Source of the DNA: an uncultured Gemmatimonadota bacterium
GTDB taxonomy: Bacteria > SM23-81 > DAOVCL01
Direction: 5' to 3'
DNA length: 64,000 nt
Assembly (NCBI GenBank): GCA_964626665.1
Contig: CAZVGK010000012.1
Location: 20,912 to 84,911 of the forward strand
Shown here: piece after piece, positions 1 through 64,000 of the stretch
How the letters are laid out: every line of letters starts with the position of its first letter
Numbering within the stretch: position 1 is the first letter of the stretch
Program-made: the position numbers and the translations under genes
Notes under the pieces: model-generated
Database searches by the model: none
What the model was told of the DNA's origin: nothing
Seen by the model: only the letters and a program-made list of their open reading frames with translations

Positions 1-908
1 ATTTTGACCTCGCTTCCATCCTTCAACATCTGCCCTCCCACCGTGACTATGATCTCGCCTCCTTTCAACCCTGCCAACACCTCCACCAGGTCTCCTTCAC
101 TTAGCCCCAGTTTGATCTCTTTTCTTCTTGCTATCTCACCATTGACCACGAAGACATAGTTTTCGACTCCGCTTTTTAAAATACAATCCTCGGGGATGAC
201 CAAGACATCCCTGTGCTCAGCCACGAGCAACCTCACCCTGGCGAAATATCCCGGTTTCAACCTGTGATCCGGGTTGCGAATGCTGATCTCCGCCGGAGCT
301 GTTCTGCTCATCGGGTCGACCACCGGGCTCAATCCCGTCAGCCGTCCAAGGAAGACCTCATCAGGATAGGCATCTACCCATATTTCTGCCTTCTGCCCCT
401 TCTTCACCCTGGGCAGATCCCTTTCGATAATGTTGATCTTGACCTTTACCGTATTCATATAGACGATCATAGCTATAGGGGTTCCCATAGAGGGAGATGG
501 CTTGGGGGGATTGACGCCACTCCCCTTATCCAAATAGACTCTTCCTACAATCCCGTCAATAGGTGAGGTAACCTCAACGGGCTCAAACTTCAACCCGGTT
601 ATGTCTCGGTCAACAATGGCGATTATCTCCTCCTTCTTCACCCTATCCCCCTCCTGCACCCTGTTTTCTATCAGCTTTCCAGCCACCTTGGGGTAGACCA
701 GAATCTGGTCCTGAGCCTTTATATCCCCGGTAAAGGAGAGCCTCTCCTCGATATTACCTCTTTTGACGGTATCCACCTCTATAGGCACGGCTTTGACCTC
801 CTCCACAACCACTTCCCTTTCTTTCCCTGCCTTGTATCTGGTCACTCCCTTGTAGCCGACAAAACCAATAACGGCTAAGATCACTATCCAGATAATTGTC
901 TTCTTCAT
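1..908 (-). CDS. RND efflux periplasmic adaptor (MFP) subunit, partial; runs off the window start and is absent from the ORF track
   Basis: Manual translation from ATG 908: MKKTIIWIVILAVIGFVGY...VYPKVAGKL...VQEGDRVKK...SPIDGIV...VDAYPDEVFLG...VVDPMSRT...LKPGYFARV, which are typical MFP motifs. Lies directly downstream of TolC. Confidence 0.9.
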   Translation of the reverse strand, partial: MKKTIIWIVILAVIGFVGYKGVTRYKAGKEREVVVEEVKAVPIEVDTVKRGNIEERLSFTGDIKAQDQILVYPKVAGKLIENRVQEGDRVKKEEIIAIVDRDITGLKFEPVEVTSPIDGIVGRVYLDKGSGVNPPKPSPSMGTPIAMIVYMNTVKVKINIIERDLPRVKKGQKAEIWVDAYPDEVFLGRLTGLSPVVDPMSRTAPAEISIRNPDHRLKPGYFARVRLLVAEHRDVLVIPEDCILKSGVENYVFVVNGEIARRKEIKLGLSEGDLVEVLAGLKGGEIIVTVGGQMLKDGSEVK

Positions 909-930
909 CTTTTCACTCCCTTTGGTTGGG

Positions 931-2274
931 TCACTCTATAACCCCTATAGCCCTCTGCAGCCCGGCAATGGCCAAGATTAGATCGTGCAAAGCCTGATAA
1001 TGATTGGTCTTGGCCTGAGTCAAGGCCAACTCCGCGCTCATCACATCCAGACTGGTCACCATCCCCTGCTTATACTGTTCCTGGGCGATCTCCACACTTC
1101 TTTGGGCCTGCCTGAGGTTCTCTTCACTGGAGGAGATTATATCCTCCGCCTCCCTTAAGGCTAAGTAAGCCCCTCTCACCTGGAGCTTAATCCCTTCCTG
1201 CAACTCCTCCTCCGCCAACTCTATCCTATCCACGGTCACCTTTGCTTCTTGCACCCTGGCTCTGGTATGGAAACCATCGAAGATGGGTAGGGACAAAACC
1301 AGCATACCCGTATAGCTCTTGTCCCATTTGCCCCAATCGAAGGAGAGGCTATTGTTTTCCGCCCTGTAGCTTCCCACAAAGGCCAGGCTGGGGTTGTCGT
1401 TGGCCCTGGCCAATTTGACCATTCTCTCTCCCATCCTCTTTTGATACTCAAGCTGCGCTATTTCGGATCTGGTCTCCAGAGCTATCCCAAGACAATCCTC
1501 TAAGCTGAGTTTGTAGGTAGTTCTCTTCAATTCCCCCTCAACCTCCATCTCCGTAGCTAAGTCTATCCCCAAGGTGTTCTTCAAGCCCATAAGAGCCAAT
1601 TTCAGTCCATCTTGGGCCTTGACAACCCCAGGCTTGAGATTGGCCAAGGAGACCTCGGCCCTGAGGACATCAAATTCAGAGGCCTCTCCAGCATCGTATC
1701 TGATTCTGGTCACCCTCAGGTGTTCCTTAGCCAGTGCCTCCGCCTCCTCGGTGACCTTGACGAACTCCTCAGCTAAAAGGACGCCATAAAATGTCCTCTT
1801 CACCTGGTAGATGGCCTCCTCTTTTGATTGCCTATATCTCTTCTCGGTAACCTTTAGATTCAATTCCGCTGTTTTGTAACCCTGCCAGATCCTACCCCAG
1901 GTAAAGAGCGGTTGGGTCAGGCTCAAGCTGGCGGTGTAGTCCTTGGTGAAATCCATCTCCACTTTCCTTGTAGCCCCTGAAGGTGGAAACATAAATTGGC
2001 CGACAGGAAACTCTATTTCGGGGATTCCCTCGAAGAGGGTATAGGAACCCTGGCCGCTGAGCTGAGGGAAGAACCCAGATCTGGCCTGTTTAACCTTTGC
2101 CTGGGCCGTTCTTATGTCCTCCTCGGCCTGGAGGACCCCTTTATTCCTCTCCAGAGCCAGCTTTATGCTCTCCTCTAAGGTTAAAATCAGTTTCCCCCCA
2201 GCAAAGAGGGATTTTACCCCAACAAGAGCAAGAAAGAGGATCAAAAATAGGGAAATCGGTTTTGGACTATTCAT
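931..2274 (-). CDS. TolC family outer membrane efflux protein
   Basis: Signal peptide, LTLEESIKLALERN start, two OEP repeats (LTQPLFTWG, LSLPIFDGF). Confidence 0.93.
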   Translation of the reverse strand: MNSPKPISLFLILFLALVGVKSLFAGGKLILTLEESIKLALERNKGVLQAEEDIRTAQAKVKQARSGFFPQLSGQGSYTLFEGIPEIEFPVGQFMFPPSGATRKVEMDFTKDYTASLSLTQPLFTWGRIWQGYKTAELNLKVTEKRYRQSKEEAIYQVKRTFYGVLLAEEFVKVTEEAEALAKEHLRVTRIRYDAGEASEFDVLRAEVSLANLKPGVVKAQDGLKLALMGLKNTLGIDLATEMEVEGELKRTTYKLSLEDCLGIALETRSEIAQLEYQKRMGERMVKLARANDNPSLAFVGSYRAENNSLSFDWGKWDKSYTGMLVLSLPIFDGFHTRARVQEAKVTVDRIELAEEELQEGIKLQVRGAYLALREAEDIISSSEENLRQAQRSVEIAQEQYKQGMVTSLDVMSAELALTQAKTNHYQALHDLILAIAGLQRAIGVIE

Positions 2275-2311
2275 ATCTTCCTCCAGAAGAAAATCTGATC
2301 TCCTAAAGTGG

Positions 2312-2926
2312 TTATCCTTTTGCTCCTTCGAAAAAGAGGCTGGCGATCACTGGACTCAACTCCATTAAAGAGCTCTCTCCACCGGTCAAAATCCATTGGG
2401 CGGTGAATGAGTGCACCATTCCGATTAAGGCTATGGCCAAATGATTTGGACCAATAGACTTCAGATCTTTATTGTCAACTGCGGCTTCCATCACTCCTTC
2501 AACCTCTTCCAAGTAACTCTGAAATCTCCTCACCAGTTCCTTTCTGAGTTTATTTTTAATTCCCATCTCAAACCTGCCTTTCTCCGAGGTCATAATCTGA
2601 AAAAACTCCTTGTTCTTCTCAAAAAACTCAAGGTGAGCTTTGATCAAGTTTTCTATGCTCTCGATAGGGTTTAAGCCGACCTTTATGCTCTCCTTTATCT
2701 TCTTCCCCAGACTGCCCACTTTCTCTCTCATAATGGAGAGGAAAATATCCTCCTTGTTCTTGAAATAGGTGTAAAGAGCACCTTTGCTGAACTCCGCCCT
2801 CTCGGCTATCTCGTCCACGGTGGCCGCATAGAAGCCCTTCTCGGCAAAGATCTCTTCAGCAGCAGAGAGAATGGCCTCCCTGTTGGCCAGTTTAACCCTT
2901 TCTCTTCTAGATAATGATTTATGCAT
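2312..2926 (-). CDS. TetR/AcrR family transcriptional regulator
   Basis: HTH ILSAAEEIFAEKGFYAATVDEIAERAEFSKGALYTYFKNKE; first gene of the efflux operon. Confidence 0.95.
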   Translation of the reverse strand: MHKSLSRRERVKLANREAILSAAEEIFAEKGFYAATVDEIAERAEFSKGALYTYFKNKEDIFLSIMREKVGSLGKKIKESIKVGLNPIESIENLIKAHLEFFEKNKEFFQIMTSEKGRFEMGIKNKLRKELVRRFQSYLEEVEGVMEAAVDNKDLKSIGPNHLAIALIGMVHSFTAQWILTGGESSLMELSPVIASLFFEGAKG

Positions 2927-2929
2927 TTT

Positions 2930-2993
2930 ACCGACCGTTTAGTCTAAAACTGAATGGTTAGTCAAACATAATTGGGCCTTTCCCAAAAGTCAA
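2930..2993 (-). promoter_or_regulatory. Sigma70-type promoter plus two tandem TetR-like operator pseudo-palindromes
   Basis: Minus-strand TTGACT (2993-2988), 17 nt, TATGTT (2970-2965). ACCGACCGTTTAGT (2930-2943) and ACTGAATGGTTAGT (2949-2962) lie between the promoter and the start codon. Confidence 0.6.
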
Positions 2994-3469
2994 GGAAAAA
3001 ATTTAATTTTTTGCAAAATGGTTTCTGTTCATTCGTAAACCAATTGGGGAAAGGCATCCAGACCCCAATTATAATCCCCCTGGCTAGCCGGAAGGGAGTC
3101 TCAGAAAGGAGGATCTGAGGATGGGGCTCTGTGCTGGGGGGATTCCGATGAGTTGCGGCCCTAAGGCCAGACATGGCACCAGCCTTCTGTGGGGGCCCGC
3201 GGATTTGGATCATATTCAGATAGGGGATCTGAAGGAAGATTCTCATTTGTTAGCCTCGATTTGCCTAACTTCACCCCGCCCTTTTGTCGCTTTACAGGAG
3301 GATAATGCAAGTCACCGAAAAATCATTGCTTCCCCAGGTAATCTCGTTATATTTGTGGCAGTTTAAGTTGCTTCAAGATCCAAGGGAATCCGTTGCCATT
3401 AAAACCATAGGAAACATTTCCGGTCTTAACACTCTCATCAGAGTTAACTGCTGTAAACTGTAACAGACA

Positions 3470-5644
3470 ATGAGAGGGGAAACCTTTATGCGAATTAAGA
3501 TAGCAATTTTATTCATACCTCTTTTGCTCATAGGCGTGGCGCAAAACGCGCGGGCTGCAGGGAAGACGGCCTGCTGGCTCAAGGGCTGGGTGAGAAACGA
3601 GGAAGGGAAACCCCTCCCCTATGCCAACATCTTCTTGAAGGGACGGATAGAGGGGGCAATGAGCGATGAGCAGGGGAACTTCTCCTTCTCTACTACCGCG
3701 CAGGGTAGAATCACCTTGATCTGCTCCTATATCGGCTACAAAACCTATGAGAGGGAGATAACCCTCAGGCCAGGGGAGACGATCAGGCTGGAGATCAGAT
3801 TGAAGACCGAGATAATCAAGGGGAGACTGATAACCATCACCGCCAGCAGCTTTACCAGTGCAGACAAAGAGGGGGTAACCCTCTCCAGCCTGGATGTGGT
3901 AACCACCCCCGGGGCAGCAGCGGATGTCCTTTGGGCGATAAAGACCTTTCCCGGTGTAGCTCAGGTGGAGGAGGGAGCCGGGTTGTTCGTCCGGGGTGGA
4001 GATGTTAGCGAGACGGTGATGCTTTTAGATGGGGCCGTCCTCTCCCATCCCTACAAATACGAATCCCCCACCGGTGGATTCTTCGGCACCATCAGCCCCT
4101 TCCTGCTTAAGGGAACTTACTTCTCCAGTGGAGGATTCTCCGCGCGCTACGGGAATGCCGTCTCCGGAGTATTGGCTATGGAGAGCAGGGATCTGCCAAC
4201 AAAGGGGGGAGGCACCTTGGGATTGGGCCTGGCTGCCGAGTCAGGTGAGATCAGACTCCCCCTGATCCCCGGGAAGTTAGGGTTTTCCTCCTCCGGAAAT
4301 ATCAGTGACACCAAGGCCATGTTCAAGCTGAACAACTCCCAGGGGAGGTTCTCCCAATATCCTTACGCCCATGACCTGAACTTCAACCTTATGTATCGGT
4401 ATTCCCCCAGTGGCTACCTTAAGCTCTTCCTCTTTCACGAGATGGATAAGATCGGGGTGAAGGTGAAAGACCCCCAATACGGCGGATTTTACAAAGGGAA
4501 AAGCCTCAATTACCTCTATAATCTGAAATTCAGTAACCTTTTTGTCCATAAGCTCTTGGTCCAGGGCAACCTCGCCTTCACCAATTTTAAACAGGAATCG
4601 CAACTAAACAGGTTAAACCTAAATTGCCAGGATAGGCTGAGCCAGCTTAAGCTCTCGGGGGATTGGGAGGCGGGCAGTGACCTTATCCTACGCGGGGGTA
4701 TATCCCACTTCTCCCGGAAGGTTCTCCAGGCGGGGACCATCCCCCAGGAGGAGGAGGACCTAAACCCCAATGCCCCCATAGATATAGTCGATACCCACTA
4801 CCACTCCGGGCTGACCAGTGGCTTCATCGAGGGTGAAATCTATAGCTTCTTGGGGAGGTTCATCCCTGGGCTGCGCGGGGAATATGAATCGAACTCCGCG
4901 GAGTTTACCCTCGACCCACGTCTCTCCCTGATGTTCCCCTTGGGAGCCCATTCCGGGTTGACCGCTGCCTGGGGGGTCTACCATCAGTATTCCAACCCAC
5001 AATACTATGACCCCAACATCGGTAATCCGAATCTGACAGCGATGGAAGCCACCCACAGGATCTTAGGATACGAGTATCAACAGGGGACCCAAATCCTTAG
5101 GATTGAAACCTACTCTAAGAAATACAGAAAATTGATTTTAGTGGATTCAACCTATAATTATACCAACGATGGCTACGGCTATGCCAAAGGGATTGATCTA
5201 TTTGTGAAACGATCCTTTAAGTCGGCATCCGGCTGGTTGTCTTACAGCTACCTTAAATCCAGGCGGAGGTGGAGGGATTTCCCCGATCTGCGGCCTCCTT
5301 ATTTCGATATCCCCCACAACCTGACCCTGGTGGCAAAACATGATCTCACCTCACACTTGAACTTGGGGGCAACTTATCGCTTTGCCACGGGCAAACCCTA
5401 TACCCCAGCCCCCGGCCAATACAATACTAAGAGGGTCCCCGACTATCAGAGGTTGGATATGAGCTTAAGCTACCTTTGTAGCCTCTTCGAGGGCAACTTT
5501 ACCGTTCTCTATCTCTCCGTATCCAACCTTCTAAGAAGGGTAAACATCTTTGACTATCGCTACTCGTCGGATTACAGCCAGAGGGAGCCGGTGAAGAGCT
5601 CCTTCGGGAGATCGGTCTATCTTGGGGTGTCACTGAGTATTTGA
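3470..5644 (+). CDS. TonB-dependent receptor with N-terminal carboxypeptidase-regulatory-like domain
   Basis: GWVRNEEGKPLPYANI...SYIGY; plug motifs PGV, LFVRGG, LLDG, SGGFSARYGNAVSGV; C-terminal beta strand. Start may be 3488. Confidence 0.92.
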   Translation: MRGETFMRIKIAILFIPLLLIGVAQNARAAGKTACWLKGWVRNEEGKPLPYANIFLKGRIEGAMSDEQGNFSFSTTAQGRITLICSYIGYKTYEREITLRPGETIRLEIRLKTEIIKGRLITITASSFTSADKEGVTLSSLDVVTTPGAAADVLWAIKTFPGVAQVEEGAGLFVRGGDVSETVMLLDGAVLSHPYKYESPTGGFFGTISPFLLKGTYFSSGGFSARYGNAVSGVLAMESRDLPTKGGGTLGLGLAAESGEIRLPLIPGKLGFSSSGNISDTKAMFKLNNSQGRFSQYPYAHDLNFNLMYRYSPSGYLKLFLFHEMDKIGVKVKDPQYGGFYKGKSLNYLYNLKFSNLFVHKLLVQGNLAFTNFKQESQLNRLNLNCQDRLSQLKLSGDWEAGSDLILRGGISHFSRKVLQAGTIPQEEEDLNPNAPIDIVDTHYHSGLTSGFIEGEIYSFLGRFIPGLRGEYESNSAEFTLDPRLSLMFPLGAHSGLTAAWGVYHQYSNPQYYDPNIGNPNLTAMEATHRILGYEYQQGTQILRIETYSKKYRKLILVDSTYNYTNDGYGYAKGIDLFVKRSFKSASGWLSYSYLKSRRRWRDFPDLRPPYFDIPHNLTLVAKHDLTSHLNLGATYRFATGKPYTPAPGQYNTKRVPDYQRLDMSLSYLCSLFEGNFTVLYLSVSNLLRRVNIFDYRYSSDYSQREPVKSSFGRSVYLGVSLSI

Positions 5645-5804
5645 GATTAACCGCTGGTAATGACTCACCGCGGATAAGCACGGACTAACACAGACGAACC
5701 TAAAGTGGCAAAGCCGCACCAGAGCAAGAGCCACGGATCGCACTGAGAAAAAAACCACTACCGTAGATTGGGTATCGTAGCTCGTTACTCGAAGGGGTTT
5801 TTGA

Positions 5805-5830
5805 GGTGGCAAAACCCAGATTCTGTCGCC
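5805..5830. repeat. Degenerate copy of the GGTGGCAGAACCCCGATTCTGCCACC REP-like palindrome
   Basis: GGTGGCAAAACCCAGATTCTGTCGCC; other copies at 22329, 26698, 33621 and 55785. Confidence 0.7.
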
Positions 5831-5904
5831 GCCTTTTGGCCGTCAGATGGGGGCATCTACCAGCTCAGTGGGTTCTCTTTCGTCTTCTACCCCCGCAACA
5901 GGTC

Positions 5905-6043
5905 TAACCCGAATTATTCATTCATAGATTAGTATAACATCTCGAATCGCTAAGGGTTTCTTGTCGTACGGTGTAAACACATAAACCATAAAGAATAAAG
6001 CGGTTATAGCAATTAGTTGCCAGTTAATGAATAATCCGGCCTA
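5905..6043. repeat. MITE-like element with CCG(A/G)ATTATTCATT terminal inverted repeats
   Basis: CCGAATTATTCATT (5909-5922) matches the reverse complement of AATGAATAATCCGG (6026-6039) at 13/14; TA at both outer ends. Confidence 0.5.
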
Positions 6044-6246
6044 AAGACTTACTCTTATAATGTTTTCCAACGGGTTTTTGGGGCCGTAAGGGGACCCGCA
6101 CTAAAGTGGGGTAGAAATTTTGCACCGCAAACTCTGCCCAAAAAACAAGATCTGACAAGTTTTTAGTACAAAGGGATTTGAGAGAAAGTGAAAGGTTTAA
6201 ACGATTGAAACGAGCACCCAATTTAACCCTTAGTCAGGAGGTTATA

Positions 6247-7029
6247 ATGAAGAAACTTCTCTTTGTTGTTGGGATGATTCTTGTCATTAGCTCATTGGCC
6301 CATGCTCAGAGTCACGTCGACTCACTAATCATCCAGGGCAAGGAGCAGATCCAGTCTGCGGTTGATGGCTGGGATTTGCAAAAGATGATAGCCGCACGGG
6401 GTTTCTTTGAACGACTATTGAACGACCCCACCTATCTTTGGCTTGCCCATTATTACATCGGCTACGCCGATATGCGGATTGTGACCTACTACTTCAGCAA
6501 GGAGGATAAAGATAGGGCCCTGGAGTGGGTTAATGATGGCATTAAACATCTCAAGAAGTCAATTGAGCTGAAGGGCGATTTTGCCGAGCCCTACAGCCTC
6601 CTATCCTCCTTGTATGGGAACAAGATAGGGATCAAACCTCTGCTGGGGATGATCTTAGGGCCCAAATCAGGGGGGGCACAGAAAAAGGCCTTCGAACTCG
6701 CCCCCCAGAACCCCCGTTCCCACCTGATAGCCGGGGAATCGGCCTACTATACCCCGAAGCTCTTCGGCGGCGGGAAGGAGAAGGCCTTGAAATACCTCCA
6801 CCAGGCCGCCGAATATTTTATCACCTATCAGCCAAAAGGGGAGATCTACCCCTCGTGGGGTTATGAGGAGACCTATGCCTACTTGGGGTTAATTCAGATG
6901 GACAAGGGCAACTTTGATCTGGCCAGGGAGAATTTCCAGAAAGCGTTACAGATTAACCTTCATTATGGTTGGGTTAAGTTCTACCTGATGAAGGAGTTAG
7001 AAAAGAAAGCCTCCAAGGAAAAGAAATAG
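6247..7029 (+). CDS. Secreted tetratricopeptide repeat protein
   Basis: AGGAGG RBS before ATG 6247, signal peptide MKKLLFVVGMILVISSLAHA, TPR-like helices, TPKLFGGGKEKA motif. Confidence 0.85.
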   Translation: MKKLLFVVGMILVISSLAHAQSHVDSLIIQGKEQIQSAVDGWDLQKMIAARGFFERLLNDPTYLWLAHYYIGYADMRIVTYYFSKEDKDRALEWVNDGIKHLKKSIELKGDFAEPYSLLSSLYGNKIGIKPLLGMILGPKSGGAQKKAFELAPQNPRSHLIAGESAYYTPKLFGGGKEKALKYLHQAAEYFITYQPKGEIYPSWGYEETYAYLGLIQMDKGNFDLARENFQKALQINLHYGWVKFYLMKELEKKASKEKK

Positions 7030-7060
7030 ATGTGGTTGCATATTTTGGTGGTATGAACCT

Positions 7061-8152
7061 ATGAACTCTGCAGGAGAAAAGAAGAAGATAACTATTGGGA
7101 GGGGAAAGTTCATCCTCTATGGTTTTCTCCTCTGGACCCTGTGGGTGGGCTTCTATTCTGTTGTTTTTAAATTTCAGGTGGGGGTGCCCTGGTTTGTTGC
7201 CTTATTCGTCTCAGCCGAGAACTACTACATATTCGCCTTGCTCAGTATCGGTATCTGGTTTGTTTGCCGCCAAATCCCATACGGTCGCTTGCCGGTTCCC
7301 ATCTTTGTGTTCATTCACTTCATACTGGCCATAGTTTGTTCGACGCTCTGGTTATTTTTGACCTATGGGCTATGGTATTTGCAATCAGGGAAAGAAATAT
7401 TTAAATTTGTCGAAATAGAAAAGATAATAGGGTGGCAGTTTCTATTTGGCATGATAACCTATCTTCTCCTCGCCGGCATATTCTATACCATCATCTACTA
7501 CAAACATTACCGTGAGGAGGAGCTGAGGGAGGCCGAACTGAAGCTCTTAACCCGGGATGCTGAACTGAAAGCCCTGAAACTTCAAGTAAATCCCCATTTC
7601 CTCTTCAACTCATTAAACTCGATCAATGCCCTGGTGACTAAGGATCCCCAGTTAGCCCGGAGGATGATTGCCAGGCTTTCGGAACTCCTGAGGATGGCCT
7701 TAGAGAGCCATAAGAAGCTGATGGTTCCATTGAGAGAGGAGCTCGATTTTGTTCACACCTATTTGGAGATCGAGCGGATCCGCTTCGGCGAGAGGCTGGC
7801 CTATGAGGAAGAGGTCGGCCAAAAGCTTTTAGCCCAGCCATTTCCGGCTATGCTGCTTCAGCCCCTTGTGGAAAACGCGGTAAAACATGGTATTGTCAAT
7901 AGCCGCAAGGGGGGGAGGATAAGGTTAAGGATGGAGGTATCAGGGGATAGAATCACCTGTTCTGTGGGCAATACCCTCCCAGGGGAGGTGGGTATGGGGG
8001 AAGGAAGCCCGAACCAAGGTGGCACCGGTTTGAGCAACATCCACCAGAGACTTGAGCGGCTCTACGAGGGGAATTACGAGCTTCAGATTGACCGTTCAGA
8101 TCCCCGATGGTTTGAGGTTTCCCTTTCCCTTCCCTTGAAGTGGGAGGTTTAA
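7061..8152 (+). CDS. LytS/YehU-type membrane sensor histidine kinase
   Basis: N-terminal TM helices, ALKLQVNPHFLFNSLNSI, LQPLVENAVKHG, GTGLSNI. Confidence 0.95.
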   Translation: MNSAGEKKKITIGRGKFILYGFLLWTLWVGFYSVVFKFQVGVPWFVALFVSAENYYIFALLSIGIWFVCRQIPYGRLPVPIFVFIHFILAIVCSTLWLFLTYGLWYLQSGKEIFKFVEIEKIIGWQFLFGMITYLLLAGIFYTIIYYKHYREEELREAELKLLTRDAELKALKLQVNPHFLFNSLNSINALVTKDPQLARRMIARLSELLRMALESHKKLMVPLREELDFVHTYLEIERIRFGERLAYEEEVGQKLLAQPFPAMLLQPLVENAVKHGIVNSRKGGRIRLRMEVSGDRITCSVGNTLPGEVGMGEGSPNQGGTGLSNIHQRLERLYEGNYELQIDRSDPRWFEVSLSLPLKWEV

Positions 8153-8902
8153 ATGAAAAGGATCACCGCAATTATCATCGATGACGAGGAGTTGGGTCGG
8201 AAGATCATCAGGGAGTATCTGGGCAGCCATCCAGAGGTGGAGGTTAAAGCAGAATGTGAGAATGCCTATGAGGCACTGGAGACCATCGAGGAACACCATC
8301 CAGATCTGCTCTTCTTAGACATCCAGCTCCCGGAGGTCGATGGGTTTGAACTCTTAGGGATGTTAGAGGAGGTCCCCTTAGTGATCTTCTCCACCGCCTA
8401 TGATCAGTATGCCTTAAAGGCATTTGAGGTCAACGCCATTGACTATCTGCTCAAGCCCTTCGACCAAAAGAGGTTCGATATGGCCTTGGAGAGGGCGAAA
8501 AGGGGGCTGCAACTCCGCGCGACAGAAGGGGGAAGGATCGATCAACTCCTCCGCTATCTCCGTCAGGAAAGGGAATACCAGGGGAAGCTACTCATCAAGC
8601 AGTCAGGCAAAATCATTATCCTCAACCTCGATGAGATCCAGTGGATAGAGGCCATGGGCGATTATGTCAACATTCACACCAGTGAGGAGAGCTATCTGGT
8701 CCAACAGTCCCTGAGCCATTTAGAATCCCGCTTGGACCCCAATCGATTTGTCCGCATCCATCGTTCCTCCATCGTCAACCTCGATGCCGTGCAGAAGATC
8801 GTCAATTGGGCAAACGGGAAATATAAGGTCTATCTCAAAGATGGAGAGGAATTAACCCTCAGCCGCTCAGGGGCAAAGAGGTTGAAGAAGCTAATGATCT
8901 GA
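8153..8902 (+). CDS. LytTR family response regulator
   Basis: REC domain (IIDDE, FLDIQLP, YLLKPF) plus LytTR domain (FVRIHRSSIVN). Confidence 0.96.
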   Translation: MKRITAIIIDDEELGRKIIREYLGSHPEVEVKAECENAYEALETIEEHHPDLLFLDIQLPEVDGFELLGMLEEVPLVIFSTAYDQYALKAFEVNAIDYLLKPFDQKRFDMALERAKRGLQLRATEGGRIDQLLRYLRQEREYQGKLLIKQSGKIIILNLDEIQWIEAMGDYVNIHTSEESYLVQQSLSHLESRLDPNRFVRIHRSSIVNLDAVQKIVNWANGKYKVYLKDGEELTLSRSGAKRLKKLMI

Positions 8903-9200
8903 TTTTTGCCCACCTCTCACCAGGGTTTCCCAGGAAACATGCAGTTCCCTTTAACAAAAAAACCCTTTCCCAATCACTTGCCCAATTCAACCCCTTTTCT
9001 GCGTTATTTCATACCACCAGAATTATCGCCCTGAATTATCAACATCGGGGGCTTTCTTATCAACTATGTTGCCGTGGTTGTCCGCAACCAATCTCCAGGA
9101 TCAGGGGAAATCCATCACCGTTGCTAATTGGCTGACCACTAAACCCAGTATTGAAAAAGTATTTGACTGAGAGGGATAAAATTGGTAATATTAGGTAGAT

Positions 9201-9698
9201 ATGATTGAACATTTCAGCCGGTATTTTGGGCAGACGGTCTGTGTAGTCAGTGTGGAGTGGAAGAGGGAGAGAAATCTGATGACCGCCGTCTGGGTGACCC
9301 CCCTCTCCTCCCATCCACCATTGGTGGGGGTGACTGTCTCTCCCCTGCGCTATACCCATTACTTCCTGGAGAAAAGCAAGGAGTTTGGCCTCAATATACT
9401 TTCTACCGACCAGGTGGAACTCTCCCAATATGTGGGGACCGTAAGTGGGGGGAATGAGGACAAATTCTCCGCGGGATTCTTTGCCGTGCAACCTCCCCAT
9501 AAGATCAGAGCCCCTCTCATCGCTGGTTGTTTTGCCACTATGGAGTGCAAGTCTGTGAATAGTTACACCATTGGTGACCATACCTTATTTATAGGCCAAG
9601 TTCTGCGCATCGAGGTGGACAAGGAGAAAAACCCCTTACTCTTGCATCAGGGAGGATACTATCGATTGGGGGGACTTTTGGGGAGATACCGTCCTTGA
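9201..9698 (+). CDS. Flavin reductase family protein
   Basis: NLMTAVW...SSHPPLV...EFGLNIL...DKF...GDHTLFIGQV. Confidence 0.9.
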   Translation: MIEHFSRYFGQTVCVVSVEWKRERNLMTAVWVTPLSSHPPLVGVTVSPLRYTHYFLEKSKEFGLNILSTDQVELSQYVGTVSGGNEDKFSAGFFAVQPPHKIRAPLIAGCFATMECKSVNSYTIGDHTLFIGQVLRIEVDKEKNPLLLHQGGYYRLGGLLGRYRP

Positions 9699-9804
9699 GG
9701 TTTCAGGACAAAGGCACTGGGTTAACCCTTTTCTGCAACCCTGCGCCGGTTGCCCCAAAATAGCAGGAGGATGTATGCTTTAACCTTTTAAACAGGGAGG
9801 AGCT

Positions 9805-10029
9805 ATGCCTGATAAGAAAGAGGGAAAGGAGCAAAAGGAGGAGAAGGGACACATCCCCTCTGAAGAGAAGAAATTGGGGTTTAAGGAGAAGGAAGAGCTT
9901 AGGGAGTCGATGAGGAAGGAGAAGTTCAGGGATTACCGCCAGGAGAGGATGAGGCATGATGCTCACCTCCGGGATAAAAAGCTAAGACAGAAATTCCTCG
10001 GGGGGACAAGGGGAAGAAGGGGAGGATGA
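9805..10029 (+). CDS. Small highly charged hypothetical protein (74 aa)
   Basis: Good RBS (AGGGAGGAG) before the ATG; K/E/R-rich; ends GGTRGRRGG. Confidence 0.6.
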   Translation: MPDKKEGKEQKEEKGHIPSEEKKLGFKEKEELRESMRKEKFRDYRQERMRHDAHLRDKKLRQKFLGGTRGRRGG

Positions 10030-10235
10030 TACCTTCCTTCCCCCAAGAGAAGTAAGGTCCCTAAGCCGTAAGGATAACCCGCCACAGAGTCGCGGAGACC
10101 ACAGAGAGGCAAAGCCGCAACCAAAGAACCATTGTAGATTAGGTATTGTAGCTCGATACCCGTAAGGTCGTCAGAGGTCAAGATCCTTCAGCGGACATAG
10201 ATAGTAGACAGGCACAGAAGTGCAGCAGAAGCTGA

Positions 10236-10335
10236 AGATTGCTTCGGCTTGCCACTTCGCTTTTGCTCAGGGCAAGCCTCGCAATGACGGGCAAATGGAT
10301 ACGTTATTGCGAGGAACAAGGCGACGAAGCAATCT
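10236..10335. repeat. Palindromic element (AGATTGCTTCG...CCTCGCAATGACG / CGTTATTGCGAGG...CGAAGCAATCT)
   Basis: Nested inverted repeats at 10236-10246/10325-10335 and 10277-10289/10302-10314. Confidence 0.7.
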
Positions 10336-10499
10336 CATTCTACCCCTCCTGACCCGTTCCGTTCCGTGTCGGGACGGGTAACCGGGGTGACAAGGGCTTT
10401 AGCCCGTTTAGAGTGCTGTGACTCCTGTCACAGCTTGCGTCAACAGGAGTTGACGCACTCTATAAAAACCCTTAACCCACACTAAAGTGCGGTGTTTAA

Positions 10500-12954
<2,455 letters not shown>

Positions 12955-13000
12955 TCTCCCTCCTTTTGGATCCCCCTTCTGCTCTCGGGGGAGCCTTTTT

Positions 13001-14494
13001 TTAGGAGAATCGTGGGGAGCTGGTAATTACCCGACGGAAATGGAACCCGTAGATGGAGTAAGTAATAGCCAAGGGGAAAAGCCGCGGCCGCTTCAGAAGA
13101 CACCAGGTGAGAAGCTTCCAGTAGTATTCCCTCCCTTCCCCATCCAAGCCCAGAACCCAGATTGATCTAAAAAATGCTTTGAGGTGGGAAAATTGGAATT
13201 TAAAACCCTTCCCCGAGGAAGGCTTAAACTCCCACAAAAAGGTTTTGATCCTTTCGTAATACCCCTTGTGGGAGTAGATCGTATTCAAAACACTTTTGTA
13301 TCCATCGATGAGCAGTTCACGGTTCATCTTGGGGACAAAATTGAGTGAATAGTCCATATTGTCGCCAGAGATGTCCTGCAATAGGCGGCCTTCCTTTTTC
13401 AGTCTCTGGTAAAGCCTTGTTTCTCGGGGAGCATTGAGCAGACCAACCATTGCCGTAACAATCCCACTTTTCTGAATGAAGTCAATCTGCCGTTGGAATA
13501 TGGAGGGGGAATCGTGGTCGAAGCCGACGATGAACCCTCCCTGTACCTCTAAACCGTAGTTTTGCATTTTTTTTACATCGGCTACCATGTTTCGATTTTT
13601 GTTCTGAAATTTGCCGCATTCGATCAGGCTTTCTTCTTCTGGTGTCTCTATCCCCACAAACACCGTGTTGAATCCGGCTTTCACCATTAACATCATAAGC
13701 TCCTCGTCATCGGAGAGATCTATTGATGCTTCTGTGTTAAAAAAGAAGGGATGGTTTCTCTCTTCCATCCAGTCTATTAGAGCGGGCAGGATCTCTCTCT
13801 TTAACATCCTTTTGTTGCCGATAAAATTGTCATCAACGAAAAATACCCCTTCTCTCCATCCTTGTTCGTATAGAGCATTCAGTTCACCCAAGATCTGATT
13901 TCCCCCCTTAGTCCTTACTTTGTGTCCATTTAAGATGATAATATCACAAAATTCGCAGTTGAAGGGGCAACCCCTTGAATACTGGATGTTCATAGAGGCA
14001 TACTTCTTCATATCTACCAGCTCCCAAAGGGGGGTAGGGGTCTTTTCTATATCGGGGAACTCCTTGGTTGTATAAAGCTTTTTCGGCTTGCCGTTTTTCA
14101 GATCCTCTAAAAATGGGGGGAGGGTGATCTCGGCCTCGTTGAGCACAAAGTGGTCAATATCCCCCCTAAACTCTTCCCATCCAGTGGTAAAGAGAGGCCC
14201 CCCAGCGACCGTTTTCACCCCCAAGTTTTGACACCTGGTAATAATCCTTCTTACCGACTCCTTCTGCACAGACATAGCGCTGATAAAGACATAATCCGCC
14301 CATTTTAGGTCGTTATCGCTTAAGGCAGCAATATTCATATCTATCAACCTCTTCTCCCACTCCGCGGGAAGCAAAGCAGCAACTGTCAAGAGTCCCAAGG
14401 GAGGAAATGAGGCCCTCTTGGAGATAAACTGGAGGGCATGTTTAAAGCTCCAGAAGGTATCAGGATATTTTGGATAAAGCAAAAGTATCTTCAT
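13001..14494 (-). CDS. B12-binding domain radical SAM protein (DUF4070-type C-terminus)
   Basis: FPPLGLLTVAA, SRGCPFNCEFC (CxxxCxxC), FVDDNF, GFIVGFD. Confidence 0.93.
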   Translation of the reverse strand: MKILLLYPKYPDTFWSFKHALQFISKRASFPPLGLLTVAALLPAEWEKRLIDMNIAALSDNDLKWADYVFISAMSVQKESVRRIITRCQNLGVKTVAGGPLFTTGWEEFRGDIDHFVLNEAEITLPPFLEDLKNGKPKKLYTTKEFPDIEKTPTPLWELVDMKKYASMNIQYSRGCPFNCEFCDIIILNGHKVRTKGGNQILGELNALYEQGWREGVFFVDDNFIGNKRMLKREILPALIDWMEERNHPFFFNTEASIDLSDDEELMMLMVKAGFNTVFVGIETPEEESLIECGKFQNKNRNMVADVKKMQNYGLEVQGGFIVGFDHDSPSIFQRQIDFIQKSGIVTAMVGLLNAPRETRLYQRLKKEGRLLQDISGDNMDYSLNFVPKMNRELLIDGYKSVLNTIYSHKGYYERIKTFLWEFKPSSGKGFKFQFSHLKAFFRSIWVLGLDGEGREYYWKLLTWCLLKRPRLFPLAITYSIYGFHFRRVITSSPRFS

Positions 14495-14747
14495 ATTTGA
14501 TCCAATCTATTCATAAAGTTTTCCATGGCTTCGTGTAGCCTTCCCTCTTCTTTTGAATGGGGGTAACCATTAGAGGGGGAAGGGCAAAACCCTGGGCAGA
14601 GCGGGGGGGCTGACCGCTTAACCAATTCTCCGTTGAAATTTGAGATGGCCACCCCCTTTAAAGATATGTCCCCTTTATCCCTGCTTTGCCCAGGAAAAGA
14701 GGACTGCCTTAAATTACACCTATTCCCCACCCTTGTCAAGTCATTTC

Positions 14748-15716
14748 TCATTCTAAATCGCTCTCCCGGTATCCTCCCACCTCACTCTGCCGCTCGATCT
14801 CCTCAGTCAGCCTCTGCCTAAAAAGCATAGCCGAATCGTGGCCATACATCCTCAGAATGTGGTTCATCGCCACCACCTCAGATATAACCGTTATGTTCTT
14901 ACCAGGGGATATGGGTATGGTCACCAGGGGGATCCTCACCCCCAATATGGTGGTATAGTTCTCCTCCAAACCCAACCTCTCATACTCCCCCTCCTCCTCG
15001 TTCCAGTAAACAAGCCGCGCCTCCACCTCAATCCTCTTCTGTGCCCTTATAGCCCTGATGCCAAACAATTTCTCGATGTCGATTATCCCTACCCCCCTTA
15101 TCTCCATCCGATGGCCTAAAAGCTTCCCCCCCCTTCCTACTACTACGCCGGGGGCGATTTTGGCTATCTTTATCACATCATCGGCCACTAAACGATGCCC
15201 CCTCTCCACCAGATCCAGGGCGCACTCACTCTTGCCTATCCCGCTCTTACCTGTATAGAGAATGCCCACCCCATAGACATCCACCAGCGTCCCATGGATG
15301 GTGGTATGAGGGGCAAAAAGGTGGTCAAGCCAGAAGGTGACCTTCTGCACAAACTCAGCAGTAGAGAGGCTGGTCCCTAAAATGGGGATCTTGTGTTTGT
15401 TGGCCACCTCCAGCAGAACCGGAGGAGGCTCAAACCCCTTGGTGAGGACAAGGCAGGGAAGATCTGTGGCAAACATCCTCTCCAAAACGGCTTTTGTCTC
15501 CTCTGGCGGTTTGCGTCTGAGGTAAATTAACTCCGTCTCTCCCAGGACCTGCACCCTGTTCTGGGGAAACCTCTCCGTAAATCCAGCCAAAGCCAACCCC
15601 GGACGGTGGATACCACTGGAGACCAACTTCCTCTTCAGACCTATTGGACCGTTGAGGAGGTAGAGACCTAAGAGTTTCCTCCTCTTGTAGAGGTCCTCTA
15701 CGGTGAAGTCCTCCAT
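14748..15716 (-). CDS. hprK: HPr(Ser) kinase/phosphorylase
   Basis: HRPGLALAGF, GKSGIGKSECALDLVERGHRLVADD, EIRGVGII, PGKN. Confidence 0.97.
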   Translation of the reverse strand: MEDFTVEDLYKRRKLLGLYLLNGPIGLKRKLVSSGIHRPGLALAGFTERFPQNRVQVLGETELIYLRRKPPEETKAVLERMFATDLPCLVLTKGFEPPPVLLEVANKHKIPILGTSLSTAEFVQKVTFWLDHLFAPHTTIHGTLVDVYGVGILYTGKSGIGKSECALDLVERGHRLVADDVIKIAKIAPGVVVGRGGKLLGHRMEIRGVGIIDIEKLFGIRAIRAQKRIEVEARLVYWNEEEGEYERLGLEENYTTILGVRIPLVTIPISPGKNITVISEVVAMNHILRMYGHDSAMLFRQRLTEEIERQSEVGGYRESDLE

Positions 15717-16046
15717 TTACTCCTCCGGGGCAGGTCTTTCCTCCATCTTAGGGTTTGATTTATGGTTGCGCAGCTTATCCTTATACCTCTTAATCTGTCT
15801 CTCCATCTTCTCCACTACACCATCTATCGCCAAGTACATATCCTCAGACTCTCCTCTGCTGGCCAAATCGGTCCCCCACACATGGATCACCAACTCGGCA
15901 ATTTGCCGATGCTTCTCTACGGAAAGGATCATATGGCCCCTTATCAGGTGATCGAAATACTTCTTCAGGGTATAAACCCCCTTCTGTGCATAGTCCCTCA
16001 AGGCATCGGTCAGCTCAAAGCGTCGGGCAGTGATCTTGATGTCCAT
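15717..16046 (-). CDS. hpf: Ribosome hibernation promoting factor / RaiA
   Basis: MDIKITARRFELTDALRDY...DMYLAID...ERQIKRYKDKL; downstream of rpoN. Confidence 0.93.
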   Translation of the reverse strand: MDIKITARRFELTDALRDYAQKGVYTLKKYFDHLIRGHMILSVEKHRQIAELVIHVWGTDLASRGESEDMYLAIDGVVEKMERQIKRYKDKLRNHKSNPKMEERPAPEE

Positions 16047-16135
16047 CTCACCCTCCTTTTTATTTCAATATTTCCTTTTACGAAAATGGACGGTCTGTCA
16101 AGAGATACGAAAAAACCCCGGGGAACCTGAAGCCC

Positions 16136-17533
16136 TCATCCACCGGCCTTCATCCTGAACCTGGCCGGAAGGATCTTCAACTGCTCCCTGTACTTGGCCA
16201 CTGTGCGCCGGGCTAAATTTATCCCCTTTCCCCCCAACTCTGTGGCGATAGCATTGTCGTTGAGGGGATGAGCGGGATCCTCCTCCTCCACCATCTTCTT
16301 GATCAGCTCCAACAGGCTCTGGGTAGAGACTCCCTCCTTAGTCCCCTCTACCTTTCGCCCAAAGAAAGACCTTAACTCAAACATCCCCTGCGGAGTTTGC
16401 ACCCACTTGTCATTGACCACCCGGCTTACCGTGGAAAGATGCACACCTACCTCCTGGGCTACTTCGCTCATAATGAGCGGTTTCAGGGCAGAGACCCCTT
16501 TCTCTAAGAATTCTCGCTGCCTACTCAAAATACTCTTGGCCACATTGAGCATAGTGCTTCTCCTCTGCTGGAGGGCATTCACCAACCAGCGGGCGGCATT
16601 TAACTTATCCTGAACATATTTTTGGGTTTCCTTTGAGGTCTGGCCTGACTTCTGCAAAAGTTCCCTATATTTACGGTTCACCCGCAGCTTGGGAAGATTC
16701 CCATCATTGAGGATTACCTCGTAATCGTCACCCACTTTCTTTACTATGATATCTGGATAGACCGTGGCTGCTGGGGCAGCAAACCCGGCTAAGGCTGGTT
16801 TAGGGGAGAGCCGGGAGATCTTCTCCAAGGCAACCTGCACCTCTTCTGGAGTCACCTGCAACTTCTTTGCCAATTGGGTGGGGGTCTTCCGATCCAAAAG
16901 ATGCAGGTAATCCTCTATTATCTGCTTCACCAGCTCATCCTCCATACCCAATTCCCTCACTTGGATGAGGAGACACTCCCTCAGGTCTCTGGCTCCCACC
17001 CCAATGGGATCAAAGGTCTGAATAATGGAGAGGAGCTTCTGGCATTTTTCCAGGGGCCTATTCAGGATGGCCGCAATACCCTCTATGGGATAGGAGAGGT
17101 ACCCATCACCATCAATATTCCCAATAATGAACTCGCCGATCTCAAACTCCTCCTGGCTGAGATCCTTTAACCTAAGCTGGCCCAGGAGATGACCATAAAG
17201 GGTCTCCTTGTAGACAGGGACCTTAGCCTGCACCTCCTCTTCCGAAGCGCTAAGCTCCTGGGGGCCACTGAAGTCAAAACCCTCCTCCAGGAACTTCTCC
17301 CAATCCACTTCATCCTCGCTGAGTTCAAGTTCCTCCTCAGGTTCCTCCTCTTTGGCTTCCTCAGGAGAGGGTTCCTCCTCCTCTTCTTCCACCTCCTCTA
17401 AGAGGGGGTTGGCAACCAGTTCCTGCCGCAGCACCTGTTCTAACCTGAGGGTGGAGTATTGTAAAAGCTTCAAGGCTTGGATGAACTGGGGGGTAAGTTT
17501 CAAAAGCATTGACGATTCTAAACCAACCTTCAT
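16136..17533 (-). CDS. rpoN: RNA polymerase sigma-54 factor
   Basis: RpoN box ARRTVAKYRE, HLSTVSRV HTH, DPIGVGAR. Confidence 0.97.
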   Translation of the reverse strand: MKVGLESSMLLKLTPQFIQALKLLQYSTLRLEQVLRQELVANPLLEEVEEEEEEPSPEEAKEEEPEEELELSEDEVDWEKFLEEGFDFSGPQELSASEEEVQAKVPVYKETLYGHLLGQLRLKDLSQEEFEIGEFIIGNIDGDGYLSYPIEGIAAILNRPLEKCQKLLSIIQTFDPIGVGARDLRECLLIQVRELGMEDELVKQIIEDYLHLLDRKTPTQLAKKLQVTPEEVQVALEKISRLSPKPALAGFAAPAATVYPDIIVKKVGDDYEVILNDGNLPKLRVNRKYRELLQKSGQTSKETQKYVQDKLNAARWLVNALQQRRSTMLNVAKSILSRQREFLEKGVSALKPLIMSEVAQEVGVHLSTVSRVVNDKWVQTPQGMFELRSFFGRKVEGTKEGVSTQSLLELIKKMVEEEDPAHPLNDNAIATELGGKGINLARRTVAKYREQLKILPARFRMKAGG

Positions 17534-17545
17534 CCCTCCCCCTTT

Positions 17546-18274
17546 CTATTCCAATTTAAACTTCTCACCCAGGTATACCCTCTTGGCCTCAGCATCCTGG
17601 GCTAAACTTTGAGCTGTTCCCGACTTAAGAATCTTTCCTTCAGACATAATATAGGCCCGATCGGTTATTTGTAGGGTCTCCCTCACATTATGATCGGTAA
17701 TGAGTACCCCTATCCCCCTTCCCTTGAGCCGAGAGATTATCCCTTGTATATCCTCTACAGCAATGGGATCAACCCCTAAGAATGGTTCGTCCAAGAGGAT
17801 AAACTTGGGGTCAGTAACCAGGGCCCTGGTTACCTCTACCCTCCTCCGTTCCCCCCCGGAGAGGTTATAGGCCTTGGACTTGGCTAAGGGGGTGAGGCCT
17901 AGCTCCTCCAAGAGAGAGGCTAATCTCCTCTTTCTTTCCTGGGAGGAGATCCTCAATGTCTCCAAGATAGCCAAGATGTTCTCCTCCACGGTGAGCTTAC
18001 GAAAGATGGACGGCTCTTGGGGGAGATAACCTATCCCCAGCCGCGCCCTCTTATACATAGGCAAGGAGGTGATCTCCTCCTCATCTAAGAAGACCTTCCC
18101 CTCATCGGGTCTAATTAGACCCACGATCATATAAAATGTAGTGGTCTTGCCAGCCCCGTTGGGGCCTAAAAGCCCCACCACCTCCTCCCTCTCCATCTCA
18201 ATTGATACCTGGTCAACAACCCTGCGCTTCCGATAGACCTTAACCAAGCCCTCAACCCTCAACCAGCGGCTCAT
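17546..18274 (-). CDS. lptB: LPS export ABC transporter ATP-binding protein
   Basis: [42 protein letters not shown]. Confidence 0.97.
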
Positions 18275-18801
18275 CGCCCCTCATCTATGTGCAGGCCCTC
18301 TATCCTCCCCTTGATCTTCGCCTTTATCCTTATCTGCTTCAACTCAGGGTCTGCCTCCATCCCTAACCCAGTGACTACATCTCCCCCTCGGCTTATTTTA
18401 ACCAGGGAATCGGTATAAACCCGATTGGCCCGCGCCACCCACCTCAACAAGGTGGTTTCCAACCTCACCCCCTCAGAGGTGACCACCACAACCTTCCCCT
18501 TGGCTTCCATTCTCCCCCCCCAGACCGTTCCCTCCTGCGAAGTAAGGGTGGAGGAGATCTTCCCCTCCTCATCGTAGAATTGAGCTTTTACCCCCTGCAG
18601 GATTTCCTTCTCCTCCTTAAGATATTTGGAGATGCGGTCTGCATAGACAACTGCCGTCCTCTTCCCCTCTGAGGTAAAGATAATGCTTGACCCAACCAGC
18701 ACCTGATCCGGCCCGGGGGAAGAACCCTTTCTCGGGGGCGGCTTCTCCTTCCCACATCCCCAGAGAAGGAGAACAATCATCCAAAGGACCACCCCCCTCA
18801 T
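18271..18801 (-). CDS. lptC: LPS export ABC transporter periplasmic protein LptC (lipoprotein type)
   Basis: Lipobox LWGC, beta-jellyroll-like LptC pattern ([24 protein letters not shown]); adjacent to lptB. Confidence 0.85.
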
Positions 18802-19679
18802 CCCTCCACCCAGTTCACCCCCATCCAGGCCAAATGGGTGGGGTAACGACGCACAAATCCCTCCAAAATCTCAACCCACCTCCCCACTATGGCCTTCAAG
18901 TCTCCCTGCGGATCAATTGGTTCCCCCACCTCTAACAGATGGTGGCCATCGTCCGTCAGATGGATGAAGAGCGGGAGGAGGGGGGAACCGGCCCTCTGCG
19001 CCAAGAGAAAGGGACCCATAGGGATAAAAGCTAACTTGCCAAACAGGGGAAAGGCCATCCTCCCCACCCCCTTCCCTCCCCTATCGGCTAACAGTCCAAT
19101 CATCTCCCCCCTCTTCAGGGCAAGCAGAAGTGGCTTGGCTCCCTGAGAGATGGAGACATTTCGCTCGCCAACCCCCTTCCTATACCCCACCAGCAACTTA
19201 TCCAACCGGGGATCATACAACTCCCTTCCCACCACGGTAAGTGGATAGCCCTTCCAGGAGAGCCAGGCCCCAATAAGCTCCCAGTTGCCCAGATGTGCGG
19301 TAAGCCCCACCAACCCCCTTCCCCAGCTATATGTTTCTTGAAATTTCTCCCATCCTTTAACCTTTATCAAACCCCGCCCAAAATCTCCGGGGCCGACCAT
19401 TCGGAAGGTATCAGCGGCATTGCGTCCTAAATTATAGAAGACCCCCCTGGCTATCCTCTTCAGCTCTTTTGGCTTAATTCCACCCATCAAGCGGAGCCCC
19501 AGCAGCGTCTTCCTGCGCTGCTTCCCCAAGATAAAGTAGGCCATCCCCCCCAATAGACCACAAAACCACAGGGAAAATTGCCGAGAGGTGGCACTCAGAA
19601 AGCGAATGAGGAGCTTGACCAGCCAATAGATTGTCCAGTTCTTGGCCCTCTTGGTTAGTAGCTTAGAGTAACGGTTCAC
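18798..19679 (-). CDS. Lipid A late acyltransferase (LpxL/HtrB family)
   Basis: TAHLGNWE motif, LLAD, YPTHLAWM; located in the Kdo/LPS cluster. Confidence 0.88.
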   Translation of the reverse strand: MNRYSKLLTKRAKNWTIYWLVKLLIRFLSATSRQFSLWFCGLLGGMAYFILGKQRRKTLLGLRLMGGIKPKELKRIARGVFYNLGRNAADTFRMVGPGDFGRGLIKVKGWEKFQETYSWGRGLVGLTAHLGNWELIGAWLSWKGYPLTVVGRELYDPRLDKLLVGYRKGVGERNVSISQGAKPLLLALKRGEMIGLLADRGGKGVGRMAFPLFGKLAFIPMGPFLLAQRAGSPLLPLFIHLTDDGHHLLEVGEPIDPQGDLKAIVGRWVEILEGFVRRYPTHLAWMGVNWVEG

Positions 19680-19896
19680 AGAGATTAGTGTTCAGTAGTC
19701 AGATTAGCTAAGAATGTAGAATTAAAAATGAAAAGAACCATTGACCTCGCCAACAATAGGGATCAAAAAAGGTTTCCCACACATTTCCCCTCGCTTTCAA
19801 GTGGCTCCTCTGCTCTAACCAAACCACCAATATCCAACCCTGCTATTCATTAAGCTCTTCTCCTTCTGAGCCCTGTTCCCCACCAACTTTTGAGGT

Positions 19897-20853
19897 TCAG
19901 AAAACGCCTGATCTCAAGATGTCATGGAGATGGATTATCCCAATGGGCCTCCTTCCCCCATCGACGACCACCAGAGAGGTTATCCCGTGTTTCTCCATCA
20001 GCCTTAAGGCCTCAGCGGCCAATTTCTCCTTACCAATAGTCTTGGGATCGGTGATCATCACATCCCTCACCTTCAGGCTAAAGATGTCCTTCCTCCTCTC
20101 CAAAAGCCTGCCCAAATCCCCATAGACGAATATACCGCAGAGCTTCCCTTTAGCATCCACTACCGTAGTTACCCCGCGGTTGCCGGTCAAAACCAAGATG
20201 GTCTCCATCATCGGGGTATCCTCAGCAACAATGGGGACCTCTTCCCCTTGCAGCATCAGGTCCTCCACCGTGAGCAGCAGGCGGCGGCCGATACTTCCTC
20301 CGGGATGGAAGTAGGCCAGGTCCTGAGGACCAAAACCCCTCCTCTCTAAGATGGCGATGGCCAAAGCATCCCCCATCACCATAGCAGCAGTGGTGCTGGT
20401 CGTGGGGACGAGATCGTTGGAGCCAGCTTCGCTCTCCACACTGCAGTCCAAGGTGAGATCGCTCTTTTTGGCCAAGAGGGAACTGGGATTGCCGGAGAGG
20501 GAGATGATGGGCACCCCCAACCTGCGGAAAAGGGGAAGGAGCCTGAGGAGCTCATCCGTATCCCCACTCTTGGAGATCATCACCACCACATCGTCCCTTT
20601 GCACCAACCCCAAATCCCCATGGGCCCCTTCGGCGGCGTGGAGAAAGAAGGCCGCTGTCCCAGTGGAGGCCAGGGTGGAGGCGAGCTTCTGGGCCACTAT
20701 GCCCGATTTGCCCATGCCGGTGACGATCACCCTTCCCTTACACCCCATAATGAGCTCGACGGCTCTTTCGAAGCTCTTGTTAACCCCGTTGGAGAGCCTC
20801 TCAATGGCCTCTGCCTCCCGTCTAATCACCTCCTTGGCCCGCTGGATGCTCAT
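19897..20853 (-). CDS. kdsD: Arabinose-5-phosphate isomerase (SIS + CBS)
   Basis: GMGKSG, EGAHGDLG, PTTSTT, FHPGGSIG, CBS pair. Confidence 0.96.
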   Translation of the reverse strand: MSIQRAKEVIRREAEAIERLSNGVNKSFERAVELIMGCKGRVIVTGMGKSGIVAQKLASTLASTGTAAFFLHAAEGAHGDLGLVQRDDVVVMISKSGDTDELLRLLPLFRRLGVPIISLSGNPSSLLAKKSDLTLDCSVESEAGSNDLVPTTSTTAAMVMGDALAIAILERRGFGPQDLAYFHPGGSIGRRLLLTVEDLMLQGEEVPIVAEDTPMMETILVLTGNRGVTTVVDAKGKLCGIFVYGDLGRLLERRKDIFSLKVRDVMITDPKTIGKEKLAAEALRLMEKHGITSLVVVDGGRRPIGIIHLHDILRSGVF

Positions 20854-21347
20854 CGTTTTGCCTCCAGGATGAGTTCCACCAACTCCCTGATTGCCCCCTC
20901 TCCCCCTCGGGCCTTGGTGATGTAGTGAGCCACCCCCTTCACCTCAGGTCGGGCATTAGCCACGGCCACCGCCAGGCCGGCCCTCTCCATAGCTGGCAGG
21001 TCCTGTAGGTCATCGCCCACGGCAGCAACATCCTCACTTTTTAAACCATATCTTTTCCTCAGAGTTTCAAAGATCTCTGCCTTATCTTTCACCCCAAGCC
21101 ATATCTCTTTCACCCCCAAGCCCTCCGCCCTCCTCTGGGTAGCGGCCAACTGCTTGGCCGTCACAAAGGCGATGACAATGCCTGCCTCCTGGGCCCTGAC
21201 GATCCCCTTGCCGTCCTGAATATCAAACCGGGCATACTCCCTCCCCTCCTGATCAACCCATATCCCCCCATCGGTAAGCACTCCATCCACATCAAGGAAG
21301 AGGAGCTTGATTTGCTTAAGCTTGCGCAAGAGGTTAAAGGATCTCAT
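20850..21347 (-). CDS. kdsC: KDO 8-phosphate phosphatase
   Basis: LDVDGVLTDG, GDDLQD, GGEGAIRE. Confidence 0.94.
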   Translation of the reverse strand: MRSFNLLRKLKQIKLLFLDVDGVLTDGGIWVDQEGREYARFDIQDGKGIVRAQEAGIVIAFVTAKQLAATQRRAEGLGVKEIWLGVKDKAEIFETLRKRYGLKSEDVAAVGDDLQDLPAMERAGLAVAVANARPEVKGVAHYITKARGGEGAIRELVELILEAKR

Positions 21348-22167
21348 CCCACCCCCTGGTCATCTCCGCCAACTCCTTGACCTCACGCAGGAGCTTTTCT
21401 AACTCCCCTAGGGGCCACTGCGAGGCCGAGTCGCTGAGGGCCTCCTGGGGTTGGGGATGAACCTCCAAGTAGATGGCCTGGCAACCGGCGGCAACTGCTG
21501 CCCGCAAAAGGGGGGGGACAAACTCTCTCTGGCCCCCGGAGCTCCCCTGCCCGCCTCCGGGAAGCTGCACGCTGTGGGTGCCATCAAAGACTACCGGGTA
21601 ACCTAACTTGCCCATTATGGCCAGGGCTCTCATATCCACCACTAAATTACCGTAACCAAAGAAGGTCCCTCGCTCGGTAAGGAGTATCTGTCCATTCCCC
21701 ACTGACTCCACCTTTGCGGCAATGTAGCCCATATCCTGGGGGGCCATAAACTGCCCCTTCTTTATATTCAGGGGCAACCCAGAACGGGCAGCCTGGAGGA
21801 CAAGCCCTGTCTGCCGACAGAGGAAGGCCGGAATCTGAATGACATCGACCACCTGGGCTGCGGCCTCCACATCGCTAACACAGTGCACATCGGTAAGTAT
21901 GGGGATATCCAACTCCTCCTTTACCTTGGCTAAAATCCTCAACCCCTCCTTTAGGCCTGGTCCGGTGAAGGAGTTGATGCTCAAGCGGTTGGCCTTGGAG
22001 TAGGAAGATTTGAAGATAAAGGGGATATTTAGCCTTTGGGCGATCCCTTTGATCTTGGCTGCGGTCTCCAGGACCATCCCCTCTGACTCGATCACACAGG
22101 GGCCAGCGATCAAGGCCAGGGGTCTACCCGGACCAATGATGATATCTCTTACCTTTACCTCTTTCAT
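21334..22167 (-). CDS. kdsA: KDO 8-phosphate synthase
   Basis: AGPCVIES, KANR, QIPAFLCRQT, KKGQF, FDGTHSVQLPG. Confidence 0.98.
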   Translation of the reverse strand: MKEVKVRDIIIGPGRPLALIAGPCVIESEGMVLETAAKIKGIAQRLNIPFIFKSSYSKANRLSINSFTGPGLKEGLRILAKVKEELDIPILTDVHCVSDVEAAAQVVDVIQIPAFLCRQTGLVLQAARSGLPLNIKKGQFMAPQDMGYIAAKVESVGNGQILLTERGTFFGYGNLVVDMRALAIMGKLGYPVVFDGTHSVQLPGGGQGSSGGQREFVPPLLRAAVAAGCQAIYLEVHPQPQEALSDSASQWPLGELEKLLREVKELAEMTRGWDEIL

Positions 22168-22328
22168 AGTCTTATCGTTTTTTATCAGTCACCACGGGAC
22201 ACCATAGCGCAGCAAAGCCGCAACCAAACAATTCACCGCAAAGTCGCAAAGGACGCAAAGTTTAAAGATTATTAACTATCGTTTTATTTTATCTCTCTCT
22301 TGCTTTTTATTTCCTCTGCGATCACCGA

Positions 22329-22354
22329 GGTGGCAGAACCCCGATTCTGCCACC
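22329..22354. repeat. REP-like palindrome GGTGGCAGAACCCCGATTCTGCCACC
   Basis: Identical to the copies at 26698-26723 and 33621-33646. Confidence 0.85.
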
Positions 22355-22486
22355 CTCCTATTGTTTTCAAATTAGCAAGTTAAAATGAAACCAGAAAATC
22401 CTGAGGTGTGATGTCATTTTCCATTGATAATTGATCATTGTTCATTGATCATTTCTTGTCTGTCCGTGGTTATCAGCGGTGATCAA

Positions 22487-24937
<2,451 letters not shown>

Positions 24938-25025
24938 CCTATACCAAACGGGAGTGATTGTCAATAAAAAAATACGGTGACACCTCACCACCGTATCCAA
25001 ATTGGCATTTTAGGTTAGTTAGCAT

Positions 25026-25313
25026 CTAATCCAAAACCCGGGGGACCTGGAAATACCCCTTCCATTTCTGAGGAGCATTGCGCAAGGCCTCCTCCTGCGG
25101 GAGGGAACCCTGCACCACATCCTCCCTGAAAACATCCTTTGAGGAAGCACCAAGGGATAAAGGCGGAACATCCCTCAGATCGAGCTCATTTAACTGCCCC
25201 ACATACTCCAATATCCTCCCCAACTGGATGGAGTAGCGCTCCTTCTCCTCTGGGGTGAGCTTTAGTCGGGCCAGCCTGGCTATATGTTCCACCTCTTTGA
25301 TCGGCACCCTCAT
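25026..25313 (-). CDS. gatC: Asp/Glu-tRNA amidotransferase subunit C
   Basis: EVEHIARLARL...FREDVV...ALRNAP...YFQVPRV. Confidence 0.95.
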   Translation of the reverse strand: MRVPIKEVEHIARLARLKLTPEEKERYSIQLGRILEYVGQLNELDLRDVPPLSLGASSKDVFREDVVQGSLPQEEALRNAPQKWKGYFQVPRVLD

Positions 25314-25459
25314 CTTCTTAAATTTACCACCTTACCTGCCAAAAAGCAAGGAGTTTTTGCGAGGAAATTTACCCCTCAGATCCCCTTTGCCCATCTTCTA
25401 CCCGGGATTATTCATAAACTGATGATGAATTCACTATTTAAAGGTGCCCCTATTATCCC

Positions 25460-25488
25460 GTAGGGACAGACCTTTAGGTCTGTCCCTA
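25460..25488. repeat. GTAG-type REP palindrome
   Basis: GTAGGGACAGACCTTTAGGTCTGTCCCTA; related doublet at 37535-37592. Confidence 0.75.
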
Positions 25489-25548
25489 AAAGGCGGAACC
25501 CCCGGTGGTTGAAAATAGCCAGGGGGGGTTATAAATGAATAAACCGGC

Positions 25549-26634
25549 TTAGCGGGCACAGCGGAAGCCGGTCGAGTTTGTCCGCAAGAGGGGGCAATTA
25601 TCCCTCCGTCTATCATCTGGGCTAAGGTAAGAGATGGTTGCCTTCCATCCACCACCCTTTAAGGCCCTATAGGTACAGATAGTGGCATAACCCATATTAC
25701 CTACCCCATCATTGCACCATTCCCAGCAATTTCCCATCATATCGCTTATTCCCCAGGGGCTATCCCCTTGAGGGCTATAACTGCCTACTGGAGCTGCATA
25801 AGGGAAGCCATCGCCGCTAAATCCTTTATAAGTGTATCCTTTGTATCCCAGCCTCCAGTTGCAGAGGTTATAAAAAGGGGGATTCTGATTGTTGAAGAAA
25901 CCGTCTCCCCAAGGGAAGCTAAGATTATCTACCTGACCTGAGGCCAAATCCCATTCATAGAGTGTGGGTAACCTCTTCCCCGCCCATTTACTATAAGCAT
26001 AGGCCTCAAACCAGGAGACTCCAGTAACTGGAGAATGGGGAGAGTTTGAGTAAGGGTCACCTGAGAAGTAGGGCATCTTCTTAAAGTCCCAAAACCTAGG
26101 ACAGTTCCATTCATAAGTAATGTTATTATTCCACCCTATTTCGGGTTTAGTTACACTTCCATCGGTAATTAGCCAATATTCCCTTTGACCATATCCCCCT
26201 AATTCCACAAATGCTGCGAACTCCTCATTTGTCACCTCGTATTTGTCTAAGTAGAATGTTTTCTTTCCCTTGGTGATCTTGATCATCTCCCCGCCAAAGC
26301 CTGTCCCATCGTAGGCCAGCAGAAGAGGAGGGAAGACAAGGGAGTCTCCCTTGTAGTCAACCCAGATACATCTGTCCCTCCCCGATTGGATCTTCCCCCC
26401 GATATCACCATAAACGAGCTTGGATGGTTGCTTAAGGAAGGAGGAGTCCTTTGGGGAGAGCCTAAGCCGCACCTCCAATCTATCATCGTCTTCATCGAAG
26501 AGGTCGTATATTATCTTGGCCTTTCCCGGGGCAGGATGAATCATCCGCACATTGGTGATCATCGGCAAAGAGTTGGCGTTGCACTCAGCAGTTACTACCA
26601 AAGTGAGAAAAAATATAATCAGTGATCTAATCAT
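25549..26634 (-). CDS. Secreted FGE-sulfatase (SUMF1/EgtB/PvdO) domain protein with N-terminal Ig-like region
   Basis: Signal peptide from ATG 26634; DKYEVTNEEF, PVTGVSWFEAYAY, KRLPT, DMMGNCWEW, GFRCAR. Confidence 0.88.
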   Translation of the reverse strand: MIRSLIIFFLTLVVTAECNANSLPMITNVRMIHPAPGKAKIIYDLFDEDDDRLEVRLRLSPKDSSFLKQPSKLVYGDIGGKIQSGRDRCIWVDYKGDSLVFPPLLLAYDGTGFGGEMIKITKGKKTFYLDKYEVTNEEFAAFVELGGYGQREYWLITDGSVTKPEIGWNNNITYEWNCPRFWDFKKMPYFSGDPYSNSPHSPVTGVSWFEAYAYSKWAGKRLPTLYEWDLASGQVDNLSFPWGDGFFNNQNPPFYNLCNWRLGYKGYTYKGFSGDGFPYAAPVGSYSPQGDSPWGISDMMGNCWEWCNDGVGNMGYATICTYRALKGGGWKATISYLSPDDRRRDNCPLLRTNSTGFRCAR

Positions 26635-26697
26635 TAACCTGAATAATTCGTATGCCACAAAGGCACCAAGCCTCAAAAGAGTCGATCCCAAAGGCGA

Positions 26698-26723
26698 GGT
26701 GGCAGAACCCCGATTCTGCCACC
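26698..26723. repeat. REP-like palindrome GGTGGCAGAACCCCGATTCTGCCACC
   Basis: Exact copy, followed by GGGCACCTACCAGCTC as at about 5851. Confidence 0.85.
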
Positions 26724-26870
26724 CTCCTGCCTTCAGGTGAGGGCACCTACCAGCTCGGTGGGAGAACGGTTAGATGAGGACATCTGACCACTTACTTTGT
26801 CATAAATTGAACTACTTTTATGTTTTTAATTCTCAGCGACTTAGGGGCTTCGTGGCTAAATTTGTGATCG

Positions 26871-28025
26871 TTAAAGAACTTTCATTTCCTCCCCAATAAA
26901 GGGGGCAATCAGGTTGGTCAAAACCCCAATGAAAATAGATCCCACCCAGAAGGAAATAAGAAGCCAAATGGTTGTCTTCCTCCCCACCACCTTCAAGAGG
27001 AGGGGAATAGAACTAATGCAGATCCCCGCTCCCGAAATGGTAAAGGTCAGGGCATGGCCCAGAGGCATCCCCATCTGCATAAAAGGGGAGAGGATAAGCA
27101 CCTCAGCCCCGGAGCAGAGATGGATGGGAATACCTGTTGAGGCCATAGCCAAAAGGCCTCCCAGGTTATTCTGCATAAACATTTTCACAAAGCTGCTGGG
27201 CAAAAGGACGGCAAACACCGATCCAAAGAGAAGCCCCAAACCAATAAACCTAAAGAGGGAGACAATATATCTCCAGGTTCCCAGAGGGAAGGGGAGCCTG
27301 ACAGCCAGACTCTGGGATCTGACAGCCAGACTCTGGGATCTGACGCCCTTGGGCTCAGCCGGAGGTTCTCTCTCCTGAGGAGAATTTTCCCATAACATGC
27401 TGATAAGAAACCCACTGGAGATAGCGAGAAGAAAGGTAAATGTGATACGCAGAAGGGCATATCTAACCCCCAATACACCCCAGGAGAGGACGATTACTAT
27501 GGGACTGAGAATAGGGGTTGTTATGAGGAAAACCAGAACCACCTTCTTGCTCAGGTGAGGCTGCTCAAGCATAGCTTTGACGATGGGGATCACTCCACAG
27601 GAACAGAGAGGCAAAACTGCAGCCAGAAGAAAGGAAGAGAAGATGTTTCTGGGCCACAGCTTGAAGCTAATTCGGCCGATTAGGCTAGCCATAAAGCATC
27701 CCAAGATGAAGATAGGGATGGTGGTAGCGCTGTGGGCAAATATGAGCTGAGGGAATTGGGTGGCGATCTCTGAGAGGTTATATCCCTGACCTACGGTGAA
27801 GAGAGGGCAGGAGCGGCAGGCGGCGAAAAAGGAGCTCCTCAACCCCCAGGAGAAGTAGAGAAGAACCAGGGATCCACCCACCAGGATGGAGGTTAAGCCA
27901 GCCTGCAGGGGATAATTTAGGGATAACCTTAATCCCCTGAGGGGGCGCAACCTTCTCAGCCAAGGATAGACCAAGAGTATCAAAAAGAAACCAGTAAAGA
28001 GATAGCCAATGATTACCTGACTCAT
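26871..28025 (-). CDS. Predicted permease (DUF318/ArsP_1-like)
   Basis: Multiple TM helices with LPLCSCGVIP...FLITTPILSP and a second-half IHLCSGAE motif. Confidence 0.8.
   Translation of the reverse strand: MSQVIIGYLFTGFFLILLVYPWLRRLRPLRGLRLSLNYPLQAGLTSILVGGSLVLLYFSWGLRSSFFAACRSCPLFTVGQGYNLSEIATQFPQLIFAHSATTIPIFILGCFMASLIGRISFKLWPRNIFSSFLLAAVLPLCSCGVIPIVKAMLEQPHLSKKVVLVFLITTPILSPIVIVLSWGVLGVRYALLRITFTFLLAISSGFLISMLWENSPQEREPPAEPKGVRSQSLAVRSQSLAVRLPFPLGTWRYIVSLFRFIGLGLLFGSVFAVLLPSSFVKMFMQNNLGGLLAMASTGIPIHLCSGAEVLILSPFMQMGMPLGHALTFTISGAGICISSIPLLLKVVGRKTTIWLLISFWVGSIFIGVLTNLIAPFIGEEMKVL
27298..27344. repeat. 21-bp tandem duplication inside the permease gene
   Basis: CTGACAGCCAGACTCTGGGAT x2 plus CTGAC; encodes SQSLAVR twice. 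Confidence 0.95.
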
Positions 28026-28087
28026 AGCATGCTCCGAAGTGCGAAACCTTCCTTATAAGGATGGGGAATGCTCCTAAAGGGAACTGG

Positions 28088-29247
28088 TTAATTCCCTCCG
28101 GCCTCCTTGTAGCGGGCGATGAACTCCTGGAGGTACTGTCCCGCAATCCCCACATTGTGAATGATCAGGGTGTTTTCATCGTTTAACTGCTCGGCGCTGG
28201 AGGTCCAATTTTGGGAGCCAGTGATCACAATCGGTCCGTTCTTTAGGGAATTGGGTCAATGAACATATATTTGTGATGGAGGATGCCTCCCCCCTCCACT
28301 CTGCTGAAGTAGACCGAAGGGCGAGGGTTCCAGCTCTCCTTCATCGTAGAATACTCGCTCAAATTCTCTGTATTCCAATAGTAATCAAAGACCCCGGCCA
28401 GGCTCACCCCATTGCGAAATCTTTCCTGAATGGCACTGGCAATGCTTTGTGCCGCCCAACCTCTGGAGAAGGCAAAAATGCAGAAGTCGATGTTATGATC
28501 TGCGGTCTCAATTGTTTTAACTATCTTCTCCGTAGCTCCGTCCGTGGGACAGAAGTAGAGCTCAACCAGACTTTCATTTATGATAAATTTGTGCGCGGTG
28601 TTGTTGGCCTTTCGGCCATGGAACCGCGATTTAGTGCTGTCAGGGGTATCTGTTGCTGATCCCCACATCTCCTCAAACTCCTGAGTATAGGCCTGAGCGA
28701 GGAAGCTGCTCTGTATCTCTATGACATTATTGGCATTTCTTCGGGTGCCATTCTCCGTAATATTGTAGGAACCGGTCCATATCCAGTCATCACCTGTGGA
28801 TGTCTTATCCCGATAGTCGAAGACGGTGAACTTGTTGTGCATAAATCCCTCCCCGTCATTCTTGCCGAAACTGTCGTCAATAACCGGTATGCCATTCTCC
28901 CTCAGTTCAGCTATCTCATACTCACCGGCATTTTCGTTTTCGGTGATGAACCGCACAGCGACTCCCCTTTTCTTGGCTGCAATCAAGGCAGCGGTAACAT
29001 CTTGTAGGTTCAAGTGGTAGAAGCAGGCATCGATGGAGTATCCGGCCTGATCAATTCGATTGATGAGCTTTCGATCCAATTTTACATTGCCATTGGCCAG
29101 CTCTGGATCATTCACGCTTTTGTTGAAATAGACATTCCAAGCTCCCTGCTCCGAGGGTAGGTTATTGTTTAATATTCTCCTCTCCCTCTTCCCACAGCCT
29201 AAGAAGATGAGGAGTAAGATAAAGGGCAATAGGTAAAGTCTCTTCAA
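28088..29247 (-). pseudogene. Phospholipase D/nuclease-like lipoprotein with two HKD motifs, frameshifted near 28253
   Basis: Lipobox FLGC, HNKFTVFD...TGSYN and HHKYMFID. The frame stops at 28243, but the -1 frame continues PNSLKNGPIVITGSQNWTSSAEQLNDENTLIIHN...EAGGN* to 28088. Confidence 0.85.
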
Positions 29248-29294
29248 ATTCCCTCCCCCTGAGAATATAGGCCTTCTCCGCTCTTTGTCAAACC

Positions 29295-29323
29295 AAAAAA
29301 GGGCAAGGATTCTTGCCCTTTTT
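29295..29323. terminator. Bidirectional rho-independent terminator-like hairpin
   Basis: AAAAAAGGGCAAG-GATT-CTTGCCCTTTTT downstream of the MATE gene. Confidence 0.7.
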
Positions 29324-29515
29324 ACGGAAACAAGTCAGAACACCCCGTACTGTGAGGGGAGATAAATGACATCCTTACTAGTCCCCTCTCCCCCGGCGGG
29401 GGAAGGTGGGACCGAATATAATCTTCACCCCCTCCTTAGTCCTCCCCCATCAGGGGGAGGAAACTGTTTCAGATGCTCCCCCAAGTCTTAGCTATATTTC
29501 CGGCAAATCTTCCTC

Positions 29516-30892
29516 CTATATTACCCTCTTCTTCCAGACACCAGTAGAAAAGAGCACAATGGCCACAGTTGCCCCAACGATGTTGCTGATGGCCATTCCC
29601 ATCCAAACCCCCGTTGACCCTTTGGAGAGGTAAAAGGCAAAGAGCCAGCAGAGGGGGACCCGCAGGGCCCAAAGCCTGGAGAGCTCCATTATCATTGTGG
29701 GAACATTGTGCCCTGAACCCTGGAAGACTGCTCCTGCCGCGCGGAACAGGCCAAAGAAGGGCATACCTAAGACGAATATGGAAATAAATTTTACCCCTTC
29801 CTCTATTATGTCCGGGCGATTGGGGATAAAGAATGAGAAAGCTGGCTTCCTCAATAGCCACAGGATAGCGGCTTCAGCCATCAATATCAGGAACATAAGC
29901 GCACTACCCCTCCGGGCTGTAGCCTCGGCGCGGGCGATCTTTCCCGCTCCCAAGCTTTGCCCTAAGATAGTGGTCAGGCCCACCCCCAAGCCTTCAATAC
30001 AGATAAACATCAGGTGGATTATCCGATCACCTATCCCATAGGCGGCCAGGGCAATGGAAGCATTGGGTACCCTGCCGATTATGGCCATCAAGACCACAAA
30101 GCCAAATGCCGTCCCCGAATTCCCGATGGAGGCCGGGAGGCCAATCTTAAATATCTTAGAGATCCACTGCCACCTTGGCCTCAGGGAGGATAACTTCAGT
30201 CGGACACCCCTTTTGCCTTTAAAGAGGATATAGAAGGCAATAACCGATGAGATCGCCTGACAGATGACTGTGGCCAAGGCTGCCCCCAGGACCCCCAGCT
30301 TAGGCAGAGGCCCCAGGCCGAAGATGAGCAGGGGATCGAGTATAAGATTGAGTAAAACCGTTACCCCACTTACCAACATCGGGGTGACCGTATCTCCGTA
30401 AGCTTGCAGAACAGAGGCGAAGAGGAAGGAAGCAAACATAAAAGGCATCCCCAAGAAGATGACCTGAATATACAGGATGGCCACATCGGTAACCCCTCTG
30501 GAATGGGTAATTAAGGGAAGAAGGTAGGGAGAGAGAATGTAGCCTAACCCACCGATGAGCAGGCCAAAGACAAAAGAGAGGGAGTAAACTTGCCCACAGG
30601 AGAGGTCAGCCTTCTCCCCTTTACCAGCTCCGGTATATTGGGAGATGAGGGCCACTCCCGCAGCAGCAAAGCCAGCAGCAAATGAGATAAGCAGGAAGAC
30701 TATGGGCCAGGATATCTGGAGGCCAGCTACGGCTACACCACTTTCCTCTTTGGGCAGGTGGCCTAGCCAGAAGGTATCGGCGAGGTTGTAGAGAACCTGG
30801 AGGATGGTAGTGACCATTACCGGCCACCCAAGCCTGAAGATCGTCCTTATTATGGGGCCCCCAAGAATATCCTCTCTGGAAACCTTGCTCAT
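29516..30892 (-). CDS. MATE family efflux transporter
   Basis: LQVLYNLADTFWLG, GDTVTPM, LNLILDPLLIFG, LGVLGAALAT; about 12 TM helices. Confidence 0.95.
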   Translation of the reverse strand: MSKVSREDILGGPIIRTIFRLGWPVMVTTILQVLYNLADTFWLGHLPKEESGVAVAGLQISWPIVFLLISFAAGFAAAGVALISQYTGAGKGEKADLSCGQVYSLSFVFGLLIGGLGYILSPYLLPLITHSRGVTDVAILYIQVIFLGMPFMFASFLFASVLQAYGDTVTPMLVSGVTVLLNLILDPLLIFGLGPLPKLGVLGAALATVICQAISSVIAFYILFKGKRGVRLKLSSLRPRWQWISKIFKIGLPASIGNSGTAFGFVVLMAIIGRVPNASIALAAYGIGDRIIHLMFICIEGLGVGLTTILGQSLGAGKIARAEATARRGSALMFLILMAEAAILWLLRKPAFSFFIPNRPDIIEEGVKFISIFVLGMPFFGLFRAAGAVFQGSGHNVPTMIMELSRLWALRVPLCWLFAFYLSKGSTGVWMGMAISNIVGATVAIVLFSTGVWKKRVI

Positions 30893-31240
30893 AGAACCCA
30901 AGGAAACATTACACCCTCCCCTTGTCAAGAAGGATTCCAGCTTAAGATCATCGTAATTGTTCACCACTGAGAGCCACGGACAGATAAGAAATGGTCAATT
31001 ATCAATGATTAATTATCAATGAAAAATGGCACGCACCTCAGGATTTTCAGGCTTCATCTCCTTTTAACTTGCTAATTGTTAATTGCTAATTGATCATTGT
31101 ATACAATTCCGTGGTGAACTGTTACAGATTATGTTAAGGTAATGCCATCCCTCTGGAGTCAGAATGCCCCTTCTCACAAAAATCCCTTGCAATGTTTATT
31201 TAATTTTGATATATATGTGGAGTTGAAAAGAGAGGATGAA

Positions 31241-31738
31241 ATGTATTGGTTTGATGTCCTCATAATTATCATCATTGGTCTGAGCGTGATCTATAGCTTT
31301 ATCAGAGGGTTAATCAGGGAGCTCTTCGCCCTGGGGGCCGTATGCTTTGGTTTTGTCATCGCCTGCCGCATTTATCCTTTAGGGCAAGGGTTAATTTCAC
31401 CCCTAATCCATAATTCGGATATATCCGCCCTGCTGAGCTTTATACTCATATTTCTCTTCGTTGCAGCCCTGATCGTCATACTCGGAGCAATTCTAAGCAG
31501 ACTTATCCACTTCATCAGGTTAGGATGGGCAGACAGGTTAATTGGGGGATTCTTTGGCCTCCTCAAGGGGCTCCTCATCTCCGGCATCATCTGCATCATC
31601 ACCGTGGGTTTCATCCCCCAAGGGAAGAAAACCATCAAAAAATCAGCTCTCGCTCCTGGTTTGCTCAAGTTGACCAAGCAGGCAGCAAAGTTGCTCCCGG
31701 GAACCATTAGGGAGAGATTTACTGGTATTGGCATTTGA
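31241..31738 (+). CDS. cvpA: CvpA (colicin V production) family membrane protein
   Basis: MYWFDVLIIIIIGLS...RGLIRE...DRLIGGFFGLLKG. Confidence 0.9.
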   Translation: MYWFDVLIIIIIGLSVIYSFIRGLIRELFALGAVCFGFVIACRIYPLGQGLISPLIHNSDISALLSFILIFLFVAALIVILGAILSRLIHFIRLGWADRLIGGFFGLLKGLLISGIICIITVGFIPQGKKTIKKSALAPGLLKLTKQAAKLLPGTIRERFTGIGI

Positions 31739-31992
31739 GGAACCTGGGCATTTGGAAATTATCTGGAAACACCGAAATGTTCCTCCCCTCTACCCTAAGG
31801 GGGAACTCCACCCAAACGAGGACGCCTGGGCAACTCTTGTAGTTACAGTAAGCTGTTGTTGGGATTTAATATCTGAACAAGTCACCGACTGCTTCCTTGA
31901 GTCGGCAACCCAATTTCGCGGATGATAACTCCAGGCAGAAGGGAGAGGCACTTTTTTAATGGATCGGAGGGGAAGGATCTCTTAACCAGAGG

Positions 31993-33540
31993 TTAAAGGA
32001 TATAGAAGAGCAAAATCCCGGCCAAACAAAGGAACATCATTCCCATCCCCAACTTTACCCCCTTCCCCCTTCTCTTCCAGAACTCCGTCAACCTCTCTGA
32101 GGTCATCCCCTTGTAGGCCAGAAGGAAGATAACTACCAGGGGCAGGATAAAACATAGGTTATAAAAGAATAGATAGAGCAGGGCCTTGGCCTTGAGGGCG
32201 GGGACCTTGGTCACAAATATGATGGTGGGCAGGTAAACCTGGCCTGTACAGGCAAACTCCAACAGGGAGATAAAAAAACCAGTAACCAAAGCGGCAAGGA
32301 CATAGTTTTTCGCTCGAGAGCGGGTGCGCACCGCCTGGTGTATTCTCCTGTGCAGGAACCCAGGAAGCTTGAGAATAGATTCTTCATACTCGCTCTCCCT
32401 GTATTTAGCATAGTCGTAAAAACTTAAACCAGCCAAAACCAGGGCCCCAGTTGCAGTAAGTATATAGACTATTCTGGCCACAATGGGCATAAAGCTCAGG
32501 GATTGAACGAACTTCAGTAGGCCTAACCCCACTATAAAGTAGGTTATGAAAACAGCCAGGGTAAAGGCAGAACCAACGGCGAGTAGCTCCCTCCCCTTGC
32601 GGCCCACAAAGGCCAGATAGGAGATGAAGAAGACTATGGTCACAAAGGCGCAGGGGTTTACCCCGTCCAAGAGACCAGCGGAGATGACCGTGGTGATCTC
32701 CAAGCCCTTGAACCTGCTGATTATCTTCTTCTCTGCCCGCTTCAGCTCCCCTCGGGCCATCTCCCAGGGAGGGGTTGCTTCTACATCCTTATATTTTTTA
32801 ATGAGCCTTTCTAAGTTCTTGTCATTCACCTCCATACCTAACAGGTAATCCCCCCCGATGAAGGCCTCCGGGATGGACATCCTTTGGGCTTCCGGGACAT
32901 TGTATACCTCCCCCAAGGCCTCCGCCAACCTTTTGCTCTCTGGATCCAGGATGTTAAACTTTCTCACCACCAAATGGGGATATTTACTCTCCAGGTGCTT
33001 TATCCGATATTCAGCCCTGTCACACTCCTTACAGCCAAACTTGTAAAAATAGGCCAGATAGATCTTCTTACTCTCCTGGGCTGGGGGAATTTCCCCCATC
33101 TCCCCCTCCCCCCAGACAGGTTTTGAGGCATAAACCCCTCCCTGGGTAAGCTCCAAATGGGAGAAGGGAATTCCGGTTGCAGAATACTGGGAGAGCACCC
33201 CCCGCAGTTTTCCTTTTACATCCTGACCGCTGAGCAGGGAATCGCCGATGATGAAGACTGGGATTTCATTCTTCCCCTTCCCATAGGCCTCTTCCAGGTT
33301 CACCAGCACCTGGTAATTGGCTGGGCTGTTCACCTCGAAGTAGCGCAACTGAAGCCTGTCCCCATAGAGGAATTCAATCTTGGGCAGGAAATTTTTGATG
33401 ATCACCTGGCAATCCTCGCAATCCTGGGCATAGAAGACATAAAAAGAGAGCTTGGGGCCCTCTTTCCCACTTGCCCAGGAATGGTTGAAAATCACCAGGA
33501 AGAGAAGGGATAATACCCAACCAACTCTGCCCAACCTCAA
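31993..33540 (-). CDS. DsbD/CcdA-like thiol-disulfide transmembrane protein with two periplasmic thioredoxin-like CxxC domains
   Basis: Signal peptide, YAQDCEDC and FGCKEC motifs, TM domain with GLLDGVNPCAF and LLEFACTGQVY cysteines. Confidence 0.85.
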   Translation of the reverse strand: MRLGRVGWVLSLLFLVIFNHSWASGKEGPKLSFYVFYAQDCEDCQVIIKNFLPKIEFLYGDRLQLRYFEVNSPANYQVLVNLEEAYGKGKNEIPVFIIGDSLLSGQDVKGKLRGVLSQYSATGIPFSHLELTQGGVYASKPVWGEGEMGEIPPAQESKKIYLAYFYKFGCKECDRAEYRIKHLESKYPHLVVRKFNILDPESKRLAEALGEVYNVPEAQRMSIPEAFIGGDYLLGMEVNDKNLERLIKKYKDVEATPPWEMARGELKRAEKKIISRFKGLEITTVISAGLLDGVNPCAFVTIVFFISYLAFVGRKGRELLAVGSAFTLAVFITYFIVGLGLLKFVQSLSFMPIVARIVYILTATGALVLAGLSFYDYAKYRESEYEESILKLPGFLHRRIHQAVRTRSRAKNYVLAALVTGFFISLLEFACTGQVYLPTIIFVTKVPALKAKALLYLFFYNLCFILPLVVIFLLAYKGMTSERLTEFWKRRGKGVKLGMGMMFLCLAGILLFYIL

Positions 33541-33620
33541 ATCACCTCCCCCATTTTAGGGTTTTGACCTCCTGATCTTCTTCAGCCTATGGCCTTTTTG
33601 CTTCTTCTTGTCCAAGATGA

Positions 33621-33646
33621 GGTGGCAGAACCCCGATTCTGCCACC
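33621..33646. repeat. REP-like palindrome GGTGGCAGAACCCCGATTCTGCCACC
   Basis: Exact copy. Confidence 0.85.
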
Positions 33647-33719
33647 TTCACCTTTTGCTGGTAGGTGAGGGCACCTGACGGCTTACCGGTGATGTAATTC
33701 CACGAGATTCCAAGATGAA

Positions 33720-34694
33720 CTATTTCTTCCTTATTTTTTGCCCCTTCTTGTACGCCCGAATCAACTCCAAAATCCCCGGATCATCCTTAATCTTCTCTTC
33801 CAGGAGCTGGGAACGGGATTCAATCGACTCCAGCCTCCTCCGCGGATTTAAGGAAAGGATGAGGTCCCCCGCATAATAGCTCTTTGTACCAGCAACTGCC
33901 AGATAGGTTTCCCCTACCTTCTCCGGTAGCCCCTCTACCGATCCTATCCTTCCCCCGATTATCAGGTTAATCCCCTCTATCTTCTTGGCCAGTTCCTGAG
34001 ATTGGCTCTGCTCCAAATCGGTGAGCACAATCACCAGATCACATTTCCCTCGCAGCTTGTGCACTAAGCGACTGGCAACCTCCGTTGGATCGTCCACCAC
34101 CAGCGGTTTGTCCCCCTGTTGAGGCTTGATCCGCTCGATTGCCGCAGGTGAGGCCAAACCAAATATCCCCACCTTGAGCCCTCCATATCCAATACCCAGA
34201 AAGCTTTTCCCCCCATACCTCTTGATGATATAAGGCCGGGCAAAATGCGACCCCGTATCCTTATACCTGATGTTGGCCGAGATTAGGGGGAGCTTATACT
34301 TGCCCCCCAAATCCTTAAGAAATTTCTCCCCTAAGAAAAAATCCCAGCCGGCTACATTTATGGCATCGTAGCCCAAAAGAGCCATCCCTCGGGCCATAAA
34401 TTCAGCCTTCAGCTTGCTGGTCCTACTTCCATAACAGAGGAACTGACTCGCATCAACGGCCAGCAGACAGGCGTTACTAACTCTATTCTCTTTTATGTAT
34501 GTGGCTCGCCGAGCCAACCCGCCATAATCATGGCGATGTCCTCAGGTGGGGCAGGGCTCCAGATAACCCCACATATTCCCCGAGTAGACGACCTGGACCT
34601 TATCTACGGCCACCTGGGGGGAACTGCAGGCCCAAAAGGAGCCCAAGGCCAAAAGCAAAAGGAAGAGTAGCAAAAGGCGCATCTCCCTTTCCAT
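33720..34694 (-). CDS. UshA/5'-nucleotidase-like lipoprotein, predicted selenoprotein (in-frame TGA at codon 51, CxxU)
   Basis: AAAGGAGG RBS, ATG 34694, lipobox FWAC, then GYLEPCPT-TGA-GHRHDYGGLARRATYI in the same frame as ORF 33720..34517; hairpins 3' of the TGA. Confidence 0.8.
34502..34544 (-). promoter_or_regulatory. Candidate bacterial SECIS hairpin(s) after the UGA
   Basis: mRNA UGA-GGACAU-CGCCAU(GAUU)AUGGCG-GGU-UGGCUC(GGC)GAGCCA; both loops start with G. Confidence 0.5.
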
Positions 34695-34768
34695 CGTTAT
34701 CCTCCTTTCAATTGGAACCCTGGCAAGCCAGAGCTTGTTGAGTTTGATACCCACAATGGGCAAGGCTT

Positions 34769-35167
34769 TCACCCTTGCCCATTCCTGTTCAACGAAGACG
34801 GGTCAAAATTGACCCCCGTTTCCAGGCGCTTACACCTATCCATCACAGCAGAATTAAGACACATCCCCACCTTCTGCAGGTCCTGCTTTGTCACCTCCTT
34901 CCTCTCCATCCAATCCCTTATCGCTGGAGAGAGAACCTGCAGATAGGGATTATCCTCCAGGGAATAGAAGACCCATTTCCCCTCTCTCCTGTCCTTAACC
35001 AAACCTGCCCCCCTTAGTATCCGCAGTTGGTGGGAGATATTCGACTGGGAGGCCCCCAAAACATTCTCCAGCTCACAGACACACAACTCCCCTTCCATAA
35101 GTAATCTTACCATCCGCAATCGGTTAGGATCGGAAAGGGCCTTAAAGATTTCGCCCAAGTCCCTCAT
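34769..35167 (-). CDS. arsR: ArsR/SmtB family repressor with ELCVC motif
   Basis: FKALSDPNRL, GELCVCEL, SQSNISHQL, REGKWVFYSL. Confidence 0.93.
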   Translation of the reverse strand: MRDLGEIFKALSDPNRLRMVRLLMEGELCVCELENVLGASQSNISHQLRILRGAGLVKDRREGKWVFYSLEDNPYLQVLSPAIRDWMERKEVTKQDLQKVGMCLNSAVMDRCKRLETGVNFDPSSLNRNGQG

Positions 35168-35176
35168 CTAAGAAGA

Positions 35177-35222
35177 TATGAAGATTCTTTCATAAGTTAA
35201 TAAACCTCTCCCCCCAAGTCAA
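35177..35222 (-). promoter_or_regulatory. arsR promoter with overlapping ArsR-type operator
   Basis: Minus-strand TTGACT (35222-35217), 17 nt, TAACTT (35199-35194); inverted repeat TATGAA-N6-TTCATA (35177-35194). Confidence 0.65.
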
Positions 35223-35405
35223 GGGGAAAATGAAATCCCTCTAGCCTCCTTCATAAGGCAACTTCCTCTGTGCAGGACAAAAATCCCCCGGAAATGGATT
35301 AATCATTTGAGATAATTGTTGTTAGTTAAAAAATTGTTTGACATTTCGTGAATAATATGCTCAGTTATGACGTCGGGAAATACTTCTTTAATAGGAGATA
35401 GCGCC

Positions 35406-35627
35406 ATGACTGAGATTGAAATCATAAAGAAAGCCTTCAAAGATCATCTGAAATGGAACGCTGCAAGAATAGGCTTCTTAGCCAACTTTCTTATTGCACT
35501 TTTGAAGGTCAGAAGTGTCAATTTAGTTGAGATTGCAACTGCCTTTTCCAGAAAAGCCAAGAAAGAGTCGAACTATAAACGTCTACAGCGATTCTTCAGA
35601 TTTTTTCCTATTGATTTTTCAACTATT
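35406..35627 (+). pseudogene. IS4-family transposase N-terminal fragment, truncated by a second IS
   Basis: LKWNAARIGFLANFLIALLKVRSVNLVEIA...SNYKRLQRFF resembles IS4-family N-termini; the similarity ends at the next element's inverted repeat (35628). Confidence 0.75.
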
Positions 35628-37299
35628 AGAGGCTGTTTAAAAATTGCCTCTGAATTTGAGTTAACTATTTAATTTCAAAGAAGTTCTTTGAAAAAAATTT
35701 ACTTTTCCCTCTAAAAAAGGTTGACTTTGATGAAAATTTGATTATATTATTGCTTGTTAATAGTCAAAGCTTCAACCTTTAAGGAGGTAAGAAATGAGCC
35801 AAAGTCATCAACTGTCGTTCATCAGGATCTATGATAAAGAGGTTGATCCTGACTTAGAACGGTTGGATGAGCTGATCAATGATGAGGCCATCGATGCAGC
35901 CTTCTCCTATAAGATAGCCTGGCGGGGAAGAAAACTTGTCCCTATCTCCAGGAAGGTGCGAGCCCATATCCTCAAGGCAATCAAGAGGATTCCCTCCTTC
36001 AATCAGCTCTGTAGGGAGCTCAAGCAGCGAAAGGCCTATCGGAGATTCTGCCATCTAAAGAGCAAGAAGGATGGCTTCTGTCCTGCTACCTTGACCAACT
36101 TCCGCCAGGATTTCTCCTTCCGGGATCGGCTCACCCTGATCTCTATCTTCATCAAGACTGCTGACTCCCTGGGCTTCTTCCAGAACTGCTCTCAGTTGCA
36201 TATCACCGACTCCACAGAGATGGAGTCCCCTTGTCGCTGGGAGCCTATTGAGGTTATAGAGGTCAATGGATGTAAGGTGGAGGTGTTCCGAGACCCCACA
36301 GCCAGTAGAGGGAAGCGCGCAGCCAAGAAGGGCAAGAGCCGTTTCCTGGTGGGCCATAGGAAGCACTCCTTAGCTATTCTCCTGCCCAACAACAAGGTGG
36401 TTACCCTCATTTCAATTGTTGCTCCCGCCCATCAGCAGGATGTCCATTTCCTTCTGCCCCTTTTATATCTGGCCCAGGCCTTGGGGCTTGAGGTAAAGTA
36501 TGTGGTGGCAGACTTGGCCTACATAGACTCTGAGCGCAAGAGGGTGGCCAAGGAGAGGTTTGGGGTAGTGGTTCATACCGACAAGAAGGTAAACAGCCGC
36601 CTGCCTGAGATGGTTGATGAGAGAGGTGCTCCCTATTGTATTATGGGGGAGAACCTCCAGTGGTTGGGCCTTGACCAGGAAAGCGGGCTGCACTATTATG
36701 GGTGTGGATTGGATGAGCCAAAGGATTGTCCCCTCTATGGGGGATGTGAGAAGCTAAGGGTGATTGACTCTGCCCAATACCCGGTGGCCTTTGGCCAGAT
36801 CCCTGTTCACCTTAAAGTGGGCCAGAAGATGCTGAGGGCAAGGAAGTTGAAGGAGCCCGGTTTCTGGCGGGATAGGAATAAGGGTGGATTAGACAGGATT
36901 AGCTTGTTGAACAAGGATAATGCTCACTTCTTAGCAGTGATTGCCGATGTCTGTGATCTTTTGGACTCTCTGGCAATTTTCTTAGAAAGCAAAAGGTCAC
37001 TTCAGAAGAAGACAGCTTAAGGCTGGTTTATAGGCAGTAGCCCAGAGGGGTCAGTCAGAAGGGGGTTTCTCCCACAAAGAGGGAGCGGTTGAACTTTCTA
37101 TCCTCAAGAGGATAGAAATCCGCCTTATAAGAGCTAAAGATGGGATAACTTTGCCTTCTGGCGGAGCCCTTGAGCACTTTACTGCTTACATATGTCAAAG
37201 AGCGGCAATTCCAGGGTCTTGATTTTTTTCAAAAAAGGCCTGAATGCCAAATGGGTACCTCTAATCCCAAGAGGAAAATTCTATTTTTAAACAGCCTCT
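35628..37299 (+). mobile_element. Insertion sequence (IS1182/IS5-like DDE) with perfect 17-bp terminal inverted repeats
   Basis: AGAGGCTGTTTAAAAAT (35628-35644) and ATTTTTAAACAGCCTCT (37283-37299) enclose a transposase ORF. Confidence 0.88.
35794..37020 (+). CDS. DDE transposase
   Basis: AAGGAGG RBS; PATLTNFR, ITDST, GHRKH, VVADLAY motifs; lies within the inverted repeats. Confidence 0.85.
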   Translation: MSQSHQLSFIRIYDKEVDPDLERLDELINDEAIDAAFSYKIAWRGRKLVPISRKVRAHILKAIKRIPSFNQLCRELKQRKAYRRFCHLKSKKDGFCPATLTNFRQDFSFRDRLTLISIFIKTADSLGFFQNCSQLHITDSTEMESPCRWEPIEVIEVNGCKVEVFRDPTASRGKRAAKKGKSRFLVGHRKHSLAILLPNNKVVTLISIVAPAHQQDVHFLLPLLYLAQALGLEVKYVVADLAYIDSERKRVAKERFGVVVHTDKKVNSRLPEMVDERGAPYCIMGENLQWLGLDQESGLHYYGCGLDEPKDCPLYGGCEKLRVIDSAQYPVAFGQIPVHLKVGQKMLRARKLKEPGFWRDRNKGGLDRISLLNKDNAHFLAVIADVCDLLDSLAIFLESKRSLQKKTA

Positions 37300-37464
37300 T
37301 TAAAAGAAACGGTCAAGGCAAATCAATTTGACAAAAAAACAATCCTCCCGTAAGGTAAAGAAAAACAACAAAATATAACAGGAAGATTAAATTGTATAGC
37401 CTAAAAAAATATCTGAAAGGTTGATCCCTAAAATTTATAAGGTAGCCAAAGCTAAGGAGGCCAT

Positions 37465-37893
37465 TGGGGTCAAACCTTTAATTACTAATTTAGGTTTCCA
37501 TCGGAGGTGGCATGTCCCCATCCGGGCAGCTAATGTAGGGACAAACCTTTAGATTTGTCCGCATTCGGACAGAGCTAAAGCTCTGTCCCTACGGCTATTC
37601 TGAGCCTCCTGGTTAAAAGAAAAACCGAGCTGCATTCAAGTAAACACTATGGCAGATCGGCTGTTTCTTCCTATTGGACTCCAGCTTGGAAACATGCTGA
37701 AGAGCTATTGTTTTCGCTTCCCGACTCCTTCTCACCCAATTCTGTCTTGTCTAAGCTCAAGGTATTTTCGTCATCAGAAGCCCCTTCTTAAGAACACTTA
37801 AAAATAACGAATCACGCCTCACCTGTCAAGACCTTTCTCCCTTTTCCTCCCTGACGGAAGGGGCTTTAATTGGTAATTAAGGGTTTGACCCCA
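37465..37893. repeat. MITE-like segment bounded by 26-bp GGGGTCAAAC inverted repeats, containing a REP doublet
   Basis: TGGGGTCAAACCTTTAATTACTAATT (37465-37490) matches the reverse complement of 37868-37893 at 24/26; GTAG...CTAC REP doublet at 37535-37592. Confidence 0.7.
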
Positions 37894-38141
37894 CTCCGTT
37901 CATTTGAGGCATTCCTCTTCGCGCGTAACCGTTTAGCATGGGCAATTTCTATTTCATCTCTATGTTTATTGGCTTCTTCGACACTTCTAAATTTAAAGAT
38001 TCCTTTAGGATAACTTATTGAAGATAACTCATTCGCAAATTCCCAGAGCTCTCCAACTTTATCATAGTATTTCTCATCAGGGTTGAAATTCCAAAGAGCT
38101 TTTTCTGCTTCTTCAAATGTTTTGTATTTATAAATTGGCAT
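37866..38141 (-). CDS. Small hypothetical protein, partner of the adjacent nucleotidyltransferase
   Basis: GAAGGAG RBS, MPIYKYKTFEEAEKALW...GIFKFRSVEEA; AT-rich. Confidence 0.7.
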   Translation of the reverse strand: MPIYKYKTFEEAEKALWNFNPDEKYYDKVGELWEFANELSSISYPKGIFKFRSVEEANKHRDEIEIAHAKRLRAKRNASNERSGVKPLITN

Positions 38142-38158
38142 AGTATTCTCCTTCAGAA

Positions 38159-38647
38159 TTAGTTTTTTTTGTTTTGACTCGATCCTTTATCAATGATAAT
38201 TTCTTTCAAAAATTGAGCATCTATTTTATCCCTATATCGTAAGCTATCCTTCTTTAAGCTATATAACATTTCTGGTGTGGCGATTTTTACTTTTACATCT
38301 TGGTATTCAATAATTTCATATTCCAAATCTTTAAATGATACAGCTTCACCAAGTCGGCTCATGATGTCTATATAAAAGCCATTAGGTGTTCCATAACGTA
38401 TGACAGGATAATTTTGTAACTCATTTAAAGTAATTTCTTCAATAGAGGTATCATTAAATACTGAAATTAAAGCTTTCTTGAGATTTTCAATATTCTTAGA
38501 TACCATTTTGATAAATAGGTCTATATCTCGAGTCAATCTTTCCATACCATGAAGAATTACAGCAACCCCACCGATCAAAACATAATCAACGTTATGTTCA
38601 TCAAGTGCTTTTAGCACTGATATAAATTCCTTAAACTGATTTGCCAT
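38159..38647 (-). CDS. Nucleotidyltransferase (pol-beta superfamily; DUF6036/AbiEii-like)
   Basis: YVLIGGVAVILHG..RLTRDIDL, YIDIM, K...R..DKID motifs. Confidence 0.85.
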   Translation of the reverse strand: MANQFKEFISVLKALDEHNVDYVLIGGVAVILHGMERLTRDIDLFIKMVSKNIENLKKALISVFNDTSIEEITLNELQNYPVIRYGTPNGFYIDIMSRLGEAVSFKDLEYEIIEYQDVKVKIATPEMLYSLKKDSLRYRDKIDAQFLKEIIIDKGSSQNKKN

Positions 38648-38873
38648 AGGAGTCTTTTGTTTTCGTTATTCTCGCTATCCATTTACAGTGACACTCGAAG
38701 GTGGCTAACAATGACGTTTCGGAGCTTCTAAGAAGCTCCGAAACGTGAACTGATACTACAGGCCCCGCCTTCTGCATCGGCTCATCTATGTATAAGATAG
38801 CATACCTCTTCCCCTGTGTCAAGTTGTGATTAGCTATAATTTGGCTGATGACCCTACTCTCGCTCAGGGAGAG

Positions 38874-39797
38874 CTAGAAGACCGGGAATTTGGCCATCAC
38901 TGGCCGGTGGTCAGACACCTCCTGGAGGTAGTTGAGCATCTCGTCATCGATTCGAAGAGTAGTGGTCTTCCCTCCTGTATATTCGTCAAAGGCATCCCTG
39001 GAGATGAGGATATGGTCGATGAGGCTGGAGTAACGGGGATAGGAGGCGAGGTGGGGATTTTTGGTTAGGGGACTGGTGAGAAACCGGTAGTTGAGGGAAT
39101 CCTCGATGAAGACGGTGAAGGCGTTCTCGCCTGAAGGATCGTCGATCCGGTCGTTCCAATCGCCGGCCACCACGAAATCTTTCTCAGCAGAGGAGGCCAC
39201 CTGGGAATCGATGTACCCCTTCAACTTCTGGGCCGCCTCTTGGCGCCGGCTAAGATCAACTGAGTCAGTCCCCGCCTTCAGATGGATGACTATAAGGCGA
39301 AAATCGAAAATCTTCCCATCCTTTTGGGCGACAACTGTCATCTCTAAAGGGGGACGAGGGAAAGCATTTCTATCATTGGTGAAAATTTGACCGACATTTT
39401 CGATAGAGATCAAACCCTCTTTATAGATAACGCCGGTTTTCTGGTATCCCCCCCAGTAGTAGATGTCGCTGGAGTAGAGGCCATCGTACTCCTCAAGATC
39501 CCTGAGAAGCTGTTGGAAGGCCATGGTATCGCTGATCTCCTGGATGGCGAAGAGGTCAACGTCGAGGCCCATGATGATCTGTCGAACCTCCCCCACCGTG
39601 GCCTGTCCGGCGAGAGGGAAGTTCTTGATATTCCAGGTGACGATCTCCAAAGTTTCCTCCTCTCCACGAGGTATCACCGAAAGAGCTGGCTTTTTCTCCC
39701 GACGGCCGCAGGAGTTGGCCAAGAGGTTGGCCGCCAGCAAGGGGAAAAGCAGATACCGGAACAGGAGGGTTCTACATCTTTTGGTCTCTTTATCCAT
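38874..39797 (-). CDS. Endonuclease/exonuclease/phosphatase (EEP) family lipoprotein
   Basis: Lipobox-like ANSC, VTWNI, AIQE, IHLKA, AGDWND, IDHILI, SDHRPV. Confidence 0.92.
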   Translation of the reverse strand: MDKETKRCRTLLFRYLLFPLLAANLLANSCGRREKKPALSVIPRGEEETLEIVTWNIKNFPLAGQATVGEVRQIIMGLDVDLFAIQEISDTMAFQQLLRDLEEYDGLYSSDIYYWGGYQKTGVIYKEGLISIENVGQIFTNDRNAFPRPPLEMTVVAQKDGKIFDFRLIVIHLKAGTDSVDLSRRQEAAQKLKGYIDSQVASSAEKDFVVAGDWNDRIDDPSGENAFTVFIEDSLNYRFLTSPLTKNPHLASYPRYSSLIDHILISRDAFDEYTGGKTTTLRIDDEMLNYLQEVSDHRPVMAKFPVF

Positions 39798-40144
39798 CCT
39801 CACCCTATCGCCAGTCCATTTTACCCGAATTATTCTCAGTGCGGCAAAACCGCAACCAAACACCAGCCACAGATTACACGGATTTCACGGAAAAAAGGAG
39901 ATGGGGGTCTGGCCTTGACATTAGACAAATTTTTGCTGATCTCCTCTCTCACATACTCTGGTTACGGTTGAATAGTTAATATTGCCACAAAGCTGACTTG
40001 TCTGCCTATTTGAGCCTGTTCAATGTTTTAACACATCACCTGCGATTTTCTCCATCAGGGCAGGCGCCTTACCAGCACAGGAAATCTCAAGGAGTTATGC
40101 AATTCCCTGGTGATTTATGAATAGATGGGGCAAAAGAAGCAGAC

Positions 40145-40546
40145 CTAAGTAAGTGAGTTCTTCACCAGCATAAGCAGGCCGTTTTCAAAATCAAGAATCA
40201 CCCTCTTAAAATGTCGTAAGTAATTCAATCCAATAACGCCATCGATCCCATGTTCTTCTGGGATTGTATAGCTTAATGCTTCTATATTTTCCACTTTGAC
40301 CCCAGAGAGGCTAATGGATTTAAGAACAACCTTGGGAACGAGGTGACTCTGCGAAGCATCAGTGAAAGTAACGTTCTTTTTCTCCTTCGAGAGGTCATAA
40401 CCTATATTTTTCAAAGCCTCTTCGGACAAAACGATCATAGAGGCACCGGTATCAAGGGCGAGTACTAAAGTTGCACTTCTCTTGTATTCAACGAAACATT
40501 CAAAGGTCAAAACATTTGCCCTGGGATCAAATGGAGCTGGCTTCAT
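40145..40546 (-). CDS. Retropepsin-like (single-domain) aspartic protease
   Basis: LALDTGAS catalytic motif and DGVIGLNYL. Confidence 0.88.
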   Translation of the reverse strand: MKPAPFDPRANVLTFECFVEYKRSATLVLALDTGASMIVLSEEALKNIGYDLSKEKKNVTFTDASQSHLVPKVVLKSISLSGVKVENIEALSYTIPEEHGIDGVIGLNYLRHFKRVILDFENGLLMLVKNSLT

Positions 40547-40770
40547 AAAACTGAGACCATCCCTTTCCTTGGCCGATCACCAGTGTACACAATGTAAAAA
40601 TGGGGACAAGGATTTTTGCCTAAGAATTCATAGATCGCCGCTCGACTTGGACTATGGGCTAACAACTTCCCTCGAACGGGGTTTTTCAACTCATCTGTTT
40701 CTTGAACCTCAAATAAAAGCCATTCATCCTTGAATTGATTTTTAATTTGGTTAATGTCGCCCTGATCCAT
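40543..40770 (-). CDS. Small hypothetical protein translationally coupled to the aspartic protease
   Basis: GGGAGG RBS, IKNQFKDEWLL...GKLLAHSPSR...YTG; ATGA overlap with the protease start. Confidence 0.75.
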   Translation of the reverse strand: MDQGDINQIKNQFKDEWLLFEVQETDELKNPVRGKLLAHSPSRAAIYEFLGKNPCPHFYIVYTGDRPRKGMVSVL

Positions 40771-41007
40771 ATTTGAATCGCCTCCCATTTGTTTTAATTA
40801 TAGCAAAAAAACGCAGGAAAATCAAGAAAAACATTTTTCACCTAAAATTGTGGTCCAAGACAAGATCAAAGCCGTCAAATCGTCCAATCTGCCTCTGGCA
40901 GAAGTGAGTTCTACCATCATCTTGAAGAGCCGATGTCTTGGAGCGAATAGAGGAGTCAGAATGGGGTTCTGACGCCTCTATTTGAAAAGCTTCTTCTGAT
41001 CAGTTGC

Positions 41008-42237
41008 CTACTTACAGAGATCCTTGTATTTGCTCATATCATAGAAAAAGGAATCCTGAGATGTAGGGATGAATTGGAAGTTATACTCCATCTTGTTGCG
41101 GGCATCGCTTCCCCATTGAGGATCGTTCTTTGCCTTCCGGAACTCCCTGTAGGCACAGTGGGAGAGGACCTTTCCCTCTATCTTCATCTTCCCCTTGGGG
41201 CTAATAAAGGCCTTGGCCTGCTTTTCATAGATCTCACCCAGCACATAAAATGAGTAAGGGTTATGAGAATCGATCCTCCGCGCTTTCCGCACCCAGGTTT
41301 TAGCCTGAGCATAGTTGCCCAGCATATTGTAGGCAGAGGCTAAATCACAATATATCTTTGGTTCCTGGGGGTTTAACTTCGCTGCCTCCTTCTCATACCG
41401 AATTGCTTCCTGATACCTTTTCAGTCCATGTAGGGCAACTCCCAGGTAGGAATAGGCTTTGTAATTCCGGTCGTCAAGCTTGATCAGCTCCTGGAGGATC
41501 TTTACGGCCTTAGTATATTTTCCCACTTTATCATAGGCCTTACCCAGTTTCAGGGCTACCTCCGTATCCCGAGGCTTTGATTGATGGAGTTTCTCCAGTG
41601 TTTTTATTCTTTCTTCAATCTGGCCAAATTGGGCATAGAGTTTTTCCAGGATAGCTTGCGCAGCGCTGTTTTCCGGATTAATCTCCACCGCCTTTTCATA
41701 AAGGGGGATGGCCTCCTCCTTCCTACCTACCTTGACCAAGAGGTTGGCTAAGCGAAGGATGTTGTCCTCCTGCTCCGGATTGAGGTCATAGACCTTTTTG
41801 TAAAGCGATATGGCCTCTTCATTCTTCTCCTTCCCCTCATATATATATCCCAGGGCTATATAGAAGGGGGCATAATCTGAAAACTTGTCAATGGCCTCCT
41901 GATAGGTTTTTTCACCCTGAGATGTATCTCCCAGACTACAATAGCTATTAGCCAAGAGACTATAGGCTTTCCGATGGTCAGGTTTTAGTTCCAAAACCCT
42001 CTTAAAGTGGGGGATGGCATCGTGATAGTTCTTCATCTTGTAGTATTCATATGCCGTGCTGAACTCCTTCTTTATCTCAAACTCCCTTTGAGCCTTTTTC
42101 ACCTCTAAGGTATCAGGTTGGGAAACTTCCGTCTCTTCTGTCTTGTATTCCATCTGGGTGGAGGCGCAGCCTAAAAGACCAATTAAGGAAATGGCCTCTA
42201 TTCCCCAAAGAATAAAGTTTGCTTGCTGCTTGCACAT
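41008..42237 (-). CDS. TPR-repeat lipoprotein
   Basis: LLGC lipobox and many TPR repeats. Confidence 0.88.
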   Translation of the reverse strand: MCKQQANFILWGIEAISLIGLLGCASTQMEYKTEETEVSQPDTLEVKKAQREFEIKKEFSTAYEYYKMKNYHDAIPHFKRVLELKPDHRKAYSLLANSYCSLGDTSQGEKTYQEAIDKFSDYAPFYIALGYIYEGKEKNEEAISLYKKVYDLNPEQEDNILRLANLLVKVGRKEEAIPLYEKAVEINPENSAAQAILEKLYAQFGQIEERIKTLEKLHQSKPRDTEVALKLGKAYDKVGKYTKAVKILQELIKLDDRNYKAYSYLGVALHGLKRYQEAIRYEKEAAKLNPQEPKIYCDLASAYNMLGNYAQAKTWVRKARRIDSHNPYSFYVLGEIYEKQAKAFISPKGKMKIEGKVLSHCAYREFRKAKNDPQWGSDARNKMEYNFQFIPTSQDSFFYDMSKYKDLCK

Positions 42238-43295
42238 CTCTCCTCCTCCTTTTCGTCAATTGACAAGGTTAAACCTTTCTCCGGATTATACCTCTTTCTC
42301 ATACCACTGGTTAGATAGGATTTGATGGTTCCCTCCCTTTTATAGAAGATGATCCCTTCCACCCCCGGGAGGGCCTCCAAAAGCTCCCTGCCCCTTTTGG
42401 GCCCCAAAACGAAGGCCCCAGTGGCCAGTATGTCCGCCTGCTCTGCAGAGGGAGCGATCACCGTTACGCTTACCGCGGAGTCCGCTGGATAGCCAGTGGT
42501 GGGGTCAAGGATGTGATGGTATCTCTTCCCCATCTGGAAGAAACACCTCTCATAATCGCCTGAAGTGGCCACGCCCTGGGAGGGGAGGTGCAGATAGCCG
42601 ATGAACTCTCCCTGCTGGCGGGGATGTCTGATAGCTACCCTCCAGAGTCCACCTCTTGGTTTCTTCCCCCAGAGCCTGATATCCCCTCCGGCATTGACTA
42701 TCCCCCCTGGAATCCCCATCTCTTCCATCACCTCTGCCGCTTTATCTGCCGCATAGCCCTTGGCTACCCCTCCCAGGTCAATTTTCGTCCCCTTCAGGGG
42801 GAGAAAAATCCTCTGATGGAGGCCATCCAGCCTCACCCTCTTATAGCCAACAAGGGGAAGGAGCATCTCTATCTCCTCCTCTTTTGGCACCCTGTATTTG
42901 TCTTTAGTGAACCCCCAGAGATTCTCTAAGGGGCCAACGGTGGGGTCAAAGGCTCCCTTAGTGAGCCGAGAGAACCGCAGAGAACGGGAGAGGAGACCAA
43001 AGAGCCCCTTTCCCACAGGAACAAAACTGTCCCCAGAGGCTTGGTTTACCTCCCAGACCTCGCTTCCCTTTTTGTAGGCATTCATCACCTCATCCACCCT
43101 CGCTATCTTTTGGAACCCTGCCTCCATCACCTGTTGAGAATGGGTTTCATCCCGGTCATAAAGGGATATTGTCACCAGGGTATCCATCAGAATACGGCTG
43201 TTTTCAAAGAGCTTAAGTTCCCCTCTGTGGCCTAGCCTCCAGAACCCCAGGGCAAAGATTAAAAACAGGAAGATATAGACCCCTACTCTCCTCAT
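42198..43295 (-). CDS. apbE: FAD:protein FMN transferase
   Basis: GAFDPTVG, DLGGVAKGY, NAGGD, ATSGDYER, YHHILDPTTG. Confidence 0.96.
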   Translation of the reverse strand: MRRVGVYIFLFLIFALGFWRLGHRGELKLFENSRILMDTLVTISLYDRDETHSQQVMEAGFQKIARVDEVMNAYKKGSEVWEVNQASGDSFVPVGKGLFGLLSRSLRFSRLTKGAFDPTVGPLENLWGFTKDKYRVPKEEEIEMLLPLVGYKRVRLDGLHQRIFLPLKGTKIDLGGVAKGYAADKAAEVMEEMGIPGGIVNAGGDIRLWGKKPRGGLWRVAIRHPRQQGEFIGYLHLPSQGVATSGDYERCFFQMGKRYHHILDPTTGYPADSAVSVTVIAPSAEQADILATGAFVLGPKRGRELLEALPGVEGIIFYKREGTIKSYLTSGMRKRYNPEKGLTLSIDEKEEERCASSKQTLFFGE

Positions 43296-43326
43296 CTTGC
43301 CTAATTTAACATAAATTTTCTGGATG

Positions 43327-44505
43327 TCAAATTGAAATTAAGTGCTTGGCCAACTTGAAGAGGCTAGGGCTTGTTTTTATAATCCCCCTGACGATGCGTT
43401 TGACCTCAATGCTCTCTACCGATCTACCGGCAAACATCTCCTTAACTATACCGGTCACCTCATTCAGCTCCTTATCGTTGAGCTTGAGGAAGATCTCCTT
43501 GGCCCGATAGCGAAAGTATAGCTCCCTCCCTATCTTTTTCTTCCATCTCTTCTCATATCCCCTTAAGGAATTTGCCGAGAAATCCCCTCTATCAAAGGCC
43601 TCCTTGATGGTCTCAGCAGCCCAAGCCCCACTCCTTAAAGCATTGGCGATCCCTGCGCCGGAGAGTGGATCGGCCAACCGGGCCGCATCCCCTACCACCA
43701 GGAGCCTCTGGGCGAATGAAGGGGAAAGGGGTTGCGCGGTGGGCACCGCCCCCCAGGTTATCCCCAGGACTTCTGCTTCTGGGAAGACCTGGTGGACGAA
43801 AATGTCCAGGAAGTGTTTAGGTCCCTGCTGGCTTTTGGCCGGAGAGACGGCTACCCCCACATTGGCCAGTCCATCTCCTTTGGGAAAGACCCAAGCATAC
43901 CCTCCTGGGGCCAAAAGATTCCCGATATGAAATTCGACAAACTCCTGGGAGATCCCCCGGTAAGTGAGAAGATATTGACAGGAGGAGACGAGATCAGAGG
44001 GGACGAGGTGGGTATGAAGCCCCATCCATCTTCCCACCTTTGCCCCGATCCCATCTGCCCCTACCACTACCTGGCCTTTGACCCTCATCTCCCTGCCTGC
44101 TCTTTTTACCCTTACCTCCACCCCTTTCTCCCCGACGTCCATCCCCAGGGCCTCTGCTCCCACCCAGATGCTCGCCCCTGCCTCCGCGGCCAAGGCCGCC
44201 AGATCCCGGTCAAATATGGCCCTCTCCAGTATGTATCCGGCCCGGGGATGGTTTACCTCAGCCATCTCTCCATTTGGGCCATAAAGCCTACCCCCCTCTA
44301 CCCTGGAGGCTATCCAGGAGGGACGAGGGGGGAAATGGTCCTCCAGGCCCATGGTATCTATCCCTTCCGCGCAGATGACGGGAACCCCGATCCGAGGTTT
44401 CTTCTCTATGATGAGGGTATCCAGGCCTGCCTGGGCACAGCCTCTGGCCACGGAGGAACCAGCAGGCCCTGCCCCCACGACTATCACCGCAAATTCCTTC
44501 CCCAT
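43327..44505 (-). CDS. Geranylgeranyl reductase family FAD oxidoreductase (archaeal DGGGPL-reductase-like)
   Basis: VVGAGPAG, ICAEG, GADG, PGGYAWVFPK (PxxYxWxFP), VGDAA..DPLSGAGI. Confidence 0.88.
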   Translation of the reverse strand: MGKEFAVIVVGAGPAGSSVARGCAQAGLDTLIIEKKPRIGVPVICAEGIDTMGLEDHFPPRPSWIASRVEGGRLYGPNGEMAEVNHPRAGYILERAIFDRDLAALAAEAGASIWVGAEALGMDVGEKGVEVRVKRAGREMRVKGQVVVGADGIGAKVGRWMGLHTHLVPSDLVSSCQYLLTYRGISQEFVEFHIGNLLAPGGYAWVFPKGDGLANVGVAVSPAKSQQGPKHFLDIFVHQVFPEAEVLGITWGAVPTAQPLSPSFAQRLLVVGDAARLADPLSGAGIANALRSGAWAAETIKEAFDRGDFSANSLRGYEKRWKKKIGRELYFRYRAKEIFLKLNDKELNEVTGIVKEMFAGRSVESIEVKRIVRGIIKTSPSLFKLAKHLISI

Positions 44506-44568
44506 TTTTTGCTTTCAAGTATAATTTGGCCTGGGGGGCAAGTCAAGCCATTTTTGGTGCGATTATCC

Positions 44569-44597
44569 TTGACAAATTGGCTACGCTTTTCTATGTT
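44569..44597 (+). promoter_or_regulatory. Sigma70-type promoter, divergent from the GGR promoter
   Basis: TTGACA, 17 nt, TATGTT; opposite strand TTGACT (44546-44541), 17 nt, TATACT (44523-44518). Confidence 0.65.
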
Positions 44598-44804
44598 TTC
44601 TTGTTTAATACGACATTTCGGAATTCCTGAGAAATTCCGAAATGTCGGGGGAAGTTTGAAGTCCCGCACTCATGCATGCATAAGTGCGGGATTCAAGGGT
44701 GACAGCGGAGTAATTCGAGTGAGTGGAGGATTGCGGAGCGCCAGAGGGTCGTGAGACCCTATGGGAAATTAGCGATCGAAGGGAGCTAAATTCAAGGAGG
44801 GAGG

Positions 44805-44981
44805 ATGAAGACATTGATTTGGATAGGGATAATAGTTTACAGCATCATCCCCGGGGTAATTGCCTATTTCTTAGGTGGAGAGAAGGCCACCGTGGGTAAC
44901 CTCTACCTGATAGCCATTGGTATAGCCCTCATAGTGGGGTTGGTAAAGTGGCGGGTAAACAAGGGCAAGGAGATGTTCTAA
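44805..44981 (+). CDS. Small two-TM membrane protein (58 aa), below the ORF-track cutoff
   Basis: AAGGAGGGAGG RBS; MKTLIWIGIIVYSIIPGVIAYFLGGEKATVGNLYLIAIGIALIVGLVKWRVNKGKEMF. Confidence 0.7.
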   Translation: MKTLIWIGIIVYSIIPGVIAYFLGGEKATVGNLYLIAIGIALIVGLVKWRVNKGKEMF

Positions 44982-45105
44982 CCATCTTCCTAAGGCAAGA
45001 TCTTAAGATTTGTGTCAAGTTTTGGGGGCAGAAAAAAAGATATGGATAATGAGCTCAGATCCAGGTCCTTTGGCTTCAGGTTTTTTCATTCTTAATTCTA
45101 AATTC

Positions 45106-45211
45106 TTCACCCCGTTAAATAGTGAGTTCAACCAAAGAAATTAGAGGTGAAACAGGGTCATTAGAAGAAGGCTCCAACCTTTGGAAACAAGCAAATATTT
45201 AACGGGGTGAA
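45106..45211. mobile_element. 106-bp MITE-like element with perfect 16-bp terminal inverted repeats
   Basis: TTCACCCCGTTAAATA (45106-45121) and TATTTAACGGGGTGAA (45196-45211). Confidence 0.7.
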
Positions 45212-45292
45212 TTTTACATTCGAAGCTTCGCCCAGTTTATACTGTCAGGCCTCGTCGGTTTGCCCGTCCCGGGCCGGAAAAGCGAAGCTTCG

Positions 45293-46318
45293 TTAATATA
45301 GAGCTCTGAGTTGCCCACAGGCCGCCCCGATATCCCTGCCCTTGCTCTCCCTCAGGGTTACCGTAGGGGTAAGGGGATAGAGCCATCTCTTAAAGAACTC
45401 CACTCTCTGAGGGTCTGGCCTCTTAAATTTGTTGTTGGTTGTGGGGTTATAGGGTATGAGGTTTATCTTGCAAGGTATCCCCTTAACCAATTTGGCCAGC
45501 CTGATGGCATCATCAAAGGAGTCATTAACTCCAGCGATGAGGAGATATTCGAAGGTTATCCTTCTCTTGCGTATCTGGGTAAACCGTTGAGCTGCCTGGA
45601 GTACTTCCTTCAAAGGATACCTTTTATTTATGGGCATAAGCCAATCCCTCAGTCGGTCGGTGGGGGCATTGAGGGATATGGCCAGTCCTATTTTTATCTT
45701 CTCTTTAGCCAACTTCTCTATCTGGGGGACCAATCCGGCCGTGGAGAGGGTTATCTTTCTTGCCCCCATTCCCAATCCATAGGGGGAATTAAATATGTTC
45801 AGGGATTTGAGCACCTCCTTGTAGTTCAGGAGGGGTTCCCCCATTCCCATAAGGACGAGGTTGGTGGGCCTCTCCCCGCTTAACCTCTCCGTCTCAATTA
45901 CCTGACCCACGATCTCCCCAGCCGTTAAGTTCCTCCTCAGGCCAATCTTCCCGGTGGCACAGAAGCGACAGCCTAAGGGACAACCCACCTGGGTGGAGAG
46001 ACAAATTGTCCTTCTCCCCGCCTCCTTGATGAGGACTGTCTCGATCTTCTCTCCGTCCTCTAGCGCGAAGAGGAACTTCGTGACCTGATCCTGTTGAGAA
46101 TCTGCCCTCTGGACCAGTTTCATCCTCCCCAAGTAGGAGACCTCCTCCAGCCTTTTCCTCAATCCCTTGGACAGATTAGTCATCTGGGCAAAGCCCTCCG
46201 CCCCCTTCTCGTATATCCACTTCATCAGTTGCCTGGCTCGGAAAGGCCTTTTCCCCAAGGAGCTGACTAATTCCTCCATCTCCCCTAAGTTCATCCCCAT
46301 AAGGTTTACCTTGTCCAT
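45293..46318 (-). CDS. rlmN: 23S rRNA (A2503-C2) methyltransferase RlmN
   Basis: CLSTQVGCPLGCRFCATG, MGMGEP, SLNAP, DIGAACGQL. Confidence 0.98.
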   Translation of the reverse strand: MDKVNLMGMNLGEMEELVSSLGKRPFRARQLMKWIYEKGAEGFAQMTNLSKGLRKRLEEVSYLGRMKLVQRADSQQDQVTKFLFALEDGEKIETVLIKEAGRRTICLSTQVGCPLGCRFCATGKIGLRRNLTAGEIVGQVIETERLSGERPTNLVLMGMGEPLLNYKEVLKSLNIFNSPYGLGMGARKITLSTAGLVPQIEKLAKEKIKIGLAISLNAPTDRLRDWLMPINKRYPLKEVLQAAQRFTQIRKRRITFEYLLIAGVNDSFDDAIRLAKLVKGIPCKINLIPYNPTTNNKFKRPDPQRVEFFKRWLYPLTPTVTLRESKGRDIGAACGQLRALY

Positions 46319-46452
46319 ATATCCCCAATATAAGGTGGCAGAAGCCCTAAGGCAAACTCATTTCCATTAAAAGTGGTTGACTATTCTGACTCAATCTTTA
46401 TCTTTGGGAGAGAGCAGAGGTTACTAAAACTGACAGTTCACAGCGTAGCGTA

Positions 46453-46700
46453 GCCGCAACCAAACAAGGGCCACAGATTACACGGATTTAACTGAATCTC
46501 TGGAACACGAATAGATAAATTTACCACGGAATTACACGGACTGCCCAGCTCACCACGGAACCTCACGGAGCTATATGAAGAAATTTAAGAAAAAGTTAGT
46601 TTTCATCTGTGTTGTTCCGTGGTTATCCGTGGTGAAATTATCGCAATTTACATTCGAACCTTTGCGTTCTCTACGCCTACTTTGCGAGCTTTGCGGTTAA
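46453..46700. repeat. GCCGCAACCAAA-headed composite repeat with 9-mer CAC(G/A)GA arrays
   Basis: Similar to the inverted copy at about 59630-59734; the head motif also occurs at 10114, 22217 and 39849. Confidence 0.7.
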
Positions 46701-46733
46701 AAGGTTTGTCCAAAAAACTTTCAGGGAGGAGAG

Positions 46734-47975
46734 ATGAAACATTTGGACAAGGTTGATCCCCAGGTTGCCCAGGCGATAAGCCAGGAGATAGGCCGCCAAA
46801 GATATGGTTTGGAGCTGATCCCCTCGGAGAACTTCGCCAGTCCTGCCGTGTTGGAAGCACTGGGATCGGTGTTCACCAATAAATATTCTGAGGGCTATCC
46901 CCACAAGAGGTATTATGGAGGGAATCAATTTGTGGATGTGGTGGAGGACCTGGCCATTGAGCGGGCCAAGAAGCTCTTTGGGGCGGAGCATGTCAATGTC
47001 CAGCCCTATTCAGGATCTCCGGCAAATATAGCTGTTTATTTTGCCTTTTTGAGCTTTGGCGATAAGGTTATGGGGATGAACTTGGCCCATGGAGGCCACC
47101 TCACCCATGGTCATCCAGTCAACTTTTCTGGTAAATCCTATACTTTTATGCAATATGGGGTAGAGAAAGGAAGTGAGAGAATCAACTACGATGAGGTGAG
47201 GGAGATCGCCTTGCGGGAGAGGCCAAGGCTTATCCTCTCCGGGGCAACCGCCTATCCCAGGGAGATTAACTTTCAGGCCTTTCACGAGATTGCCCAGGAG
47301 GTGGGGGCAATTAGTATGGCTGATATAGCCCACATAGCCGGTTTGGTGGTGGGAGGTGTCCATCCCAGTCCCTTCCCCTTTACCGATGTGGTGACCACCA
47401 CCACCCACAAGACCCTGCGAGGGCCTCGCGGGGCGGTGATTATGTGTAAGGAGCAATTTGCCAAGGATATAGATCGGGCAGTTTTCCCTGGGATGCAGGG
47501 TGGTCCCCATGATCATGTCAATGCGGCCAAGGCGGTTGCCTTTCAGGAGGCCCTGCAGCCGGAATTTAAGGTTTATACCCAGCAGATAGTGAAAAACGCC
47601 AAGGCTCTGGCCGAGGAGCTTCTCTCCCAGGGTTTCCGATTGGTTTCCGGAGGGACTGATAATCACCTGATTCTTATAGATCTGACCAACAAGGGAGTTA
47701 CGGGGAAACAGGCCGAAGAGGCCCTGGATAAATCCGGGATAACCTGCAACAAGAATATGATTCCCTATGATCCCCGCACCCCGTTTGATCCCAGTGGGCT
47801 AAGGATAGGGACACCTGCCCTCACCACAAGGGGGATGAAGGAGAGGGAGATGAAGCTTGTGGGGAAATTTCTGGCCGAGGTGATAAATGGCTTTGGCCGG
47901 GAGGAGGTCTATCAGAAGGTGAGAGCCCAGGTGAGGGAGCTTTGTGAGGTTTTCCCCCTCTATGCTGACCTCTAA
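46734..47975 (+). CDS. glyA: Serine hydroxymethyltransferase
   Basis: [38 protein letters not shown]. Confidence 0.99.
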
Positions 47976-48424
47976 TGCCCAGACCATCCTGGGATGAATA
48001 TTTTCTAAGCATTGCCAAGCTGGTTGCCTCTCGCTCCACCTGTCTGCGACGGAAGGTAGGAGCAGTAGTGGTCAAGGATCAGCGGATTTTGGCCACAGGA
48101 TATAATGGCGCTCCCGCTGGTCTGAAGCATTGTGCCGAAGTGGGCTGCCTGCGGGATAGGTTGGGTATCCCCTCCGGGGAGAGGCAGGAGATCTGCCGCG
48201 GTATCCACGCCGAGCAGAATGCCTTGGTGCAGGCGGCGACCTCAGGGGTGGATGTTAGGGGGTCCACCATCTACTGCACGATACAGCCTTGCATCCTTTG
48301 TGCCAAGCTGATTATCGGTGTGGGCATAACCAGGGTAGTGATCGGGGAGGACTATCCGGATAGCCTGGCCCGGGACCTGCTTAAAGAAGCCGGGATACCC
48401 CTGGAGAAGTTGCAAATAACCTGA
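47975..48424 (+). CDS. dCMP deaminase family protein (ComEB-like)
   Basis: [32 protein letters not shown]. Confidence 0.94.
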
Positions 48425-48527
48425 GGGGTTACCCCAAATTATCCATTATAAACCTCCCGCAGGTTCCGAACCTGCGGGAGGTTGAACCCAACCCAACCCT
48501 GGCGGATCCTCCCTTGGAGGCGGGTAG

Positions 48528-48585
48528 GTAGGGGTCGCATTTATGCGACCCGAATCTTGCGGGCTCCGATGAACGGAGCCCCTAC
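48528..48585. repeat. GTAG-type REP doublet
   Basis: GTAGGGGTCGCATTTATGCGACCC...GGGCTCCGATGAACGGAGCCCCTAC. Confidence 0.75.
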
Positions 48586-48776
48586 AAAGGTCAAAGAATC
48601 ATTGTTGCCAAAACTTGCTAAATTCAGGGTTATTTCAGTGATTTTCAGTGTTTAATGCATTATTCGGGATTAACTCTCAGGTAATCCCACTTGACAAGTT
48701 TGAAAGTGGGTGTATTATCTTTGGGTATGGTTAAAGTCCTGTTATCGTTTGAAATTTTAGGTAAAAGGATTATAGG

Positions 48777-49340
48777 ATGAAGGCTATCGATGAAGGGACA
48801 GGCTGGATTGAAGTTATCTGTGGGAGTATGTTCAGTGGCAAGAGTGAGGAGCTTATTCGCCGGTTGCGGCGGGCAAAGATAGCCAAGCAGAAAGTTCAGG
48901 TTTTTAAGCCAAAGATCGACAACAGATACAGCGAAAACCAGATCGTCTCCCACAGTGATCAGAGGATAGAATCGGAATCGGTGGGTTCGGCTAAGGAGAT
49001 ATTGGAGAGGCTACATCCAGACACCCAGGTAGTGGGCATAGATGAAGCCCAGTTCTTAGGTATGGAACTGGTGGATATATGTGATAGATTGGCCAATGAG
49101 GGGAGGAGGGTTATCGTGGCCGGCCTGGACCAGGATTATCGGGGCAAGCCATTTGAGCCCATCCCTCAGCTCTTGGCTATCGCCGAAGATATAACGAAGA
49201 CCTTAGCCGTTTGTATGGTCTGTGGCCGGCCGGCGAACAAGTCCCAGAGGTTGGTAAAAAGCAAAGAGAGGGTCCTTGTGGGGTCGGAGGGGGCTTATGA
49301 ACCAAGGTGCAGGAGGTGTTTTGTCCCCCCTAAGGATTAA
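48777..49340 (+). CDS. tdk: Thymidine kinase
   Basis: [24 protein letters not shown] and CRRC Zn sites. Confidence 0.97.
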
Positions 49341-49756
49341 TGGGGCGATTTGAATATTTTGAACACCTGGCTGATATGGGGATAATCGGCTGGGGGGCAA
49401 GCCTCGCTGAGGCCTTTGAGGAGGGGGCCAAGGCTATGTTCAACCTGATGGTGGACATAGACCGGGTAGAACCAAAGGAGAAGATCCCCATCCGTTGCCA
49501 GGGTGGGGACCGGGAAGAGCTTTTCGTGGAATGGTTGAATGCCTTGCTGGCTGAGGCGGACATCAACGGTATGGTCTTCTCCCGATTTTCGGTGGAAAAT
49601 CTCACTGAAAAAGAACTGTGGGGATGGGGGGGAGGAGAGGGTTTTGACCCTCAGAAACACCATCCCAAGGGGGAGGTGAAAGCGGCAACCTATTCTGGGT
49701 TAGTCCTTGGGGAGAGGGACGGCGAGTTCTTTGCTCGCTGTGTGGTAGATCTCTAA
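49340..49756 (+). CDS. Archease
   Basis: FEYFEHLAD, EVKAATY, C-terminal VDL; directly upstream of rtcB. Confidence 0.95.
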   Translation: MGRFEYFEHLADMGIIGWGASLAEAFEEGAKAMFNLMVDIDRVEPKEKIPIRCQGGDREELFVEWLNALLAEADINGMVFSRFSVENLTEKELWGWGGGEGFDPQKHHPKGEVKAATYSGLVLGERDGEFFARCVVDL

Positions 49757-49768
49757 GGAGGTGAAGAG

Positions 49769-51199
49769 ATGGAACTAAAGAAGTTGGTTACCGAGGGGGA
49801 GTATGAATGGATTATCCCTCGTCAAGGGGAGATGAGGGTCCCTGGGAAGATCTTTGCCAACCAGGAGTTAGTAGAGGAGATGGACGAAAAGGTATGGGAA
49901 CAGGTAAGCAATGTGGCCACTCTCCCGGGGATACAGAAGTTTTCCCTGGCCATGCCCGATGCCCATTGGGGCTATGGTTTTCCCATTGGGGGAGTGGCGG
50001 CCTTTGATCCCAACCAAGGGGGGGTAATCTCCGTAGGGGGGGTGGGCTTCGATGTAAACTGTGGGGTAAGGACCCTGCATACCGGTCTGAGGTTGGAGGG
50101 GGTGAAGCCTAAGCTGAAGGAACTGGTTGACACCCTCTTCAGCATTGTTCCCGCGGGACTTGGATCCAGGGGGAAGATCTCCCTTTCCTCCTCCCAAGTG
50201 GAGGGGGTGCTCATTAAGGGATCCCAATGGGTGGTGGAACATGGCTATGGGGAGAAGGAGGATCTGGAATTCACTGAGGAGAAAGGGGTGGTGCCCGGAG
50301 CTGATCCAGGGGCAGTGAGCCAGAAGGCCCTGCAAAGGGAGAGGAGACAGGTAGGGACCCTGGGCTCAGGGAACCATTACTTAGAGGTGCAGTGGGTAGA
50401 TGAGATTTACGAGCCTTCAACAGCGGCGAAGTTTGGATTTGAGAAGAATGGGGTAGTGGTTACGATTCATTGCGGCTCGCGGGCCTTGGGACATCAGGTG
50501 GGGACTGACTACTTGAAGGTATTAGCGGAAGCATCCCGTAAGTATGGCATCCCCATAAGGGAGAGGGAGCTTGTTTGTGCGCCCATTGACTCCCCGGAGG
50601 GAAGGAGGTATTTCTCCGCAGTGAACTGTGCTATAAACTATGCCTTTGCCAACCGGCAGGTGATTACCCATTTAGTTAGGGAAGCTCTAAGCAAAGTGTT
50701 CCCTCAGGCAGAGGTCAAACTCCTCTACGATGTGGGCCACAACACCTGCAAGCTCGAGACCCACAGGATAGATGGTCAGGAGAAACAGGTTCTAGTCCAC
50801 CGTAAGGGGGCTACCCGGGCCTTTGGCCCCCAGAGAAAGGAATTGCCCCGTCCCTATCAGGGAGTTGGTCAACCGGTGATCGTTGGGGGAACGATGGGCA
50901 CGTTCTCCTATATCTTAGTGGGCACTGAGTCCGGCGAAAAGAAGGCCTTTGCCTCTGTCTGCCACGGGGCCGGAAGAAGGATGAGCCGCAAACGGGCTAA
51001 GAGAACCTGGAGGGGAGAGAAGTTACTGGATGAGCTCAAGTCAAAGGGGATATATATCAGGGGCCATTCTATGTCCGGTTTGGCCGAGGAGGCCCCTTTG
51101 GCTTACAAGGATGTCTCCGAGGTGGTGGAGGCAATTCACAACGGTGGTTTGGCAAAAAAGGTGGTTAGGTTGAAACCGATGGGTTGCGTCAAAGGGTAG
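49769..51199 (+). CDS. rtcB: RtcB RNA ligase (archaeal/long type)
   Basis: MPDAHWGYGFPIGG, GFDVNCG, GSGNHY, HCGSR, HRKGAT, HGAGR, EEAPLAYK. Confidence 0.98.
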   Translation: MELKKLVTEGEYEWIIPRQGEMRVPGKIFANQELVEEMDEKVWEQVSNVATLPGIQKFSLAMPDAHWGYGFPIGGVAAFDPNQGGVISVGGVGFDVNCGVRTLHTGLRLEGVKPKLKELVDTLFSIVPAGLGSRGKISLSSSQVEGVLIKGSQWVVEHGYGEKEDLEFTEEKGVVPGADPGAVSQKALQRERRQVGTLGSGNHYLEVQWVDEIYEPSTAAKFGFEKNGVVVTIHCGSRALGHQVGTDYLKVLAEASRKYGIPIRERELVCAPIDSPEGRRYFSAVNCAINYAFANRQVITHLVREALSKVFPQAEVKLLYDVGHNTCKLETHRIDGQEKQVLVHRKGATRAFGPQRKELPRPYQGVGQPVIVGGTMGTFSYILVGTESGEKKAFASVCHGAGRRMSRKRAKRTWRGEKLLDELKSKGIYIRGHSMSGLAEEAPLAYKDVSEVVEAIHNGGLAKKVVRLKPMGCVKG

Positions 51200-51363
51200 G
51201 ATTTGATAGGGGCGGTTTTCCCCTGCTCACCCTTGGTTGGGAAGGGTAAGTTTGTCTACAGCCAGGTTATGGGGAATAGCAAGGTTTGGTCAGAGGGTGT
51301 ATTCGAATATCATACAACCCATCTATACAAAATACATACAAACAAATTTTTGGAGGTGAAGGT

Positions 51364-51573
51364 ATGAAAGGCAAGGTCAAGAGAAAAGTCCCTGAAATTG
51401 TCCTCCGGGAGGGAAAGCCAGCAGCGGTCATCCTGGACATTGACGAATACCAGGAGATGTTAGAGCGGTTGGAGGATGTGGAGGACTTGAGAATGCTGGA
51501 AGAGATGAGAAAGAAACCACTCGAGTTCAAAAGGCTGGAGGGGTTTCTTAAGGAGTATAATCCGGGTGTATGA
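51364..51573 (+). CDS. Phd/YefM-like antitoxin
   Basis: GGAGG RBS; VLREGKPAAVILDIDEYQEMLERLED. Confidence 0.8.
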   Translation: MKGKVKRKVPEIVLREGKPAAVILDIDEYQEMLERLEDVEDLRMLEEMRKKPLEFKRLEGFLKEYNPGV

Positions 51574-51640
51574 AGTCTATCTTGAGCGAGCTAACTTCAT
51601 AATGGTGGCAAACAAACATATTATACGAGGGAGTATCTAA
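51566..51640 (+). pseudogene. RelE/ParE toxin N-terminal remnant
   Basis: A GTG start overlapping the antitoxin stop gives MYEVYLERA, a RelE-like first strand; unrelated sequence follows, with a stop after 24 codons. Confidence 0.5.
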
Positions 51641-51641
51641 G

Positions 51642-51827
51642 ATGAAAACGATAGCAAAGGTTAATCCTGAAGACTATATCCTCTCTGTGCTCACACCAGA
51701 GGAGAGGCTGGAAGCTGCTCTTAAGATTGCCAGGGTGACCTTTAGGAGAACTACATTAACAGTCAGGGATATAGAGAGAGCTGTAGAAAAGGTAAGGAGA
51801 AAGGCCTACGAAGAAACGCAGAGATAA
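51642..51827 (+). CDS. Small putative antitoxin upstream of the PIN gene
   Basis: 61 aa with GAGGGAG RBS; overlaps the PIN ORF. Confidence 0.6.
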   Translation: MKTIAKVNPEDYILSVLTPEERLEAALKIARVTFRRTTLTVRDIERAVEKVRRKAYEETQR

Positions 51828-52251
51828 GGTAGTAGTTGATACCGGAGTGCTTATATCCGCCTTTGTTTTCGGAGGAATTCCTGAAAGTGCAGTCAAGAAG
51901 GTATTTACCGAGGCTGAAGTATGGGTTTCTCCACAACTTCTTAAAGAATATAGAGGGACACTGGTTGAACTTGAGGTGAATCACAAGATCACCCATACTC
52001 AACTGAGGAGACTTCTTTCTGGTATTGCTTCATTTGTTGTTAATGCCAAAGTTGGAGTACCGAAAAAGAGTTTGTCCCTTTGTAGAGATAAGGAAGATAA
52101 TATGGTCCTTGAATGCTGCTTTGCTGCTGGCGCTGATTTTTTGATTACTGGAGATAAGGATCTCCTTGAGATAGATGAGGCTACATTGAGGACTGAATTC
52201 TCCAAGCTAAGGATAGTTTCTCCAAGGTTCTTTCTTGAATATAAGATATAA
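51808..52251 (+). CDS. PIN-domain (VapC-like) putative toxin; the conserved N-terminus has no canonical start (ACG at 51808)
   Basis: KVVVDTGVLISAFVFGG...CRDKEDNMVLECC...ADFLITGDKDLL; in-frame stop at 51793 and no ATG/GTG/TTG before VVVDT. Confidence 0.8.
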   Translation, partial: TKKRRDKVVVDTGVLISAFVFGGIPESAVKKVFTEAEVWVSPQLLKEYRGTLVELEVNHKITHTQLRRLLSGIASFVVNAKVGVPKKSLSLCRDKEDNMVLECCFAAGADFLITGDKDLLEIDEATLRTEFSKLRIVSPRFFLEYKI

Positions 52252-52512
52252 GGTTTCGGTGTTATAACTTTTGGTAAGGATTCCCGACAGCACAAGCAGA
52301 AAAAATTTAAGAGAAATGGCTTGACTTTTGAGAGGGGTGAGACTATTCTTGAATAGGAAAATTTTCGCCACAACCATAAAAGGAGGTGAGACCAATAGGA
52401 ATATAAATTTTGGGGTGGTTAAGCCGACCAGACTTGAAAATCCATCCTTTCTTTCAAAGGGTTGAGGGTTTGGTTAATCTCTTGTTCAAACCTTGTTAAT
52501 CAGGAGGCAAAA

Positions 52513-53637
52513 GTGAAAAAGTTCAGTTTTCTTTTAGTAACAGCCCTAATGGTCTTGGGGGCTTTTACCTATGCTATAGCTGCCGATCATCTTCTGATCA
52601 CCGAGTTCTGTGTTAGCCCGACCAATGCTGAGTTTGTGGAGATATATAACCCCACAGGCACCACGATTGATCTGAGCAACTATTATTTGACCGATGCCAC
52701 CCATGGTGATAACTACTACTACAACATTGTCCTCCAAAATGGCACTGCGGGGGCAGCAGGGCCAGGCAACTACTATGATTTCAATGCTAAATTTCCTGAA
52801 GAGGATACTATCGTTCCCGGGGAGTATCAGACTATAGCCTTTAGAGATACAAGTTTCTCCTCTACTTATGGCCTTGATGCCAACTATGAGCTTTTCTCTA
52901 CCGATCCCTCAGTTCCAGATATGATCCCGGCAGAGGACGGCTCTATTGACGACAATGCTGGCCTCACTAACGGCGGAGAAGTTTTAATTCTTTACTATTG
53001 GGATGGGCAGTCAGATTTGGTTGAAGATGTTGATTATGTTCTATGGGGGGATAAGGATGAAGCTGTGGATAAGACTGGGGTATCCATTGATGGTCCAGAT
53101 CCTGGTACTGCCACTTCTTCTTATTTGGATGATACCCCGATCGCCAATCAGGCTGTGGTCGGCGGCGGTTCAGATCCCCATGATTACGGAGAGAGCGCCC
53201 AAAGGAGTGGCATAACAGAATGCGGAGAGACCCTTACAGGTGGTAATGGAATTACTGGCAATGATGAAACCAGTGAGGATATGACCGTTTCCGGCGGCTG
53301 TTGGACAATCTTCGCAACACCTACTCCGGGAGAGCCCCCATCCGCGGTTCCTCTCGTTCAGGGCTCTTTACCTTTGGCCTTCTCCCTTTCCCAGAACTAT
53401 CCCAATCCCTTCAACCCGACGACTCAGATAAACTTCTCCTTGCCTACTAAGGGGCAGGTGAGGTTGTCCATCTACAACATAGTCGGCCAGAAAGTGGCTG
53501 AGTTGGAAAATGCAGAGCTCAATGCTGGGAACTATCGGGTAAGCTGGGAGGCGAAAGGATTCGCGAGTGGCATCTATTTCTGTCGTCTAAAAACTGGGGC
53601 CAATGAGAAGGTCATAAAGATAATGCTATTGAAATAG
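52513..53637 (+). CDS. Secreted lamin-tail-domain protein with T9SS-A-like C-terminal domain
   Basis: AGGAGG RBS, signal peptide, HLLITEF..AEFVEIYNPTGTTIDLSNYYL, TPG, C-terminal FSLSQNYPNPFNPTT...KIMLLK. Confidence 0.88.
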   Translation: MKKFSFLLVTALMVLGAFTYAIAADHLLITEFCVSPTNAEFVEIYNPTGTTIDLSNYYLTDATHGDNYYYNIVLQNGTAGAAGPGNYYDFNAKFPEEDTIVPGEYQTIAFRDTSFSSTYGLDANYELFSTDPSVPDMIPAEDGSIDDNAGLTNGGEVLILYYWDGQSDLVEDVDYVLWGDKDEAVDKTGVSIDGPDPGTATSSYLDDTPIANQAVVGGGSDPHDYGESAQRSGITECGETLTGGNGITGNDETSEDMTVSGGCWTIFATPTPGEPPSAVPLVQGSLPLAFSLSQNYPNPFNPTTQINFSLPTKGQVRLSIYNIVGQKVAELENAELNAGNYRVSWEAKGFASGIYFCRLKTGANEKVIKIMLLK

Positions 53638-53665
53638 CCAGCTTACATTTTTTTGGGGGAAATTG

Positions 53666-53694
53666 TTGACCTCATGGATGAGAGGTATTATATT
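53666..53694 (+). promoter_or_regulatory. Sigma70-type promoter
   Basis: TTGACC, 17 nt, TATATT. Confidence 0.55.
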
Positions 53695-53777
53695 TAAGCA
53701 GGTTAAAAGGTGAGAGCTATCCTATGAGGGAGAAGTCACGGGAGGCAAAGAGAGGAGGGGAATTCACTCTGTTAGAG

Positions 53778-53824
53778 AATAGGCTGAGATTACCAACGGT
53801 GTAAGGTAACTCGGCCTATTTTTT
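53778..53824 (+). terminator. Terminator/attenuator-like hairpin upstream of the 53925 gene
   Basis: AATAGGCTGAG-ATTACC...GGTAA-CTCGGCCTATT-TTTT. Confidence 0.6.
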
Positions 53825-53924
53825 GGAACAGCTTTAACCGTAGCTTGGAAAGGGGGTGATAGGCATAGAGAATAGATTTCAAGAAGGATCATCTATTTCA
53901 CGTCTTTTAACTTAGGAGGGAGAG

Positions 53925-55676
53925 ATGAAAAAGCTCATGTTTGGCATTTTGGTAACTGCATTGGTGGCTTTGGTAATTGTGCCCACATATGCACAGGTGG
54001 AGATGATTTCCAATGGTGGGTTTGAGACCTGGACCAATGGGCCAAATAACGATCCCGATGACTGGCTATCTGAGACATCTGGGATAAGTGCACGGCAGGA
54101 GGGGACCATTGTCCATGGGGGAAATTATAGTGCCAAATTGAAATTGACCTCGTCGACTGAGACCCAGAGGTTTACCCAGGTGATAAGTGGAATCACTGCC
54201 GGCAATGATTATACTTTCTCTTTTTATGCTCTGGACAATGACACCACGGCAAGGGCCAGAGTCTGTATCCGCTGGTATGATAATGTAGGAGGGTTTATAA
54301 GTGGATATTATGGCAGTTATACTAGCGATAACCCGGCCTGGCAACAGTTATCCTCAGGTGCCAAAACTGCGCCAGCGGGAGCGGTGGAAGCACATGCGGA
54401 GATCAGACTTTATGATACCGCTGGCTTTCAAGACAGTGCCTTTATCTGTGTGGATGATGCCTCTTTCTTGGGGCCGAGCGGCGACACAACTCCACCTACA
54501 GTGAACATAGCCTTTGCCACCGGGCAGACTGGTCTGGATGTGCATTTCAGCGAGGCAGTGGACGAGACCTCCTCTGAGAATGCTGCCCATTACACTTTGA
54601 CCAGCGGACTTGCTATTTCTGACGTCTCCAGGGATGTGTCAGATCTGTCTATTGTTCATCTTACCACAGGGAATCAAACCAATGGATTGGCAGATACCTT
54701 GATTGTAAATGGGGTGGCTGATACATCAAGTAATACGATGACTATCCCTGATACTGTTGCATTCAGAGAGGGATTCACCCCCATTTCTATGATTCAGACC
54801 CCTATCCCACCACCTAAAGATGGAGATCAATCTCAACTTCTGAATGAGATAGTAACCATTACAGGGATAGTCACTGCCGATACGAGCACCTACTCCCACT
54901 ATTATGTATACATCCAGGATGGTGACGGAACCTGGAGCGGAATAAAGGCCCACTTCACCGCCTGGGGAGCCCTGGAAGGCGATAGTGTAACCGTTGCTGG
55001 GCAGGTGATAGAGTACTACGGAGAGACTGAAGTAGAAGCCCAGGGCGTTTATTATGTGGTTAATAGCTCTGGCCACGAGTTACCACCCCCCGTAGTGGTA
55101 CATACAGGGGATGTGGCCACAGGTTCTGCCACTGCGGAGTCATACGAGGGGGTGCTCATCCAGGTTAGTAAAGCCTGGGTTACCAACGACAGTTTGGGCC
55201 ATGGGGAATGGGAGATATGTGACGGCCCCTGGGATTCCTGCATGGTTGGCCATGCCGCTGAATACTCCTATACTCCGGAATTAGGTGACACTGTTAGTGT
55301 TATTGGTGTTCTGCGCTACGCCTATGGGAATTTCAGGATTGATCCTCGGTATGATGCTGACATTGATACTACCATTGTTGGGGTAAGGGTTAGTGATCTA
55401 TCTGCGATCCCAGGTTCTTTCTCCCTTTCCCAGAATTATCCTAACCCCTTTAACCCGACGACGCAGATCACTTTCTCTCTACCTACGGAGGCACAGGTGA
55501 GGTTAACCATCTACAACATCGTCGGCCAGAAAGTTGCCGAATTGGTGAATGAGAAGTTGGATGCGGGAAGTTATCGGGTAAACTGGGATGCGAAATCCTT
55601 CACCAGTGGGGTCTACTTCTACAGGATAGAGGCGGGGAAGTATCGGATGACCAGGAAGATGGTTTTGCTCAAGTAG
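53925..55676 (+). CDS. Secreted protein: CBM-like beta-sandwich, Ig-like and OB-fold (YhcR-like) domains, T9SS-A-like CTD
   Basis: Signal peptide, ISNGGFETW, VTITGIVTA..YIQD..WSGI..GDSVTVAGQVIEYYGETE, ESYEGVLI, PRYDADI, QNYPNPFNPTT. Confidence 0.85.
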   Translation: MKKLMFGILVTALVALVIVPTYAQVEMISNGGFETWTNGPNNDPDDWLSETSGISARQEGTIVHGGNYSAKLKLTSSTETQRFTQVISGITAGNDYTFSFYALDNDTTARARVCIRWYDNVGGFISGYYGSYTSDNPAWQQLSSGAKTAPAGAVEAHAEIRLYDTAGFQDSAFICVDDASFLGPSGDTTPPTVNIAFATGQTGLDVHFSEAVDETSSENAAHYTLTSGLAISDVSRDVSDLSIVHLTTGNQTNGLADTLIVNGVADTSSNTMTIPDTVAFREGFTPISMIQTPIPPPKDGDQSQLLNEIVTITGIVTADTSTYSHYYVYIQDGDGTWSGIKAHFTAWGALEGDSVTVAGQVIEYYGETEVEAQGVYYVVNSSGHELPPPVVVHTGDVATGSATAESYEGVLIQVSKAWVTNDSLGHGEWEICDGPWDSCMVGHAAEYSYTPELGDTVSVIGVLRYAYGNFRIDPRYDADIDTTIVGVRVSDLSAIPGSFSLSQNYPNPFNPTTQITFSLPTEAQVRLTIYNIVGQKVAELVNEKLDAGSYRVNWDAKSFTSGVYFYRIEAGKYRMTRKMVLLK

Positions 55677-55700
55677 ATGCTGAAAAGAAGTGCCGCTTTT

Positions 55701-55737
55701 AGGAGGGCAGGGGCTCTCTCCCTGCCCTCCTTTTTTT
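55701..55737 (+). terminator. Rho-independent terminator
   Basis: AGGAGGGCAGGG-N7-CCCTGCCCTCCT-TTTTTT. Confidence 0.85.
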
Positions 55738-55784
55738 GCGAAAATTAAGTGAGAATGCCCGACCGCTTACGGTGGGTATGAATC

Positions 55785-55809
55785 GTGGCAGAACGGGGGT
55801 TCTGCCACC
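55785..55809. repeat. REP-like GGTGGCAGAA palindrome, reverse orientation
   Basis: GTGGCAGAACGGGGGTTCTGCCACC. Confidence 0.75.
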
Positions 55810-55842
55810 TCGTTTTTGAGATTATACCTAAGGAAGGAGGTT

Positions 55843-58800
55843 ATGATGTTTACTCGGCAGAAGCTAATGTTTGGCATTTTTATAATTGTATTAGCGGCAT
55901 TAGTGATTGTGCCGGCATATGGCCAGGTGGAAATGATCTCCAATGGTGGGTTTGAGACCTGGACTAATGGGCCAAATAACGATCCTGATGACTGGCTATC
56001 GGAGACATCTGGGATAAGTGCGCGGCAGGAAGGGACACTTGTTCATGGGGGGAGCTATAGTGTCAAATTGAAGTTGACCTCCACTTCTACGCAGATATTT
56101 ATGCAGATAATAAGTGGAATCTCTGCTGGTAATGATTACACGTTCTCCTTTTATGCCCTTGATACTACCAGCGTGGCAAGGGCCAGGGTCTGTATCCGTT
56201 GGTATGATAGTGGAGCAGCTCTTATCAGTGGATATTATGGTGGTTATACTACTGACAACCAGAATTGGCAATATGTATCCTCCGGTGCTCAAACCGCACC
56301 AACAAATGCCGTGGAAGCACATGCGGAGGTTAGGCTTTATGATACCGCCGGCTTCGCAGACAGTGCTTTCATTTATGTGGATGGTGCCTCCTTCTTAGGG
56401 CCAGGAGCGGACACAGCCCCGCCGACGGTAAGTATAGCCCTTGCCACTGGGCAGACGGGTATGGATGTGCATTTCAGTGAGGCTGTAGATGAGACTTCTT
56501 CGGAAAATACTGCTCACTATACCCTTACCAGTGGGCTGAATATATCGAGTGCCTCCAGGGATGGCTCGGATAGCAGCATCGTTCATCTAACCACTGCCAG
56601 TCAGACCAATGGGATGGCCGATACCCTGATCGTATCAGGGGTAGCGGATACAGCAGGGAACCCGATAACAACCCCAGATTCCGTGGGCTTCCGGGATGGT
56701 ATCACCCCCATCTCCACTGTTCAGGACACATCTTCTGATGGGGATACCTCCCTCTTAGAGGGGGAGACGGTGACCATCTCCGGCCTTGTTATCGCCTCCT
56801 TCGGTAGTTACAACTTCTATTTTCTGGAAAATTCGCCCGGTGGCCCCTGGAGTGGCATCTTAGTCTATGATTCTGACCATTCACCTACGGTGGGAGATAG
56901 CCTCACCCTGGCTGGGGTGGTGGAGGAGTATTTCTACTCTTGTGGGGGGAGGGGGAAGACCGAGATAACCCCAGTGGTGTACTACGGCCTGCAGAGCACC
57001 GGGAACAGCCTCCCCGATCCCGAACTGGTGAACACGGGAGATGTGAGCAATAGCTCCCCCACGGCGGAGATGTATGAGGGCGTGTTGATAAAGCTGACCG
57101 GTGTGCAGGTGGTGGGAGAGTTTGATGAGTGGGATGAATGGAAGGTGGCCAATATCGGTGAGGATTCCCTGGTCGTTGGCCACCACAGCACCTACAGCTA
57201 TATTCCCTCGCTGGGCGATAGCCTCAATCTCACCGGTCCTCTCAACTATGCCCATTGTAACTACAAGATTGATCCCCGGGGTGACTCAGACATCGTCCTG
57301 CTCACCGATCCACCTCCCCAGATTTCCGGTGTATCCCAGGTGCCCACCTATCCAAGTAGCAGCGATACGGTGGTGATTTCAGGCAAAGTTATTGATGTCG
57401 AAGCAGGCAAAAGCATCAGTTCGGTCTGGCTTCTTTACTCTATAGATTCTGGCCCCTATGACAGCACGGCGATGCTGGATGATGGGAACCCTCCCGATCA
57501 AGCTGCGGGTGACTCCATCTACACCGCCCAAATTCTCCCCCAGGCAAATGGCACCTTAGTCGATTACTACTTGAAGGCTATGGATAATGCTGGACAGGTG
57601 ACTACCAGCCCCTCCAATGCTCCGACAACAACCTACTCTTATACCGTGGGAGAACTTCCTCCTGCTGTGGTTATAAATGAGGTCTATTACGACTCGCCCG
57701 GGACAGATACCCTTACCTTTACCGAGCTCAAAGGAGATCCAGGGACAAGCTTAGAGGGATACAATCTGGTTGGGGTTAATGGAGCAGACGGCGCGACATA
57801 TCGGACGATTTCCCTCACTGGTACCATACCCACTGATGGTTATTTTGTCGTTGCTCAAGATGAGGGGGTGGCAAATTACGATCTTATCGCCAATGTGGAT
57901 TGGCAGAACGGACCGGATAATCTTCTCCTGACATTCCCTTCAGGGGATACGGTAGATGCAGTGGGCTATGGTCCACCTGACACAAGCACCTGGCACTTCG
58001 TTGGTGAAACCATCCCGGCACCAGATGTTAGCGGAGGCAGCAGCTTGGGGCGGTATCCGGATGGGAGTGATACCGATACCAACAGCATTGACTTCGCCAC
58101 ATTTGGTTCACCTACTCCAGGTGAGGCCAATGAGTATCCCCCACCCTTACCACGCACAATTCATCAAATTCAATATACCACGGATCCCTCCGGTGACTCG
58201 CCATACAAGGATTGCACGGTGGTGACCAGCGGTATAGTTACGGCTGGCTCAGGAGTCTTCAACAGCGAAGGTTTTTACCTGCAGGATGGCGATGGGGCCT
58301 GGGATGGGATACTGGTCTACCATAATGCCGATAGCGTTGCCCAAGGAGATAGTGTCACCGTCACCGGGCAAGTGGCCGAACACTCCGGTAAGACGGAGAT
58401 TACCGGCATCATCGACCTGACCGTAAATAGTTCCGGTAACTCACTCCCAAATCCCACTTTGCTCACTCCCGGTGAGGTGGATACCTCCGAGGCCTATGAG
58501 GGGGTGCTGGTAAAGGTTGTCAGCGTTGTTGTGGTGGATACTATGGATGGAAACGGTGAATGGAAGGTAGAGGGGTCGGATACCTGTATAGTGGATGACG
58601 ATGGTCAATACACCTACGAACCCCACTTAAGTGACACCCTGGATATAACCGGCATCGTGAACTACTCCTACGGAGACTTCAAGCTCGAGCCCCGTTATGA
58701 TGCTGACATTGTTCTCGGTGGTGTTGGGGTAAAGTATGCAGGTCAGGCTGGGGTTCCAGTTTCTTTCTCCCTCTCTCAGAACTATCCCAATCCATTTAAT

Positions 58801-59055
58801 CCGACTACAGCGATCAGCTATCAGTTGTCAGGGGTCAGGCCGCACCCCACCACTCTGAAAGTCTATAATGTGCTGGGGCAGTTGGTGAAGACTCTGGTGG
58901 ACAAGGAGCAAGCCCCCGGCCGTTACTCCATTCTCTGGGACGGGAGGGATAGCTCGGGGAAGGAGGTTCCCAGTGGGATCTACCTCTGTAGGTTAAAGCT
59001 AATGGGTGGTAGGTTAAAGGTTACAAAGACGAGGAAGATGGTCCTCTTGAGATAG
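55843..59055 (+). CDS. Large secreted protein: CBM-like, Ig-like, two OB-fold modules, lamin-tail domain, FlgD-Ig/T9SS-A-like CTD
   Basis: AAGGAGG RBS; N-terminus paralogous to the 53925 gene; VVINEVYYD..FTEL (LTD); two OB modules; QNYPNPFNPTT...WDGRDSSG...SGIY. Confidence 0.87.
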   Translation: MMFTRQKLMFGIFIIVLAALVIVPAYGQVEMISNGGFETWTNGPNNDPDDWLSETSGISARQEGTLVHGGSYSVKLKLTSTSTQIFMQIISGISAGNDYTFSFYALDTTSVARARVCIRWYDSGAALISGYYGGYTTDNQNWQYVSSGAQTAPTNAVEAHAEVRLYDTAGFADSAFIYVDGASFLGPGADTAPPTVSIALATGQTGMDVHFSEAVDETSSENTAHYTLTSGLNISSASRDGSDSSIVHLTTASQTNGMADTLIVSGVADTAGNPITTPDSVGFRDGITPISTVQDTSSDGDTSLLEGETVTISGLVIASFGSYNFYFLENSPGGPWSGILVYDSDHSPTVGDSLTLAGVVEEYFYSCGGRGKTEITPVVYYGLQSTGNSLPDPELVNTGDVSNSSPTAEMYEGVLIKLTGVQVVGEFDEWDEWKVANIGEDSLVVGHHSTYSYIPSLGDSLNLTGPLNYAHCNYKIDPRGDSDIVLLTDPPPQISGVSQVPTYPSSSDTVVISGKVIDVEAGKSISSVWLLYSIDSGPYDSTAMLDDGNPPDQAAGDSIYTAQILPQANGTLVDYYLKAMDNAGQVTTSPSNAPTTTYSYTVGELPPAVVINEVYYDSPGTDTLTFTELKGDPGTSLEGYNLVGVNGADGATYRTISLTGTIPTDGYFVVAQDEGVANYDLIANVDWQNGPDNLLLTFPSGDTVDAVGYGPPDTSTWHFVGETIPAPDVSGGSSLGRYPDGSDTDTNSIDFATFGSPTPGEANEYPPPLPRTIHQIQYTTDPSGDSPYKDCTVVTSGIVTAGSGVFNSEGFYLQDGDGAWDGILVYHNADSVAQGDSVTVTGQVAEHSGKTEITGIIDLTVNSSGNSLPNPTLLTPGEVDTSEAYEGVLVKVVSVVVVDTMDGNGEWKVEGSDTCIVDDDGQYTYEPHLSDTLDITGIVNYSYGDFKLEPRYDADIVLGGVGVKYAGQAGVPVSFSLSQNYPNPFNPTTAISYQLSGVRPHPTTLKVYNVLGQLVKTLVDKEQAPGRYSILWDGRDSSGKEVPSGIYLCRLKLMGGRLKVTKTRKMVLLR

Positions 59056-59078
59056 CACAATATCTTCCTTGGTGAGCA

Positions 59079-59114
59079 AAGGGTGGAGGGTTCCCCTCCA
59101 CCCTTCTTTTATTT
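59079..59114 (+). terminator. Rho-independent terminator
   Basis: AAGGGTGGAGGG-TTC-CCCTCCACCCTT-CTTTTATTT. Confidence 0.8.
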
Positions 59115-59768
59115 GAAAAAATAGTAAAAAATAGGGACACTTCCTATTTTTAGGCTATCTTCCTCGAATTCCCATCTGGTTAGGTATCACTTCTTTTTAT
59201 ACAGTTTCTACCAACAAGGTTCTCACAGATCTATCTCCATTTAAAATGCCTTTCCTCTGAGGAGGGTTCTCTTGAACCCGCGCAGGAGAGAATACCAAGA
59301 GAAAATGGGGAGTGTCCCCATTTTACCATTTGGGTGGGGCTCTTAAATTTTGCTCTTGAAGAAACGGGCATTTTGTTTATATTGGCCTGAGAGGGGAGTG
59401 GCATGAGTTTTTATTCGGTAAAGGTTTGAGGCCCCTTTCCTCCTGGCGGATGAGTCGAATCGGAGGGGAGGATGGATAAGGGAAACATTTCATCTGTGGT
59501 AACTTCACCACGGATAACCATGGACTATGCAGGGGGGAACAGGGATCAGTAATTAGTTTACCGGGATTAGGGATCAGGAGTAGCCAGCATAAGCTGAATT
59601 TTTAATTCCCAATTCTTAATTGCTTTTTCCCGTGTGATTCCGTGAATTTCCGTGGTAAATTATCTATTCGTGTCATTCGTGTTCCAAAGATTTGGTGAAA
59701 TCTGTGTAATCCGTGGCTATTGTTTGGTTGCGGGTTTGCTGTGGGGTGTAAATCCCGGGTGAACTGTT

Positions 59769-60434
59769 ATGAAGATAATCGAGAAGCTGATTGCAAATAT
59801 AGGGGGAAGCTACTCTCAGGTTCTGGGGATTGGCCTGGAGTCCCTTAATCCAACCGATCTCTTCAAGTGGTTTCTGGCCTCCCTTCTCTTTGGAGCAAGA
59901 ATTTCAGAGGGGATAGCCATCCGTACATTTGAGGAGTTCCAGAAGGAGGGTTTGGACTCTGCCCAGAAGATCCTGGAGAGGGGATGGAATGGCTTGGTGG
60001 AGGTGTTGGATAGAGGGGGATATGCGAGGTATGATTTCAAGACGGCGACCAAACTACTGGGAGTATGTGAGAACCTTCTGAGTAGATATGGGGCAGATCT
60101 GAACCTTCTCCACCGGCAATCCAGGGATGCCCGAGATCTGGAAAGTAGACTCAAACAATTGGGCAAAGGAATAGGGAAGGTGACCGTAAACATATTTCTC
60201 CGGGAGTTGAGGGGGATATGGGAGAAGGCCAATCCCCCCTTACAGGGGTTGGCCTTGGAAGCCGCTCTCAACTTAGGTTTGGTCTCCTCACCCCAGGGGG
60301 CTTTAGGTCAGCTTGCTGCCTACGGAAACCGCCAATTGGAGCCTGCCCTTTTAAGGCTGGGCAAGAATTACTGCCAAAAGGGAAGATGCCATCAGTGCCC
60401 AATGGTGGGGGTGTGTCTGAGGAGAGGCCGTTAA
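59769..60434 (+). CDS. HhH-GPD/endonuclease III-like protein with C-terminal four-Cys cluster
   Basis: FKWFLASLLFGARI, GGYARYD, HhH LGKGIGKVTVNIFLRE, C-X4-C-X2-C-X5-C tail. Confidence 0.72.
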   Translation: MKIIEKLIANIGGSYSQVLGIGLESLNPTDLFKWFLASLLFGARISEGIAIRTFEEFQKEGLDSAQKILERGWNGLVEVLDRGGYARYDFKTATKLLGVCENLLSRYGADLNLLHRQSRDARDLESRLKQLGKGIGKVTVNIFLRELRGIWEKANPPLQGLALEAALNLGLVSSPQGALGQLAAYGNRQLEPALLRLGKNYCQKGRCHQCPMVGVCLRRGR

Positions 60435-61456
60435 GGGAGGCTCTCCTCTACGAACAGCTATCCTCAGGGAGGGTGAGATGTAACCTCTGTCAGAGGAGAT
60501 GCTTGATTGAGCCCGATGGGTTGGGTTACTGTGCGGTGAGGATTAACCGAGGGGGAAGGCTCTATACCCTGGTCTATGGGGCTATCTCCACCTACAGGCC
60601 AGCTCCTATGGAGATAAAGCCCCTCTACCACTTCCATCCAGGTGAATGGGCCTTCTCTTTGGGAAGTTGGGGGTGTAACTTCCGATGCATAGGCTGCCAA
60701 AACTGGGAGATAGCCCATATTAAGCTCAAAGGGGAGCAGGGAAGGGAAGAGTTTCTCCCCCCTGAGCGGGCCATATCTATGGCTAAAGAGCAAAATTGTC
60801 AGGGGATCTCCTTCACCTACAATGAGCCAACTATCTGGTTTGAGTATTGCTTGGATACGGCCAAGAAGGCCAAAGAAGAGGGTCTCCACACCAGCTTCAT
60901 TACCAATGGTTTCATCACCCCGGAGGCATTGGACCTGATAGGCCCTTACTTGGACGCCTATCGGGTAGATGTAAAATCCTTCTCCAAGAGTTTCTACAGG
61001 AAAATTGCACGAGTAGATGATTTTCAGGGGATACTGGAGGTGGCTGAAAGGGCTAAGCTGAAGTGGGGGATGCACTTAGAGGTCGTAACCAATCTGGTTC
61101 CCGGGCTCAACGATTCTCCAGATGAGCTAAAAAAACTGGCGAGATGGATAAGAGATAAACTGGGGCCGGATACTCCCTGGCATATAACCAGGTTCTTTCC
61201 CTACCTCAAACTTTCCCACCTCCCTCCTACCCCAATTCAAACCTTGGAAAGGGCCAGAGGGATAGGAATGGAGGAAGGCCTCAATTTCGTCTATCTGGGG
61301 AATCTCCCCGGCCATCCCTTTGAGAATACTTATTGCCCCTCCTGTGGGGAACTTTTGATAGAGAGGAGAAACACCCGCATTCTCTCTTATCGGATAGAGG
61401 AGGGAAAGTGCCCTCACTGTGGTCAGAAGATACCCATCGTGGGGGGAAACCAATGA
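60413..61456 (+). CDS. amrS: AmmeMemoRadiSam system radical SAM enzyme
   Basis: REALLYE, CNLCQRRC..GYCAVR, EIKPLYHFHPG, GCNFRCIGCQNW, FTYNEP, YLGN..TYCPSC; exact start uncertain. Confidence 0.92.
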   Translation: MSEERPLREALLYEQLSSGRVRCNLCQRRCLIEPDGLGYCAVRINRGGRLYTLVYGAISTYRPAPMEIKPLYHFHPGEWAFSLGSWGCNFRCIGCQNWEIAHIKLKGEQGREEFLPPERAISMAKEQNCQGISFTYNEPTIWFEYCLDTAKKAKEEGLHTSFITNGFITPEALDLIGPYLDAYRVDVKSFSKSFYRKIARVDDFQGILEVAERAKLKWGMHLEVVTNLVPGLNDSPDELKKLARWIRDKLGPDTPWHITRFFPYLKLSHLPPTPIQTLERARGIGMEEGLNFVYLGNLPGHPFENTYCPSCGELLIERRNTRILSYRIEEGKCPHCGQKIPIVGGNQ

Positions 61457-62160
61457 TAAACGTAGGCTGTTGCGGATTCCCCATAGCCCAAAGGAATTAT
61501 TATCGTCAATTCAAGGCGGTGGAGATCCAAAAGACCTTCTACCAGCCCCCTAAGCTCGAGGCTGCTCGAAGGTGGAGGGAGGAAGCACCAGAGGACTTCG
61601 ATTTCACCCTCAAGGCCTGGCAACTTATTACCCATCCATCCCAGAGTCCAACCTACCGGAGGGCCAAGGTGGAGATCTCCCTATCCAAGAGGGAAAACTA
61701 CGGATACTTCCGCCCCACAGATGAGGTCTTTGCTGCCTGGGAGGAGACCAGAAGGATAGCCCAGGCCCTCAGGGCTACGCTGGTTGTTTTTCAGTGCCCG
61801 GCCAGCTTTCGGCCAACCCCGGAGAGTATGAGGAATATGGAGAAATTCTTCACTAAGGCCAAAAGAGGCGGGCTGCTCTTTGGCTGGGAGCCAAGGGGAG
61901 TGTGGAAGGGGGAAGAGATTAAAGGATTATGCCGTTCCCTTGACCTCCTCCATATCGTGGATCCATTCAAATCCCAGGTTGCCTATGGCTCGATTAACTA
62001 CTTCCGCCTCCACGGAAGGGAGGGCTACCGGTATAGGTATTCCGAAGAGGAGCTCTGGCAGTTGAAGGGATGGGCAGAGGAAAGGCCAACCTGGGTTATG
62101 TTCAACAATGTCTATATGCTGGAGGATTCGCTCAGGTTTTCCCAGCTCTTAGGGGAGTAA
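61453..62160 (+). CDS. DUF72 domain-containing protein
   Basis: INVGCCGF, VEIQKTFY, FTLKAWQLITH, FQCPASF, YFRLHG, VMFNN. Confidence 0.92.
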   Translation: MINVGCCGFPIAQRNYYRQFKAVEIQKTFYQPPKLEAARRWREEAPEDFDFTLKAWQLITHPSQSPTYRRAKVEISLSKRENYGYFRPTDEVFAAWEETRRIAQALRATLVVFQCPASFRPTPESMRNMEKFFTKAKRGGLLFGWEPRGVWKGEEIKGLCRSLDLLHIVDPFKSQVAYGSINYFRLHGREGYRYRYSEEELWQLKGWAEERPTWVMFNNVYMLEDSLRFSQLLGE

Positions 62161-62508
62161 ACATTAAGCAATAAAAGTCCTTGACTATCCAGGGGGGGAG
62201 TCTATAAATTTAAAAAGTTAAAGGATTCCCATTTTCGGGGGAGATTGAAGGGATAGTCAGGGTAACTCACCATGATTTATTATTGAAAACTGAGAATCCC
62301 TGGTATAAGAAACTCGGCGGGGGAATTTCACAGGAAATCCCTGTTAAGTTAGGATTAAACTTTTGGCGATTTCGGTGTTATGCGGTGGTTTCTCTAATAT
62401 TTTAGGGTAAAAATCCCGTAAATCCTGTTATCCTGTCAAAAAAGCCCTGTCACTTACGGCCAAGTTTTTAAAACCATCCTTTTGGTTATATTCAGGAGAA
62501 AGTAAAAA

Positions 62509-63210
62509 ATGAGCAAGAACAACCAATCCTACAACCTGCGCATCCGCGATCTCCCTGCGGAGGATAAACCCCGGGAGAAGCTGCGGAAACAGGGGCCGGC
62601 AGCTCTGAGGAACTACGAGCTGATGGCCGTGATCCTGGGAAGGGGGACGAAAAGGGAGGGTATCCTTGAGCTCTCCCAGAGAATTATGGCTCAATATGGG
62701 GGGCAGGCGATCTTCACCGAGGGAGATGTGGGAAAAATAGAGAAGGTCTTGGGCCTCTCACCAGTGCAGGCCTGTCAAGTGGTGGCCGCCTTCGAATTGG
62801 GCAGACGGATGTTTGGCAGACAGACCGAGGTCTTTCTCAGATCCCCAGAGGAGGTCTTCGAGTATGCAAAGGATATGGCCAGGCTTAAGCAGGAACATCT
62901 CCGGGGGCTCTATTTAGATACCAGAAATAAGCTCATCAGGGATGAGGTAATCACCATCGGCACTTTGAACGAAAGCCTCGCCCACCCCAGGGAGATCTTT
63001 CATCCAGCGGTGGAGGTCCATGCCGCCGCCATTATCCTCGTCCACAACCACCCCTCAGGAGATCCTTTCCCCAGCAGAGACGATATCGAATTGACCAAAC
63101 AGATTTATGAGGCGAGCAAGCTTATGGAGATAGAAATCCTTGACCATGTGATCATCGGCGACAGGAAATATTACAGCCTTAAGGAGAAAACGGAGATCTG
63201 GGGAAGATAA
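62509..63210 (+). CDS. radC: RadC/JAB domain protein
   Basis: PREKL..G, IGTLNESLAHPREIF, LVHNHPSGD, ILDHVII. Confidence 0.96.
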   Translation: MSKNNQSYNLRIRDLPAEDKPREKLRKQGPAALRNYELMAVILGRGTKREGILELSQRIMAQYGGQAIFTEGDVGKIEKVLGLSPVQACQVVAAFELGRRMFGRQTEVFLRSPEEVFEYAKDMARLKQEHLRGLYLDTRNKLIRDEVITIGTLNESLAHPREIFHPAVEVHAAAIILVHNHPSGDPFPSRDDIELTKQIYEASKLMEIEILDHVIIGDRKYYSLKEKTEIWGR

Positions 63211-63211
63211 G

Positions 63212-63982
63212 ATGCTGAACGAATCAGACACCCGGGCGAAGCTTATTGATCCCAAACTTCATCGATCTGGTTGGCAGGAGAAGAGGATTCTACGGGAGAT
63301 AGATATCACTCAAGGCCAAATTTATTTAGTTGGCGAAGAGCCAAAGAGGAGAGAGAAGAGAAGGCCGGATTATATTCTCCTCTATAAACCATCTTTCCCC
63401 ATTGCCGTGGTTGAGGCCAAAGATGAGTCCCATTCACCACTGGCTGGGCTCCAACGGGCCAAGAAATATGCTAAGGTATTGGATGTCCAGTTTGCCTATT
63501 CGACCAATGGGTACGGAATCGAAGAGTTCGATTTTACTACCAATCAGCAGACAGCCCTCTCACAATTTCCCTCTCCCGATGAGCTCTGGCGGAGATACTG
63601 GGTTTCCAAATCACCTTCTGGTTTAAAAAAGGCAGCAGAGGCGAAAGATCTATTTGGGAATCCCTTACTTTACCCTTACTATCTTGAGCCTGGCGGTAAA
63701 ACTCCGCGGTATTATCAGGATGTGGCTATCAAGAGGGTGATAGAGGCTGTTCTTAACCACAAGAAACGCATCCTTTTGACAATGGCCACTGGCACAGGAA
63801 AGACCTATGTCGCCTTTCAGGTGGTATGGAAGCTGGTAAAATCAAAATATTTGCATCGAGTTCTCTATATTGCTGACAGGAATTTCCTAAGGGATCAGGC
63901 CCATAATAACGAGTTCTATCCCTTCGGCGATGCGCGGACCTATATCGGATCTTCCAGAGGCGATTTCACCGTAACTCTCTGA
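63212..63982 (+). pseudogene. hsdR: Type I restriction endonuclease subunit R (EcoEI/EcoAI-like), N-terminal part ending prematurely
   Basis: NESDTRAKLIDPKL, PDYIL..VVEAK nuclease motif, RYYQ, MATGTGKT (Walker A); stops at 256 aa, before the DEAH box. Confidence 0.8.
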
Positions 63983-64000
63983 TGATTAAGAGGAAAACCC

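Follow-up and report, generated by a model that had tools for sequence, protein, structure and literature searches.

The question raised by this locus is whether three genes encoded side by side, for an ArsR-type regulator, a predicted selenolipoprotein and a cysteine-rich membrane protein, work as one system and, if so, on what substrate. The genes lie in a window of 64,000 nucleotides (the whole stretch of DNA analysed here) from the 3.17-Mb genome of an uncultured salt-marsh Gemmatimonadota bacterium (G000); the 23 sequencing runs behind it are all DNA, from salt-marsh metagenomes. A first-pass annotation had described three co-oriented genes and proposed a metalloid-responsive redox system of the cell envelope. 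All three genes were found on one strand as described (Table 1), with a MATE pump, a CvpA-like protein and an IS element as neighbours in the window, the end of the IS lying ~100 bp upstream of arsR. Genes for sulfur or selenium metabolism were not seen on the flanks of the window's cluster, and an Rfam scan of 31800-35500 returned nothing relevant, its single miRNA match (E 0.22) being due to chance.

Table 1. Features of the cluster, in the order of transcription (positions in the window).
Feature	Position	Strand	Description
Putative sigma-70 promoter	35194..35222	minus	TTGACT 35222-35217, 17-nt spacer, TAACTT 35199-35194; read from the sequence
Inverted repeat TATGAA-N6-TTCATA	35177..35194		Abuts the -10 hexamer; likely (predicted) ArsR operator
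arsR (gene 1)	35167-34769	minus	132 aa, ArsR/SmtB-family repressor
UshA-like selenolipoprotein gene (gene 2)	ATG 34694 to TAG 33720	minus	324 codons, signal peptide, Cys23, C48-P-T-U51
UGA read as selenocysteine U51	34542..34544	minus	Conserved TGA, Cys in homologs
bSECIS-type hairpin UGGCUC-GGC-GAGCCA	34501..34517	minus	Over GGLARRA codons; stem starts ~28 nt past the U of UGA
REP-like palindromic hairpin	33616..33652	minus	Spacer between gene 2 and gene 3
Gene 3	33540-31993	minus	515 aa, signal peptide, two CxxC domains and membrane domain

Comparative analysis shows that the in-frame TGA of gene 2 genuinely encodes selenocysteine. In 14 matches from 11 of 61 genomes this position holds a single in-frame TGA, as it does in the close metagenome relatives L172 and L174 (L176 gave only the equivalent full-length tblastn match), and other homologs carry Cys there, in PCGC, CSC and CDC forms. 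The bSECIS-type hairpin is present at 14 of the 14 loci. Across 18 sequences its pairing holds in 93.3% of cells, compared to 33.6-48.7% when the partner strand is slid, three of the seven pairs are altered on both sides, and none of 500 shuffles attains the covariation score. The 81 nt after the UGA, folded whole, did no better than shuffled sequence (z -0.12); the SECIS case rests on this covariation. The first hairpin past the UGA (CGCCAU-GAUU-AUGGCG) was discarded as a candidate, as it is not kept outside the close clade. The genome encodes selA and selB (C32:27575-30793) and tRNA-Sec (C54:4326-4426), and the CxxU motif proposed for the lipoprotein in the first-pass annotation is upheld by these features together.

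The lipoprotein is, by profile and motif comparison, a catalytically dead 5'-nucleotidase (UshA/SoxB-like) fold of the kind catalogued as "UshA-like (seleno)protein". It matched NF041198 (2e-41, 142.1 bits, cut-off 275) over model positions 2-298 of 519 and NF049981 (9e-21, 74.5 bits, cut-off 140) over positions 2-86 of 262, with the CxxU present, both scores being below cut-off. SoxB was the next-best NCBIfam match (TIGR04486; 2.9e-15, also below cut-off, with relatives up to 1.5e-32), the UshA model scored 1e-7, and Pfam Metallophos (PF00149) found no match in the protein. Aligned with the canonical enzymes P0145 and P0146, the metal-ligand motifs DxH, GD, GNH, H and GH read GNMW, AS, AGW, D and GR. 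With the UshA-like (seleno)protein families NF041198 and NF049981 the lipoprotein shares an N-terminal metallophosphoesterase-like fold with Cys/Sec right after the first beta-strand motif, and the GGLARRA block that bears the SECIS. Its CxxU is that of family 2 (NF049981), while the NF041198 model, with its 519 positions, has a C-terminal half that is missing here. Unlike SoxB and the UshA 5'-nucleotidase, with which its fold is homologous, it has neither the metal-ligand motifs nor the C-terminal substrate-binding domain and has gained a Cys-Sec pair.

The consulted parts of PMC13188914 list NF041198 (PCGU, CxU) and NF049981 (family 2, CxxU) as UshA-like (seleno)protein families, and those of PMC2398784 (the GOS study) and PMC9312934 include a COG0737 UshA-like CxU family; in none of these parts is a function or a DsbD-like partner given for such families. 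The first-pass annotation did not know of the system as a described one. The selenoprotein kind itself was already catalogued, while no publication linking it to a DsbD-like protein was found in a literature search that did not extend to Haft & Tolstoy 2025. The fold had gone unrecognised in the first-pass annotation. Compared with the lipobox pattern L-[AS]-[GA]-C, the window protein reads S-F-W-A-C23, which is non-canonical, and its ortholog in genome G002 reads L-S-A-C, which is canonical.

Gene 3 has more than 1500 homologs, and its six cysteines (CEDC 41-44, CKEC 170-173, C297 and C431) are invariant in the 90 that were aligned. The window's gene 3 gave no match reaching any of the Pfam/NCBIfam DsbD models (DsbD_TM, DsbD_2), and PF02683 was touched weakly by seven of the 90 family members (best 4.1e-6). 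Comparing the family to true DsbD_TM proteins with hhalign gave a probability of 95.3% (E 2e-8, 200 columns), with C297 and C431 aligned to both PC cysteines (NPC over SPC, ACTGQ over TPCxGP), and Atlas neighbours bear DsbD_TM. In an AF2 model (pLDDT 78) a pair of Trx folds is accompanied by six long helices. The best Foldseek matches of the periplasmic part were P. furiosus PDO (1a8l, E 3.5e-4) and the N-terminal domain of AhpF (5h29, E 7.1e-4); with the whole model only the Trx part was matched, with no CcdA for the membrane part among the 50 matches listed, and a PDB search with the gene-3 profile returned weak Trx/Grx/DsbA matches (E 0.0012 or weaker) and no CcdA. Judged by the profile alignment, the membrane domain is distantly homologous to CcdA/DsbD, in agreement with the two periplasmic CxxC domains and DsbD/CcdA-like membrane domain originally claimed. 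A canonical CcdA is encoded separately, on C50 (56.9 bits).

According to the consulted part of Cho et al. 2012 (PMC3322552), the DsbD superfamily comprises the classes DsbD, CcdA and ScsB. Gene 3 resembles them in its two similarly placed membrane cysteines, CcdA-like six-helix core, periplasmic thioredoxin-like acceptor domains and predicted relay order (beta to gamma to a further Cys-pair domain). It differs in TM4, which reads E-x-x-C-T-G-Q-V-Y-x-P where the superfamily has TPCxxP, and in that both Trx folds precede the membrane domain, whereas in DsbD alpha is N-terminal and gamma C-terminal. The "alpha-like" partner would here be the pseudo-5'-nucleotidase domain, a separate Sec lipoprotein in the window and fused elsewhere. 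PDO (1a8l) and AhpF (5h29) share the two consecutive Trx folds, with low TM-scores of 0.30-0.31 on the target, but are soluble and cytoplasmic and have no membrane-domain fusion.

Several bacterial phyla show the pairing of genes 2 and 3, in many cases within a single fused polypeptide. A gene-3 homolog is present in 15 of the 61 genomes; among these 15 the UshA-like domain is fused to it in G010 (798 aa) and G050 (at least 709 aa), and a UshA-like gene adjoins it in G000, G002 and G020. In the genome_contigs survey, which covered the best 80 of 594 loci as picked by gene 3 alone, we found 14 uninterrupted UshA-like/gene-3 fusions, two loci with an adjacent UshA-like gene and two with a separate PCGU selenoprotein gene 1.5-2.2 kb downstream. 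The fusions belong to at least four lineages (G010, G050, Poribacteria and L105/L114/L159); Poribacteria supply 11 of the 14, and these retain one Cys only (HGCG) at the motif. Both the fusions and the adjacency in G020 argue for the earlier proposal that the membrane protein may serve the lipoprotein. A blastp search gave no matches for the long gene-3 homologs (600-840 aa) as UshA fusions, and this candidate was dropped.

For 62 of the best 80 of 594 loci, no UshA-like gene was found within the fetched flanks, suggesting that gene 3 serves other partners too. DUF1573 accompanies it in 22 and ArsP_1 with Trx_3 in six of these best 80 of 594, and in G059 a CopZ/MerP-like HMA protein is encoded directly upstream of a 47%-identical homolog. 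A homolog in Atribacterota (L108) follows an ACR3 arsenite pump (382 bits, cut-off 282.8) in an ArsR-headed one-strand cluster; no intact acr3 was found in G000 (best match 21.5 bits). A flavoprotein beside the G017 homolog, considered as a MerA, was identified as dihydrolipoyl dehydrogenase. On the lipoprotein's side, many UshA-like relatives are fused to multihaem cytochromes instead, and a U-R-G-C homolog lies directly upstream of selA-selB in G003-G006 (one family, four genomes, three genera), so that the thiol relay would be one of several electron inputs or contexts.

We consider it fairly probable that the locus is an ArsR-family-repressed cluster in which a CcdA/DsbD-type protein passes cytoplasmic reducing power to a CxxU pseudo-5'-nucleotidase lipoprotein. 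Cytoplasmic thioredoxin would supply the electrons, C297/C431 would carry them over the membrane to the CKEC and CEDC domains, and from there they would reduce the selenenylsulfide that C48 and U51 form in the lipoprotein. The latter might then reduce or bind a periplasmic substrate in the pocket of the former dimetal site, its UshA-like domain standing in for the alpha domain of DsbD or working as a terminal reductase. ArsR would free TATGAA-N6-TTCATA once its CVC site is oxidised or occupied by a thiophilic metal(loid). As a guess, we favour a soft metal(loid) or chalcogen species as substrate. A more speculative proposal, which we hold to be rather doubtful, is that the DsbD superfamily has a further architectural class, its fourth, in which a CcdA-like core preceded by tandem thioredoxin domains would power a Cys/Sec domain of pseudo-5'-nucleotidase fold. 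Relying on selenium, that domain would reduce or trap soft metal(loid)s such as As, Sb or Hg in the periplasm; in the window the system would be divided between two genes under an ArsR switch.

The locus also bears a likeness to the Tso operon, which in the consulted part of PMC13188914 has TsoR, an ArsR-type regulator, and TsoB, a rhodanese/DsbD-fusion selenoprotein. Both loci bring an ArsR-type regulator, a DsbD-type membrane protein and selenoprotein(s) into one neighbourhood. The selenoprotein here is UshA-like, unlike TsoA, TsoB and TsoC, and gene 3 contains neither Sec nor a rhodanese domain.

The regulator scores above cut-off on HTH_5 (PF01022; 4.2e-19, 68.6 bits, cut-off 22) and NF033788 (1e-31, 108.5 bits, cut-off 55), and below cut-off on the BigR (60.8 bits, cut-off 155), TsoR (51.8 bits, cut-off 115) and E. 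coli ArsR subfamily (PRK10141; 70 bits, cut-off 97) models. Its cysteines are C29 and C31 in ELCVCEL plus C103 and C112 towards the C terminus, as originally annotated, and the G002 ArsR keeps all four. ELCVC had been taken as an As(III)/Sb(III)-sensing site. This motif is also carried by Cd/Pb/Zn sensors of the ArsR/SmtB family, and such specificity could not be maintained, given also the PRK10141 score. The protein resembles R773 ArsR, CadC and SmtB in its HTH_5 winged helix, ELCVC in the DNA-recognition region and autoregulatory first-gene position. It differs from R773 ArsR in having no N-terminal arm and two extra C-terminal cysteines and in scoring below the PRK10141 cut-off; R773 ArsR reads ELCVCDLC, the third Cys of which is absent here.

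At eight of the best 80 of 594 loci a gene-3 homolog has an ArsR-family gene no more than 5 kb away, and such genes also lie near homologs in G005 and G006, of the same phylum. This recurrence, with the one ACR3 neighbour, offers a hint from gene context of a metalloid response. The intact trio was found in G002 and in the metagenome contigs L172, L174 and L176. The co-occurrence expected from the first-pass annotation thus exists outside the window, but the full trio is kept only inside one genus-level clade, and the flanks of the cluster in G000 and G002 are without synteny.

The same cysteines might instead act as ligands: the six in gene 3, together with the lipoprotein's Cys-Sec pair, would bind a soft metal(loid), for example As(III), Sb(III), Hg(II), Cu(I) or Cd(II), and hand it on from one site to the next through the envelope or out of it, much as MerP and MerT do, with ArsR as the sensor. 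Such a hand-over would suit the CVC-bearing ArsR-family regulator at the head of the cluster, the HMA protein of G059, the pump in the ArsR-headed cluster of L108 and the ArsP_1-type permeases at six of the best 80 of 594 loci. We nevertheless regard it as unlikely, as the membrane domain shares homology with DsbD_TM proteins, which transfer electrons, and exactly the two redox cysteines are aligned, the periplasmic domains are thioredoxin folds and not HMA, and ACR3 occurs at one locus only, G000 itself being without an intact acr3. About equally improbable, in our estimate, is that the relay is real but its purpose lies in sulfur or selenium chemistry, with the lipoprotein reducing or processing polysulfide, thiosulfonate, selenite or selenotrisulfide, possibly for selenium acquisition, and ArsR sensing thiol or persulfide redox state. 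The rank of the SoxB thiosulfohydrolase among the NCBIfam matches, the selA-selB neighbourhood, the cytochrome fusions, which point to respiratory-type redox chemistry, and the sub-threshold BigR score of ArsR all lean this way; against them, the dimanganese ligands of SoxB are all lost, the selA-selB neighbourhood comes from one family only, and the window's cluster has no sulfur or selenium metabolism genes on its flanks.

Least likely, and in our view quite improbable, is that genes 2 and 3 are independent neighbours in a mobile cassette, gene 3 reducing periplasmic disulfides in general, to repair proteins or mature cytochromes, and the selenolipoprotein being fed from elsewhere. The lack of synteny between G000 and G002, the nearby IS end and the 62 of the best 80 of 594 loci without a UshA-like neighbour would agree with this, but uninterrupted fusions occur in at least four separate lineages and the canonical CcdA on C50 is available for general duties.

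Through its pairing with gene 3, the UshA-like selenoprotein kind, catalogued since 2008 without a function, gains a testable partner and candidate electron source. The membrane protein points to a widespread family of membrane thiol relays that has no Pfam model, although it numbers more than 1500 protein clusters and occupies 594 loci or more in species-representative genomes. Should the substrate be a metal(loid) or chalcogen, anaerobic sediment bacteria would possess in this pair a new route of detoxification or redox chemistry in the periplasm, and the pair would also be a clear case of a phosphoesterase fold recycled as a Cys/Sec redox site. Taken as a whole, the first-pass interpretation is supported in part: it holds for the gene calls, the CxxU, the DsbD/CcdA-like membrane domain and the service of the membrane protein to the lipoprotein, while a metalloid specificity of ELCVC and conservation of the trio beyond one genus-level clade found no support.

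The promoter claimed earlier is confirmed in part only: it is readable, but a consensus scan does not call it because its -10 hexamer fits at three of six positions only; the -35 block CCCTTGAYTT is kept in L172, L174 and L176. The inverted repeat is exact as claimed and is the one match in the window, where 0.20 would be expected at one mismatch or fewer. Its half-sites are kept in the three related contigs, with the 6-nt spacer varying, and G002 has a different operator-like palindrome, TGAAT-GT-ATTCA. The TGAA-N6-TTCA-type palindrome of the cluster resembles SmtB/CzrA operators. The REP noted between genes 2 and 3 was confirmed as one hairpin of a palindromic repeat whose core has 184 copies across the genome. 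The hairpin has a strong stem with no U-run following it, is absent from the list of terminator-like structures, and could uncouple the expression of genes 2 and 3. In close relatives the spacer between the two genes is 55 bp or about 3 bp.

We read the cluster as a DsbD-superfamily relay with an unusual selenocysteine (Sec) partner, under putative ArsR control. The feature as a whole is real and its outline had been read correctly by the first-pass annotation, including its claim of three co-oriented genes, all of which lie on one strand. Gene 2 starts 75 bases downstream of arsR, and a spacer of 179 bases separates it from gene 3. A second TTG, six bases inside gene 3, has better ribosome-binding-site spacing; the database copy of the protein (P0002) has 513 aa.

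Features of the arsR cluster and its upstream region (window coordinates)
Feature	Position	Strand	Remarks
arsR (gene 1)	35167-34769	minus	132 aa
Gene 2, UshA-like selenoprotein, probable lipoprotein	ATG 34694; in-frame TGA 34544-34542; TAG 33720	minus	AGGAGG ahead of ATG
Gene 3, CcdA/DsbD-like membrane protein	33540-31993	minus	515 codons
Spacer hairpin, gene 2/gene 3	33616-33652
Inverted repeat TATGAA-AGAATC-TTCATA	35177-35194		upstream of arsR; exact match
IS element	35266-37020		IS end starts at 35266, ~100 bp upstream of arsR
IS1182-like transposase ORFs	35367-35672; 35794-37020		within the IS element

Gene 2 encodes a selenoprotein whose nucleotidase fold is catalytically dead. With the TGA decoded, its product carries a signal peptide followed by Cys23 and, further on, VVYSGNMWGYLEPCPTUG. 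It finds no match in Pfam, and its best NCBIfam models are 'UshA-like (seleno)protein' NF041198 (2e-41, 142 bits against a cut-off of 275) and 'family 2' NF049981 (9e-21, 74.5 bits against a cut-off of 140), followed by SoxB and 5'-nucleotidases. We regard the selenocysteine as established. Across the 61 genomes searched, 14 matches from 11 genomes each have one in-frame TGA, in the position seen here, including a 41%-identical paralog on another contig of the source genome (G000:C9) and two adjacent copies in the genome G002, while TGA-free homologs have Cys in place of U51 (PCGC, PCSC, PCDC, FPCRC). A hairpin lies over the GGLARRA codons in all 14 loci. Over 18 sequences, 93.3% of its cells are paired, and sliding the partner lowers this to 33.6-48.7%. 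Both sides have changed in three of the seven pairs, one of which switches between U-A and C-G with both bases at synonymous third positions; none of 500 shuffles reached the covariation score. The source genome also has selA-selB and tRNA-Sec. Compared with canonical members in an alignment, the phosphoesterase fold has had each of its five metal-ligand motifs replaced, and phosphoesterase activity is therefore not expected. The redox motif is CPTU here, PCGU in most relatives, SGUGC or SGUGS in paralogs and U-R-G-C in a family from the same phylum (f2).

UshA-like CxU selenoproteins feature in a catalogue of 2008 (PMC2398784) and in passages of two reviews (PMC9312934, PMC13188914), the latter giving the CxxU 'family 2' as GenBank-annotated. 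Our literature search found no paper connecting UshA-like selenoproteins with a DsbD-like protein. In four genomes of the same phylum, spanning one family and three genera, a U-R-G-C UshA-like selenoprotein gene lies directly upstream of selA on the same strand, with selB as well where the contig permits (L023-L026; G005:C45, G003:C237, G004:C140, G006:C7). This adjacency is a possible sign of co-regulation or of a role related to selenium.

The predicted two CxxC domains and DsbD/CcdA-like membrane domain with two transmembrane cysteines are borne out for gene 3. No Pfam domain scores above cut-off and there are more than 1500 homologs, with C41, C44, C170, C173, C297 and C431 invariant across 90 aligned. 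Profile-profile comparison of its membrane part with 25 true DsbD_TM/CcdA segments gave 95.3% probability (E 2e-8, 200 columns), placing N-P-C297 opposite S-P-C and A-C431-T-G-Q opposite T-P-C-x-G-P. The AF2 model (pLDDT 78) contains a signal helix, two thioredoxin folds (pLDDT ~90) and six long helices, and its top Foldseek matches are the tandem-thioredoxin disulfide oxidoreductases 1a8l and 5h29. The charge distribution places both thioredoxin domains and both termini at a predicted location outside. A separate canonical CcdA is encoded on contig C50 of the same genome.

The DsbD superfamily, as defined in PMC3322552, is characterised by two membrane cysteines through which cytoplasmic thioredoxin supplies electrons to a thioredoxin-like domain in the periplasm. 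A relay of this type is the best-supported reading of the cluster. The analysis shows homology, cysteine conservation, gene fusion and selenocysteine; the direction of electron flow, the protein-protein contact and the substrate are inferences. Electrons would pass from C297/C431 through CKEC/CEDC to the C48-U51 selenenylsulfide, with the UshA-like domain acting as terminal reductase or alpha-domain analogue. Many UshA-like Cys/Sec proteins elsewhere have a multihaem cytochrome domain (Cytochrome_C554 / C7) at the C-terminus (L028, L030, L031, L032, P0132-P0142). Such a cytochrome would be an alternative electron input to the UshA-like domain, and these fusions fit a domain that requires an outside electron supply.

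Linkage of the two relay genes was followed at two depths. At E <=1e-10, gene-3 homologs occur in 15 of the 61 genomes; an UshA-like gene lies next to gene 3 in G020, G000 and G002, and the UshA-like domain is fused to the gene-3 homolog in G010 (798 aa; FPCRCP) and G050 (CPTC). The broader sample comprised the best 80 of 594 confirmed genome_contigs loci, picked on gene 3 alone. UshA-like sequence was found within the flanks of 18 of these 80: 14 uninterrupted fusions (11 from Poribacteria, the other three being L105, L114 and L159), two adjacent genes (L156, L140) and two separate PCGU selenoprotein genes 1.5-2.2 kb downstream, both in Anaerolineae. It was absent from the flanks of the other 62. 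Short contigs are frequent among these loci, and kin do not count as independent.

Co-occurrence of all three families was partly upheld. The exact trio is kept in G002, of the same genus (74/78/78% identity), and in the metagenome contigs L172, L174 and L176. Contig L173 has at its edge the end of gene 2 followed by gene 3, and L175 starts within gene 3. This distribution amounts to one genus-level clade, and only pairs recur farther out. In G002 (L022, C62, 5381-9640) four genes share one strand: an UshA-like paralog (SGUGC), ArsR, the UshA-like CPTU gene and gene 3. The source-genome counterpart of that paralog, 78.6% identical, is on another contig (G000:C9:52912-53817) and the flanks of the cluster are unlike between the two genomes, which gives the cluster the look of a rearranged cassette.

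The REP noted between genes 2 and 3 is confirmed. The spacer hairpin belongs to a palindromic repeat, GTGGCAGAA-N6-TTCTGCCAC, with 184 copies in the 3.17 Mb of the source genome, four others of them on the same contig; this is a REP-like family of the source organism. No U-tail follows the hairpin. The corresponding spacers of relatives are 55 bp or ~3 bp and lack it, and the hairpin is a late insertion.

Gene 1 is an ArsR/SmtB protein (HTH_5 4.2e-19; NF033788 108.5 bits against a cut-off of 55) with the ELCVCEL motif and two extra C-terminal cysteines described initially: C29-V-C31, C103 and C112, all four retained in the G002 ortholog. The inducer is not readable from sequence, since gene 1 falls below the cut-offs of the E. 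coli ArsR, BigR, CmtR and TsoR models. For the proposed promoter overlapped by an inverted repeat, the repeat stands (0.20 expected per window with <=1 mismatch) and touches a TTGACT-17-TAACTT arrangement, but a consensus scan does not accept the latter as a promoter. Both half-sites, TATGAA and TTCATA, are conserved in L172, L174 and L176 around six central bases that vary, as is the CCCTTGAYTT -35 block; TATGAA-N6-TTCATA gains support as a putative ArsR operator from this half-site retention. G002 differs, with TTGACA-17-TAAATT and then TGAAT-GT-ATTCA. The nearby IS end is copied on contigs C4 (100% identical) and C8 (98%).

A metal(loid) role is plausible, based on ArsR and a few neighbourhoods. 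Within 5 kb of the gene-3 homolog, an ArsR-family gene occurs in 8 of the 80 sampled loci, an ArsP_1-type permease in 6, Trx_3 in 6 and DUF1573 in 22. Two genomes of the same phylum, G005 and G006, group a gene-3 homolog with ArsR, Trx_3 and an ArsP_1 permease. In G059 the homolog has a CopZ/MerP-like HMA protein ahead of it, and in L108 (Atribacterota) it comes after a genuine ACR3 arsenite pump, in a cluster headed by ArsR. The source genome lacks an intact acr3 and has just one further HTH_5 regulator. An ACR3-like fragment, short and weak at 21.5 bits, lies ~1.3 kb from this regulator, and the pair (G000:C24:44854-46459) is possibly what is left of an ars locus. As neighbour or N-terminal fusion, no domain accompanies the gene-3 family more often than DUF1573 / OS_HP2 '(seleno)protein' (e.g. 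L120, L148, L149, L060), another orphan domain in the relay. The L108 cluster (567-7433, one strand) runs from ArsR through an ArsP_1-like permease, an MTH895/ArsE thioredoxin-like protein, thioredoxin, CcdA, ACR3 and the gene-3 homolog to a radical SAM/SPASM maturase; with its two DsbD-superfamily members it resembles an enlarged ars-type operon.

What the first reader, a model, noticed from the sequence alone, without database searches (positions are those of the whole stretch)
33720..34694. Hidden selenoprotein: UshA-like lipoprotein with an in-frame UGA forming a CxxU motif
Seen: ORFs 34542..34772 and 33720..34517 share a frame and are separated only by TGA (34542-34544). With the strong RBS and ATG 34694, the product is a 324-aa lipoprotein (FWAC) reading ...GYLEPCPT-U-GHRHDYGGLARR..., with hairpins immediately 3' of the UGA. 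The metallophosphoesterase ligand motifs of UshA (DxH, GD, GNH, GHxH) appear replaced (SGNMWG, DASQF, AGWD, GGRI). Known: from memory, UshA-like selenoproteins exist, usually with a CxU motif; this needs verification. Inference: a catalytically dead phosphoesterase fold reused as a periplasmic redox or metal-binding protein with a thioredoxin-like CxxU spacing. TGA is an ordinary stop elsewhere in the window (e.g. the TonB receptor and LytTR genes), so this is not a whole-genome code change.
Basis: partly seen in the sequence, partly recalled or inferred. Interest (0 to 1): 0.88.

Follow-up and report, generated by a model that had tools for sequence, protein, structure and literature searches.

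The report
Unannotated UshA-like selenoprotein lipoprotein gene
The in-frame TGA almost certainly encodes selenocysteine in an exported 5'-nucleotidase-like protein that has lost its metal site; this kind of selenoprotein is already catalogued, so the result is a corrected gene model with a useful hint about function.

Summary
One minus-strand frame runs from ATG 34694 to TAG 33720 and has a single TGA at 34542-34544 (codon 51). It gives a 324-aa protein with a signal peptide, a lipobox and the motif C-P-T-Sec.

The TGA is not damage. All 12 close homologues examined keep it at the same position (35-100% identity, from 6 genomes and 4 metagenome contigs). Distant homologues carry Cys there (74 CxC, 8 CxxC, some CPTC). 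Two hairpins follow the UGA in every Sec form and in none of 8 Cys forms, and synonymous change is suppressed over them. selA, selB and tRNA-Sec are present. selD was not found in this assembly.

UshA-like selenoproteins are known (COG0737 CxU, 2008; NCBIfam NF041198 CxU and NF049981 CxxU). This gene scores below both curated cut-offs, and public gene calls truncate it. The same scan has met this family on other DNA many times.

All metal-ligand positions of the phosphoesterase fold are replaced.

The cluster arsR, Sec gene, membrane protein (two thioredoxin folds plus a CcdA-like domain) is conserved in 6 of 6 loci. The pairing with the membrane protein recurs in a distant genome. A periplasmic thiol/selenol redox role is therefore likely but not shown.

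The parts
33720..34694 (-). Full coding sequence of the UshA-like selenoprotein (324 aa plus TAG stop)
   Evidence: one frame with a single TGA. NCBIfam NF041198 scores 142 bits and NF049981 74.5 bits. AF2 model pLDDT 94.6. Foldseek finds the 5'-nucleotidase N-terminal domain.
34542..34544 (-). UGA codon 51, read as selenocysteine
   Evidence: Conserved in 12 of 12 close homologues. It aligns with the second Cys of the CxC/CxxC motif in distant homologues.
34551..34553 (-). Cys48 codon, the partner in the C-P-T-U motif
   Evidence: CP[TS]U is kept in all 6 orthologous loci (window, G002, L060-L063).
34520..34535 (-). Hairpin 1 after the UGA (CGCCAU-GAUU-AUGGCG)
   Evidence: A hairpin stands at this place in all Sec forms although the sequences differ. 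RNAalifold keeps 4 pairs, and one pair changes on both sides in 3 of 10 sequences.
34502..34516 (-). Hairpin 2, the likely SelB-binding SECIS stem-loop (UGGCUC-GGC-GAGCCA); its loop starts 31 nt after the UGA
   Evidence: Present in 7 of 7 Sec forms and 0 of 8 Cys forms, and also in G002 paralogue 2. Six pairs, with one compensatory U-A to C-G change. Only 4 of 64 identical-residue codons changed synonymously in U..+16, against 321 of 806 elsewhere.
34701..34706 (-). Shine-Dalgarno AGGAGG, 6 nt before ATG 34694
   Evidence: read from the sequence.
34626..34694 (-). Signal peptide ending in the lipobox FWAC (Cys23)
   Evidence: Orthologues keep x-x-A-C followed by S (LSAC, FLAC, FYAC, FSAC). 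Judged from the sequence only; no predictor was run.
34769..35167 (-). ArsR/SmtB-type regulator gene upstream on the same strand (74-nt gap)
   Evidence: Pfam HTH_5 4.2e-19; NCBIfam HTH_metalloreg 108.5 bits against a cut-off of 55. ELCVCE and the C-terminal C-x8-C are kept in 4 of 4 full orthologues. It is adjacent in 6 of 6 loci.
31993..33540 (-). Downstream gene: 515-aa membrane protein with two CxxC thioredoxin folds and a CcdA/DsbD-like membrane domain
   Evidence: Adjacent in 6 of 6 loci. C170, C173, C297 and C431 are invariant, and C41 and C44 nearly so, in 51 sequences. Foldseek hits two-Trx-fold disulfide oxidoreductases (1a8l, 1.4e-4, prob 1.00). JGI names relatives CcdA/thioredoxin/glutaredoxin, and one relative carries PF02683. 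Atlas lead.
33618..33647 (.). REP-type hairpin repeat in the 179-nt gap between the two genes; not part of the selenoprotein
   Evidence: About 120 blastn-short hits across the genome. Very high contig depth at 33614-33670.

Best explanation
Window 33720-34694 (minus strand) is one intact gene for an exported, probably lipid-anchored 324-aa selenoprotein. Its fold is the N-terminal metallophosphatase domain of 5'-nucleotidase (UshA), without the C-terminal nucleotide-binding domain, and every metal-ligand position is replaced, so it is not a phosphoesterase. UGA-51 is decoded as selenocysteine with the help of a stem-loop whose GGC loop starts 31 nt downstream of the UGA. This gives a C-P-T-Sec motif in the loop that follows the first strand. 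These steps are shown by comparative evidence.

The following steps are inferred, at about 45% for the mechanism as stated. The Cys/Sec pair is a periplasmic thiol/selenol redox centre. The product of the next gene keeps it reduced: a CcdA/DsbD-like membrane domain carries electrons across the membrane to its two CxxC thioredoxin-fold domains. The three genes are switched on through the ArsR/SmtB repressor, with its CVC site, in response to a thiophilic metal(loid) or a reactive sulfur or selenium species. The substrate is unknown.
For: Sec coding:
- A single in-frame TGA.
- The 8 strongest of 51 genome matches each hold one TGA, and none of the other 43 does. In the phylum, 8 of 8 matches in 6 of 7 genomes hold it.
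- Four further metagenome orthologues at 67-77% identity have TGA at the same codon.
- Protein conservation continues across the TGA.
- Distant homologues have Cys: of 172 related proteins, 74 are CxC and 8 are CxxC, including CPTC and CPSC.
- Hairpin 2 is found in 7 of 7 Sec forms and 0 of 8 Cys forms, with a compensatory pair change.
- 4 of 64 against 321 of 806 synonymous changes.
- selA 538 bits, selB 352 bits and tRNA-Sec 73 bits are all over their cut-offs.
- TGA is a normal stop elsewhere.

Fold and dead site:
- The family profile hits 5'-nucleotidases at 8e-62.
- The AF2 model has pLDDT 94.6, and Foldseek finds 3ivd at 3.8e-24 with TMq 0.75.
- Ligand positions are N40, W42, Q84, W117/D118, D226 and R249/G251.
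- There is no Pfam hit.

Redox relay:
- The arsR, Sec gene and Trx/CcdA-like cluster is found in 6 of 6 loci.
- In a distant genome a Cys-form lipoprotein sits directly beside a 30%-identical homologue of the membrane protein (E 5e-47).
- Redoxin and DsbA-like genes flank two haem-fused relatives.
- The partner has invariant Cys residues and two Trx folds.
Against: - selD was not found in this assembly: best 90.3 bits against a cut-off of 125 and 66 against 299. tblastn with the congener's NifS-SelD fusion matches only the NifS half. The place syntenic to that congener's selD neighbours lies inside a contig.
- No Rfam SECIS family matched: 11 weak matches at E up to 10, none of them a SECIS.
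- The folding energy alone is unremarkable.
- The cysteine partner of Sec is not conserved among paralogues: PSGUGS, PSGUGC and SGURGC. A dithiol-like CxxU mechanism therefore cannot hold for the whole group.
- The Trx-type neighbours of the haem-fused forms could instead serve cytochrome c maturation.
- Co-transcription is inferred from strand and adjacency. A 179-nt gap with a REP-type hairpin separates the Sec gene from the membrane-protein gene.
- There is no expression, selenium-labelling or activity data.
Confidence: 0.85

Rival explanations
1. The protein is a real selenoprotein, but the Sec/Cys site binds a soft metal or metalloid (As, Sb, Hg, Cd, Cu) or carries sulfur or selenium as a persulfide or perselenide. 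It would act as a periplasmic trap or carrier and would not cycle as an oxidoreductase.
For: The regulator is an ArsR/SmtB metalloregulator with a conserved CVC site. The Cys partner of Sec varies among paralogues, so Sec alone is the constant. In 4 of 4 genomes of the sister family the homologue lies directly upstream of selA-selB. There is weak similarity to SoxB.
Against: The conserved partner with CxxC thioredoxin folds and a CcdA-like domain points to electron supply. A trap would still need that supply to stay reduced, so the two readings overlap. No metal-binding test was possible. Selenoprotein genes often sit beside sel genes for reasons unrelated to function (recalled).
Confidence: 0.25
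2. The gene is a pseudogene: a nonsense mutation has broken a Cys-form gene.
For: Public gene calls treat it as a truncated 218-aa protein (P0002). selD was not found.
Against: The TGA sits at the same codon in 12 of 12 close homologues down to 35% identity. Both sides stay conserved as protein. A conserved hairpin with a compensatory change follows it. selA, selB and selC are intact.
Confidence: 0.02
3. There are two separate genes: a 50-residue lipopeptide ending at the TGA, and a 265-aa protein starting at TTG 34517.
For: Both ORFs exist under table 11. Gene callers start after the TGA.
Against: The downstream piece would lack the first strand of the fold and any signal peptide, whereas Cys-form homologues are continuous across this point. 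The 8 codons between the TGA and the TTG are conserved in sequence. The AF2 model of the joined protein is confident across the junction: pLDDT 90 for residues 41-50 and 86 for residues 51-60.
Confidence: 0.03
4. The TGA is a sequencing or assembly error, or it is read as Trp or Gly under another genetic code.
For: Two database relatives read 'CGW' at the motif.
Against: Independent assemblies and runs show the same TGA. 437 of 1224 long open frames end in TGA, including arsR next door. The 'CGW' readings are better explained by a gene caller that used a TGA=Trp table.
Confidence: 0.01

Closest known systems
UshA-like (seleno)protein family 2, NCBIfam NF049981 (listed as CxxU, 'GenBank annotated', in a table of PMC13188914; passage seen)
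   Same: CxxU spacing; short form without a haem domain; 5'-nucleotidase-like N-terminal region. The match covers strand 1, the motif and the first helix (protein 34-114 to profile 2-86).
   Different: The score is 74.5 bits against a cut-off of 140, and only the first third of the 262-position profile aligns. The protein is longer (324 aa). No relative tested reached that cut-off either (0 of 9).
UshA-like (seleno)protein, NCBIfam NF041198 'PCGU', the 'COG0737 UshA-like, CxU' family of the GOS selenoproteome study (PMC2398784; passages seen)
   Same: The same domain over its whole length (protein 11-313 to profile 2-298, 142 bits). Sec stands at the same loop position. The protein is exported. 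The ligand motifs are degenerate.
   Different: The motif is C-P-T-U and not P-C-G-U, through a one-residue insertion. The protein lacks the C-terminal part of the profile (positions 345-519), which in P0020 covers the stretch with the cytochrome c554-type haem domain. The score is 142 against 275.
5'-nucleotidase / UshA N-terminal metallophosphatase domain (PDB 3ivd, 1ush, CD73)
   Same: The fold (Foldseek 3.8e-24, TMq 0.75; profile 8e-62).
   Different: There is no C-terminal substrate-binding domain. The positions of the DxH, GD, GNH(E/D), His and GHxH ligands are N-M-W, S-Q, W-D, D and R-I-G. It cannot hold the dimetal centre.
SoxB thiosulfohydrolase (TIGR04486; PDB 2wdc)
   Same: The same superfamily, periplasmic, acting on sulfur bound to a carrier cysteine (the function is recalled). 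Weak hits: 55.6 bits and profile 7e-33.
   Different: 55.6 bits against a cut-off of 550. SoxB keeps a dimanganese site (recalled) and has no Sec or CxC loop.
CcdA/DsbD-type periplasmic reducing pathways (CcdA-ResA, DsbD, ScsB-ScsC; recalled)
   Same: What the three-gene unit seems to work like: a membrane thiol-disulfide conduit plus thioredoxin folds that feed an exported Cys/Sec protein.
   Different: Here the conduit and two Trx folds are fused in one 515-aa protein that matches no Pfam model at its cut-off. The presumed client is a dead phosphoesterase fold with Sec. The interaction was not tested.

Membership tests
UshA-like selenoproteins in the broad sense (COG0737 UshA-like, Zhang and Gladyshev 2008) | Homology to the 5'-nucleotidase/UshA domain | tested here: met
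UshA-like selenoproteins in the broad sense | In-frame UGA aligned with Cys in homologues, with conservation on both sides | tested here: met
   12 of 12 close homologues have TGA. Distant homologues are CxC (74) or CxxC (8) out of 172.
UshA-like selenoproteins in the broad sense | Bacterial SECIS stem-loop shortly 3' of the UGA | tested here: met
   The hairpin with a GGN loop, 29-32 nt after the UGA, is found in 7 of 7 Sec forms and 0 of 8 Cys forms; it shows a compensatory change and synonymous suppression. There is no Rfam match, and SelB binding was not tested.
UshA-like selenoproteins in the broad sense | Sec machinery in the genome (selA, selB, selC, selD) | tested here: inconclusive
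   selA, selB and tRNA-Sec are over their cut-offs. selD was not found. The congener G002 has a NifS-SelD fusion.
NCBIfam NF041198 UshA_like_PCGU | Whole-protein score at or above the curated cut-off (275 bits) | tested here: not met
   142.1 bits, profile positions 2-298 of 519.
NCBIfam NF041198 UshA_like_PCGU | P-C-G-U (CxU) motif | tested here: not met
   The motif is P-C-P-T-U.
NCBIfam NF049981 UshA_like_Sel_2 | Whole-protein score at or above the curated cut-off (140 bits) | tested here: not met
   74.5 bits, profile positions 2-86 of 262.
NCBIfam NF049981 UshA_like_Sel_2 | CxxU motif (as tabulated in PMC13188914) | tested here: met
   C48-P-T-U51.
Active calcineurin-like metallophosphoesterase / UshA | Metal-ligand motifs DxH, GD, GNH(E/D), H and GHxH | tested here: not met
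   All are replaced. PF00149 is not hit. UshA NF007109 scores 31 bits against 600.
Active calcineurin-like metallophosphoesterase / UshA | C-terminal 5'-nucleotidase substrate-binding domain | tested here: not met
   The protein ends at residue 324. Matches cover only residues up to about 320 of the 500-550-residue enzymes.
SoxB thiosulfohydrolase (TIGR04486) | Score at or above 550 bits | tested here: not met
   55.6 bits.
Bacterial lipoprotein | Signal peptide ending in a lipobox with an invariant Cys | tested here: met
   FWAC at residues 20-23, and xxAC-S in 5 orthologues. Read from the sequence only; acylation was not tested.

The most novel reading that the evidence does not exclude
The Cys/Sec 'dead nucleotidase' proteins are the terminal clients of a dedicated periplasmic reducing pathway, the fused membrane protein with two Trx folds and a CcdA-like domain. 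In this lineage the pathway is under an ArsR-type sensor, and together they form an undescribed stress-inducible envelope reductase or scavenger for a metalloid or chalcogen. In the sister family the same protein is built into the selA-selB operon, so its substrate could be selenium itself, acquired or reduced for selenocysteine synthesis. A bolder but less likely side reading is that this organism decodes Sec without a canonical SelD.
Probability: 0.2. Interest if true: 0.6.

Novelty: new member of a known kind. Interest (0 to 1): 0.3.

Why it matters
In practice the finding corrects a gene model. Public gene calls cut this gene and all 10 of its closest database relatives down to 218-255-aa stumps. 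Many more distant relatives begin exactly at 'LARRAT', just after the hidden UGA. The two curated NCBIfam models miss this lineage and 9 of 9 relatives tested.

In biology, the family is large: 1571 representative clusters at E up to 1e-10. Its function is unknown. The conserved arsR, Sec-protein and Trx/CcdA-like cluster, and the recurrence of that pairing in a distant genome, give a concrete and testable hypothesis of a periplasmic thiol/selenol relay. The placement directly upstream of selA-selB in the sister family adds a second lead, towards selenium handling.

Tried and rejected
- Rfam scan of 33000-35500 at E up to 10: 11 weak matches, none a SECIS.
- Folding energy of the 71-nt stretch alone: not significant.
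- The search for related loci with alignments A1 and A2: no stretch conserved enough. The genome-contig scan was therefore never run; a closer alignment was used on metagenome contigs instead.
- Complex prediction for the Sec protein with the Trx-fold part of its neighbour: not accepted for this read-through protein. The binding question stays open.
- RNA evidence: no RNA holder listed.
- Sec-type formate dehydrogenase: TIGR01591 finds no match with a TGA in this genome.
- My own crude scan for other read-through genes (coding score on both sides plus a hairpin): 258 candidates, 8 of them with a hairpin, and only the two UshA-like genes convincing. The filter is rough, so this does not show they are the only selenoproteins.
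- AIR-synthase-like proteins as a hidden SelD: the best candidate scores higher as HypE (120 bits) than as SelD (90.8) and passes neither cut-off. Its like also occurs in genomes that do have SelD.
- Foldseek on the whole membrane-protein model found the Trx folds but no solved CcdA or DsbD membrane domain among the listed hits. The CcdA-like label rests on motifs, source names, one Pfam hit in a relative and the Atlas lead.
- One literature search failed on an illegal character and was not repeated.
- Supplements of the cited papers could not be seen. They may list individual UshA-like sequences.
Full report
**Observation**

On the minus strand, ATG 34694 is preceded by AGGAGG at 34706-34701. 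It opens a frame that runs to TAG 33720 and contains one internal TGA at 34544-34542. Read through, the frame gives 324 residues:
- a hydrophobic signal sequence ending in F-W-A-C (Cys23);
- then ...VVYSGNMWGYLEPCPT-U-GHRHDYGGLARRAT...

TGA is an ordinary stop in this organism. The arsR gene 74 nt upstream and the CvpA-like gene nearby end in TGA, and 437 of 1224 open frames of at least 300 codons in the genome end in TGA. Contigs from other sequencing runs show no alternative letter at the TGA (X2, X21, X22). X20 does not cover it.

**Is the TGA a selenocysteine codon?**

In the window's own genome a paralogue with 41% identity (contig C9) also has one TGA.

Among 41 genomes searched, 51 matches were listed. 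The 8 strongest (35-100% identity, in 6 genomes) each hold one TGA, and none of the other 43 does. The phylum holds only 7 genomes in the collection. Six of them have a match at E up to 1e-20, giving 8 matches, all with a TGA.

A scan of metagenome contigs gave the window's own contig plus four further loci at 67-77% identity. L061 and L062 are nearly the same. All four have TGA at the same codon, the motif CP[TS]U, and a lipobox.

The Sec positions line up as follows:

| Form | Motif |
|---|---|
| This gene and its orthologues | EPCPTU-GHRHDYGGLARR |
| Own-genome paralogue | VPSGU-GSHRSGGLARR |
| G002 paralogue 2 | VPSGU-GCNRTGGLARR |
| Sister family | EP(S/G)GU-RGCR(H/Y)GGVARR |
| Distant homologues without TGA | C-x-C, e.g. 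EPCGC, QPCSC |

A search of 1.84 billion representatives found 5913 relatives at E up to 0.001, 1571 at 1e-10 and 33 at 1e-30. I held 172 related proteins and sorted them by motif:

| Class | Count |
|---|---|
| CxC | 74 |
| CxxC (including CPTC in P0034 and P0081, CPSC in P0062 and P0077) | 8 |
| 'CGW' | 2 |
| Canonical DxH enzymes | 8 |
| Other | 8 |
| Begin downstream of the motif (6 of them exactly at (G)GLARR) | 71 |
| Unmapped | 1 |

So Sec replaces the second Cys of a conserved Cys pair, and the CxxC spacing of this gene has Cys-form counterparts.

**SECIS**

All 7 Sec forms first examined show two adjacent hairpins after the UGA. The second is UGGCYC-GGN-GRGCCA, and its loop begins 29-32 nt after the UGA. 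None of the 8 Cys forms folds in this way at the equivalent place, including one that encodes the same GGLARR. G002 paralogue 2 shows the same pair of hairpins.

RNAalifold was run on 10 sequences; L062 and G002 paralogue 2 were left out. It keeps six pairs in hairpin 2, one of them with a U-A to C-G compensatory change. It keeps four pairs in hairpin 1, one of which changes on both sides in 3 sequences, and there are some broken pairs.

I compared the window gene with four orthologues. Only 4 of 64 identical-residue codons carry a synonymous change in the 17 codons from the UGA onward, against 321 of 806 elsewhere. Fisher's test gives p = 4e-9, but the pairs are related, so the p-value overstates the case.

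Against this: folding energy alone is not unusual (z = -1.18), and Rfam has no matching family.

**Sec machinery**

selA (538 bits), selB (352 bits) and tRNA-Sec (73 bits) pass their cut-offs.

selD does not:
- The best TIGR00476 match is 90.3 bits against 125, and the best NF002098 match is 66 bits against 299.
- That best protein looks more like HypE, at 120 bits, and passes no cut-off.
- The congener G002 has a NifS-SelD fusion at 369 bits. Three sister-family genomes have a SelD with its own TGA. G001 has none over the cut-off, although it does have selA.
- tblastn with the G002 fusion finds only NifS-like genes in the window's genome.
- The region syntenic to G002's selD neighbours lies inside a contig.

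The genome is a 63-contig assembly rated 99.65% complete. I cannot tell a binning gap from a real loss, so this stays unexplained.

**What the protein is**

Pfam finds nothing at E up to 0.01. NCBIfam finds NF041198 'UshA-like (seleno)protein, PCGU' at 142 bits (cut-off 275; profile 2-298 of 519). It also finds NF049981 'family 2' at 74.5 bits (cut-off 140; profile 2-86 of 262), and weaker SoxB and nucleotidase models.

None of 9 relatives tested passes either cut-off. The best are the haem-fused P0031 (258 bits) and P0020 (255 bits). In P0020 the profile positions 345-519 match residues 269-434, the stretch that holds the cytochrome c554-type domain.

A 94-sequence profile hits 5'-nucleotidase N-terminal domains at 8e-62 and SoxB at 7e-33. 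The AF2 model is confident, with pLDDT 94.6 and pTM 0.90. Foldseek finds 5'-nucleotidases, led by 3ivd at 3.8e-24 with TMq 0.75.

Aligned to 3ivd, the ligand positions read as follows:

| Canonical ligand position | In this protein |
|---|---|
| N-D-L-H | G-N40-M-W42 |
| G-D | S83-Q84 |
| G-N-H-E | G-W117-D118-F |
| Family His in L-x-H-L | D226 |
| G-H-A-H | G-R249-I-G251 |

The protein stops where the nucleotidase C-terminal domain would begin. It is therefore a metal-free remnant of the fold that carries a Cys/Sec loop nine residues after the lost His position. I could not read model coordinates, so the distance from Sec to the old metal site is not known.

**Context and likely mechanism**

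The gene order is arsR (34769-35167), Sec gene, then a 515-aa membrane protein (31993-33540). This order is kept in 6 of 6 orthologous loci: the window, G002 and four metagenome loci, two of them cut by contig ends.

The regulator is an ArsR/SmtB metalloregulator (108.5 bits against 55). It has ELCVCE and a C-terminal C-x8-C, both conserved in 4 of 4 full sequences.

The membrane protein:
- It has no Pfam hit at its cut-off.
- At least 1511 relatives exist at E up to 1e-8. Several are named by JGI as CcdA, thioredoxin or glutaredoxin, and some carry Glutaredoxin, Thioredoxin or DsbD_TM domains.
- In 51 aligned sequences C170, C173, C297 (NPCAF) and C431 (ACTGQ) are invariant, and C41 and C44 are nearly so.
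- Its model (pLDDT 75) shows two beta-alpha units and then a helical membrane domain.
- Foldseek matches the two-thioredoxin-fold disulfide oxidoreductases and the AhpF N-terminal domain (1a8l at 1.4e-4, prob 1.00).
- The protein atlas gave the same lead.

I looked at 10 distant loci with about 1.5 kb of flank each:
- One has a Cys-form (CDC) 311-aa lipoprotein directly downstream of a 30%-identical homologue of this membrane protein (E 5e-47).
- Two haem-fused forms sit beside a Redoxin/AhpC-TSA protein and a DsbA-like protein.
- The other seven showed nothing of the kind.

I infer that electrons cross the membrane through the CcdA-like domain, reach the CxxC folds, and keep the Cys48-Sec51 site reduced, with expression controlled by the ArsR sensor. 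This is inference. The binding test could not be run, and for the haem-fused forms the Trx-type neighbours might serve cytochrome maturation instead.

The Cys next to Sec is not conserved in the paralogues, so Sec itself is the constant. The substrate is open.

In all 4 sister-family genomes the homologue lies directly upstream of selA-selB. In G006, selD lies about 5 kb away. This is a lead towards selenium handling, or it may be only the common clustering of selenoprotein genes with sel genes.

**Comparison with what is known**

- The GOS selenoproteome paper lists 'COG0737, UshA-like, CxU' with 76 Sec sequences (PMC2398784, passages seen).
- The 2022 review table lists 'UshA-like protein, CxU' (PMC9312934, passage seen).

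None of the passages I saw gives a function. I did not read these papers whole, and their supplements were closed.

Earlier notes of this scan report the same family on other DNA (32 notes in at least 29 genomes), including CxxU forms and thioredoxin-linked relatives. I treat these as leads only.

**Verdict**

The gene is a real but unannotated member of a known kind of selenoprotein, and it lies outside both curated models.

- the comparative proof of the SECIS;
- the complete loss of the metal ligands;
- the conserved arsR and Trx/CcdA-like partnership;
- the sel-operon placement in the sister family;
- the unexplained lack of selD in the assembly.

Noticed in passing
whole genome G000 (not in the window): No selD over cut-off, although selA, selB and tRNA-Sec are intact. 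The congener G002 has a NifS-SelD fusion. G001 has selA but no selD. Sister-family genomes have a SelD with its own TGA.
   Followed up: partly
G000:C9:52912-53817 (locus L021 1441-2511 +): A second UshA-like selenoprotein paralogue (41% identity) with the motif P-S-G-U and no neighbouring Cys. It has the same two hairpins. Its context is unrelated to the window's cluster.
   Followed up: partly
L055, L056, L057 and G003:C237 (sister-family genomes G003-G006): The UshA-like Sec gene lies directly upstream of selA-selB on the same strand in 4 of 4 genomes. In G006, selD is about 5 kb away and an HdrA-like gene lies upstream.
   Followed up: partly
window 33618-33647 (some copies extend to about 33683): A REP-type hairpin repeat (10-bp stem) lies in the gap between the Sec gene and the next gene. 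It has about 120 short hits across the genome and very high contig depth in metagenome runs. Earlier notes on this genome describe such repeat families.
   Followed up: partly
window 35794-37020 (+): A DUF772 transposase-family gene lies just upstream of the arsR cluster.
   Followed up: no
L031 87-2412 (genome G020): In a distant genome a Cys-form (CDC) UshA-like lipoprotein overlaps the end of a gene homologous (30% identity, E 5e-47) to the window's Trx/CcdA-like membrane protein. That homologue carries a DUF1573 domain in place of the first Trx fold.
   Followed up: partly
proteins P0027 and P0041: Database relatives read C-G-W at the motif. Most likely a TGA was translated as Trp by a gene caller, which would make them hidden selenoproteins recorded with the wrong residue.
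   Followed up: no
L064 (G002:C46) 4724-4896 against G000: A dispersed repeat of about 170 nt is shared between congeners: 18 places on 14 contigs of the window's genome.
   Followed up: no
protein P0034 (780 aa, CPTC form): It carries, after the UshA-like domain, a weak match to the OS_HP2 (seleno)protein domain (47.8 bits, cut-off 100).
   Followed up: no
G000:C13, minus strand, about 52011 and 61072 in my script's coordinates: Two similar ORF ends ('CCAV[RK]V[EQ]PAVWV' followed by TGA), each followed by a hairpin and an open frame. They are probably true stops of a repeated gene.
   Followed up: no
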